In this document: positions 1-31,395 of the stretch, one piece after another
How positions within the stretch are numbered: position 1 is the first letter of the stretch
How the letters are laid out: every line of letters starts with the position of its first letter
Source: a virus
Lineage: Duplodnaviria; Caudoviricetes
Strand: one strand, 5' to 3'
DNA: 31,395 bases
IMG/VR virus record: IMGVR_UViG_3300045424_000079
Location: 1 to 31,395 of that record
The notes under the pieces: generated by a model
Database searches by the model: none
Seen by the model: only the letters and a program-made list of their open reading frames with translations
What the model was told of the DNA's origin: nothing
Made by a program: the position numbers and the translations under genes

Positions 1-710
1 TGGACTGGGAGCTTTCAACAGAGTCTCTAGAAGACAACATTGAAGGTGCAGATCTAGAAGATCACATTGCACGTATGATGGCAACACAGGCAGGAAATGA
101 CATCGAAGATGTTATTCTTAACGGTGACGCATCAAACACAGCTGACGCACTATACAAGTCTTTTGACGGTGTAGTTAAGAAGGCAAAGACAAGCGGTCAC
201 GTTGTCGATGCTGCAGGTGCTGCAGTTTCTCGTGCAGTATTTAACTCAGCTCTTAAGGCTCTTCCACGTAAGTACAAGCAACGTCGTACAGACCTTCGCT
301 TCCTTGCAGGATCAAACTTGATCCAAGATTACCTATACTCAACATCAACAAACATTCAGAACGTTAACCCACAGGACATTGCTTCAGGCATCATCCGTGG
401 AGATGTTCCAGTTCTTGGTGGTCCAGCAGGTTATGTCGCTCCATACGCATTTGGTATTCCAATCGTTGAAGTTCCATTGCTTCCTGAGACACAGACAGGT
501 ACATACGCAAGCCCATCAGGTTCACACGGAGATATCCACTTGACATTCCCAAATAACGTTGTTATTGGTATCAAGCGTGATGTTACTGTTTACCGCTTCT
601 TCTGGCCACGTAAGGACTCAATCGAGTACACAATGTATACTCGTGTTGGTGTTCAAATCGAGCAGGCAGACGCTTGGGTAGTTGTAAAGAACGTTAAGGT
701 TGCTTCTTAA
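1..710 (+). CDS. Major capsid protein (HK97 fold), 5'-truncated
   Basis: Frame is open from the window start (DWELSTESLEDNIEGADLEDHIARMMATQAGNDIED...NGD). Contains FGIPIVEVP and the C-terminal YTMYTRVGVQIEQADAWVVVKNV typical of HK97-fold MCPs. Followed by a terminator. Confidence 0.9.
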   Translation, partial: DWELSTESLEDNIEGADLEDHIARMMATQAGNDIEDVILNGDASNTADALYKSFDGVVKKAKTSGHVVDAAGAAVSRAVFNSALKALPRKYKQRRTDLRFLAGSNLIQDYLYSTSTNIQNVNPQDIASGIIRGDVPVLGGPAGYVAPYAFGIPIVEVPLLPETQTGTYASPSGSHGDIHLTFPNNVVIGIKRDVTVYRFFWPRKDSIEYTMYTRVGVQIEQADAWVVVKNVKVAS

Positions 711-731
711 TTAATTAAGAATTAAGCTACA

Positions 732-763
732 GAAAGGCCCCCAATTAATTTTGGGGGCTTTTC
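732..763 (+). terminator. Intrinsic terminator after capsid gene
   Basis: GAAAGGCCCCCAA-TTAATT-TTGGGGGCTTTTC hairpin with T-tract. Confidence 0.85.
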
Positions 764-787
764 ATTTAAATTTAACAATGCTATAAT
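759..787 (+). promoter_or_regulatory. Sigma70-type promoter with extended -10
   Basis: TTTTCA (759-764), 17 bp, TATAAT (782-787) preceded by TGn; AAGGAG RBS before ATG 818. Confidence 0.65.
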
Positions 788-817
788 TAAAGGACCTAGA
801 AAAAGGAGAAATAAAAT

Positions 818-1210
818 ATGTCGTTTGACACATTAAAGGTGGCTGAATTAAAAGTAATTGCAACAGATTTTGCAGTTGATACAGAAGGCCTAAAGAATAA
901 AAAAGACATTATTGCAGCTCTAGCAGAAGAAGGCGTGACTTGGAGCGTATACCAAAGCACAGTAGATGCAATTGAGAAGGACACAGAAGAAATTGAAATT
1001 CTTCCAAAGTTTGACCCAAAGGCACAGTCTGAGGATACGATCCTAGTTAGAATGACAAGAGATAACATGAGGTATGATATTCATGGCAGAACTTTTACAA
1101 AGGACCATCCTTTTGTGGCAATGCCAGAAGAAGATGCTCAAAAAATCTTTGACACAGAGGAGGGTTTTCGTTTAGCGACACCAAAGGAAGTCCAGGACTT
1201 CTACAACTAA
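818..1210 (+). CDS. Hypothetical head-associated protein, N-terminal Rho-N/HeH-like helix pair
   Basis: 130 aa with strong RBS. The N-terminus LKVAELKVIA...KKDIIAAL matches the Rho-N-like pattern. Lies between MCP and adaptor. Confidence 0.6.
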   Translation: MSFDTLKVAELKVIATDFAVDTEGLKNKKDIIAALAEEGVTWSVYQSTVDAIEKDTEEIEILPKFDPKAQSEDTILVRMTRDNMRYDIHGRTFTKDHPFVAMPEEDAQKIFDTEEGFRLATPKEVQDFYN

Positions 1211-1226
1211 ACGTTAACATAAGTTA

Positions 1227-2213
1227 ATGGCAGAAATATATAAAGATCAAACTTCGCCCATAAAAACAAAAATATTTTGGGGCGGGGAACTAGTAGATGC
1301 AGATGATGATGTTATAGCAGTAGTATATGATATTACTGAGGATAATACCATATCCCCAACAGTCAATCCAAATATACCAGTTGGTACATTTACTGCTACA
1401 AAACTAGAAACCGATATGGGAACATACCAGGTCGTTTTGCCATTAGCCCTATGCAGAAGAAATAGAAAATTTAAAGTAGAGTGGCGGTATGAGGTTGCTG
1501 GAAATCAAGCATCACATATATATTTCACAGATGTGGTAACCCCCTACGCAAATCTTTCAGACATAATTGATGATTTAAATTTTGGCACAGACCCATCTGA
1601 TCCTAATTATAAATCGTATCACGAGCTACAGATGGCTGAAAAGTATGCAAGAAAACTTATTGAGATTTATACAAATCAAGTCTTTCATCTATACGATGAC
1701 AGACAGATTGTGTATGGGTCAGGTTCTGATATTTTGCCAATGCCATTTAAAATGAATCAAATTCATGAGTTGTACGAGAATGATATTTTGCTAGTAGATA
1801 ATATAAACAATATAAGCAATTGGATGTATGCTCCAATGATTTCTGAATCTGGATTTGGAATCAGAGTCAATAGACAGCAACTTATGGATAACATGATATA
1901 CACATCTAACGGAATGATCCCTCCAACAATTAACGATCAGGGATTTTCTGGAGCATTTAAAAAAGACTACAGATATTCAGTGCAGGGAAGATTTGGATGG
2001 TCATCGGTACCAGACAATGTAGAAGAAGCATGTATCATATTAATTAAGCAGTTCTTCGATAAAGATCGTGCATGGAAAGATAAGTATGTAAAGAATATAA
2101 GTACATTCGACTGGAAGTTTGAGTTCATGGAAGATGCACATAGAGGAACTGGAAACCTATACGCTGACCAGCTACTTTCTCCATATGTATTAAATGGAAT
2201 GGTAGCATTCTAA
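1227..2213 (+). CDS. Head-to-tail adaptor protein
   Basis: 328 aa. C-terminal G.FGWSSVPDNVEEACIILI...TGNLYADQLLSPY resembles gp6/gp15-like adaptors; fits synteny. Confidence 0.7.
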   Translation: MAEIYKDQTSPIKTKIFWGGELVDADDDVIAVVYDITEDNTISPTVNPNIPVGTFTATKLETDMGTYQVVLPLALCRRNRKFKVEWRYEVAGNQASHIYFTDVVTPYANLSDIIDDLNFGTDPSDPNYKSYHELQMAEKYARKLIEIYTNQVFHLYDDRQIVYGSGSDILPMPFKMNQIHELYENDILLVDNINNISNWMYAPMISESGFGIRVNRQQLMDNMIYTSNGMIPPTINDQGFSGAFKKDYRYSVQGRFGWSSVPDNVEEACIILIKQFFDKDRAWKDKYVKNISTFDWKFEFMEDAHRGTGNLYADQLLSPYVLNGMVAF

Positions 2214-2639
2214 ATGAGCCTGGCAAATTCATTAATGCCAATGAAGCTAGACATCTATCTTCAATTAGACACTCAGGATGAAAATACTGGTGCTATAAAA
2301 AAGGAATGGGTCTATACAAGGACTGTCCCTTGCTCAGCTAAAGGCATAGTCTCTAACTCTGGCTCTGGAAGAAGCGGAGACAAACAAACATTTAATAATA
2401 AATACACAAATGAACAAATGCTTGAAATTAGAACTCCAGAGCAAATAACGTATAGAGAAAAAATTAGTAATATAAGAGATATGGCTGGGAATATTGTTTG
2501 GAAAGAAATTAACTATCCAAATAATACATCTACTGTATTTGAGGTTATAAGCTCTACCCCGATTACCGATCCATTTGGTAATGTTCTTGCATACAACTCT
2601 GTTGCAAAGAGATCGGAGAATCAGGAAATTGGATTCTAG
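2214..2639 (+). CDS. Head-to-tail stopper / head closure protein
   Basis: 141 aa, beta-rich (QDENTGAIKKEW...FEVISSTP); directly abuts the adaptor. Confidence 0.6.
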   Translation: MSLANSLMPMKLDIYLQLDTQDENTGAIKKEWVYTRTVPCSAKGIVSNSGSGRSGDKQTFNNKYTNEQMLEIRTPEQITYREKISNIRDMAGNIVWKEINYPNNTSTVFEVISSTPITDPFGNVLAYNSVAKRSENQEIGF

Positions 2640-3417
2640 CGTAGCCTTAATTCAAACAGCAAGCGGCCTAGAAAGACTAATGGCAGGCTCAGCCCCAGGA
2701 ATTCTCAGAGACAGTACTGTGGCACAAATATCTGCATTCCTATATTACGAAGCAGCAGTAATATCTAAATTAACTACAAACGAATCATTTAAGAATTTGT
2801 TTAAAACAACTATCTTTAATCAGATAGAAAAAGATTTTGGGCTATACATGGATTCACAGGCAAGAACAAAGCCTAGATCATTACACCATGTTTATGAATG
2901 GAATAAAACAGGCACACCGTCCTCTAGACTATTTAAACTTTATACAATTGAAACAGACGGACTTTCATTTAGAATTAACTATAACTTTAAGCCATCAGTT
3001 TCATCCGTACCAACTAAAAATAAAAAACAAAAGAAAAAATATGTATTTGCAAACAAGGCAGACGTGATGGAAGCTGGAATGCCCATAGTAATCCGCCCAA
3101 GGTCCGCTGAGCGACTTGTATTCGAGATGGATGGTGAAACAGTCTTTATGCCCAAAGGCACGTCAGTGACCGTTAAGAAGCCTGGTGGAGCCCAAGCCTC
3201 ACACCAGTTTGCATTGTCGTATGGAAGATTTTTTGGAGGTCAATTAGTTAATGCTTCGATGAAATCATCTGGGCTACAAAGAATATTTAATTCAAAAATA
3301 GCAAAGGCGCTTCATGTTCCAATGAATATTAAAAAGGTGCAATATAGCTTCACCCCTGGTAAAATAAGGGTACAGGCAGACGCATCATTACATGCAGCAT
3401 TTGGAGGCTCACTATGA
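2629..3417 (+). CDS. Putative neck/tail-completion protein
   Basis: ORF track starts at 2575. TTG at 2629 after GGAGAATCAGGA is the more likely start. Function from synteny only. Confidence 0.5.
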   Translation: MDSSVALIQTASGLERLMAGSAPGILRDSTVAQISAFLYYEAAVISKLTTNESFKNLFKTTIFNQIEKDFGLYMDSQARTKPRSLHHVYEWNKTGTPSSRLFKLYTIETDGLSFRINYNFKPSVSSVPTKNKKQKKKYVFANKADVMEAGMPIVIRPRSAERLVFEMDGETVFMPKGTSVTVKKPGGAQASHQFALSYGRFFGGQLVNASMKSSGLQRIFNSKIAKALHVPMNIKKVQYSFTPGKIRVQADASLHAAFGGSL

Positions 3418-3923
3418 CCGTAGATTATAAAGTAGACGCAATGTTTGAGCTCCGTAAATTTTTATGGAAAGAATTAAAAGCGGCTGGTATATTTGATGCC
3501 TACGATTATTATTCAGATAACCTGGGTACAGAAATTATACCTATTATCCCAGTACAGCAATCCCCAGAAATGGATCAATTTTTAAATGGCAAGAAGCATA
3601 TTGTCTATGACAAGATAGGACTTTCATTTGAAGACATCTGGCTATTGGCCTGCGAGAAAATTCTTTTTACCATATATTCGACAGATGTCACAGAAATCTA
3701 TGAAATAAGAAACCTCATGATGGACCTATTCAGAAGAATGGACGAATCGGCCCAAGATGTAAATAACTCAATTGGGCCAAGTAAACTAAAATTCCATAGT
3801 ATTCATGTTATAGAAACATCACCCATAGAGCCCTCCCTAGAATTAAAGGGCTTCATGTCAACAGATGTGATACTAGAGGCCAAATATTCCAGGGTAACCG
3901 ATAAGGCTGGAAGATACCTATAA
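3414..3923 (+). CDS. Putative tail terminator protein
   Basis: 169 aa, ATGA overlap with the upstream gene, immediately before the major tail protein. Confidence 0.6.
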   Translation: MTVDYKVDAMFELRKFLWKELKAAGIFDAYDYYSDNLGTEIIPIIPVQQSPEMDQFLNGKKHIVYDKIGLSFEDIWLLACEKILFTIYSTDVTEIYEIRNLMMDLFRRMDESAQDVNNSIGPSKLKFHSIHVIETSPIEPSLELKGFMSTDVILEAKYSRVTDKAGRYL

Positions 3924-3924
3924 T

Positions 3925-3953
3925 TTGCTTTTAGTCTAGTTGTCCAGTAAAAT
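3925..3953 (+). promoter_or_regulatory. Sigma70-type promoter for major tail gene
   Basis: TTGCTT (3925-3930), 17 bp, TAAAAT (3948-3953). Confidence 0.55.
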
Positions 3954-4038
3954 TAGCTAAGAGGAAAAAGCCTAGCCAGCTTTGATTTAGATTAAAACGT
4001 AAGTCAATATATATATTTATTTAATGGAGGTAATACAA

Positions 4039-4731
4039 ATGGCATCAGCCAAAAATATTCTAGTTGGAGCTTCTCCACTATTCTTGTCAGCACTTGATTC
4101 AACATCAGCAAACTACAAGGATGACATGGAGCCAGGTTCAACCGATGGTGTAAGCTTTGTTACAAAGAACCCAGCAGCAACACCAGCAGTACCAGCAACA
4201 GTACCATACGCAGACACACTTAACTTGGTAGCAAACCAAGCAAAGTGGAGAAACGTTGGATTCACAAATAACGGTCTTCAAATTACTTATAACCCATCAT
4301 ACGGTTCAGTAACAGTAGATCAGCTTCTTGACTCAGCAAAGCTTTTCAAAGAGTCAATGGAAGTTATGATTGCAACAGAGCTTGCAGAAGGTACTCTTGA
4401 GAACGTTCTTGCAGTATTCGGACAGGCTGGATCAGCAGCAACAACAGGAACAACAGACTCAAAGACATCTACAATTGGTCTAGAGGCAGGAGCTCTTGGT
4501 ATTGCACCAACAGAGCGTCAGCTAGTAGCAGTTGGACAGGCACCTACAGAAGGCGTAACAAAGGCAGAGCGTGTATATTATGCTCGTCGTGTTCTTTCTG
4601 TACAACAGTCACAGTTCTCACTATCACGTAACGCAGCAACAACATTCCCAGTAACCTTCCGTTTGCTTCCAGTAGAAGCAAAGCAAGGCAAGGAATACGG
4701 CGTTATTGTTGACCGTGTCCTAGTAGCATAA
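4039..4731 (+). CDS. Major tail (tube) protein
   Basis: ATG 4039 follows GGAGG (4026-4030). WRNVGFTNNGLQITYNP..V.VDQ...TELAEGTLEN matches siphovirus tube proteins. Followed by a terminator. Confidence 0.85.
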   Translation: MASAKNILVGASPLFLSALDSTSANYKDDMEPGSTDGVSFVTKNPAATPAVPATVPYADTLNLVANQAKWRNVGFTNNGLQITYNPSYGSVTVDQLLDSAKLFKESMEVMIATELAEGTLENVLAVFGQAGSAATTGTTDSKTSTIGLEAGALGIAPTERQLVAVGQAPTEGVTKAERVYYARRVLSVQQSQFSLSRNAATTFPVTFRLLPVEAKQGKEYGVIVDRVLVA

Positions 4732-4746
4732 TTAATTAATTTAATT

Positions 4747-4784
4747 AATAGAATGCCCCCTAAGAAATTAGGGGGTTTTCTATT
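4747..4784 (+). terminator. Intrinsic terminator after major tail gene
   Basis: AATAGAATGCCCCCTAA-GAAA-TTAGGGGGTTTTCTATT hairpin. Confidence 0.85.
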
Positions 4785-4811
4785 GCTCTTGTATTTTGGA
4801 TATGATACAAT
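4783..4811 (+). promoter_or_regulatory. Sigma70-type promoter with extended -10
   Basis: TTGCTC (4783-4788), 17 bp, TACAAT (4806-4811) preceded by TGn; GGAGGA RBS before TTG 4841. Confidence 0.65.
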
Positions 4812-4840
4812 AATTAAGACAAGATCCTAGGAGGATTAAA

Positions 4841-5173
4841 TTGGCAACTACAGTATACGACGTTGAAGAGATTCAACTACAAAATGGCGCAACAGTTAAA
4901 CTTAAGCCTTTAACAATTAAAGAGCTTCGCAAGTTTATGATAGTCATTCAAAAGACAGCAGAAGTAACATCAGAAGACGAAACACTAACAATTTTAATTG
5001 AAGCATGTGCAGTGGCTTTAGAAAAGCAGCTACCAGAGCTAGTTAAAGATATCGACGCATTTGAAGACACACTTGACGTTCCAACAATCAATCGCATTCT
5101 CGAAGTATGCGGAGGAATTAAGATGGACGACCCAAACCTTCTAGCGGCAACGGTACTGGCTGGGCAGAACTAG
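4841..5173 (+). CDS. Tail assembly chaperone (short form, gpG-like)
   Basis: 110 aa, TTG start with GGAGGA RBS, between MTP and TMP. Confidence 0.85.
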   Translation: MATTVYDVEEIQLQNGATVKLKPLTIKELRKFMIVIQKTAEVTSEDETLTILIEACAVALEKQLPELVKDIDAFEDTLDVPTINRILEVCGGIKMDDPNLLAATVLAGQN

Positions 5174-5505
5174 ATTTAGCCGCATTAGAAGGGGAAGTCT
5201 TTCTTCTAGGTAATTGGAAAAATTACGAAGAGTTAGAAGATAGTCTTTCAATGCCAGAGATGGTCCAGACCTTTAAATCAATGCAAAAAACTGAAGAAGA
5301 GAAAAGAAAATTCTTAGCTTTAATTCAGGGTGTTGAACTAAATGGAAGCAGTAATGAAAATGAGGAGGGATCAACCTTCGAAGATGTTAAAAGAAGAGCA
5401 CTTGGTATAAATGCATCAGCAGATGATGTTGTTTCATTACAAGGTGGTTTTGCAGCAGAAGCTGGATTTGGCATCGGAGCAGGATTAGGATACTCTATAG
5501 AGTAA
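4841..5505 (+). CDS. Tail assembly chaperone, -1 frameshifted long form (gpGT-like, about 221 aa)
   Basis: The -1 frame is open 5122-5505 (..PSSGNGTGWAELDLAALEGEVFLLGNWKNYEELEDSLSMPE..). Slippery C CCA AAC at 5131-5137 is in the correct register. Confidence 0.85.
5131..5137 (+). other. Programmed -1 ribosomal frameshift heptamer CCCAAAC
   Basis: X XXY YYZ in frame (GAC CCA AAC), between the -1 frame stop (5119-5121) and the 0-frame stop (5171-5173). Confidence 0.8.
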
Positions 5506-5514
5506 CATATATAT

Positions 5515-8500
5515 ATGGCAGATAATATAATAACGACCAATATTACCGCCCACGCAGACTTCACGAGCTTAAGAGCTCAACTAGCTGCGGTCACTGCCCA
5601 ACTCATAAAACTGCAAGAAACAACAGCGGGAACAAACGCAAAGCTAGCAAATCAAATTGCTGTAATGAACAAGTCGTTTGCAACAACGCTGACATCAACA
5701 GGACAGTTCTCGCAACACTTTGTATCCCTATCATCAGACGTAGACAAGTTCGGCAAGAACTTAGATAGAGGCCGTCTCAAGCTCAACGATTATTATAATG
5801 CTTGGAACGGCCATACAAGGAAAACAAGTACTTTAATTAGAGACCTGGCCAAGCAGCAAGTAATGCTTCAGCAAGCCATAGTTCAGCCTGTAGGCAAAAA
5901 TGCACAAGGACAAATGCAATATAATGTTATGGTTGCAAAAGGTCTTGATGAAATAAAGAATAAGATGGCTATTGCTAGACAAGAAGCTGCAATAATGAAC
6001 AAGGTAATGCTTGACGGATCAAACCAGCTTATTAACTGGGGTAAGAATACACAGTGGGCTGGTCGCCAACTAACAGTAGGATTAACAGTTCCTTTAGTTA
6101 TGTTTGGTTCGGCAGCACAAAAAGCATTTAGAGAAGCAGACGCAGAATTAGTAAGACTAACAAAAGTTTATGGTGGACTCGCAGCAACTTCATCTGCAGA
6201 CTTAGCACGAGTAAGAAAAGATGTCACCGACACAGCAAGAGAAATTGCTAGCTCTTATGGAGTTGCTTATAAAGAAACAATTGCGCTTGCCGCAGACTTA
6301 GCAGCAACTGGACAGCAAGGCAACGACTTGATAGCAGCAACACAACAAACAACAAGACTTGCAGTGCTTGGTGAAGTTGACAGACAAGATGCAATGAAAG
6401 CAACTCTTGCTATTCAAAATGCATTTAAGCAAAGTACAGACGAGCTCGCACAATCTATTGACTTCCTAAACGCAGTTGAAAACCAGACATCAACAAACCT
6501 TGCAGATTTAACTGAAGCTATTCCAAAAGCAGGACCCGTAATTAAATCTTTAGGTGGAGATGTAAAAGACTTAGCTCTTTATTTAACTGCGATGAAAGAA
6601 GGTGGAGTAAATGCTGCTGAAGGCGCAAACGCAATCAAATCAGCAATGGCATCACTTATTAATCCAACAAAAGTTGCAACAGAACAATTTGCAGGATTCG
6701 GAATTGATTTAAAAGGTATTGTGAATGACAATGCTGGAGACTTAACTGCAACAATATTAGAATTACAAGGAGCTCTAGATAAACTTAATCCGTTAGATAA
6801 GTCTAGAGCAATTGAGCAGCTATTTGGAAAATTCCAGTTTGCAAGAATGTCGGCCTTATTTGAAAACCTAGGAAAGTCTGGTTCACAGACACTTCAAGTT
6901 ATGGATTTAATGAAGGCAAGCGTGACAGACCTTGCAGCAATTTCAGAGCGAGAATTAAAGATGATGACAGAGTCAGCATCTGGGCAATTTAAAAGAGCCT
7001 GGGCCGCAGTTCAAGCAGATCTAGCTGCTGCTGGTGAGCAATTTTTAAGAATAAGTACAACGGTGTTAAAAGTTGTTGACTCAATAATAAGATTCTTCCA
7101 AAAGCTTCCTGAGCCAGTTAAAACATTATTGAATGTTTTAGGAGGATTTACAGCAATTGCTGGTCCTCTTATTATGTTGGCTGGTGTCATGGGCAACTTT
7201 ATTGGCTATGTCATCAAGGGAATATTTCATTTAAGACAACTAGCAAAAGGTGGACAAGGCTTCAAGTTACTAACACCAGAAATTATAGCCGCAGATGCAG
7301 CCGCTAAAGGTCTTGCAACATCATTCTACTCAGATACAGAAGCAACAATTGTTTTATCAAATGCGGTTAATACCCTAGCTGAATCATTTAAGAATTTAGA
7401 AATAAAAGCCAATGCAGCAAAAGTTTCCGTGCAGCCAGCAGTGTCAACAGTAGCAGGCGGAGTAATTATGGCAGCAGGGCCTGCTGGAAGAGTTGTAGAT
7501 AAAGATAACCCATTAGTTGGTAGACCATATTCAAGAGACATGTCGCATTTAATCCCATCTGGAAATCCACAAGATGGAACAATATTTGGAACTGTCCCAG
7601 GAGCAAAGCCAGTAAATATAAGAGTCGGTAGAAACCCACAGGCTTATATGGATGCCGATCTTCCAAAGATACCTGGACTGACATCAATAGGAGGAACATC
7701 CACAGGAATTGTTGCAGCAGAAGCTGCAAAATGGCATGCAATGACAGCAGCCATCTCCATGCAGTCAGAGGCAGAGCTTAAACTATTAAAGGCAGAAGTA
7801 ATGGCAACAGGAACCGTTACATCAAGCCTATCCGATTCCTATCAAGCATTATTGCCAGAGTTTAGCCAAATAACAGATCTTGCAGCAAAAGAAACTGCAG
7901 CAATCGTGCAGCAAGTTCAAGCAAGCAAGATAACAGTAGAACAAGCTAGAGCAAGAATTATTTCATTAAATGCAACGGTAGAAGCAATGCTTGCAGAAAC
8001 AACAAGACTAACTGCAGCAGGCATGGGCAGAACAGCAAATCTAACAACAGTCCCACTAACTTCTCAGCCAGTAGTAGATCCAGTTACAGGAAAATCTAAT
8101 ATGAAAGAAATGTTTCATAAAGGACCTACAAAAGCAATGGTTGATAGAATTGCAAGAGCTCTTGGCGGAGTAAGAACATCTGGTGCGGGATACAATATTG
8201 AAACAACAAAGCCAAAGTTTGCAAAGGGAGGCTTTGTTCCAGGAACTGGTAACACAGACACATATCACACTACAGCAGAGCCTGGCTCATTTGTAATTAA
8301 TAAAGCTGCAACCGAAAAACATCTTCCATTAATAACAAATATACTTGGAGGAAAATCTTATTATGCACAAGAAGGCGGACAGGTCCCAGTTGTATTAACC
8401 CCTGGAGAAGCCGTTATTCCAGCCAGCTTTGCTAAAAGGAATATGCCTTTAATGTATGAGTTAAATGGCGGACCTGGAAATACATCTGGAAGCGGAATGC

Positions 8501-11500
8501 ATGAAACTGGCGGAGAAACAGCTTTTGAAAGAAGTCACGTTTCCGAAGCATCAGCCGCTGACATTAAAAGAGTGCGGGCAACAAGAGGCTATGCTAATTC
8601 TGTAAGTGTCGGTAGAGGAATTCCAATTTGGATGAGCAGAGATGCAAATCAAGAAACTCGATCAGTTGGAAAGGGAATGACAGGCCCACAATTAGCAAAA
8701 GAATTTAGAAAAGCAATTGCAGCAGGAAGACACCCATTTGAACCATGGATGACTGCAGCTCAAGGTTTAGGCGGAGATCCAAGAAATAATACTCAATTTA
8801 ATAAAGTATTTAATGAAATGCTTAAAAATCTTGAAAAAGACACTAGAGTATTTGGTGGTAAAAATGGAGTAATGACATTTGAAAAATGGTTTGAAAAAGA
8901 AGTAATTGGATCGAAATCCTTTAAAGATATAAGGGTTGGAGATAGATCATTCAAATCAATATTTAATTCAGTTCTACAGCCTATGGGGCCAAGAGATGGA
9001 AAGCCTATTGCTGCATTAGAAACACTTGTTAAATCCAGAACTGGTTTAACTACAATTGAAAATTCAAAACTGGCTGGTCTTGCAAAAGGAATGCTAGGAA
9101 CATTTAGTGGAAGCTCATTTAACGCAAGCAGACAAAGACTTGCAATAATGATGTCAAGAGCATTTCTTAAAAGAAATTCAGGCGGCTCTATTCCTGGGGG
9201 AACTGTAGAAAGAGGAAGATACGGATATGGCAAGCCTTTCTTTGTTGGCATGCCAAGATCTATTAAACAAGTTGAAGCACAAAGAGCGGCAAGAACAGCA
9301 ATGGAAAGAGCAAGCACTGCTGTATCGGAATCAAGATTTGCAAAGAAGCCAGTAACTCAATATGGAGAACTATTGTCTCCGACCACAGGAAGAAGTTTTC
9401 CTGTAGCAGGAGTTGGGGGCCTATACATGAAGGGCGACGAAAAGGTATTCGTTAAGCCAGTGTTAGATGAAAGAGCAGCTTTGGCAGAAATGAGAGCAAC
9501 AGAAATTGCTCGTGATGTTCATGGCCTACATGCTCCAAAACAAAAAATTGTTGTTATGCAAGACCCTACTGATCCAACTGGTAAAAGAAAGCTATTGGCA
9601 CTTGAATCAAAATTTGATCCAAGCCTAGCAGCTACAGATGCAAAATTTACAACAGATCAATACTTTAGACAATTAGTTGCATCAGCATTACGTGGGGACA
9701 AAGATTTAGGAAAAGGCAATTTGTCTGGAAATGTTCTTTCAGATGTAGGCCCAGCTGGAGTATTCTCAGCAGCATCTGGGCTTAGAGGATACGCATCCAT
9801 GATGCCTTCAGTAAAAGAGCAGGCCTATATAAATCTATTAGGAAGAAAAGGCAGCGGGGCTAAGAAGTTCTTTGCTGAGTCAACCCACCAGATACCAAAA
9901 GGAATGACAGCCGATGAATATCATAATCGTATGCTTAAAGAAATTGAGAGTGCTTTACCAAAGCTTAAGCAAACGGTTTCAAGATTTGATTTAAACCCAG
10001 AAGAAAAAGTTGTTTATGAAGCAATGATTAAAAGACTTTCTGATGCAAGAGGTGTTAACTGGAAAGAGCTTCATGGAATTCACTCTGGCTTACAAATTTC
10101 ACCAGAAAAACAAATGACACCAGCGGCCATAGCAAAGATGGTTGCAGCAGATGAACTAAAGCGTAGACAGTCTGGTCACTCAGCAAGTCTTTCAGACAAT
10201 GCCTTTAAGACTGATGCAAATGGATTCTGGCTTGGTGGCATGGTTCCAGATGCATCTGGTGGAGATAAGGCCTTAATGCAAGGAGATATGTTCCAGCATG
10301 ATGTATTAAGACCAGGGTTTAGATTTGGTGGATTGCTTGAAGCATTAACAAAAGGCAAAGCAATGCATAAAATTGGTGCAGGATTTGGAAAAGATTCTAC
10401 TGGCGGATGGGGAGTAACATCCTTACAAATAGGAATGGCTGAAAAGCTTTTTGGGTCTACTGGACTAACAAAGAGAACACAAAAAATTCTTTATGATAAA
10501 TTTGCAGCGCAGCTTGCTAAAGAAATGCCATATGGATATTCAAAGAATGCACAAGGGCATTTAATAAAAGCATTAGAGCCAGACGTTATGGACTCTGTAA
10601 TAAGATCAGCAGCCTCATCTACCCTGTCAGCACCAGAGGGAAGAAAAGTGCTTTCTACAATAGATAGAGAAATTCTTAGAAAGAAGTTTGCAAACTGGGA
10701 GTCTAAAAAAGATACACCTCTAACAGAAACTTTGAAGCAGTTAGTATTTGGAATAGAAAAAAGAGAAATGGGCGGACCAGTTAATGCTGGGCAGCCATAC
10801 ATTGTTGGAGAAAAAGGACCAGAGCTATTTGTTCCAAGAAATGCTGGTGGGATAGTTCCAAACGGATATGCAACTGGTGGCAAAATTATAAATGGCTATA
10901 ATGCTGGTGGCATTGTAGCAATGCTAAAACAATTAGCACTAATCATAGGTTTAAGCGAAGGAGCCAAGTTTGCTGGCAATAAGGTTGGTGGAACTCCTGG
11001 AGACATGTTGTCTATGGTTGGTCAATTCTTACCTTTCTTAATAATGGGTAACGCAATGCCAAAGGGTGGTGGCAAAGGAATTGGAAACATGTTCCCTAAA
11101 GCTACAAAGCCTATTGGAGCAGCTAAAGCAGTTGAAGGTGTTTTTGTTAACGGAAAGCCTTTAATGAATGCAACAAAGTATGGAACACAGCTAGATAAAC
11201 TAACTAAAAGCTCTAATATTTTTTCTAAAACATTAGGAATGTCATTAAAGATGTTTACAAGATTCAATCTTGCTCTTGGAACACTTGCAGTTGGTGGGCA
11301 GTACGCATGGAAAAAATGGCAACAGCATAACGAGGCTCTAAGATTAAATGCATTAGGATATGGAATGACAGCTGAAGCTGCCTCAAAAGCAGGACTTAAG
11401 TTTACAAACTTTAATGATAAAATTAAAGAAGCAATCAACAATGCAAAAGCATTAAGAGAAAAAAATACTCTTCTCTATGAAAGCATGAAGGGGTCTGGCA

Positions 11501-14500
11501 CTCCATTAAAAATTACAATTGAAGAATACAAGAAATTAAAAAAAGAAGTTAAAGAAAATTATTCTGATCAAGTAGCTCTTATTAATCAAACAGGCAACAA
11601 CTCAGAAAAACAAAAAGCTTTAGCAATAAGGCTCAAAGAACAATTAATTGCTATGGGAATGTCTGCTGAAGATGCTGCTAAAAAGATATACACAATGTAT
11701 GCAGCCTCAGACTTTGCTCCCAATGCAGCCGCGTGGACAGTTAGATCACAAGGATTCAGAGATATTAAAGATACTGCCTCAGCTGCAGCTCAAGCAATAG
11801 AAGATTTAACTACTGCAATGGAAACTAATCGTGATGCAACTGAGCAGGCCAACCAGCTAAATACAGCAATGATGGCTTTATCTACGGACGTAGAATCTAG
11901 ACAAGCAAAAGCATTAAAAGAAGCACGAAAGCAAGCCAATAAAGATGGCACTTATCTTTCAACGGGCGATGAAAAACAAATAATGCTTGATCAAGAGCAA
12001 GCGGCTATTGATGCAATTAATGCTAAAGTAGAAAATCAAGTATATTTGACTAAAGAAGTTGTAGACGAAATGGCCAAGATAGATCCAGCCATTAGACAAA
12101 TTGTTAATGAGCAGGATACCGCTTTGTCTTTATGGCAAAAAACAAGAATTCAAGTTAAGGGATATACTGGAGATCTTAGATCGCTTAATGCCCAACAGAC
12201 AAACGACTTATACAAATTACAAATAGCGTTAGGCAAATCAATAGAGGCTGCAAACAGAGCACCTGGGGGAGCGCTAGAAAAGCAGTATAAAGAATTAGAT
12301 AAAAATAAAAAACTACAAGCCGCTTATGAAAAAGCAGCAAGAGGACAGTCAGTTGCACAGCAAATATCAGATAGAGATAAGATAGCATCTCTGCAAAAAC
12401 AAATAGATGCCAATAATAAATTAACCGAGTCAAGACTTAAGGCATTGGATGCTGCAAAGCAAGAGGGGGATATTGCTAGAGAAATTGCAAAGAAGCAGGC
12501 AGAGTATGATGCAGCGCTTGCAACTGGCAACATAGCTGGAGCACAACAAGCAAGCCTAGATATTCAGGGTTACCAAAGCGACCTTCAATATAATGCTCAA
12601 AAGAAATCTCTTGAAGATTCAAACATACTTCAGAACCTACCACTACAAAAATTAATTGAAGCAATTCAAGGAAAGCAACAAGGTATATCTGATAAGGCAG
12701 CACTTGCGTCCGAAAAATTAGGAGATCTTTCTACAACAATTACTAAACAAGAAACTGCAATTAGCGATGTAAATAGCGCAATGCTAAACTGGGAGATTGA
12801 ATTATTAAAACAACCAGAAGCAGAAAGAGCAAAATGGAAAGCAAGCAAGCAATCTGAAACAATGCTTGCTGCTGTTGCAGATGCTGCAAAAGCGGCAGGA
12901 ATTAAACTTAACGGATTAAAGGATCTTGATTTTGCCAAGGGTCTTGTTGAGGGAATTGATAAGAAGCTTGGAGCAGTTAGCACAATAGGTATTGATGGAA
13001 ATGTTACTATAGTCCTTGCAAATGGGCAGCAGTTAAATATAGGTAATGGACGAGGCAATGGAACAAAAGATACTCCATTTGATTTAGGAAAAGTTGGAGA
13101 AGGAACAAATACTATATCTGGTGCAACCGTAGCAAACTGGGGACATTCGGTACTAGATAAGGGACCACTTGGAATTAGTCAACAGCTCAAGGGGCTTGCA
13201 CATGAAAAAGGTATTCTTCCTGGACAGTTCTTCTCAGTAACAGATAAAGATGGGAAAGTTTCTGTCTTTAAAATGCGAGATGATGGAGGCTTGACTAGAC
13301 AAAATAATCCATACAAAAAAGCAGATGGTGGACATATTGTAGGAGCTGGAACAGCGACATCTGACTCTATCCCAGCATATCTTTCAAATGGTGAATATGT
13401 AATTAAAGCAGATTCTGTAAAGAAATATGGAGTAGACCATTTCGATGCACTAAATGCTGGTAAGTATGCACAAGGCGGTTTAATAAATTCAGGCCCTCAA
13501 TCTGAGCACAAGAGCTCATTTGGAAATGGGTCTACAAATGTAAATGTAAATATGCAGGGCGGAAAGTTAATGGGCCCAATAGAGGCATGGCAAGAAGCTA
13601 ATAAACAAGTTGTTAAAATTGAAGTTCCTCCAATTACCGCTAATTTTGCTACCAACTCTTATGTGTTGAATAAAGAACAAAGACTAGAGCTTCAAAAGAT
13701 TGCTTCGGATCTTCTTAAGCATAAACTAGACTCACTAGTTGTTGAAGGACATACAGATTCAGTAGGAAAAGGAAAAGACAATAAGATCCTTTCACAAAAT
13801 AGAGCAAAGGCAATTGCAGAGTACCTGTCAAAATTTGTTCCTGGCACAGGATTCATCCCAGTAGGATATGGAGAGTATAGACCACTTGTTCCAAATTCAA
13901 ATGCTGAAAATAAGGCTAAGAACAGAAGAGCAGAACTAATTCTCCCAGATAAATACAAAACAATTTATCCAGAGTACAAGCCTGAAAAACATGAGTACAT
14001 GTTAAGTAAGGGCCGCATTGAAGGCAGCGGAGCGATCCTTAGCACAAATGGCCAGCTAATTGGCACAAATGGAACACTGACTAGTGGCGGATCAATGCAG
14101 TCAGCCATAAACTGGGGCAAGCTATTTAAGAAAGTCAAGAAAGCTATTGGCTTCCATACAGGCGGACCAGTAGGTCATCGTCACGGAAGAAACTTACCAA
14201 AGACTAAACCATCTCCTACACCATCTCCTACAAACAGGTATATGACAGTAGAGGAACACCGCCAGCTGCAGGGAATGAATCTTGAAAACAATGGAAGCGC
14301 TTCTAAGCCAAATGGCAATGCTTCAGGTATGCAGCCTGGGGATAAATGGAATAATAGACATATAACACAATCAGTTGGAAAATGGCTCATTAATAGCATG
14401 AATCCAGTAGCTCCAATTACTAATATGTTGCCAAAAAACATAAGAGATTCTATGGCAAATCCAGCGTACTCAGTATTTGGGCAGCCATTTGAAGAAATAA

Positions 14501-17500
14501 TAGCAGGAAGCCCAACCAAGGGAGACTGGTTAAATGCAGCCTTAACTTTTATTCCATTTGGAAAAATTGGATCAGGGATAAAAGCAATCCCTAAAACACT
14601 AAAAACAATTAAGCAAATTCCTACAGCAATTAAAGTTGGAAGTAAGCTAAAAGCTGGTAATTTTGATGACCTAATAAATATAGGAAAGTCTACAGCAGGA
14701 AAGTCAAGGCCGTCTATAATGAAGGCTGCTGATGGATCTGTACATTACATGAAGATTATGCAGGATGTAATGGAAGGTGCATTTGAAGTAACTGGTTCCA
14801 CAATAGCTAAAAGATTTAAAATGCCAAGTACTGACAACATCTTGGGCACTTGGAAGAACTTGTCTGTCATATTAAGTAAAGATTTTGCATCAAAGGGAAT
14901 GAAAACGCTAGAAGATGCTGGTGCAATGTTGCCACACGGATTCCTTGACATGGATTGGCTTAAAGCTAATGCTTCAATGAAAAGCTTTGGAAAGATGAGA
15001 GCAGTCTCATCCATACTAGGGCACGGAGACATGCATCCAGGCAACCTACTGCTTAAGGGCAAAAAAACTCTTGGAGCATTTGACTGGGGAATTATAGATA
15101 ATTTGACTAACCCAGCTGAAACAGCGTGGAAAGCGGGCAGCACCCTAGTTGGAAAACAAGCTTCTCAATTTACTAAAGGCTTCTCTTCTGTAAGAAAGTC
15201 AATAGCTAAGCAAGGCCCAGAGAAATTCATAGATGATATTTTAACTAAGAGCGGAATTACTGACGAAGGACAGTTGAAGGTTCTACGTATAGTACTTGAA
15301 AGAAATGTAAAGTCTTTATTAGATTTGAATATTCCTGGCAGATTCCATAAGGGCGGAGCAGTAGGACATAGACATGGAAGATCTCTTCCAAAAAAGAAAA
15401 ATTGGTTTCAAAACTATGTCTCTGATTTAACTCAAAGCCAAGATGAAGCACAAAAACTTCTTTCTAAATCTCCACTTACTTCATGGATGAGTGCAGATCC
15501 TCTTGGAGCAAAATCTATTTTTAGAAATATTGCTGGTCAGGGTAGGAGTGGTGATACTTTAAACTCAATACTTTTCCCTTTAAACTTCCTTGGAATGGGG
15601 TCTGCTAAAGGTGCGGTAGTTAAGCCAGTGGGTAGTATGCTAGGAAAAATTACAAAGCCGCTAACCAGTATGCTATCAAGAATAAAAGATTCAAGGTCTG
15701 TTGTAAAAATAAAGTATCCATTAGATGTTGCTGCACCGTCTGCAAAAATGCTAGGATCAGCAGCACTAAGAGCCGCACAACAGACACCTCAAGGCATAAC
15801 AAATCTTTTAAGATCTGGATTATGGAAGACATTTGGTGCAACAAAATTAGGACAAAAAGCGCTATACAAAATACCTAAAATTGCTGGGTTTAGACCCTAC
15901 AGTCCAATGGGCATTGGATCTGTATTTAAAAATACATCTGATTATGTTAGAAGAACTGGTAAGAGTTTTTTTGATGATATTACAAATCGACCACATTCTG
16001 CCCCATCTCGTACTGGTGCTCCAACTGGAGCCAAGGCTTGGGATGATTGGGCAGACTATAGCAAGATTGGAAAAACAAATCCGCAAGAAGCTTTTGGTGA
16101 GCTTTTTGGGCTACTATCTAATTTAACTAAATCAGTAGCCCTAAAACCTATCGTTAAAATTGGCACCAAGGCAAAATCAAAAATAACTTCTAGTATTGAT
16201 GCTAAAAGAAACTCATTAAAATTCTTTAAACAATTTATAGTTCCATCAAAATCTTCATTTAATCCAAAACAAGCAATATCAAATTTCCTGTATAGATACA
16301 CTCCATACGGATCAATGAAAGCTAAGACATTATTAAAGACAGGAGAAAGAGAAGGAAGTTGGTCCCCTTCAGCAGTTGATCCAAGCTCAGGACCAGAAAT
16401 GTTTGAAACACTTAAACAACTAGCAATGCGCCCATTTTATCATGGTGGTATTATGCCAGAAACGCTTATAAATAGATCAACACCTGGTGTTCTAGGAAAT
16501 CCAGTAGATGACCTATTTGCAGCTAAGCATAGCATGTTTGGAAATCTATTTGATTTTGATTTGTTCACTACAGCTTCAAAAGGAATGTCTGCTTCATATT
16601 CAAAAACTAAAAATACTGTAAATGTATTTAGTGAAGAAGCAGGAAACATATATGAAATGTTTTTCAAAAAACTTGCTGGAAAGAGGACTCTAGATTTACG
16701 TGGCGGAGAAAAATCAATTTGGTCTCAAAACAAAAGAGCTTATGCCGCTCTAGAAGCGTTTTTAGCTAAAGCTCATGGAATTGAAACTGCAAGATTGATG
16801 TTAGCAGGAGAAAGAATTCCTGGCAAGGCATTCAGCTCACTTGGTAGAGCAAGAGACAGTTTCTTGCAGGGAGAAAATCTAAGGCTGGCCTTTACTAAGC
16901 TAGGTCCAAGAGGATTTAAATACATTATTGATACTCTTGTACACGAAGGCGGCAGAAATACAAATTCTGTATCGCATCCAGTTATAGCATCACTAGCTCC
17001 TCAAAGAGTGGTTAGTGGATTTAAAAAAATATTAGATGGAACAGATCTAGGATTTTTTGATTCTTTAAATTTAAATAAAGTAAACTTTTCTAGAGTTACA
17101 TCTGAATTAGAAAAAACACTAACAGAAATTGTTACAAGAAGTGTTGATCAAAAAGACAAGCTTGGTAAAGTTCTGCCATTCTTAAAGGCAGGGCATTTTG
17201 CAAACGGTGGGATAGCTGGATCTAGATACAATATACCTAAATTTGAAACTGGAATAAATAGCGTACCAGCCGACATGCTTGCAATGCTTCATAAGAATGA
17301 AGCCGTTGTTCCTGCAAATATGAACCCCTTTAATCCAAACGCTAATAATGCTACAATGGGTGGAGCAACATATAATATTACAAATAATATTAATGGATTC
17401 GATGGGGACATAAATCAATTGTCAAATATAGTAACACAAAAGACTATTACAGCAATAAAGACTCTTGATTCCCGCAATTCTAAAATGACTGGTTCATCAA

Positions 17501-17520
17501 TGACCGTAGGAGTTAAATAA
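5515..17520 (+). CDS. Giant tape measure protein (4001 aa) with multiple embedded cargo domains
   Basis: Follows the frameshifted chaperone. N-terminal TP901-like TMP core (WAGRQLTVGLTVP...FLNAVENQT), hydrophobic segments and Ala-rich coiled coils. Internal kinase, OmpA-like and ART-like motifs. Confidence 0.92.
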   Translation: MADNIITTNITAHADFTSLRAQLAAVTAQLIKLQETTAGTNAKLANQIAVMNKSFATTLTSTGQFSQHFVSLSSDVDKFGKNLDRGRLKLNDYYNAWNGHTRKTSTLIRDLAKQQVMLQQAIVQPVGKNAQGQMQYNVMVAKGLDEIKNKMAIARQEAAIMNKVMLDGSNQLINWGKNTQWAGRQLTVGLTVPLVMFGSAAQKAFREADAELVRLTKVYGGLAATSSADLARVRKDVTDTAREIASSYGVAYKETIALAADLAATGQQGNDLIAATQQTTRLAVLGEVDRQDAMKATLAIQNAFKQSTDELAQSIDFLNAVENQTSTNLADLTEAIPKAGPVIKSLGGDVKDLALYLTAMKEGGVNAAEGANAIKSAMASLINPTKVATEQFAGFGIDLKGIVNDNAGDLTATILELQGALDKLNPLDKSRAIEQLFGKFQFARMSALFENLGKSGSQTLQVMDLMKASVTDLAAISERELKMMTESASGQFKRAWAAVQADLAAAGEQFLRISTTVLKVVDSIIRFFQKLPEPVKTLLNVLGGFTAIAGPLIMLAGVMGNFIGYVIKGIFHLRQLAKGGQGFKLLTPEIIAADAAAKGLATSFYSDTEATIVLSNAVNTLAESFKNLEIKANAAKVSVQPAVSTVAGGVIMAAGPAGRVVDKDNPLVGRPYSRDMSHLIPSGNPQDGTIFGTVPGAKPVNIRVGRNPQAYMDADLPKIPGLTSIGGTSTGIVAAEAAKWHAMTAAISMQSEAELKLLKAEVMATGTVTSSLSDSYQALLPEFSQITDLAAKETAAIVQQVQASKITVEQARARIISLNATVEAMLAETTRLTAAGMGRTANLTTVPLTSQPVVDPVTGKSNMKEMFHKGPTKAMVDRIARALGGVRTSGAGYNIETTKPKFAKGGFVPGTGNTDTYHTTAEPGSFVINKAATEKHLPLITNILGGKSYYAQEGGQVPVVLTPGEAVIPASFAKRNMPLMYELNGGPGNTSGSGMHETGGETAFERSHVSEASAADIKRVRATRGYANSVSVGRGIPIWMSRDANQETRSVGKGMTGPQLAKEFRKAIAAGRHPFEPWMTAAQGLGGDPRNNTQFNKVFNEMLKNLEKDTRVFGGKNGVMTFEKWFEKEVIGSKSFKDIRVGDRSFKSIFNSVLQPMGPRDGKPIAALETLVKSRTGLTTIENSKLAGLAKGMLGTFSGSSFNASRQRLAIMMSRAFLKRNSGGSIPGGTVERGRYGYGKPFFVGMPRSIKQVEAQRAARTAMERASTAVSESRFAKKPVTQYGELLSPTTGRSFPVAGVGGLYMKGDEKVFVKPVLDERAALAEMRATEIARDVHGLHAPKQKIVVMQDPTDPTGKRKLLALESKFDPSLAATDAKFTTDQYFRQLVASALRGDKDLGKGNLSGNVLSDVGPAGVFSAASGLRGYASMMPSVKEQAYINLLGRKGSGAKKFFAESTHQIPKGMTADEYHNRMLKEIESALPKLKQTVSRFDLNPEEKVVYEAMIKRLSDARGVNWKELHGIHSGLQISPEKQMTPAAIAKMVAADELKRRQSGHSASLSDNAFKTDANGFWLGGMVPDASGGDKALMQGDMFQHDVLRPGFRFGGLLEALTKGKAMHKIGAGFGKDSTGGWGVTSLQIGMAEKLFGSTGLTKRTQKILYDKFAAQLAKEMPYGYSKNAQGHLIKALEPDVMDSVIRSAASSTLSAPEGRKVLSTIDREILRKKFANWESKKDTPLTETLKQLVFGIEKREMGGPVNAGQPYIVGEKGPELFVPRNAGGIVPNGYATGGKIINGYNAGGIVAMLKQLALIIGLSEGAKFAGNKVGGTPGDMLSMVGQFLPFLIMGNAMPKGGGKGIGNMFPKATKPIGAAKAVEGVFVNGKPLMNATKYGTQLDKLTKSSNIFSKTLGMSLKMFTRFNLALGTLAVGGQYAWKKWQQHNEALRLNALGYGMTAEAASKAGLKFTNFNDKIKEAINNAKALREKNTLLYESMKGSGTPLKITIEEYKKLKKEVKENYSDQVALINQTGNNSEKQKALAIRLKEQLIAMGMSAEDAAKKIYTMYAASDFAPNAAAWTVRSQGFRDIKDTASAAAQAIEDLTTAMETNRDATEQANQLNTAMMALSTDVESRQAKALKEARKQANKDGTYLSTGDEKQIMLDQEQAAIDAINAKVENQVYLTKEVVDEMAKIDPAIRQIVNEQDTALSLWQKTRIQVKGYTGDLRSLNAQQTNDLYKLQIALGKSIEAANRAPGGALEKQYKELDKNKKLQAAYEKAARGQSVAQQISDRDKIASLQKQIDANNKLTESRLKALDAAKQEGDIAREIAKKQAEYDAALATGNIAGAQQASLDIQGYQSDLQYNAQKKSLEDSNILQNLPLQKLIEAIQGKQQGISDKAALASEKLGDLSTTITKQETAISDVNSAMLNWEIELLKQPEAERAKWKASKQSETMLAAVADAAKAAGIKLNGLKDLDFAKGLVEGIDKKLGAVSTIGIDGNVTIVLANGQQLNIGNGRGNGTKDTPFDLGKVGEGTNTISGATVANWGHSVLDKGPLGISQQLKGLAHEKGILPGQFFSVTDKDGKVSVFKMRDDGGLTRQNNPYKKADGGHIVGAGTATSDSIPAYLSNGEYVIKADSVKKYGVDHFDALNAGKYAQGGLINSGPQSEHKSSFGNGSTNVNVNMQGGKLMGPIEAWQEANKQVVKIEVPPITANFATNSYVLNKEQRLELQKIASDLLKHKLDSLVVEGHTDSVGKGKDNKILSQNRAKAIAEYLSKFVPGTGFIPVGYGEYRPLVPNSNAENKAKNRRAELILPDKYKTIYPEYKPEKHEYMLSKGRIEGSGAILSTNGQLIGTNGTLTSGGSMQSAINWGKLFKKVKKAIGFHTGGPVGHRHGRNLPKTKPSPTPSPTNRYMTVEEHRQLQGMNLENNGSASKPNGNASGMQPGDKWNNRHITQSVGKWLINSMNPVAPITNMLPKNIRDSMANPAYSVFGQPFEEIIAGSPTKGDWLNAALTFIPFGKIGSGIKAIPKTLKTIKQIPTAIKVGSKLKAGNFDDLINIGKSTAGKSRPSIMKAADGSVHYMKIMQDVMEGAFEVTGSTIAKRFKMPSTDNILGTWKNLSVILSKDFASKGMKTLEDAGAMLPHGFLDMDWLKANASMKSFGKMRAVSSILGHGDMHPGNLLLKGKKTLGAFDWGIIDNLTNPAETAWKAGSTLVGKQASQFTKGFSSVRKSIAKQGPEKFIDDILTKSGITDEGQLKVLRIVLERNVKSLLDLNIPGRFHKGGAVGHRHGRSLPKKKNWFQNYVSDLTQSQDEAQKLLSKSPLTSWMSADPLGAKSIFRNIAGQGRSGDTLNSILFPLNFLGMGSAKGAVVKPVGSMLGKITKPLTSMLSRIKDSRSVVKIKYPLDVAAPSAKMLGSAALRAAQQTPQGITNLLRSGLWKTFGATKLGQKALYKIPKIAGFRPYSPMGIGSVFKNTSDYVRRTGKSFFDDITNRPHSAPSRTGAPTGAKAWDDWADYSKIGKTNPQEAFGELFGLLSNLTKSVALKPIVKIGTKAKSKITSSIDAKRNSLKFFKQFIVPSKSSFNPKQAISNFLYRYTPYGSMKAKTLLKTGEREGSWSPSAVDPSSGPEMFETLKQLAMRPFYHGGIMPETLINRSTPGVLGNPVDDLFAAKHSMFGNLFDFDLFTTASKGMSASYSKTKNTVNVFSEEAGNIYEMFFKKLAGKRTLDLRGGEKSIWSQNKRAYAALEAFLAKAHGIETARLMLAGERIPGKAFSSLGRARDSFLQGENLRLAFTKLGPRGFKYIIDTLVHEGGRNTNSVSHPVIASLAPQRVVSGFKKILDGTDLGFFDSLNLNKVNFSRVTSELEKTLTEIVTRSVDQKDKLGKVLPFLKAGHFANGGIAGSRYNIPKFETGINSVPADMLAMLHKNEAVVPANMNPFNPNANNATMGGATYNITNNINGFDGDINQLSNIVTQKTITAIKTLDSRNSKMTGSSMTVGVK
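9367..10100 (+). other. HipA/PI3-4-kinase-like domain 1 inside TMP
   Basis: Gly loop GVGGLY, VFVK (K 9454), alphaC Glu (9487), LALESKF, catalytic-like DKDLGKGN (9697-9720), DVG (9742). Confidence 0.6.
13633..13944 (+). other. OmpA-like C-terminal (peptidoglycan-binding) domain inside TMP
   Basis: Full signature F..NS..L...VEGHTDSVG...N..LS.NRA.AI..YL...GYGE.RP..PN......NRRAEL. Confidence 0.92.
14152..15393 (+). repeat. Two copies of a 17-codon cassette header FHxGGxVGHRHGRxLPK (14152-14202 and 15343-15393)
   Basis: 14/17 aa and 38/51 nt identical by direct comparison. Confidence 0.9.
14680..15330 (+). other. HipA/PI3-4-kinase-like domain 2 inside TMP
   Basis: GKSRP, HYMK (K 14752), Glu (14785), ILSKDF, canonical DMHPGN (15028-15045), DWG (15082). 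Confidence 0.8.
16435..17013 (+). other. ADP-ribosyltransferase-like domain (ART-PolyVal-like) inside TMP
   Basis: FYHG...LFTTASKGMSASYS...GNIYE...TLDL...DTLVHEGG...HPVIASLAP, matching the YHG / YTT....A..Y / G.IY / D.I.H.GG..H.V...P pattern. Confidence 0.55.
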
Positions 17521-18209
17521 TGGCAGTTCTAGCATTACCAATTGGGGCCCTAATATCATTTGAAAATACTGCAGTTACTCCTGTAGTTTGGCAGGCACTG
17601 AGTGAGCACAATAGAGCAAGTGCCACCCTAGATGTACAAAGAATTGAAAAAACTCAAAGAATGTCAAATGGAACATTAAGAAAGATATTCATTACTGATA
17701 AGCAAATGCTATCTGTAAGCTGGTCAGCACTACCAAGCTATTCTAGTATGACAGTAGATGGCAACTGGGGAGCAATGGACATTAAAGATTTTTATACTGG
17801 CGCATCGGGTCAGGGCACAGTCAAGGTAAAGATTTCACCAAATGGATCGGCTGAAAAAGAAAAAACAATGATAATGTCATTTACCTCATGTAGTTTTACG
17901 GTAACAAAAAGAAATGTAAGGATTGGTGGAGTGTTTAAAAATTCAAGCATAACTGCCATATCGTATGCGGCTGGAGTAACAACATATACAGGTAAAAATA
18001 GTTTTGCGGTTGGAAATAAAGTTAAGGTATCAGGAGCGACATTTGCAGCGTATAATGGAGTATTTACTGTAACAGCAGCAACATCAACATCATTTACTGT
18101 TGCAGGAACTATAGCTGGAACACCTGCCTCATCTACAGCATCCGCCATCACAGTTCTGCCAGATGCACAAGAATTCTGGGATGTATCTATAGCACTGGAA
18201 GAAGTTTAA
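17520..18209 (+). CDS. Distal tail (Dit-like) protein with inserted beta-rich domain
   Basis: First gene after the TMP (TAATG overlap). RMSNGTLRK...SVSWSALP and terminal WDVSIALEEV are Dit-like. Thr/Ala-rich insert at about 17922-18167. Confidence 0.65.
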   Translation: MAVLALPIGALISFENTAVTPVVWQALSEHNRASATLDVQRIEKTQRMSNGTLRKIFITDKQMLSVSWSALPSYSSMTVDGNWGAMDIKDFYTGASGQGTVKVKISPNGSAEKEKTMIMSFTSCSFTVTKRNVRIGGVFKNSSITAISYAAGVTTYTGKNSFAVGNKVKVSGATFAAYNGVFTVTAATSTSFTVAGTIAGTPASSTASAITVLPDAQEFWDVSIALEEV

Positions 18210-21200
18210 TGATTACGGGATCACCAGGGCTACTTAGCTATATAAATACGTCCCAGTCATTTAAGATGACTAATGGATGTACATTTGAATATAACATGAA
18301 TGATTTGATTGATGGCGTTACCATGCGTGGTCCCAACGGAACAGCAGAAAATCCTGCAGGTGACTTACAGGTAACAAAAACAGATTCTTATGGGAATACA
18401 TATCGACCATTTGAAAAGCTATTTCCAATAACTAGCATAATAGATCCAAGAAGGCCAAAGTTTTCTGGGATTCAATACATGATTGATGGAGATAGAAGCG
18501 TAAGAGCAAACCTAGAAAGCGGAATAGGGTCCAAGCAATCATATGCCTCGTCAAGTTCTTTTAATAAAAGATTATACTTTTCAAGTACGCAATTACCATA
18601 TAAATATTGGGTATCCCCATCTGTAGTTCTCAGTCCAACTGGTGACACATCTTTAACTAATTGCACATTGACAGTCGAGTATCCAATTTTAAAAACAGCG
18701 GCAGCAAATAAAATAGTTGTTAAATTTGAAACCTCTCATTCAATACCAACAGAATGGAGCCTAGAAGCAACAGATAAAGATGGCACTAAAACAACAATCT
18801 ACAATGGAACATCTGCTGGTATTGTTAACGGAGTCATTAACATATACTACAATGGCCTTCCTACATGGACAACTGTCGAAGCTGATCTAGATACTCAAAA
18901 GTCTATTGACATACATAAATTAAAATTAGAAGTAAAAAAGATTAGTGTACCAACATCAACCACAGTAGATACAAGCACTGCTCCAAAATTAGGATTTCTT
19001 GGAATGGTTGAGCTGTCAGCAAGATATGTTATTGATATAAGCGACAGAGTAGAATCATTTAATATATCTGCAAACTCATCTGACAAGGTTGACGGGCTTG
19101 TTCCAGTTGGAGATGTTACTGCAAACTCAATGAGAATTTCAATAAATGCTTATGACAAAGCATATGAAAATTATGATAAAGTTAATTCATTTAATAAGAA
19201 TAAAATTAATTTATATAAAAATGTTATTGTAAAGCCCTATGTAAGAGTAGACATGGAAATAATTAAACTAGGAACTTTCTACATAGATTCTTATAGTGCT
19301 GACGAATTCGGGCTAGTCGATATAATGTCATTGGACGGGGCCAGAGAGCTTCAGTATATAAAGCCACCAGACATAGTTACATCAGACATGTCTTCAGTTG
19401 CAATAATAAGAAGGCTGTTAGATTCAATTGGCTTTACAAATTATCAATTTAATTTATCTGATGACGACACATCTACGATAACGCCTTTTCATTGGTATAC
19501 AGACAAGGAAAAAACTGTATGGCAACACATACAGGATTTATGTAAAGATACTCAAACAGTAGCAATTTTTGATCATAACGATATCTTGCAGTTTTACCCT
19601 AGAGATAAAATATTTGCAAAAGATAATCCAATTCAGGCTTCTTTCAGGTACTCAACAAAATACTCGGGCTCTGTTGCAAATTTAGCAAACATATCTTCTT
19701 TGTCTATTGACAATGTCCCATCAGTAAAAGCAATTAAAGTTTTATATAGTCCGCAGCTAAGCTCATCTTATTTAGTAAACGCTGACAATCTGTATACATC
19801 CCCAGTGGTAACATTGGGTGCAGCAGCTTTAACAGACGATCTTCTACCAGTAGCTCCAAAATGGAACGAGGATAAGCCAGACCTATATGCAAAAGATGGA
19901 GTTATAAGATTACAGCCAGTTGTTATATCAGGACAAGAAAAACAATTTTATTCATTTACTGGATACTTAGTTGTAGAAAAAGAAATTATTGAATACGATG
20001 CAATATTGTATGAATTTATTCCGCTAGGCGCAGAAGCATCCGAATCAAAATGGATAACTTCTGAAACCGATATTCAAAAATACCAAGGCCTAGCTAAGCC
20101 AAATACATTTAAACCAACTGGTATTTATAGAATAAAAGCTAGAAATGTTTTTGAAGTAGTTAAGCCTACGGATACAGAATCTTTAACCCACAAAGTAAAC
20201 TTAGATTTGCTTACAAATGAATGGGAAGGCAGAAAATGGACATCAACTGCAGGAACATTTGGCGCTAAAGATAATTCTATATTCACATTGGCCGAGGTGT
20301 TAGTAAAAAAAGATGACAAGGGCAATATTATAAAAGATCCAAAAAATCTTTTAAACTCTATACCAAGATCAATGATGACAATCTTTGCACCCCTGCATAC
20401 AGAAAAGCCAAATGAAGATCCGTCAAAACCAAATGTAATTACTCCAAACGAGATATATTCAATAGTAACCCAGAATGCAAAATTTTTAGGAACAGTAACT
20501 GCAGATAGCAATGACAGCTTTGCAATTGGAACAAATATGTATTTCCCATTATTAGTTGATGAAGTATCTCAAAAGGCAACTGGTAATCAAAAAACAATAT
20601 CTGGCATTGCATTCTCTTTAAATGCAGATAATACAAGTGGATATATGTTGACAATAGGAACCTCTCAAAATGCAACGGTAGATAAGAGTTATAGAGATGT
20701 TAATTTTTATAAAATAGTTGCAGGTAAGCCTGTAAAAATGACAACATCTCAAAAAGAAACAGATGGAACAATTATAACTAACATAAATGGTGGAGAGCTT
20801 TATAGAATTGACATAAAGGCAAACTGGTCAAAACCAACTGGGCAAACAAAAAAAGCCCTAGCTTTAAAGATATCAATTAATAATTCAGTTATTGCTGTAA
20901 TTGATACCGACCCGCTAGTCATAACAGAAAAGATTGGGCTGCTTTCATTACAAGGAATATCTGCATTTGATTATGTATATACAACATCAATTGCAAAAGA
21001 AGAGTTTCTTTCAAAAGACGAGTACAATTTATATAAAGGTTTTCTTGGCGGAGCCTCTTCTGTAATAAAAACTTTTGGTGACTTTATATTTAATAAAGGG
21101 GCAACGATAGCTACCGTATCATGGCTTAGAGAGTTTGGCCCAGTAGCTAGAGAATTAAGAAGAATTAAAGCAAGATATGCAACCCCTGGATTTCCAAGAT

Positions 21201-21721
21201 ATACTCAGCTAGTAAATAATGATGATGTAACTGTTGTTGGAACAGCTCTTGATCCGTTTACGATGGACACCTTTGTTTTAAATAACACTGGAGCATTTAC
21301 ATCACTTGCTAATGGAGAAGAAAAGCAATTTATTGTAGTTGGAGACTTTATAACTCCATCGGACCAGTTTGAATATATTGATCCTACCCTAACTGATGAA
21401 GATAAAAAGGAGCAGGTTGCGTTTGACTCTACATGGATCCAAAGAGAAGATGAGGCAAAAGCCCTTGCAAAATGGATGACAAATCAATGGTCAAAGCAAC
21501 AAAAGGTTTTGACTCTTCAAACTTTTGTTAACCCGCTATTGCAGGTGGGAGATGTTATTGAGATATCCTACCCAGATAATAAGATATACTCCTCAGAAGA
21601 TGTTGGTATACCAACTGGATATTCCGCAAGCAAATTTGTCATATTGTCACTGGATAATACGTATGACTCAGCCTCCCCCCCAACAACAAGTATAGTTTGT
21701 AGATCGATTTATACTGGATGA
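18209..21721 (+). CDS. Large minor tail / baseplate hub (Tal-like) protein
   Basis: 1170 aa. TVWQHIQDLC...FDHNDILQF and C-terminal STWIQ..DEA..LA.W...NPLLQVGDVI are hub-type motifs. Confidence 0.7.
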   Translation: MITGSPGLLSYINTSQSFKMTNGCTFEYNMNDLIDGVTMRGPNGTAENPAGDLQVTKTDSYGNTYRPFEKLFPITSIIDPRRPKFSGIQYMIDGDRSVRANLESGIGSKQSYASSSSFNKRLYFSSTQLPYKYWVSPSVVLSPTGDTSLTNCTLTVEYPILKTAAANKIVVKFETSHSIPTEWSLEATDKDGTKTTIYNGTSAGIVNGVINIYYNGLPTWTTVEADLDTQKSIDIHKLKLEVKKISVPTSTTVDTSTAPKLGFLGMVELSARYVIDISDRVESFNISANSSDKVDGLVPVGDVTANSMRISINAYDKAYENYDKVNSFNKNKINLYKNVIVKPYVRVDMEIIKLGTFYIDSYSADEFGLVDIMSLDGARELQYIKPPDIVTSDMSSVAIIRRLLDSIGFTNYQFNLSDDDTSTITPFHWYTDKEKTVWQHIQDLCKDTQTVAIFDHNDILQFYPRDKIFAKDNPIQASFRYSTKYSGSVANLANISSLSIDNVPSVKAIKVLYSPQLSSSYLVNADNLYTSPVVTLGAAALTDDLLPVAPKWNEDKPDLYAKDGVIRLQPVVISGQEKQFYSFTGYLVVEKEIIEYDAILYEFIPLGAEASESKWITSETDIQKYQGLAKPNTFKPTGIYRIKARNVFEVVKPTDTESLTHKVNLDLLTNEWEGRKWTSTAGTFGAKDNSIFTLAEVLVKKDDKGNIIKDPKNLLNSIPRSMMTIFAPLHTEKPNEDPSKPNVITPNEIYSIVTQNAKFLGTVTADSNDSFAIGTNMYFPLLVDEVSQKATGNQKTISGIAFSLNADNTSGYMLTIGTSQNATVDKSYRDVNFYKIVAGKPVKMTTSQKETDGTIITNINGGELYRIDIKANWSKPTGQTKKALALKISINNSVIAVIDTDPLVITEKIGLLSLQGISAFDYVYTTSIAKEEFLSKDEYNLYKGFLGGASSVIKTFGDFIFNKGATIATVSWLREFGPVARELRRIKARYATPGFPRYTQLVNNDDVTVVGTALDPFTMDTFVLNNTGAFTSLANGEEKQFIVVGDFITPSDQFEYIDPTLTDEDKKEQVAFDSTWIQREDEAKALAKWMTNQWSKQQKVLTLQTFVNPLLQVGDVIEISYPDNKIYSSEDVGIPTGYSASKFVILSLDNTYDSASPPTTSIVCRSIYTG

Positions 21722-21723
21722 AA

Positions 21724-21741
21724 TGGTAGAATGTAAATATG
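21724..21741 (+). promoter_or_regulatory. Extended -10 promoter probably giving a leaderless mRNA
   Basis: TGG-TAGAAT (21724-21732), with ATG 6 nt downstream (21739) and no Shine-Dalgarno. Confidence 0.5.
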
Positions 21742-22074
21742 AGTTATAACATTAGACAGACATCTTCGTCAACGGCAAAGCCTCAAAAGCTTTTCCTTTT
21801 TCCAGGTGACCCATTAATTGATGTCCTGAAGCCAGACTACTATGTAATAGTATCTCCATCTTCTTTTGATCAAGGGGTGGTCTCTGGTGATAACGATGAA
21901 CCAGTTGATCCGCCACTACCAAACGAATTTGAGCCTCCAAATCTTGAGGATATTACATTAGTAAGTAAAAAGCTTATTACGGATAAAAATAAAAATCAGT
22001 ATATCGAGTTTATTTTTAACATTAAAAATCACGTAGGAGATCAAGTTGTGGGGGTAAATGCATATGGACAGTAA
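21739..22074 (+). CDS. Hypothetical tail-module protein
   Basis: 111 aa with an acidic/Pro-rich linker; within the tail operon. Confidence 0.6.
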   Translation: MSYNIRQTSSSTAKPQKLFLFPGDPLIDVLKPDYYVIVSPSSFDQGVVSGDNDEPVDPPLPNEFEPPNLEDITLVSKKLITDKNKNQYIEFIFNIKNHVGDQVVGVNAYGQ

Positions 22075-23014
22075 AATTTCTGGAGAGTATATCTTTTATG
22101 AAGACGGAAAAGAAATTGCAAGATCTAAAAATATTTTAACTAAGTTTGGGAAAAGGTATATAACTCAATACTTAGCTGGCCAATCGCCAACTTCATCTAA
22201 AGACATTGCTTTGGGCATAGGCTCCACCCCAGCCACAGTAAATGATACACAGTTAAATTTTGAATTTTATAGGTCGGAAGTAAATATTGCAAGCGTTGAC
22301 ATTCAGACAAACCAAACGACTGGAGAAAGTACATATGGCGTTGTATATAAAACAACCATACCAGTAGATGTTTCTGGAATAATAAATGAGGTTGGCCTAT
22401 TCCCAAGCATAACTCTTGGAACAACCGACTTTGGAAGCAGAGCTATATCTTCTTTTGAGGACAATCAGTCCTGGATAGATTCTTCTGGAAATTATCCAAG
22501 CCTAGTGACCGTCTCTTCTCCAAAAATAGGTCCATACTATATGTCAATTGGGGCAGCATCTTCACAATCAAAAAATTATTTTTATGATTTCAACTTAGAT
22601 ATATCTGGGTATAGCGCAAATGATAGTATGACATTGGCCTACCATCAAAGTGATTTAAACTTAGACTATGTATTTCTTAGAACCTACGATTCAAATAATA
22701 ACTACTACGAGATAAGATACCCAGCAGAAAATACTATAGGGTACAAAGTAAAGTCTTTAAGTCTGAGCAGCCTGTATAGTAGTGGGTTTACGTCAGGCAT
22801 CCCTGATAAAACATCTATTGTAAAAATATCTGTAGGGGTTAAAGCAAAAAGCTCTGGCGCAACAACTGTTTTATTTGATGGCCTTAGAATAAATGACGAA
22901 GATACATTTAGAGTTCATTATGGAATGATAAGCAGATCAGTTCTTGCTAATGTGATTACAAAATCTCTTGGAAAACAAATGGACATAGAGTATAGACTAG
23001 GACTGTCATTTTAA
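22058..23014 (+). CDS. Minor tail protein
   Basis: 318 aa. N-terminal NILTKFGKRYI...IALG.G...DTQLNFE.YR...INEVGL resembles tail-collar/baseplate attachment domains; central beta-sandwich-like region. Confidence 0.6.
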   Translation: MHMDSKISGEYIFYEDGKEIARSKNILTKFGKRYITQYLAGQSPTSSKDIALGIGSTPATVNDTQLNFEFYRSEVNIASVDIQTNQTTGESTYGVVYKTTIPVDVSGIINEVGLFPSITLGTTDFGSRAISSFEDNQSWIDSSGNYPSLVTVSSPKIGPYYMSIGAASSQSKNYFYDFNLDISGYSANDSMTLAYHQSDLNLDYVFLRTYDSNNNYYEIRYPAENTIGYKVKSLSLSSLYSSGFTSGIPDKTSIVKISVGVKAKSSGATTVLFDGLRINDEDTFRVHYGMISRSVLANVITKSLGKQMDIEYRLGLSF

Positions 23015-25981
23015 ATGAGACCATATGATATTGACGGTGGTGGAGGCATACCAGCAGATCTAGAGATAGATCCAGCTGCTGCCGCAGCCTCTGCTTCTTC
23101 AACATCAGCAAACTCATATACAAAAGTTGTAAAGATGGTGCCTGTTGTTGGAAAGACATATAAGTTTTGGTTTACATACCTATATGAAGATCCAGAAACC
23201 AAACAAGTAACGGAAAGTGCAAACTCTCCTATTTTTTCAACCTCATTTACAATTCCCAACGGCACCAAACCAGTAAAGAATTTAGTTTTAACTTCTGGCA
23301 TCAAATCATATGGAGTTAAGTTTGACGTTGATCCAGACAGCGTACAGACTGATATTATAATATACGAGAGTCTTACTGGAGCATTTACTGGCGAAGAGTA
23401 CATAGTTTATACTGGAACCTCAACAAATATAACTGTGCAGGTGGATAGCTTTGCTCCAAGATGGGTAAAGGTTACAGTCAGAGATAACTGGCTAGATGCA
23501 AATAGATCTTCTGTTACAGCTGGCCCAGTCAATATTTTAGCAAATGACCCAGATACTTCAACTCCCCCAAAAGCACCAACTGGCGTTTCTGTTAGTGGAG
23601 TAATTGATCCAGAAGATAAAAGTGGATTCAGCATACAAATGGATGTTTCTTGGACCGCAAGCACTGATTCTAATACAAACGGATATGTAATAAGATGGTC
23701 TGCAAACGATCCATCAACTACTCTAAACCCATTGTGGGAATACGGTCAAGTAGACGGCAGAGCAACAAACAAATTTTCCATAACAGGCCTAACCCCCAAT
23801 ACAGTTTATTATTGGCAGGTTACAGCAAAAAGCCCTTTCAATGCAATCTCTTGGGATAAATCGGTAACTGGTCAAGTTGCTTCTGGTCAGTTTGGCCCGA
23901 TATCAGATCCAAATGCCCCAGCGGGAAACATTCAATTAAGATCTATCATATCTATTGGAGGTAAGCTGGCGGACTTATTTAAAATAGGAACTGGAATAAC
24001 GCAGTCAATTAATACATCTACAACAATAACCCCTTCATTAGTTTCTGGAACATATAATGGAATTATTTTAGATAGATCAACAACAAACTACGGCCATAAT
24101 TATTGGTTAAACACTGGCCAGTTTAGAGTAGGAAGTGCGTCAGCATTTTTTTATTGGGATGGATCTGATGTATATACAACAGGAAAAATAAATGCAACTG
24201 GTGGATCATTTACGGGAGACGTTAGATTAAATGGCGGAACTTTATATACTGGCCCAACCCCTTTAGCTGGTGCAAGAGTTAGATTTGATAGCGCAGGTTT
24301 GTTTGGATACGACGCAACAAGTACAAGTAATACAACTGGACAAACTTTTGCATTAACGGCAGCAGACGGAAAAATTGATGCACGTCTCGGGTTTATTGGT
24401 GGATGGACAATTCAGGGCACTTCTCAAACAGTAGGAACTATTTCAAAAAATGGCACCATACTTGGTAGCGATGGAAGCATAGTTTTAGGAGACACGACAG
24501 GAACGCTTCCATCAATTGTTAAATTAAGCTCTACCGATCCAACATATAGAATTTGGGTGGGAAGCCAATTAGCAACCAATGCTAAATTTAAAGTTGGAGT
24601 AGATGGAGTTGTTTATGCAAATGGCGCAGTTATAGATGGCAACGCTTCATTTAGTGGAACTTTAACGATAGGCACAAAGTTATCTGACGGAACAACATTA
24701 GATCAAACTAGAGCAAATGCACTATCAGCTATTGGTTCGGCCAGCGCAGCAGCAGATAAAGCAGAGATAGCAAGATTAAAGGGTATTGAAGCTTATGATA
24801 AAGCAGTCGCTGCAGGCGAAAGCGCAGCAGCTGCAGCAGAAGCAGCCAGGGTTGCAAAAGAAGCAGCTGATCTTAAGATGGCCTCAGCGGACATAAATAC
24901 TGTCTTGGCTTACAACACCACAATAATTAATGGAAATAGAATTACAACTGGAACAATTGACGTGGCACGTCTAAACATTACAGGTGGAACAGCTGGAGTA
25001 AACGGATTTGTTGTAGATGGAAATGGAATCCGTGCGTATAACGCATCCACTCAAACTTTAAACATAGCGTCAGACGGAACTGTCTCTCTTGGAGATAGTA
25101 GCTTTGGCTGGACGGTGGACCGACGATACATCACATCAAGAAATATATTTACGGCAGGGTACACAAAATTAGTTTTAGATGGATATGATGGGTCTATCAC
25201 AGGTGGAAGAATTTCTGGTACATCAATTGAAGGAAATACAATCACTGGTAATACAATAACAGGCGGAACAATTATTGGAAGCAGGGTTCAAACAAGCTCA
25301 TCCACAACAAGAGTAGAGCTAAGAGACGTGGCCTCACCAGGAACAGACTCTTTAAGAGCTCTTATTTCAGGAGTTACTGTCGGGCATGTATTTGGATATG
25401 GCACTTCAACAAATGGCGGAATGGTTATGATGTCAGGGTCTACAGCAAATCCAGATACAACTTCTGGGCACGTCAGAGTGTTGCCAAACTATGCAGTGCT
25501 GGCTGGAGATAGCCTGAATTATTTTGAGGCAAATGGCACATCCAATAATATTAACTTAAGAGGGCAGACTATATATGCTGGTCCTGGAAAAATGTTTTAC
25601 AGTTTTGCAACCGTAAGTACCACAGCTCCAAACTTTAGAATTGATTCGGATGGCGGAATGTCAAGGACGTCAGGCTCCACGATTAGAATTAAAGAGGATG
25701 TTGTAGACCTACTATCACTACCAAGCTTAGACCCATCACCACTATATAGCTTGCCAGTTAGAGCTTTTAAGTTTAAAAAAGATATAATTGGTCCAGAAGA
25801 TCAGAGGTACGACAAGATGGTTCCAGGTTTTATTGCCGAAGAAGTTGCAGAAATTTATCCTGCTGGAGTAGACATAGGGGATGACGGTCTACCTGAAAAC
25901 TGGAACTTTAGAGTTATTGTTCCTGCAATGCTATCTTTAATTCAAGATTTAAATCAAAGAGTTAAAGAATTAGAAGGATAG
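23015..25981 (+). CDS. Tail fibre / receptor-binding protein with FN3 domain and C-terminal S74 intramolecular chaperone
   Basis: FN3 motif (VSWTAS..GYVIRW..ITGLTPNTVYYWQVTA, about 23564-23833), Gly-rich beta repeats, Ala-rich coil (about 24710-24890), S74-like STIRIKEDV...GFIAEEV...LIQDLNQRVKELE (25676-25981). Confidence 0.85.
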   Translation: MRPYDIDGGGGIPADLEIDPAAAAASASSTSANSYTKVVKMVPVVGKTYKFWFTYLYEDPETKQVTESANSPIFSTSFTIPNGTKPVKNLVLTSGIKSYGVKFDVDPDSVQTDIIIYESLTGAFTGEEYIVYTGTSTNITVQVDSFAPRWVKVTVRDNWLDANRSSVTAGPVNILANDPDTSTPPKAPTGVSVSGVIDPEDKSGFSIQMDVSWTASTDSNTNGYVIRWSANDPSTTLNPLWEYGQVDGRATNKFSITGLTPNTVYYWQVTAKSPFNAISWDKSVTGQVASGQFGPISDPNAPAGNIQLRSIISIGGKLADLFKIGTGITQSINTSTTITPSLVSGTYNGIILDRSTTNYGHNYWLNTGQFRVGSASAFFYWDGSDVYTTGKINATGGSFTGDVRLNGGTLYTGPTPLAGARVRFDSAGLFGYDATSTSNTTGQTFALTAADGKIDARLGFIGGWTIQGTSQTVGTISKNGTILGSDGSIVLGDTTGTLPSIVKLSSTDPTYRIWVGSQLATNAKFKVGVDGVVYANGAVIDGNASFSGTLTIGTKLSDGTTLDQTRANALSAIGSASAAADKAEIARLKGIEAYDKAVAAGESAAAAAEAARVAKEAADLKMASADINTVLAYNTTIINGNRITTGTIDVARLNITGGTAGVNGFVVDGNGIRAYNASTQTLNIASDGTVSLGDSSFGWTVDRRYITSRNIFTAGYTKLVLDGYDGSITGGRISGTSIEGNTITGNTITGGTIIGSRVQTSSSTTRVELRDVASPGTDSLRALISGVTVGHVFGYGTSTNGGMVMMSGSTANPDTTSGHVRVLPNYAVLAGDSLNYFEANGTSNNINLRGQTIYAGPGKMFYSFATVSTTAPNFRIDSDGGMSRTSGSTIRIKEDVVDLLSLPSLDPSPLYSLPVRAFKFKKDIIGPEDQRYDKMVPGFIAEEVAEIYPAGVDIGDDGLPENWNFRVIVPAMLSLIQDLNQRVKELEG

Positions 25982-25984
25982 TGA

Positions 25985-26014
25985 TTGACAGATTTTGTAT
26001 CGATATGATATGAT
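25985..26014 (+). promoter_or_regulatory. Sigma70-type promoter
   Basis: TTGACA (25985-25990), 18 bp, TATGAT (26009-26014) preceded by TGn. Confidence 0.65.
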
Positions 26015-26038
26015 TGAGCAAAAGAAAGAGAGAATATA

Positions 26039-26191
26039 ATGGATAAAGCAGAACTAGTTATAACTGCGTTGCAGCAACGCATTGGAGAGATTGTCTCACA
26101 GTATGAGACTCATATTGCAGTACTACGTGCTGAAATAACACAGTTAACAGAAACAAAACAAGAAGTTTCAGCGGAACCAATAAAGGAGTAA
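26039..26191 (+). CDS. Small coiled-coil protein (50 aa), absent from ORF track
   Basis: MDKAELVITALQQRIGEIVSQYETHIAVLRAEITQLTETKQEVSAEPIKE. Has its own promoter and a purine-rich RBS; its 3' end carries the AAGGAG RBS of the next gene. Confidence 0.75.
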   Translation: MDKAELVITALQQRIGEIVSQYETHIAVLRAEITQLTETKQEVSAEPIKE

Positions 26192-26193
26192 TA

Positions 26194-26634
26194 ATGGCCA
26201 TAAAGTCAAGAGCTATAACTGCGGGAGACCCAGTAACAGCAGAGATCATTAATAATATTATTATAGATCTTGAAACAGTAAACAAGCAGAGTACAGCTCA
26301 AAGCATTATCTTAGAGAATGCTCAAGAAGAAGGCAACAATCAAGCCGTATCAGGTAGGGTTTGGAGCCAAGGCCTGGTTGAGTGCAAGATTACTCCAACA
26401 GATTACCCATCTGGAACAGTCAAGGTGACATTCCCAAAAGGTTTATTTACAAAAGCCCCTAGAGTTTGGTTGCAGGTTAATGTTAATAAGCAAAAGCTTT
26501 CCCAAGGCCAACTTAGAGTACATCCAACAACTTTTTCTGTTACTAAAGACCAGGCCGTATTTTATATAAGAAGCGGATCTGGCGGAGAAAAAGCAACGTT
26601 ATATTTTGACGTTTTTGCAACTGACGCTATATAA
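26194..26634 (+). CDS. Short tail fibre-like protein (H-type lectin/gp53-like C-terminus)
   Basis: N-terminal GDPVTAEIINNI attachment motif; VTFPKGLFTKAPRV...YFDVFA beta-sandwich pattern. Confidence 0.55.
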   Translation: MAIKSRAITAGDPVTAEIINNIIIDLETVNKQSTAQSIILENAQEEGNNQAVSGRVWSQGLVECKITPTDYPSGTVKVTFPKGLFTKAPRVWLQVNVNKQKLSQGQLRVHPTTFSVTKDQAVFYIRSGSGGEKATLYFDVFATDAI

Positions 26635-26641
26635 GAACCTA

Positions 26642-26669
26642 TTGACAAGCTGTACCAATATGTTACAAT
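26642..26669 (+). promoter_or_regulatory. Near-consensus sigma70 promoter at the structural/replication boundary
   Basis: TTGACA (26642-26647), 16 bp, TACAAT (26664-26669) preceded by TGn. Confidence 0.7.
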
Positions 26670-26681
26670 AAATGTAACATC

Positions 26682-26706
26682 AAAGTCACGTACCCGTGAC
26701 TTTTTT
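26682..26706 (+). terminator. Intrinsic terminator-like hairpin
   Basis: AAAGTCACG-TACC-CGTGAC-TTTTTT. Confidence 0.65.
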
Positions 26707-26723
26707 ACATATTAAGGTAGATA

Positions 26724-27524
26724 ATGAGCAACGATTTAAAGTGGATGATTTCATCCGACCAGCAGTTCCCGTATCAGGATGATAAGATGATTGCACTTTG
26801 GTTTAAAGTAATGAAGTGGTTTAAGCCAGATGTCGTTGACTACCTAGGTGATACAGACGATCAGGCCTGCTACAGCAAGTACACAGAAGGTAGATCAGCA
26901 GAGTTTTTAAACCTTCACAAGACGGATAGCAGAGATCTCATCGTTCCAATGATGCGCCATGAAGCAAAGGGCGCAAGAGATTTTTATGCCAAGACAAGAG
27001 ACATGCTACCAGAAGCGCAGCTATTTTCAGCTCTAGGAAATCACGATGTTAGAATTTTTAATTATGTTGATGCAAAGCTTCCTGATTATATTAATGAGGT
27101 TACACCCGAAGCCTTGTGGGGACTTGACTCATTAGGTTATGAATACATTCATTATAATGAATTGCCAAAGCGACGCTTTGGAGATATCCACGTGCACCAT
27201 GGACTTTCAATTGCAGCAACTGGCTCTGTGCGTAAAGACATGGAAGATCTACAGATCTCGTTAATTAGAGGACACTCACATAGAATTGCCTCACACCTAG
27301 TAACATATGAGTTGAGAAATAATGGCGAAGGAGAAACACTTCGTGGGTATGAGCTTGGACACATGTGTGATGAGAAGGGTCCAGGAATGAAATACATGCA
27401 GCATCATGACTGGCAAAAGGGATTTGCAATCGCTCACATTGTTAATGACTATCCGCATATTCAGATGATTCACGTAGCACCTGACTATTCATGTGTCGTT
27501 GACGGGAAGCTGTTTACTTTATAA
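26724..27524 (+). CDS. Calcineurin-like metallophosphoesterase
   Basis: Motifs SDQQ, GDTDD, GNHD, HHG, GHSH. Confidence 0.85.
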   Translation: MSNDLKWMISSDQQFPYQDDKMIALWFKVMKWFKPDVVDYLGDTDDQACYSKYTEGRSAEFLNLHKTDSRDLIVPMMRHEAKGARDFYAKTRDMLPEAQLFSALGNHDVRIFNYVDAKLPDYINEVTPEALWGLDSLGYEYIHYNELPKRRFGDIHVHHGLSIAATGSVRKDMEDLQISLIRGHSHRIASHLVTYELRNNGEGETLRGYELGHMCDEKGPGMKYMQHHDWQKGFAIAHIVNDYPHIQMIHVAPDYSCVVDGKLFTL

Positions 27525-27709
27525 TGTGGTGCGGAAAATGTAATGGACGAGTTTTTGTAGACAGAGTATTTTCTCAAAAACTACATATGGAATTGTTCTG
27601 TATCATGTGCGGCAAACGCTGGATGTGCAATAAAGAAACGAGTGCTTTCGGAAAATGGCTGGAATCAAAAGAGACGGCAAATCAAAAAGCTTACGGTATT
27701 TCTTCTTAA
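27524..27709 (+). CDS. Zinc-ribbon protein
   Basis: CGKC...CIMCG, 61 aa, TAATG coupling. Confidence 0.7.
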   Translation: MWCGKCNGRVFVDRVFSQKLHMELFCIMCGKRWMCNKETSAFGKWLESKETANQKAYGISS

Positions 27710-28140
27710 ACGATAAAATACATAAGGTTTTAAAGGCATCCAGATCAAAAGACGAGATGGTTGCATGGTGCTATCCAGACAAGAAGAGAGTTATGTATTC
27801 ATATTCTCAAGTTAAAAAGAATATGGAGACTGCCTATACTGTTGTAGAAGTTGCCTCTATGCTTAACAAGCATAGGGTAACTATACAAGAATATATATTA
27901 AATGAGAAAGTTGCTACCCCTCAAAAGATATACCCTATAGGTCAGCCAGATAGCGAGAATTGGTCACAGTATATGTTTAATCAAAAAAACATATTAGATA
28001 TACATCAACATATATTAGACTCAGGACACTCAAAAGAAATTCCTTCAAAGGCAGAAGTCCAGGCCCTTCTCAAAAACAACTTAGTATTGTATACTAAGAC
28101 AGAAGACGGAAAGTTTGTCCCAGTATGGAAGGCGGAGTAG
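27655..28140 (+). CDS. HTH DNA-binding protein (MerR/excisionase-like)
   Basis: AYTVVEVASMLNKHRVTIQEYILNEKV. Confidence 0.65.
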   Translation: MAGIKRDGKSKSLRYFFLNDKIHKVLKASRSKDEMVAWCYPDKKRVMYSYSQVKKNMETAYTVVEVASMLNKHRVTIQEYILNEKVATPQKIYPIGQPDSENWSQYMFNQKNILDIHQHILDSGHSKEIPSKAEVQALLKNNLVLYTKTEDGKFVPVWKAE

Positions 28141-28271
28141 TGAGCTTTATCTCAGTATATAAAATTGAATCTGGCGCTGCTAAGAAACGAAAAAGAGAAA
28201 AAGAAGTTGAGGAATGGAACTCTAAGAACGGACCAGTTACAGTGAAAAGGGTGGAAGATGGAAAAAAGTAG
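28140..28271 (+). CDS. Small basic hypothetical protein (43 aa), absent from ORF track
   Basis: GTG overlapping the upstream TAG, GGCGGAG RBS; MSFISVYKIESGAAKKRKREKEVEEWNSKNGPVTVKRVEDGKK fills the operon gap. Confidence 0.5.
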   Translation: MSFISVYKIESGAAKKRKREKEVEEWNSKNGPVTVKRVEDGKK

Positions 28272-28371
28272 AGCGGTCACTTGTGACATCTGTAATCGGG
28301 ACATAGAGGTTCGTTGGGGCATATTTGCTAGCGACACATTGAGTAGACATAAGAAGGCGGAACATAAATGA
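28258..28371 (+). CDS. Tiny C2H2-type zinc-finger protein (37 aa), absent from ORF track
   Basis: MEKSRAVTCDICNRDIEVRWGIFASDTLSRHKKAEHK; ATGA overlap with the next gene. Confidence 0.65.
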   Translation: MEKSRAVTCDICNRDIEVRWGIFASDTLSRHKKAEHK

Positions 28372-28571
28372 CAACGAGAGTAAAGGTGGATCTTTCATTT
28401 ACTAGAAATCTTGGTAACTATGAAAGTATTAAAATAGGAGTAGGTATTGAAGACGATGTCAGGCAGGGTGAGACAGTTGAAGCTGCAACAGAACGAGTAT
28501 ATGCTTTTGTTGAGAATAAACTAATTCAAAAAACAGAAGAGGTAGAGGAAGAGCTAAAGAGTGGCAAATAG
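28368..28571 (+). CDS. Hypothetical protein
   Basis: 67 aa (TRNLGNYES.KI), translationally coupled. Confidence 0.7.
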   Translation: MTTRVKVDLSFTRNLGNYESIKIGVGIEDDVRQGETVEAATERVYAFVENKLIQKTEEVEEELKSGK

Positions 28572-28884
28572 CAAAGAGCCCTACATTCTTCTATCTTTAT
28601 TTCAGAATTTATATAAAGAGAAGTATGGCAAAGCCCCTTCAATAAATAAGTTTCGTGAGAAGTGGGCTATGCAAGATGTCATTGATAGTGTAGGATTTGA
28701 TCGTGCTAAAGAGTTGCTTGAGTACTATTTTAACCTTACAAAGCATGGACATACTCTACAGTTCTTTTTATATAACTTTGATAAGATGGACACTGTTAGA
28801 ACTGAGATTGAAAAAGATAAAGAGAAGCGTCGTTTGTTACTAGAAGAAACGAAGAAGATGGTAGAGCAAGGCGGAGTAGAATGA
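28561..28884 (+). CDS. Hypothetical replication-module protein
   Basis: 107 aa, GTG start, coupled to the helicase by ATGA. Confidence 0.7.
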   Translation: MANSKEPYILLSLFQNLYKEKYGKAPSINKFREKWAMQDVIDSVGFDRAKELLEYYFNLTKHGHTLQFFLYNFDKMDTVRTEIEKDKEKRRLLLEETKKMVEQGGVE

Positions 28885-30143
28885 ACACAGAGGCAGAGTT
28901 AATCTCAGCGGTATGTAAGAATAAAGATATAAGTACACTACTTGCTGATAATGTTGACGACCTATTCACATCACATAAAGATATTTGGGATGGCCTTAAG
29001 TCCTATTATTATAAATTTAAAGCTGTGCCAGAAGCTGTGATCCTACAAGAAAAGTTTAAAGACTTTGAGCCAGTAGATGTTAAAGGACAGACAGGATACT
29101 ACTTAGATACCCTAAAGAATGAATTCATTTCAAATAAACTTAAGACTATTATTCTTCGTGCTGGATCATCTTTAAAGGAAGATGCCGCATCAAGAGTTCT
29201 TGAAAACATGCAGTCTCAACTAGCTGGCCTCAGTAGATTTACAAATAATGTTCGAGACTTAGACATTACAGATGCCGAAGCAGCAATTAGACATATGGAG
29301 CTATTAAGAGTACGCTCTGCCGAGATGGGTGGTTCTCCAGGCATTAAAACAGGTTTTGAGGCCATAGACTTGGCATACCCAACAGGTATGGCTCCTGGTC
29401 ACCTTATCGTCGCTATTGGCTGGCCAGGGCGTGGTAAGACATGGTTTACTTCTTACCTTGCATGTAAGGCTTGGGAGCAAGGGTTTAAGCCAATGATTGT
29501 TTCACTTGAAATGTCACCAGAGAATATGCGTGATCGTATTTATACAATGCTTGGCTCTGGGCTATTCAAGGCTTCTGATTTTTCAAAGGGAGATATTAAT
29601 ATTGATGACTTCCGTTCATGGTCAACAAAGAAATTTGCTGACAAGAATAGCTTTATCCTTATTTCAAACGAGGGTAACACAGAAGTTACACCAGCAACTA
29701 TTCAAGGAAAGATTGATCAGCATAAACCTGACCTAGTTATTCTAGATTACCATCAGCTATTTAATGACAACAAGCGAAGCAATTCTGAAGTTGAAAGAAA
29801 CCGAAATGTTTCTCGTGAATTTAAAATGCTAGCTGTATCTAATAATATTCCTATTATTGATATTACAGCAGCCACTGCAGACGATGTATCTGATCAGGAT
29901 AATCCACCTATGATGTCTCAGGTTGCGTGGTCAAAAGCTATTGAATACGATGCCGATATGGCTATGGCTGTGCATAGATATCCAGGGACTAACATGATTG
30001 AGATTGTGTCACGCAAGAATCGACATGGACATGAATTTGGTTTATACTTAGATTGGGATATCAACAGGGGTATCGTCAAAGAGATTTATGAGAATCCGTT
30101 CCAAAACAATGAATCACAAACCGATAAAAAGATTCCAGGTTAG
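28881..30143 (+). CDS. dnaB: DnaB-like replicative helicase
   Basis: Walker A GWPGRGKT, SLEMS, Walker B VILDY, IEYDAD, KNRHG. Confidence 0.93.
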   Translation: MNTEAELISAVCKNKDISTLLADNVDDLFTSHKDIWDGLKSYYYKFKAVPEAVILQEKFKDFEPVDVKGQTGYYLDTLKNEFISNKLKTIILRAGSSLKEDAASRVLENMQSQLAGLSRFTNNVRDLDITDAEAAIRHMELLRVRSAEMGGSPGIKTGFEAIDLAYPTGMAPGHLIVAIGWPGRGKTWFTSYLACKAWEQGFKPMIVSLEMSPENMRDRIYTMLGSGLFKASDFSKGDINIDDFRSWSTKKFADKNSFILISNEGNTEVTPATIQGKIDQHKPDLVILDYHQLFNDNKRSNSEVERNRNVSREFKMLAVSNNIPIIDITAATADDVSDQDNPPMMSQVAWSKAIEYDADMAMAVHRYPGTNMIEIVSRKNRHGHEFGLYLDWDINRGIVKEIYENPFQNNESQTDKKIPG

Positions 30144-30399
30144 AGTTGAATTCCTAGACGACTCTGATATGGTTCGCATTAAGCATCAATACGAAAGTAT
30201 GCTTACTCACCAAATGAGAGACAAAGGGTATCTCAGGGTACTTGACATAGACACTAACTTTTCGGTAGAATTTGATGGATCAACATGGATGTTCTTAATG
30301 ACACTCTATGGTACTTATGTAGGAAAGAAGAAGGCATGGCGGCACGAAGCAATTACGCAAGGAAAGCTGATACCACGCAATACTCTAAGCAACATATAA
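30109..30399 (+). CDS. Hypothetical protein between helicase and primase
   Basis: Likely start MNHKPIKRF at 30109 (track starts 30088); overlaps both neighbours. Confidence 0.6.
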   Translation: MNHKPIKRFQVRVEFLDDSDMVRIKHQYESMLTHQMRDKGYLRVLDIDTNFSVEFDGSTWMFLMTLYGTYVGKKKAWRHEAITQGKLIPRNTLSNI

Positions 30400-31340
30400 A
30401 GGCAATTGTAAAAAGCCTTGGCTTACAGGTAGCGGGTGAAACAGATATAGAGATCTCTTTCTACTGCCCATTTCATTCAAACAGACACAGCGCAAGTTGT
30501 AGCATAAGCAAAACAACTGGTGCATGGCTATGCTTCAATCCATCATGCGGAGAAACAGGATCATTAATAGAATTAGTTAAAAGGGTTTTGCATAAAAATG
30601 ATTTTGAAGCGATGAGATATGTTTACTCAAAAGAAGCTGAGACCCTAGAAAACTTTGACGATCTTCTAAACGATATGCTTGAAGATAAACCAGAGTTTGT
30701 AGAGTTCCCAGAAGAAATACTAAAGAACTTGTACAATGATTTAGTGGCAAGCCCAGAAGCACAAAGCTATTTTAAATCTAGAGGTATTGATATGTCTTCG
30801 ATGAGTCACTTTTCTCTAGGATATTCTCCCAAGCAGGACATGGTTACTGTTCCAGTTCATAGCCCAGACGGTCTGCCAGTAGGAATTGTTGGACGATCAA
30901 TATCAGAAAAGAAATTTAAAAATAGTACTAATTTACCAAGAAGCAAAACTATGTTTAACATTCACCGTGCTAAAAAAATAGGTGACAATGTTATTATTGT
31001 AGAGTCTAGCTTTGATGCAATCCGTGTGCATCAAGCTGGATTCCCCAATGTTATTGCAACCCTTGGCGGACATATCTCTACGGATAATATTGCTTTAATA
31101 AATAGATATTTTAATAAAGTTACTTTAATGACTGATGCTGACCACGCTGGGCGTGAGCTTGCTAACAGCATAGCCTCTAGATTAAAGAATAAAGACCTCT
31201 TGTGGGCTTCGTATGAATATGGTAAGATATATCCACATGATGCAAAAGATGCTGGCGACATGACCGAAGAGGAAATTAAAGCCTGTATTAAAAACGCAGT
31301 TTCCAATATTGAATATCAATCTTGGGCCCATCAAAAATAA
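30336..31340 (+). CDS. dnaG: DnaG-like DNA primase (CHC2 Zn finger + TOPRIM)
   Basis: CPFH...CFNPSC, IVESSFDA, ATLGG, MTDADHAG, KDAGD; likely start at 30336 (track starts 30285). Confidence 0.92.
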   Translation: MAARSNYARKADTTQYSKQHIKAIVKSLGLQVAGETDIEISFYCPFHSNRHSASCSISKTTGAWLCFNPSCGETGSLIELVKRVLHKNDFEAMRYVYSKEAETLENFDDLLNDMLEDKPEFVEFPEEILKNLYNDLVASPEAQSYFKSRGIDMSSMSHFSLGYSPKQDMVTVPVHSPDGLPVGIVGRSISEKKFKNSTNLPRSKTMFNIHRAKKIGDNVIIVESSFDAIRVHQAGFPNVIATLGGHISTDNIALINRYFNKVTLMTDADHAGRELANSIASRLKNKDLLWASYEYGKIYPHDAKDAGDMTEEEIKACIKNAVSNIEYQSWAHQK

Positions 31341-31382
31341 TAAACAGATGGATTTATACCATCAACTACAAAGGAGAAATAT

Positions 31383-31395
31383 ATGGGAATAGTAA
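31383..31395 (+). CDS. Start of next gene (MGIV...), truncated
   Basis: AAAGGAG RBS then ATG at the window end. Confidence 0.5.

Follow-up and report, generated by a model that had tools for sequence, protein, structure and literature searches.

A siphovirus tape measure protein with exchangeable cassettes of predicted enzymatic folds

An uncultured freshwater phage was found to encode a genuine tape measure protein (TMP) of the siphovirus type, in which structural scaffolds alternate with exchangeable cassettes, among them predicted kinase and ADP-ribosyltransferase (ART) folds (Table 1; the window to which all coordinates refer is the whole 31,395-nucleotide stretch analyzed). We hold with moderate confidence that this TMP is a pre-loaded delivery chain, ejected at infection, which would bring enzymes into the envelope and the cytoplasm before phage gene expression. 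More tentatively, we propose that in a widespread family of freshwater siphoviruses of actinobacteria the tape measure has become a modular magazine for non-contractile injection. In this view the tail, 400 to 700 nm long, would carry kinases, ARTs, nucleases, phosphatases, and peptidases together with wall enzymes, all shuffled by recombination; their position would assign them either to a loop in the cytoplasm or to an array that meets the envelope first, and the repeated hook motifs would be the sites of their release.

Table 1. Features of the TMP gene and its neighbors (window coordinates)
Feature	Coordinates	Strand	Residues or basis
Probable tail tube gene and two probable tail assembly chaperone ORFs	4024..5505	+	Position and size
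TMP, whole ORF	5515..17520	+	4001 aa, no internal stop; Pfam, TIGR, PHROG
N-terminal scaffold with TMP core domain	5515..8211	+	aa 1-899; PF10145, TIGR01760
Hydrophobic zone 1, predicted membrane-spanning	7123..7194	+	aa 537-560; Kyte-Doolittle (KD) 1.94
Hook motif G1, double GG...D-x-PA...GE linker	8212..8472	+	Sequence; profile match to Douge and JBD30 TMPs
Slot-1 cassette (hypervariable slot), putative His-Me finger nuclease	8506..9171	+	H1008, N1045
Kinase 1, CotH/HipA/PI4K-like atypical kinase	9340..10119	+	K1314, E1325, D1397, N1402, D1410
u1, helical cassette, usually adjoining kinase 1	10318..10761	+	No family match
Linker G2 and hydrophobic zone 2	10762..11064	+	Zone aa ~1796-1850; KD 1.44
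Second scaffold, predicted helical	10912..13308	+	aa 1800-2598; composition
Full hook motif G3, opens C-terminal array	13309..13473	+	Motif/profile
OmpA-like peptidoglycan-binding domain	13645..13926	+	aa 2711-2804; PF00691, E = 2e-17; GHTD and NRR motifs
Leader l1: GGxVGHRH motif, variable spacer, hydrophobic helix, 5' of kinase 2	14152..14649	+	Sequence
Kinase 2, HipA_2-like	14662..15339	+	K3080, E3091, D3172, N3177, D3190
Leader l2 and basic region, usually 5' of ART	15343..16419	+	Composition
ART-fold cassette	16420..17154	+	Invariant H3643, Y3695, D3806, H3810, H3821
C-terminal module, degenerate hook motif, predicted tail-tip plug	17182..17517	+	Conservation; analogy
Probable distal tail protein, 229-aa ORF adjoining the TMP stop	17520..18209	+	Position

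The identity of the protein was established by matches to PF10145 (aa 239-438, E = 1e-27), TIGR01760 (aa 192-548, E = 7e-32), and PHROG 10030 (E = 2e-115). Upstream, position and size point to probable tube and chaperone genes; downstream, the 229-aa ORF, a probable distal tail gene by its position, is common to relatives with other cargo and is followed by a minor tail gene. No immunity-like gene lies between the TMP and the probable distal tail gene, and no sheath family was detected in any of three complete relatives. Because complete relatives (115 to 120 kb) carry whiB, the host is likely actinobacterial. Two MAG matches of kinase 1, labelled Bifidobacterium and Acidimicrobiaceae, were set aside as host clues because they may be misbinned phage contigs. 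The missing cysteine of the TMP, like its net basic charge, makes a weak argument, since other virion ORFs also lack cysteine.

A first-pass annotation, made from the nucleotide sequence, had described helical ruler regions (about aa 1-900 and 1800-2600) alternating with globular cassettes, and had named swapping of cassettes over a conserved scaffold as a check. Its inference, that enzymes for host takeover or anti-defense are pre-loaded in the tail lumen and injected ahead of phage gene expression, is partly supported: the checks it named at the sequence level (kinase, ART, and OmpA folds, cassette swapping, and absence of a chimera) agreed with it, while loading, injection, and action on the host would be the further steps. 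The composition of the predicted helical scaffolds fits this description, being high in Ala, Lys, and Glu and low in Pro, most clearly in aa 1-500 and 1900-2500. Scaffold conservation held for the N terminus, where aa 1-650 are 76 to 97% identical in all 46 complete relatives, but the second scaffold is itself variable (25 to 93% identity). Six relatives that are 95 to 97% identical over aa 1-650 have between them no fewer than five different arrays 3' of OmpA, and two of them have another slot-1 cassette. Conversely, the relative P0002 is 71% identical to this TMP over aa 1-650 and 25% over the second scaffold, but 78% over the basic region and 88% over the ART cassette. These alignments show that cassettes move laterally between distant TMPs and that they swap at Gly-Gly linkers: 9 of 11 homology breakpoints have a GG motif no more than 25 aa away (against a background of 0.40 at 60 aa, closeness to conserved motifs being partly expected by construction), and a 93-nt GG-to-GG deletion was found in another sample.

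The inserts could also be read as neutral filler that merely lengthens the tail, or the ORF as an assembly chimera. The family is indeed microdiverse and mosaic, and no single contig in four sequencing runs crosses the whole gene, with little or no cover at ~8470-10200 in runs X5 and X7. However, an independent 7,606-nt river contig from the different study that comprises those two runs follows positions 11078-18000 with 170 differences and no gaps, repeating the C-terminal array, and a contig of a third study spans 8389-11414. Relative L002 keeps an identical domain order throughout, dN/dS values of 0.02 to 0.21 show every cassette to be under purifying selection, and catalytic residues are invariant. 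On the strength of the L002 order, the independent contigs, and dN/dS, we ruled out the chimera and the filler alike; this reading is largely refuted, and we give it almost no weight.

Kinase 1, which the first-pass annotation had placed at 9367-10100, was confirmed on the predicted structure as a CotH/HipA/PI4K-type fold with its K-E-D-N-D set intact. The model aligned with CotH (VIA, predicted model) at Z = 12.3 and rmsd 3.9 over 213 residues, an alignment that includes the helical C-lobe, and Foldseek returned CtkA/HipA matches at probabilities of 0.98 to 0.99. The catalytic residues are 96 to 100% conserved in 139 sequences. Although kinase 1 shares its fold (Z of 10 to 12) and catalytic set with CotH, HipA, CtkA, and PI4K kinases, it is only 11 to 14% identical to them and was found almost only inside giant TMPs: the TMP N terminus is also present in 110 of the 153 kinase 1 proteins retrieved, the rest being mostly fragments. 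It is present in 40 of 46 relatives and its relatives form 166 clusters at 50% identity, and it was found in none of 50,697 GenBank phage records. Its profile returned nothing useful from PDB sequences and does not pick up kinase 2. The adjoining segment annotated at 10333-10760 proved to be a real, conserved cassette (u1; 41 of 46 relatives; dN/dS, 0.04 to 0.16) for which searches of Pfam and PHROGs gave no family match; the VIA list was filled by kinase matches, so the nuclease and u1 were barely probed there.

Kinase 1 also matched the lipid kinases PI4K II and MavQ at Z = 10.3, level with HipA, and on these models its target may equally be a lipid. This opens a different reading, unlikely in our judgment, in which the cassettes remain attached to the channel and work on the envelope close by. 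Kinase 1 would then phosphorylate a membrane protein or lipids of the phosphatidylinositol type, so that the conduit for the DNA opens or is stabilized, instead of disarming the cell. Actinobacterial membranes contain phosphatidylinositol; kinase 1 is flanked by hydrophobic zones and is nearly constant, as expected of an entry factor; and OmpA and the wall hydrolases are envelope modules. However, such a role leaves the ART fold, the hypervariable His...Asn slot, and the HAD and nucleotidyltransferase cassettes of relatives unexplained. Moreover, in five relatives kinase 1 and u1 are replaced by a cassette with an R-S-E-like motif, which is unlikely for a mechanical entry role. This replacement is a motif-level lead to an ART (Pfam E = 0.073); its profile found nothing useful in PDB.

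For the first cassette, annotated as a nuclease at 8521-9170, the cassette itself and its His...Asn motif stood, whereas family support did not follow: slot-1 profiles gained none from Pfam or PDB, and the motif region was modeled at pLDDT < 50. The assignment to His-Me finger (HNH) nucleases is thus a lead at the level of a motif, seen by eye in 21 hand-picked slot-1 cassettes. The version in this TMP occurs in 6 of 46 relatives (dN/dS, 0.03 to 0.21).

In the C-terminal array, the OmpA-like domain (annotated at 13633-13944) is certain, scoring 63.8 bits against a PF00691 cut-off of 27.2 with NCBIfam matches as well; D2748 and R2804/2805, both present, we take to be the binding Asp and Arg. 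The domain occurs in 6 of 46 relatives. Kinase 2 (annotated at 14680-15330) is supported as a HipA_2-like kinase by its intact motifs and by weak family matches, namely Pfam hits all below cut-off (ABC1, 2e-4; APH, 9e-4; HipA_2, 0.11) and HipA_2 in 23 of 30 named ESM Atlas matches (score, 0.94). Its profile found nothing useful in PDB, no stand-alone homologue was seen among 324 candidates of 130 to 415 aa, and the cassette is shared by 3 of 46 relatives. Leader l1 had no Pfam match and presumably resembles pre-toxin helices. The basic stretch annotated at 15600-16430 is real and conserved (45 K+R versus 16 D+E in aa 3362-3635), with low pLDDT and no credible fold, its only structural matches being short helical hairpins.

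The last cassette had been called ART-like (16435-17013), and structural modeling supports an ART fold at moderate Z: the top 23 VIA rows were all ART folds (Z, 4.4 to 6.6; best rmsd 3.9 over 141 residues), led by NatT, a bacterial NAD+-consuming toxin tied with several others. The best BFVD match was a polyvalent protein (E = 2e-4; PolyVal ART probability 0.84). In an H-Y-D comparison, H3643 and Y3695 are invariant and F3684 lies in strand 2, but the catalytic Glu/Asp is absent and, as we read the alignment, His3821 occupies the expected Asp position. Pfam and PDB profile searches gave no useful match, and ESM Atlas returned unnamed clusters with low recognition.

The arrangement of hydrophobic segments suggests that the two arrays differ in topology. 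A hydrophobic window falls within aa 400-600 in 90 of 92 TMPs, and in 81 of the 92 kinase 1 has a hydrophobic zone on either side (at a KD cut-off of 1.5, below which zone 2 of this TMP falls, at 1.44). A zone between aa 600 and the end of the kinase was seen in only 2 of 92 TMPs, as was kinase 1 in the C-terminal array. An internal array placed between two hydrophobic zones would loop into the cytoplasm, a feature that appears new, while the cargo predicted for the other array consists partly of envelope modules (OmpA here; M23, CHAP, LysM, and NlpC in relatives). The TMPs of lambda and T5 are ejected, form channels, and are cleaved near similar Gly-rich regions (PMC12617516, PMC10038345). 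By the delivery reading, the whole chain, trimeric or hexameric and for the most part unfolded, would run through the tail tube, giving a tail of ~620 to 635 nm. The C-terminal array would exit first, its OmpA domain (or M23/CHAP/LysM/NlpC modules in relatives) gripping or opening peptidoglycan, and the two hydrophobic zones would insert in the membrane to form a DNA channel. The internal array (putative nuclease, kinase 1, and u1) would then loop into the cytoplasm and refold. Kinase 2 and the ART each follow a short hydrophobic leader; they would be freed at hook motifs and then pass through the membrane or act there. The enzymes could modify host proteins by phosphorylation or ADP-ribosylation, use up NAD+, or cleave nucleic acid, so that defense is disarmed or the cell taken over. 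Kinase 1 would be a near-constant core effector, and slot 1 and the C-terminal array would be arms-race positions. Counting against effector delivery, only 3 to 6 copies would arrive per virion. Moreover, kinase 2 and the ART would need ATP and NAD+, yet the two-zone topology would put the C-terminal part outside the cytoplasm, making their crossing an added assumption.

Hook motifs number 1 to 5 per TMP. The profile found two copies in the Douge TMP (E = 3e-26) and one region in that of JBD30 (aa 1019-1060, E = 1e-8), but it did not match lambda gpH or T5 pb2 even with the E-value limit set at 10; the link to lambda and T5 therefore rests on JBD30 and the published work. Past the cargo, the C-terminal module is 76 to 89% identical in the six closest relatives and is predicted, by analogy with JBD30, T5, lambda, and Douge, to form the tail-tip plug. 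The repeated motif could also mean that the cassettes are cut free while the tail is being assembled. They would then act late in the producing cell or be packaged on their own, and the TMP gene would serve only as a well-expressed carrier. Assembly-time cuts are made in lambda gpH (Gly-rich region) and T5 pb2 (after R1127) (PMC12617516, PMC10038345), and if the whole chain sets its length, the tail would measure ~630 nm by analogy, unusual when most tails are 50 to 200 nm (PMC10034513). However, removing the internal array would cut the ruler in two, and the cut piece remains in the tail in both T5 and lambda. Tail length in Douge (1699 aa, two hook motifs, 269.6-nm tube) and JBD30 (1158 aa, 180 nm) scales with the whole chain at 0.155 to 0.159 nm per residue, and tails of nearly 1 μm exist (P74-26). 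We regard excision in the producing cell as distinctly unlikely.

Delivery as we favor it has several partial precedents. Polyvalent proteins (Iyer et al. 2017, PMC5512222) likewise combine unrelated enzymes in one polypeptide (an ART and kinases here; GNAT-, zincin-, and HAD-like domains in relatives), have been proposed to be injected together with DNA, and supplied the best viral matches of the ART model. In contrast, the carrier here is the tail ruler (the word "tape" does not occur in the main text of that paper), kinase 1 keeps a full C-lobe where the polyvalent kinase is truncated and lacks the C-terminal subdomain, and the strand-5 Asp of ART-PolyVal is missing. This TMP gave no MPTase or LPD match; the HExxH motifs of some relatives have no family assignment. 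T4 Alt is a ready-made ART that is delivered on injection and modifies the host (PMC5512222), as we infer for this TMP; Alt is a single R-S-E enzyme in the head, whereas here a His-type ART fold is fused with other enzymes in the tail ruler. With T5 pb2, lambda gpH, Douge gp16, and JBD30 gp46, all with muralytic cargo and a cleaved C terminus, the protein shares its class and C-terminal wall-acting modules, and with the latter two the hook motif. It differs in being 2.4 to 4.7 times longer than the Douge, JBD30, and lambda TMPs and in having ATP- and NAD-using folds, a second array between hydrophobic zones, and cassettes exchanged between phages. MuF, Rhs, and LXG toxins join a delivery trunk to exchangeable C-terminal enzymes. 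The conserved trunk and exchangeable enzymes of these systems and of eCIS effectors recur here, but with no downstream immunity gene, tandem cassettes, a conserved structural C terminus past the cargo, and an infectious virion as vehicle. eCIS toxins are carried in the tube lumen (PMC8718954).

The same likeness could point to a weapon against protist grazers, which would take up virions or infected cells, or against non-permissive neighboring bacteria. In polymorphic toxins, too, the C-terminal modules vary and come with hydrophobic leaders, toxins that target eukaryotes are among the ART fold matches, and this role has been put forward for ART genes of freshwater actinophages (PMC6802176). 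We think it improbable: TMP release is triggered by host-receptor binding, the top ART match (NatT, though tied) is bacterial, no immunity gene lies 3' of the TMP, and no receptor-binding or translocation subunit was seen.

We found no published description of a TMP with such cassette arrays. Known injection routes for ready-made phage enzymes start from the head, as with T4 Alt and polyvalent proteins, and the cargo known from TMPs is muralytic. If the delivery reading is true, swappable kinases and ARTs on a TMP would make up a route through the tail lumen in a freshwater phage family that is abundant (477 related stretches in IMG/VR; 166 kinase 1 clusters), and tail length would rise with the number of effectors carried, tying armament to length. 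The repeated hook motif offers a handle on how TMPs are cleaved, and the arrangement suggests a natural means of loading protein cargo into siphovirus tails.

The cassettes also constitute a library of selected, mostly unassigned domains with likely anti-host functions. Pfam placed none of 28 cassettes from relatives above cut-off, PHROGs gave nothing useful for 22 segments, and a GNAT candidate in P0003 was rejected because its regular-expression match was not above chance (1 versus 0.5). Across 45 proteins scanned, however, Pfam located wall modules (M23 twice, CHAP, LysM, and NlpC) exclusively beyond aa 2190, and three HAD phosphatases and one nucleotidyltransferase at aa 730-1615. An HExxH motif was present in 9 of 106 large proteins, compared to 0.55 in shuffles.

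The plus strand of the 31,395-nt window encodes head-tail, tail and replication functions, among them the tape measure protein (TMP), which was identified by Pfam (PF10145; E = 1e-27), TIGR01760 (E = 7e-32) and PHROGs. By position, it is probably preceded by a tail tube gene and two chaperone ORFs and followed by a distal tail gene. No contig from four runs spanned the whole gene. A 7,606-nt contig from each of X5 and X7 (one river study) aligned gap-free across 11078-18000, showing 170 differences, one X12 contig (another study) covered 8389-11414, and domain order in the related IMG/VR locus L002 was identical from start to end. These contigs and the shared domain order argue strongly against an assembly chimera, a concern raised in the first-pass annotation.

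That annotation had proposed that domain inserts (cassettes), several of them enzyme-like, alternate with the ruler. Within the internal array (slot-1 cassette, kinase 1 and the helical cassette u1), kinase 1 matched no family at the sequence level. Its AlphaFold model, built from 42 sequences (pLDDT mostly 70 to 95 across the domain), best matched CotH (Z 12.3, rmsd 3.9, 213 residues aligned), followed by HipA, MavQ, PI4K II and CtkA (Z 10.1 to 10.3); Foldseek returned CtkA and HipA at probabilities of 0.98 to 0.99, but with E > 0.001. This predicted CotH/HipA/PI4K-type fold, together with 96 to 100% conservation of K1314, E1325, D1397, N1402 and D1410 (n = 139 sequences), bears out the kinase assignment; an entry-site or lipid kinase role, which the PI4K II match would favor, is an unlikely alternative. 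The proposed nuclease in hypervariable slot 1 remains putative: 21 cassettes picked by eye share a His...Asn pattern, but Pfam, PDB and the structure model lent no support. Neither u1 nor the basic region of the C-terminal array received an assignment.

In the C-terminal array, the OmpA-like cassette is certain from Pfam. Kinase 2 retains HGDMHPGN and FDWG motifs, and 23 of its 30 named Atlas neighbors are HipA_2 clusters (HipA_2 share in the top two clusters, 14 to 21% of members), suggesting a kinase, but every Pfam match was subthreshold. For the ART cassette, all of the top 23 VIA rows for a model built from 18 sequences were ART folds (Z 4.4 to 6.6), with NatT, ParT and the diphtheria catalytic domain tied in the lead; among viral models, the best match was a polyvalent protein (E = 2e-4), and a PolyVal ART reached a probability of 0.84. 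The predicted fold thus agrees with the earlier claim, and H3643 and Y3695 are retained, but His3821 replaces the usual acid residue. The ART model also matched a cyanophage A4 pre-ejectosome protein (Z 6.1), which may contain an unrecognized ART-fold domain within an ejected protein; the accessible text of the A4 paper does not mention ADP-ribosylation (PMC12002296).

Coordinates of the TMP and associated features
Feature	Location	Remarks
TMP ORF	window:5515-17520	4001 aa
OmpA domain	TMP aa 2711-2804	Pfam
Small acidic ORF pair	window:4841-5505	between tail tube gene and TMP; resembles tail assembly chaperone pairs; no frameshift site identified
988-aa protein	window:23015-25981	Ala/Lys-rich helical stretch; no PHROG/NCBIfam match; probably tail fiber-like
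ART-model match	9k3a_B residues 1419-1645	cyanophage A4
Cassette replacing kinase 1 + u1	L033:13916-14809	also in L034, L036, L103, L105
HAD IIIB phosphatase cassettes	P0039, P0074, P0088, aa 1030-1615	internal array
Cytidylyltransferase-like (HIGH-type) domain	P0120 aa 730-859	internal array; E = 5e-6
Relocated kinase 1	P0106 aa 2219-2469; P0142 aa 2867-3113	C-terminal array
Large unassigned C-terminal cassettes, 740-890 aa	L084:14129-16636; L085:13946-16432; L039:17429-20083	HExxH in L084, L039; no match in Pfam scan

Relatives came from scans that retained, for the N-terminus, the 80 best among 477 stretches and, for the second scaffold, 56 loci; together they yielded 87 complete ORFs (46 distinct; 2,497 to 4,265 aa) that are close kin, not independent samples. 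Residues 1 to 650 were present in all 46, kinase 1 in 40 and u1 in 41; the window's slot-1 domain and OmpA each occurred in 6, kinase 2 and ART each in 3, and the basic region in 1. Six relatives 95 to 97% identical in aa 1-650 bore at least five different post-OmpA arrays. Cassettes are therefore swapped on a conserved N-terminus, as anticipated. The P0002 protein indicates lateral transfer, since its basic region (78%) and ART (88%) are more similar to those of the window TMP than are its scaffolds (71% and 25%). Short xxGGxV motifs are interspersed through the nonscaffold parts, and 9 of 11 binned homology breakpoints had a GG motif no more than 25 aa away (versus a fraction of 0.40 of positions within 60 aa), an association that arises in part by construction, as homology runs out at conserved motifs. 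One sample lacked precisely the 93-nt stretch that separates two GG motifs. All cassettes had dN/dS of 0.02 to 0.21 (Nei-Gojobori; pairs >68% identity), and that they are filler or artefact is hardly credible.

Kinase 1 relatives numbered 166 at the 50% cluster level, and the TMP N-terminus was present in 110 of 153 examined, most others being fragments. In Pfam scans of 45, most showed the TMP core only; wall modules (M23 in two, CHAP, LysM, NlpC) all lay past aa 2190, and three HAD phosphatases and one cytidylyltransferase-like domain lay at aa 730 to 1615. The last could be an NAD-synthesis counterdefense enzyme. HExxH occurred in 9 of 106 large proteins versus 0.55 in shuffles. The cassette replacing kinase 1 and u1 has an R...S-x-S...E-x-E pattern suggestive of an R-S-E ART, although its Pfam match reached no better than E = 0.073.

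Among 92 TMPs with intact N-terminus and kinase 1, 90 had a hydrophobic window at aa 400 to 600, none at 600 to 1200 and many at 1400 to 2000; both zones flanked kinase 1 in 81 (zone 2 of the window TMP, at 1.44, was slightly below the cutoff). The internal array would face the cytoplasm if each zone makes an odd number of membrane crossings. Kinase 2 and ART, in the C-terminal array, would require another way in; each is preceded by GGxVGHRH and a hydrophobic helix, a candidate leader. From sequence and models, we lean toward the TMP being a preloaded delivery chain carrying predicted enzyme cassettes: the C-terminal array would reach the wall first and the internal array would loop into the cytoplasm. 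Host molecules would then be phosphorylated or ADP-ribosylated, or NAD+ depleted, at an early stage, and nucleic acids might be cut as well. An anti-grazer or contact toxin (the Trojan-horse idea, from the accessible text of PMC6802176) is quite improbable; unlike in polymorphic toxin systems, no cognate immunity gene lies directly downstream of the TMP.

The long-form linker (GG...D-x-PA...GE) occurred in all 106 large proteins at one to five copies. Its profile picked up two copies in the Douge TMP (E = 3e-26) and a match at aa 1019-1060 of the JBD30 TMP (E = 1e-8), but nothing in the lambda and T5 proteins. In the portions of these reports available, JBD30 residues 1022-1066 form a predicted "hook" adjoining a speculated cleavage site (PMC11445458); lambda gpH, which builds a trans-envelope channel, is cleaved in a Gly-rich region by an unknown route (PMC12617516); and cleavage of T5 pb2 after R1127 releases a muralytic peptidase, which is retained in the tail (PMC10038345). 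Excision of cassettes during assembly, for which such cleavage offers precedent, is distinctly unlikely. Douge (1699 aa, 269.6 nm; PMC13033339, in part) and JBD30 (1158 aa, 180 nm; length from PMC11445458) give 0.155 to 0.159 nm per residue, predicting a tail of 620 to 635 nm if the whole chain counts or ~270 nm if the scaffolds alone do. The longer tail is feasible, since that of P74-26 is reported at nearly 1 µm (PMC10034513, in part).

The delivery chain would work like polyvalent proteins (PMC5512222, in part), yet its cargo rides on a ruler, and kinase 1, with a predicted full C-lobe, differs from the truncated polyvalent kinase; "tape" has no occurrences in that paper's main text. A literature search thin on subscription papers found no earlier account of TMPs that carry kinases or ARTs as cargo.

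The host is likely a freshwater actinobacterium, because all five complete relatives (115 to 120 kb) encode WhiB, described as an actinoviral hallmark (10.1101/655167, in part), and the 20 runs listed for the 3' part were, without exception, freshwater, river or lake. No sheath gene was found in three complete relatives checked. Cysteine is absent from the entire window TMP and from 86 of 92 related TMPs, cargo included (28 Cys in a total of 296,679 residues); several other virion ORFs are likewise Cys-free.

Follow-up and report, generated by a model that had tools for sequence, protein, structure and literature searches.

What kind of element carries two tandem modules that open with the same His-rich peptide and end in different enzymes? 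The window (the whole 31,395-nucleotide stretch analysed here) derives from an uncultured freshwater siphovirus, whose host is probably an actinobacterium, and an earlier note had read the two modules as a duplicated toxin-like architecture, in which a reusable membrane-translocation leader precedes interchangeable payloads as in polymorphic toxins. Both modules are present; they are however not protein starts but in-frame cassettes (aa 2880-3276 and aa 3277-3894) near the C-terminal end of a single tape measure protein (TMP). The features that bear on the question are as follows, KD19 being the best 19-residue Kyte-Doolittle mean.

5515..17520, +, TMP of 4,001 aa, enclosing all modules of the finding
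7135..7191, +, predicted membrane segment of the TMP itself (aa 541-559; KD19 1.94, no other stretch of the protein exceeding 1.6)
13318..13464, +, repeat that bounds the cassette slot upstream (KADGG...DSIPAYLSNGEYV), used as anchor in related TMPs
13465..14151, +, cassette 0, a junction and an OmpA-like domain (aa 2711-2804), without a hydrophobic patch (KD19 upstream of the domain -0.18)
14152..14202, +, header 1, a junction with a GHRHGRNLPK extension (sequence FHTGGPVGHRHGRNLPK)
14521..14571, +, hydrophobic patch 1, with a Lys-rich amphipathic stretch behind it
14674..15324, +, payload 1, a predicted kinase of the HipA/CtkA/PI3K fold (AF2 pLDDT 85)
15343..15393, +, header 2 (sequence FHKGGAVGHRHGRSLPK), swap point relative to P0008
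15550..15600, +, hydrophobic patch 2
16414..17043, +, payload 2, a predicted ART-fold domain (AF2 pLDDT 56)
17197..17517, +, closing junction (FANGG), then the repeat that bounds the slot downstream (LHKNEAVVP) and the conserved C-terminus
17520..18209, +, following gene, called distal-tail-like from its position; it shares 1 nt with the TMP stop

The protein matches PHROG TMP families (best E 1.7e-115) and carries Pfam PhageMin_Tail (TP901/PF10145) at aa 239-438, with 97.4 bits against a cut-off of 33.2. Its ORF is encoded in a phage tail gene cluster, between major tail/chaperone genes and a distal tail gene (the chaperone and distal-tail labels being assigned by position), and the gene order matches the tail cluster of Streptomyces phage Wofford. 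A homolog of the distal-tail-like gene lies directly 3′ of the TMP in 22/22 loci, none of which has an immunity gene downstream of the TMP; in the window, the 1-nt overlap leaves no space for one. The OmpA, kinase and predicted ART domains all lie inside the one 4,001-aa ORF, and a kinase-like stretch in the middle of the TMP gave no match to the cassette kinase profile (probability 7%). Misassembly of the cassette region was ruled out by an independent contig from another study (run X5), which covers 13000-17800 unbroken with 108 differences and 0 gaps.

Every cassette is delimited by a junction motif, [FYL][ANH]xGGx[VI], present in 11 copies in the window TMP and matched 1,068 times in 136 TMPs, where reversed and shuffled versions gave 3 matches each. 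The two FHxGGxVGHRHGRxLPK headers reported at 14152 and 15343 were confirmed and align with 15/19 identical residues (E 1e-8). At the DNA level 38/51 bases are equal and 7 of the 13 differences fall at third codon positions, so that it is the peptide, not the DNA, that is conserved. The GHRHG header is a His-rich lineage variant of the junction and accounts for 2/11 copies, with a third cassette upstream whose OmpA domain reaches 63.8 bits in Pfam (cut-off 27.2) and which the note had overlooked. The upstream boundary repeat matches 914 phage records, and among the 40 listed most are annotated as TMP.

Payload 1 is a predicted kinase with intact catalytic residues, its modelled fold finding CtkA in Foldseek (E 1.6e-6, prob 1.0). 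It keeps the catalytic K, E, DxHxxN and D, and K3080, E3091, D3172, H3174, N3177 and D3190 are invariant across 13 aligned sequences. ESM Atlas returned phage clusters for this payload and a hint of HipA_2 (14% of members). For payload 2 an ART fold is predicted from a weak model, with a best Foldseek E of 0.03 and, by VIA, a best Z of 7.8 (rmsd 4.2, 156 aligned), the top rows being mostly of the ART superfamily. Its closest structural neighbour is a domain of the cyanophage A4 pre-ejectosome, and the accessible part of the A4 paper names no ART domain. H3643, F3684 and Y3695 are invariant in 12 payload 2 sequences. The catalytic Glu of H-Y-E clade ARTs is absent from payload 2, and in 10/12 sequences the alignment places a His at its usual column. 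Payload 2 had no Pfam match, and a PDB sequence search and ESM Atlas returned nothing usable for it. The two payloads are unrelated, one of kinase fold and the other of predicted ART fold, as the note had held.

Among 136 related giant TMPs, the number of cassettes in the C-terminal slot varies (0-4), and 46 arrangements occur (106 TMPs are cassette-bearing; 5 mis-anchored cassettes were excluded before counting). There are 14 payload groups, including uncharacterised families, and the RxTxH family occurs in 36 TMPs; ART-, kinase- and GNAT-type domains dominate, and wall-acting domains (OmpA, CHAP-like, LysM) are also found. A header search with a catalogue of the downstream domains returned 8 payload types (42 cassettes) and not always the same domain, which bears out the interchangeable payloads. 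Close relatives exchange cassettes at the junction or right behind the hydrophobic patch. In P0008, with a core 96% identical, identity is 92-100% in 50-aa bins over aa 2691-3240, drops to 6-32% at aa 3291-3890 and then returns to 100%. For P0002 it climbs from ~20% to 74-92% past aa 3382, ~20 residues after patch 2, and P0004 retains header 1 with ART-type payloads. The coarse contig depth of run X11 was 180-570 for cassette 1 and the C-terminus and ~4 for cassette 2, and one contig of this run links 15375 directly to 17232.

Viral contigs contained 65 distinct header-motif contexts, with 22 in ORFs >1,200 aa (2 being the window's own), 4 in short loci that contain TMP sequence and 39 put aside by eye as off-frame. 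In 185,579 cellular genomes there were 11 pattern matches, 9 of which translate to the motif; the frames concerned are rich in Arg and Gly and do not resemble TMP, and these matches were rejected as off-frame by eye. At the DNA level the cassettes were found in no cultured phage.

The hydrophobic segments lie where they had been placed. Patch 1 lies 123 residues past header 1 and patch 2 lies 69 past header 2, the header-to-patch sequences of the two cassettes being unrelated. The similarity claimed for the patches is weak in pairwise alignment (13/32, E 0.017), but as profiles their families score 25.3 against a best of 14.7 among 106 decoy blocks, and an HMM cross-test between them succeeds in one direction only; on these profiles we take the two patches to be distantly related. 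They are moderately hydrophobic (KD19 1.01 and 1.24 vs 1.94 in the TMP's membrane segment), and a reading as transmembrane helices was rejected since this is below threshold; a KD19 of 1.6 is reached by just 10/110 cassettes. The Lys-rich stretches behind them were also verified, with 20% and 14% Lys vs 9% protein-wide.

The header also starts OmpA and Trp-rich cassettes that have no hydrophobic patch, and identical payload kinds are also found behind plain junctions. Because of this, we do not take the header for a targeting signal, and the translocation role first proposed for it was abandoned. The patch behaves differently: it lies ahead of 39/49 cytoplasm-type cassettes vs 1/10 wall-type ones, most of the payload labels being based on motifs recognised by eye, for which Pfam support is weak or absent. 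At the family level the association is 8 vs 3 (p 0.006) or 8 vs 2 (p 0.022), in a comparison with only 2-3 wall families, among families of common ancestry, where both the threshold of 0.9 and the assignment of one zincin family to the wall class were chosen after the data were seen. The association persists with upstream stretches of as much as 150 aa. This tie between the patch and cytoplasm-type payloads leaves room for a role in membrane crossing.

We consider it probable, though well short of certain, that exchangeable TMP cassettes, likely ejected with the TMP, deliver a predicted kinase and a predicted ART that would modify host proteins. The cassettes would enter the bacterial host together with the TMP when infection starts. 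We infer that the cassettes are kept unfolded in the tail tube along with the remaining TMP, a storage form that would make an immunity protein dispensable, and that they refold once ejected. Cleavage may occur at some junctions, as in lambda gpH and T5 pb2 near their C-termini. Siphoviruses are thought to offer little space for injected proteins, and a TMP with a hypervariable set of kinases, ARTs, acetyltransferases and wall enzymes would let them strike first at host defences, in the manner of T4 Alt. The cassette slot is also a variable region worth following in lake populations.

Payloads that use ATP or NAD would need to reach the cytoplasm. The Gly/Ala hydrophobic patch and the basic helix could help such payloads engage or cross the membrane, the wall-acting ones doing without a patch; we give this somewhat less than an even chance. 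If the patch is an address, the route of tail-borne proteins into the cytoplasm becomes testable. A more ambitious and doubtful proposal would make the TMP an addressed injection polyprotein, with FxxGG as cut and exchange site, patch and helix as the cytoplasm address and patch-less cassettes bound for the wall. Freshwater actinophages would then keep swappable, pre-sorted host-modifying enzymes in the tail tube, several of them of unknown family, and would have no need of immunity genes. We hold it just as tentative that the same cargo array has a leader without a targeting role, the payloads staying fused to the TMP and threading through its channel, as has been proposed for the P23-45 virion RNA polymerase, with header and patch as inherited spacers used as crossover points. 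Crossovers do fall at the header and right behind the patch, the patches are weakly hydrophobic and diverse, and PMC10770324 proposes a pore-associated fused enzyme. However, a header conserved as peptide and patches that track payload class speak against this reading.

The ejection of the cassettes with the TMP also has to be weighed against their loss before infection. The slot could be cleaved off during tail assembly and act in, or be dropped by, the producing cell with no injection, a course that we regard as improbable. Folded domains cannot be accommodated in a tail lumen, and lambda gpH is indeed cut near its Gly-rich C-terminal region before head joining, with a possible loss of half of the fragments (PMC12617516). 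However, the conserved C-terminal end lies past the slot, in T5, lambda and JBD30 the TMP C-terminal end remains in the tail tip, and the wall-acting domains in the slot make sense at entry. It is even less probable that the payloads are toxins against protists feeding on infected bacteria or on virions, a Trojan horse of the kind proposed for the VIP2-like ARTs of 24 freshwater phages (PMC6802176). CtkA, actin-fragmin kinase and diphtheria toxin are among the fold neighbours of the payloads, and some relatives have an R-S-E type ART motif (read by eye); but the same folds occur in bacterial and phage enzymes among these neighbours (ParT, Arr, an anti-CRISPR protein, a phage ejection protein), a virion has merely 3-6 TMP copies, a search for a binding or pore domain detected none, and peptidoglycan-type domains share the slot. 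A true polymorphic toxin locus, with separate PT-TG-like toxins, immunity genes and orphan cassettes, is hardly credible: variable C-terminal enzymes do follow a semi-conserved hydrophobic segment, but the single ORF of a tail ruler protein contradicts it, and the parallel drawn in the note does not extend to membership in view of the PT-TG HMM comparison (0/1 and 0/5 in records searched at E 10; 0/15 leaders matching a pre-toxin Pfam family) and of the 22/22 loci without an immunity gene. The complete relative G001 has a single ART-A copy; it is one of 3 records with such a copy, in none of which a second was found.

Among known systems the nearest are polyvalent proteins, the TMP-fused RNA polymerase of P23-45 and TMPs with hydrolase domains; no published description of such an array was found in a search that took in few subscription papers. 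Polyvalent proteins (Iyer et al. 2017, PMC5512222), as presented in the sections available, are giant virion-associated polypeptides predicted to be injected with DNA, which likewise join ART, kinase, GNAT, zincin and wall enzymes, and for Verrucomicrobium loci cassette-like variation is noted. They differ in that the window carrier is a TMP ('tape measure' occurs 0 times in the main text of PMC5512222), that its cassettes are delimited by a defined junction, and that its kinase keeps the C-lobe, which the same sections describe as missing from the polyvalent kinase. ART-PolyVal matched two relatives below cut-off (E 0.017 and 0.18), and neither it nor MPTase or LPD domain families were detected in the window TMP. 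Thermus phage P23-45 gp96 is also a giant TMP with a cytoplasm-acting enzyme, in this case a virion RNA polymerase; by the available text of PMC10770324, that enzyme is single, fixed, N-terminal and of demonstrated activity, whereas in the window type the array is C-terminal and varies between 0 and 4 cassettes, with payloads known from sequence and models.

The TMPs of mycobacteriophage TM4 (a peptidoglycan-hydrolase motif; PMC1796659) and T5 (pb2C; bioRxiv 2022.09.20.507954) have enzyme domains in their C-terminal part as in the window, and the cultured Wofford TMP has them between the same two boundary repeats (lysozyme-like and M23-like motifs, by eye). These three carry wall enzymes, whereas the window-type slot holds mainly ART, kinase and GNAT domains behind hydrophobic leaders. 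PT-TG polymorphic toxins (Pfam PF14449) share with the cassettes a hydrophobic segment and basic linker before a variable enzyme, and exchange behind that segment; unlike them, the window cassettes have no HMM match, immunity gene or secretion domain, and several stand in tandem within one structural protein. For the T6SS effector Tde1, the portion of PMC10240207 available proposes that a Gly-zipper segment moves the enzyme across the cytoplasmic membrane, and reports this type of segment in Burkholderia prophage TMPs as well. The window patches are likewise Gly-rich and hydrophobic but have no zipper, tandem GxxxG occurring in neither, and glycine zippers were not in excess among the cytoplasm-type leaders (14, against an expected 18.3). 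Within the RxTxH family, GxxxGxxxG is found in 10/17 leaders.

The header peptides and hydrophobic segments that the earlier note had described are all four present where it placed them, and they share one frame, an ORF of 4,001 aa whose PHROG and Pfam matches mark it as a tape measure protein (TMP). The features discussed are as follows.

5515-17520 (+), TMP
14152-14202 (+), header 1, opening cassette 1
14521-14571 (+), hydrophobic patch 1
14674-15324 (+), payload 1, kinase
15343-15393 (+), header 2, opening cassette 2
15550-15600 (+), hydrophobic patch 2
16414-17043 (+), payload 2, predicted ADP-ribosyltransferase (ART)

As a DNA pattern, GGxVGHRHG matched 90 viral stretches, and 20 distinct contexts outside the window sit in giant ORFs. 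Pooling the header contexts, the loci reached via the next gene and a protein search with the TMP C-terminal end (120 listed of 156 hits) gave 136 distinct TMPs. The junction [FYL][ANH]xGGx[VI], searched for as a matrix, occurs in them 1,068 times (11 in the window TMP alone), against 3 hits each in the reversed and the shuffled copies. A longer boundary repeat opening with the junction motif matched 914 phage records. Given this abundance and the 914-record repeat, FHxGG belongs to TMPs in general as a joint, and GHRHGRNLP extends it locally. In 16 aligned headers the Arg and Pro codons outside the search pattern are fixed at their first two bases and vary at the third, a restriction which argues that the header peptide is under selection.

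The cassette slot was taken from the DSIPAxLSxGEY repeat to the LHKNEAVVP repeat, and with cassettes counted at 100 aa or more, the 132 anchored TMPs hold none (27), one (38), two (48), three (17) or four (2); five mis-anchored cassettes were removed and one added after this count. Iterated profiles sorted the payloads into 14 groups, with 46 architectures among 106 TMPs. Except for kinase, ART-A, OmpA and GNAT, the groups are named from motifs judged by eye, for which Pfam support is weak or lacking. Behind the GHRHG header the downstream domain differs between homologues: as first payload, 42 cassettes in 37 TMPs carry ART-B (11), kinase (10), ART-A (5), Trp-rich (5), GNAT (4), R-S-E ART (3), OmpA (2), ART-C (1) or an unassigned domain (1). 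ART-B itself follows a plain junction, without GHRHG, in 14 of 26 cases. The related TMP P0008 (core 96% identical) matches as far as the end of cassette 1, departs from header 2 onward and comes back into register with the closing junction, and P0002, another relative, joins the window TMP sequence immediately after patch 2, its own patch being chimeric in look, with a start like patch 1 and an end like patch 2. In lake run X11 cassette 2 is rare and its flanks are abundant. The interchangeable payloads proposed earlier are thus borne out by exchange between relatives and by several payload types behind one header, and these comparisons show the TMP to hold a junction-bounded, exchangeable cargo array.

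Run X11 also contains a contig connecting 15375 to 17232, apparently skipping cassette 2, with 33 letters on the short side. An empty slot with a single boundary repeat occurs in TMPs of 2,740-2,810 aa (P0081, P0085 and part of P0094-P0116), which are about 66% identical in the core and constitute natural cargo-free controls. The commonest payload group is an RxTxH...W domain without Pfam match, in 36 TMPs (L052, L098, L099 and others), and 10 of 17 leaders of this group, that is, the regions upstream of the payload, contain GxxxGxxxG. An OmpA-like peptidoglycan-binding cassette lies at 13465-14151 and 20 TMPs of the set carry one; a Trp/Gly-rich cassette of 125 aa occurs in 14 (L060:8396-8776), with a tandem pair in L054:9608-10369. 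Short cassettes of 150-170 aa, leader-like or helical and with no assigned payload, were seen in L046 (aa 2877-3029), P0014, P0019 and P0090.

That the two hydrophobic segments are alike was upheld in part. Their families align with a profile-profile score of 25.3, above the best of 106 decoy blocks (14.7), in windows centred on a shared GD, which biases toward a match. The HMM cross-match held in one direction only: the patch-2-type model (8 segments) gives patch 1 10.5 bits (best of 433 decoys 4.8), and the patch-1-type model (6 segments) did not pick up patch 2. By hydropathy the patches do not qualify as transmembrane, and no glycine zipper was found in either patch. A patch was scored as an upstream 19-residue mean of at least 0.9, in non-redundant cassettes whose first payload had been assigned (two Trp-rich cassettes were too short and left out); it precedes 39 of 49 kinase/ART/GNAT types vs 1 of 10 OmpA/CHAP-like/lysozyme-linked zincin types, a contrast for which thresholds and one class label were set post hoc and which involves just 2-3 wall families. 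It persists at family level and with short upstream regions; a patch is also found upstream of 16 of 17 RxTxH and 5 of 8 other zincins.

The payload 1 model (pLDDT 85, from 13 sequences) matches CtkA, PI3K and actin-fragmin kinase, and its catalytic residues are all invariant. Against 1.84 billion proteins its profile gave 20 hits, 11 below 1e-10; every hit that was inspected proved to be a TMP or a fragment of one, a single repetitive hit lying outside that set. Payload 2 is modelled poorly (pLDDT 56; best Foldseek E 0.03). ART-superfamily entries dominate both structure searches, Foldseek and VIA, the top VIA match being a cyanophage A4 pre-ejectosome chain (Z 7.8), and in the alignment His and aromatic positions are invariant and His occupies the column of the usual Glu. 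The predicted fold is likely ART-like. A second, fixed kinase-like stretch lies mid-TMP (9382-10059, aa about 1290-1515), recognized at motif level only: across an alignment of 41 TMPs, K1314, E1325, GDKDL...N1402 and D1410 are kept in 90% or more of the sequences, and Pfam returned no kinase match for it.

The parallel with polymorphic toxins does not extend to identity, as the patches have no PT-TG match and an immunity gene is absent from 22 of 22 loci. The likeness to polyvalent proteins is in the way of working, the window version being built on a TMP. P23-45 gp96 and hydrolase-bearing TMPs are precedents for an enzyme-carrying TMP, and the TMP of the cultured Streptomyces phage Wofford (L113:4876-11130) has the same slot, with an HHEGG...GEYMM repeat, lysozyme-like and M23-like motifs (by eye) and an LHKNEAV repeat. 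Our literature search found no description of the cassette array; the new element is the leader whose presence tracks payload class.

The cassettes may be stored unfolded in the tail tube and would be ejected together with the TMP, possibly with cleavage at the junctions, by analogy with lambda gpH and T5 pb2. Ejected payloads could then act on host proteins in the manner of T4 Alt or the T7 kinase (PMC5512222). The least certain of all steps is that the patch would help membrane crossing.

The 31-kb virus record is 24% complete, and one independent contig covers the region unbroken. Among cultured phages, Streptomyces Stanwilliamsviridae have the nearest TMPs (32-34% identity, N-terminal part only), and the window shares their gene order. 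WhiB occurs in 3 of 5 related records, including 2 of 2 complete ones, which points to a probable actinobacterial host (PMC10202952). Metagenome runs with the stretch are from freshwater, river or lake. Elsewhere in the tail region, the window encodes at 23015-25981 a protein of 988 aa that contains an FN3 domain and has no PHROG match.
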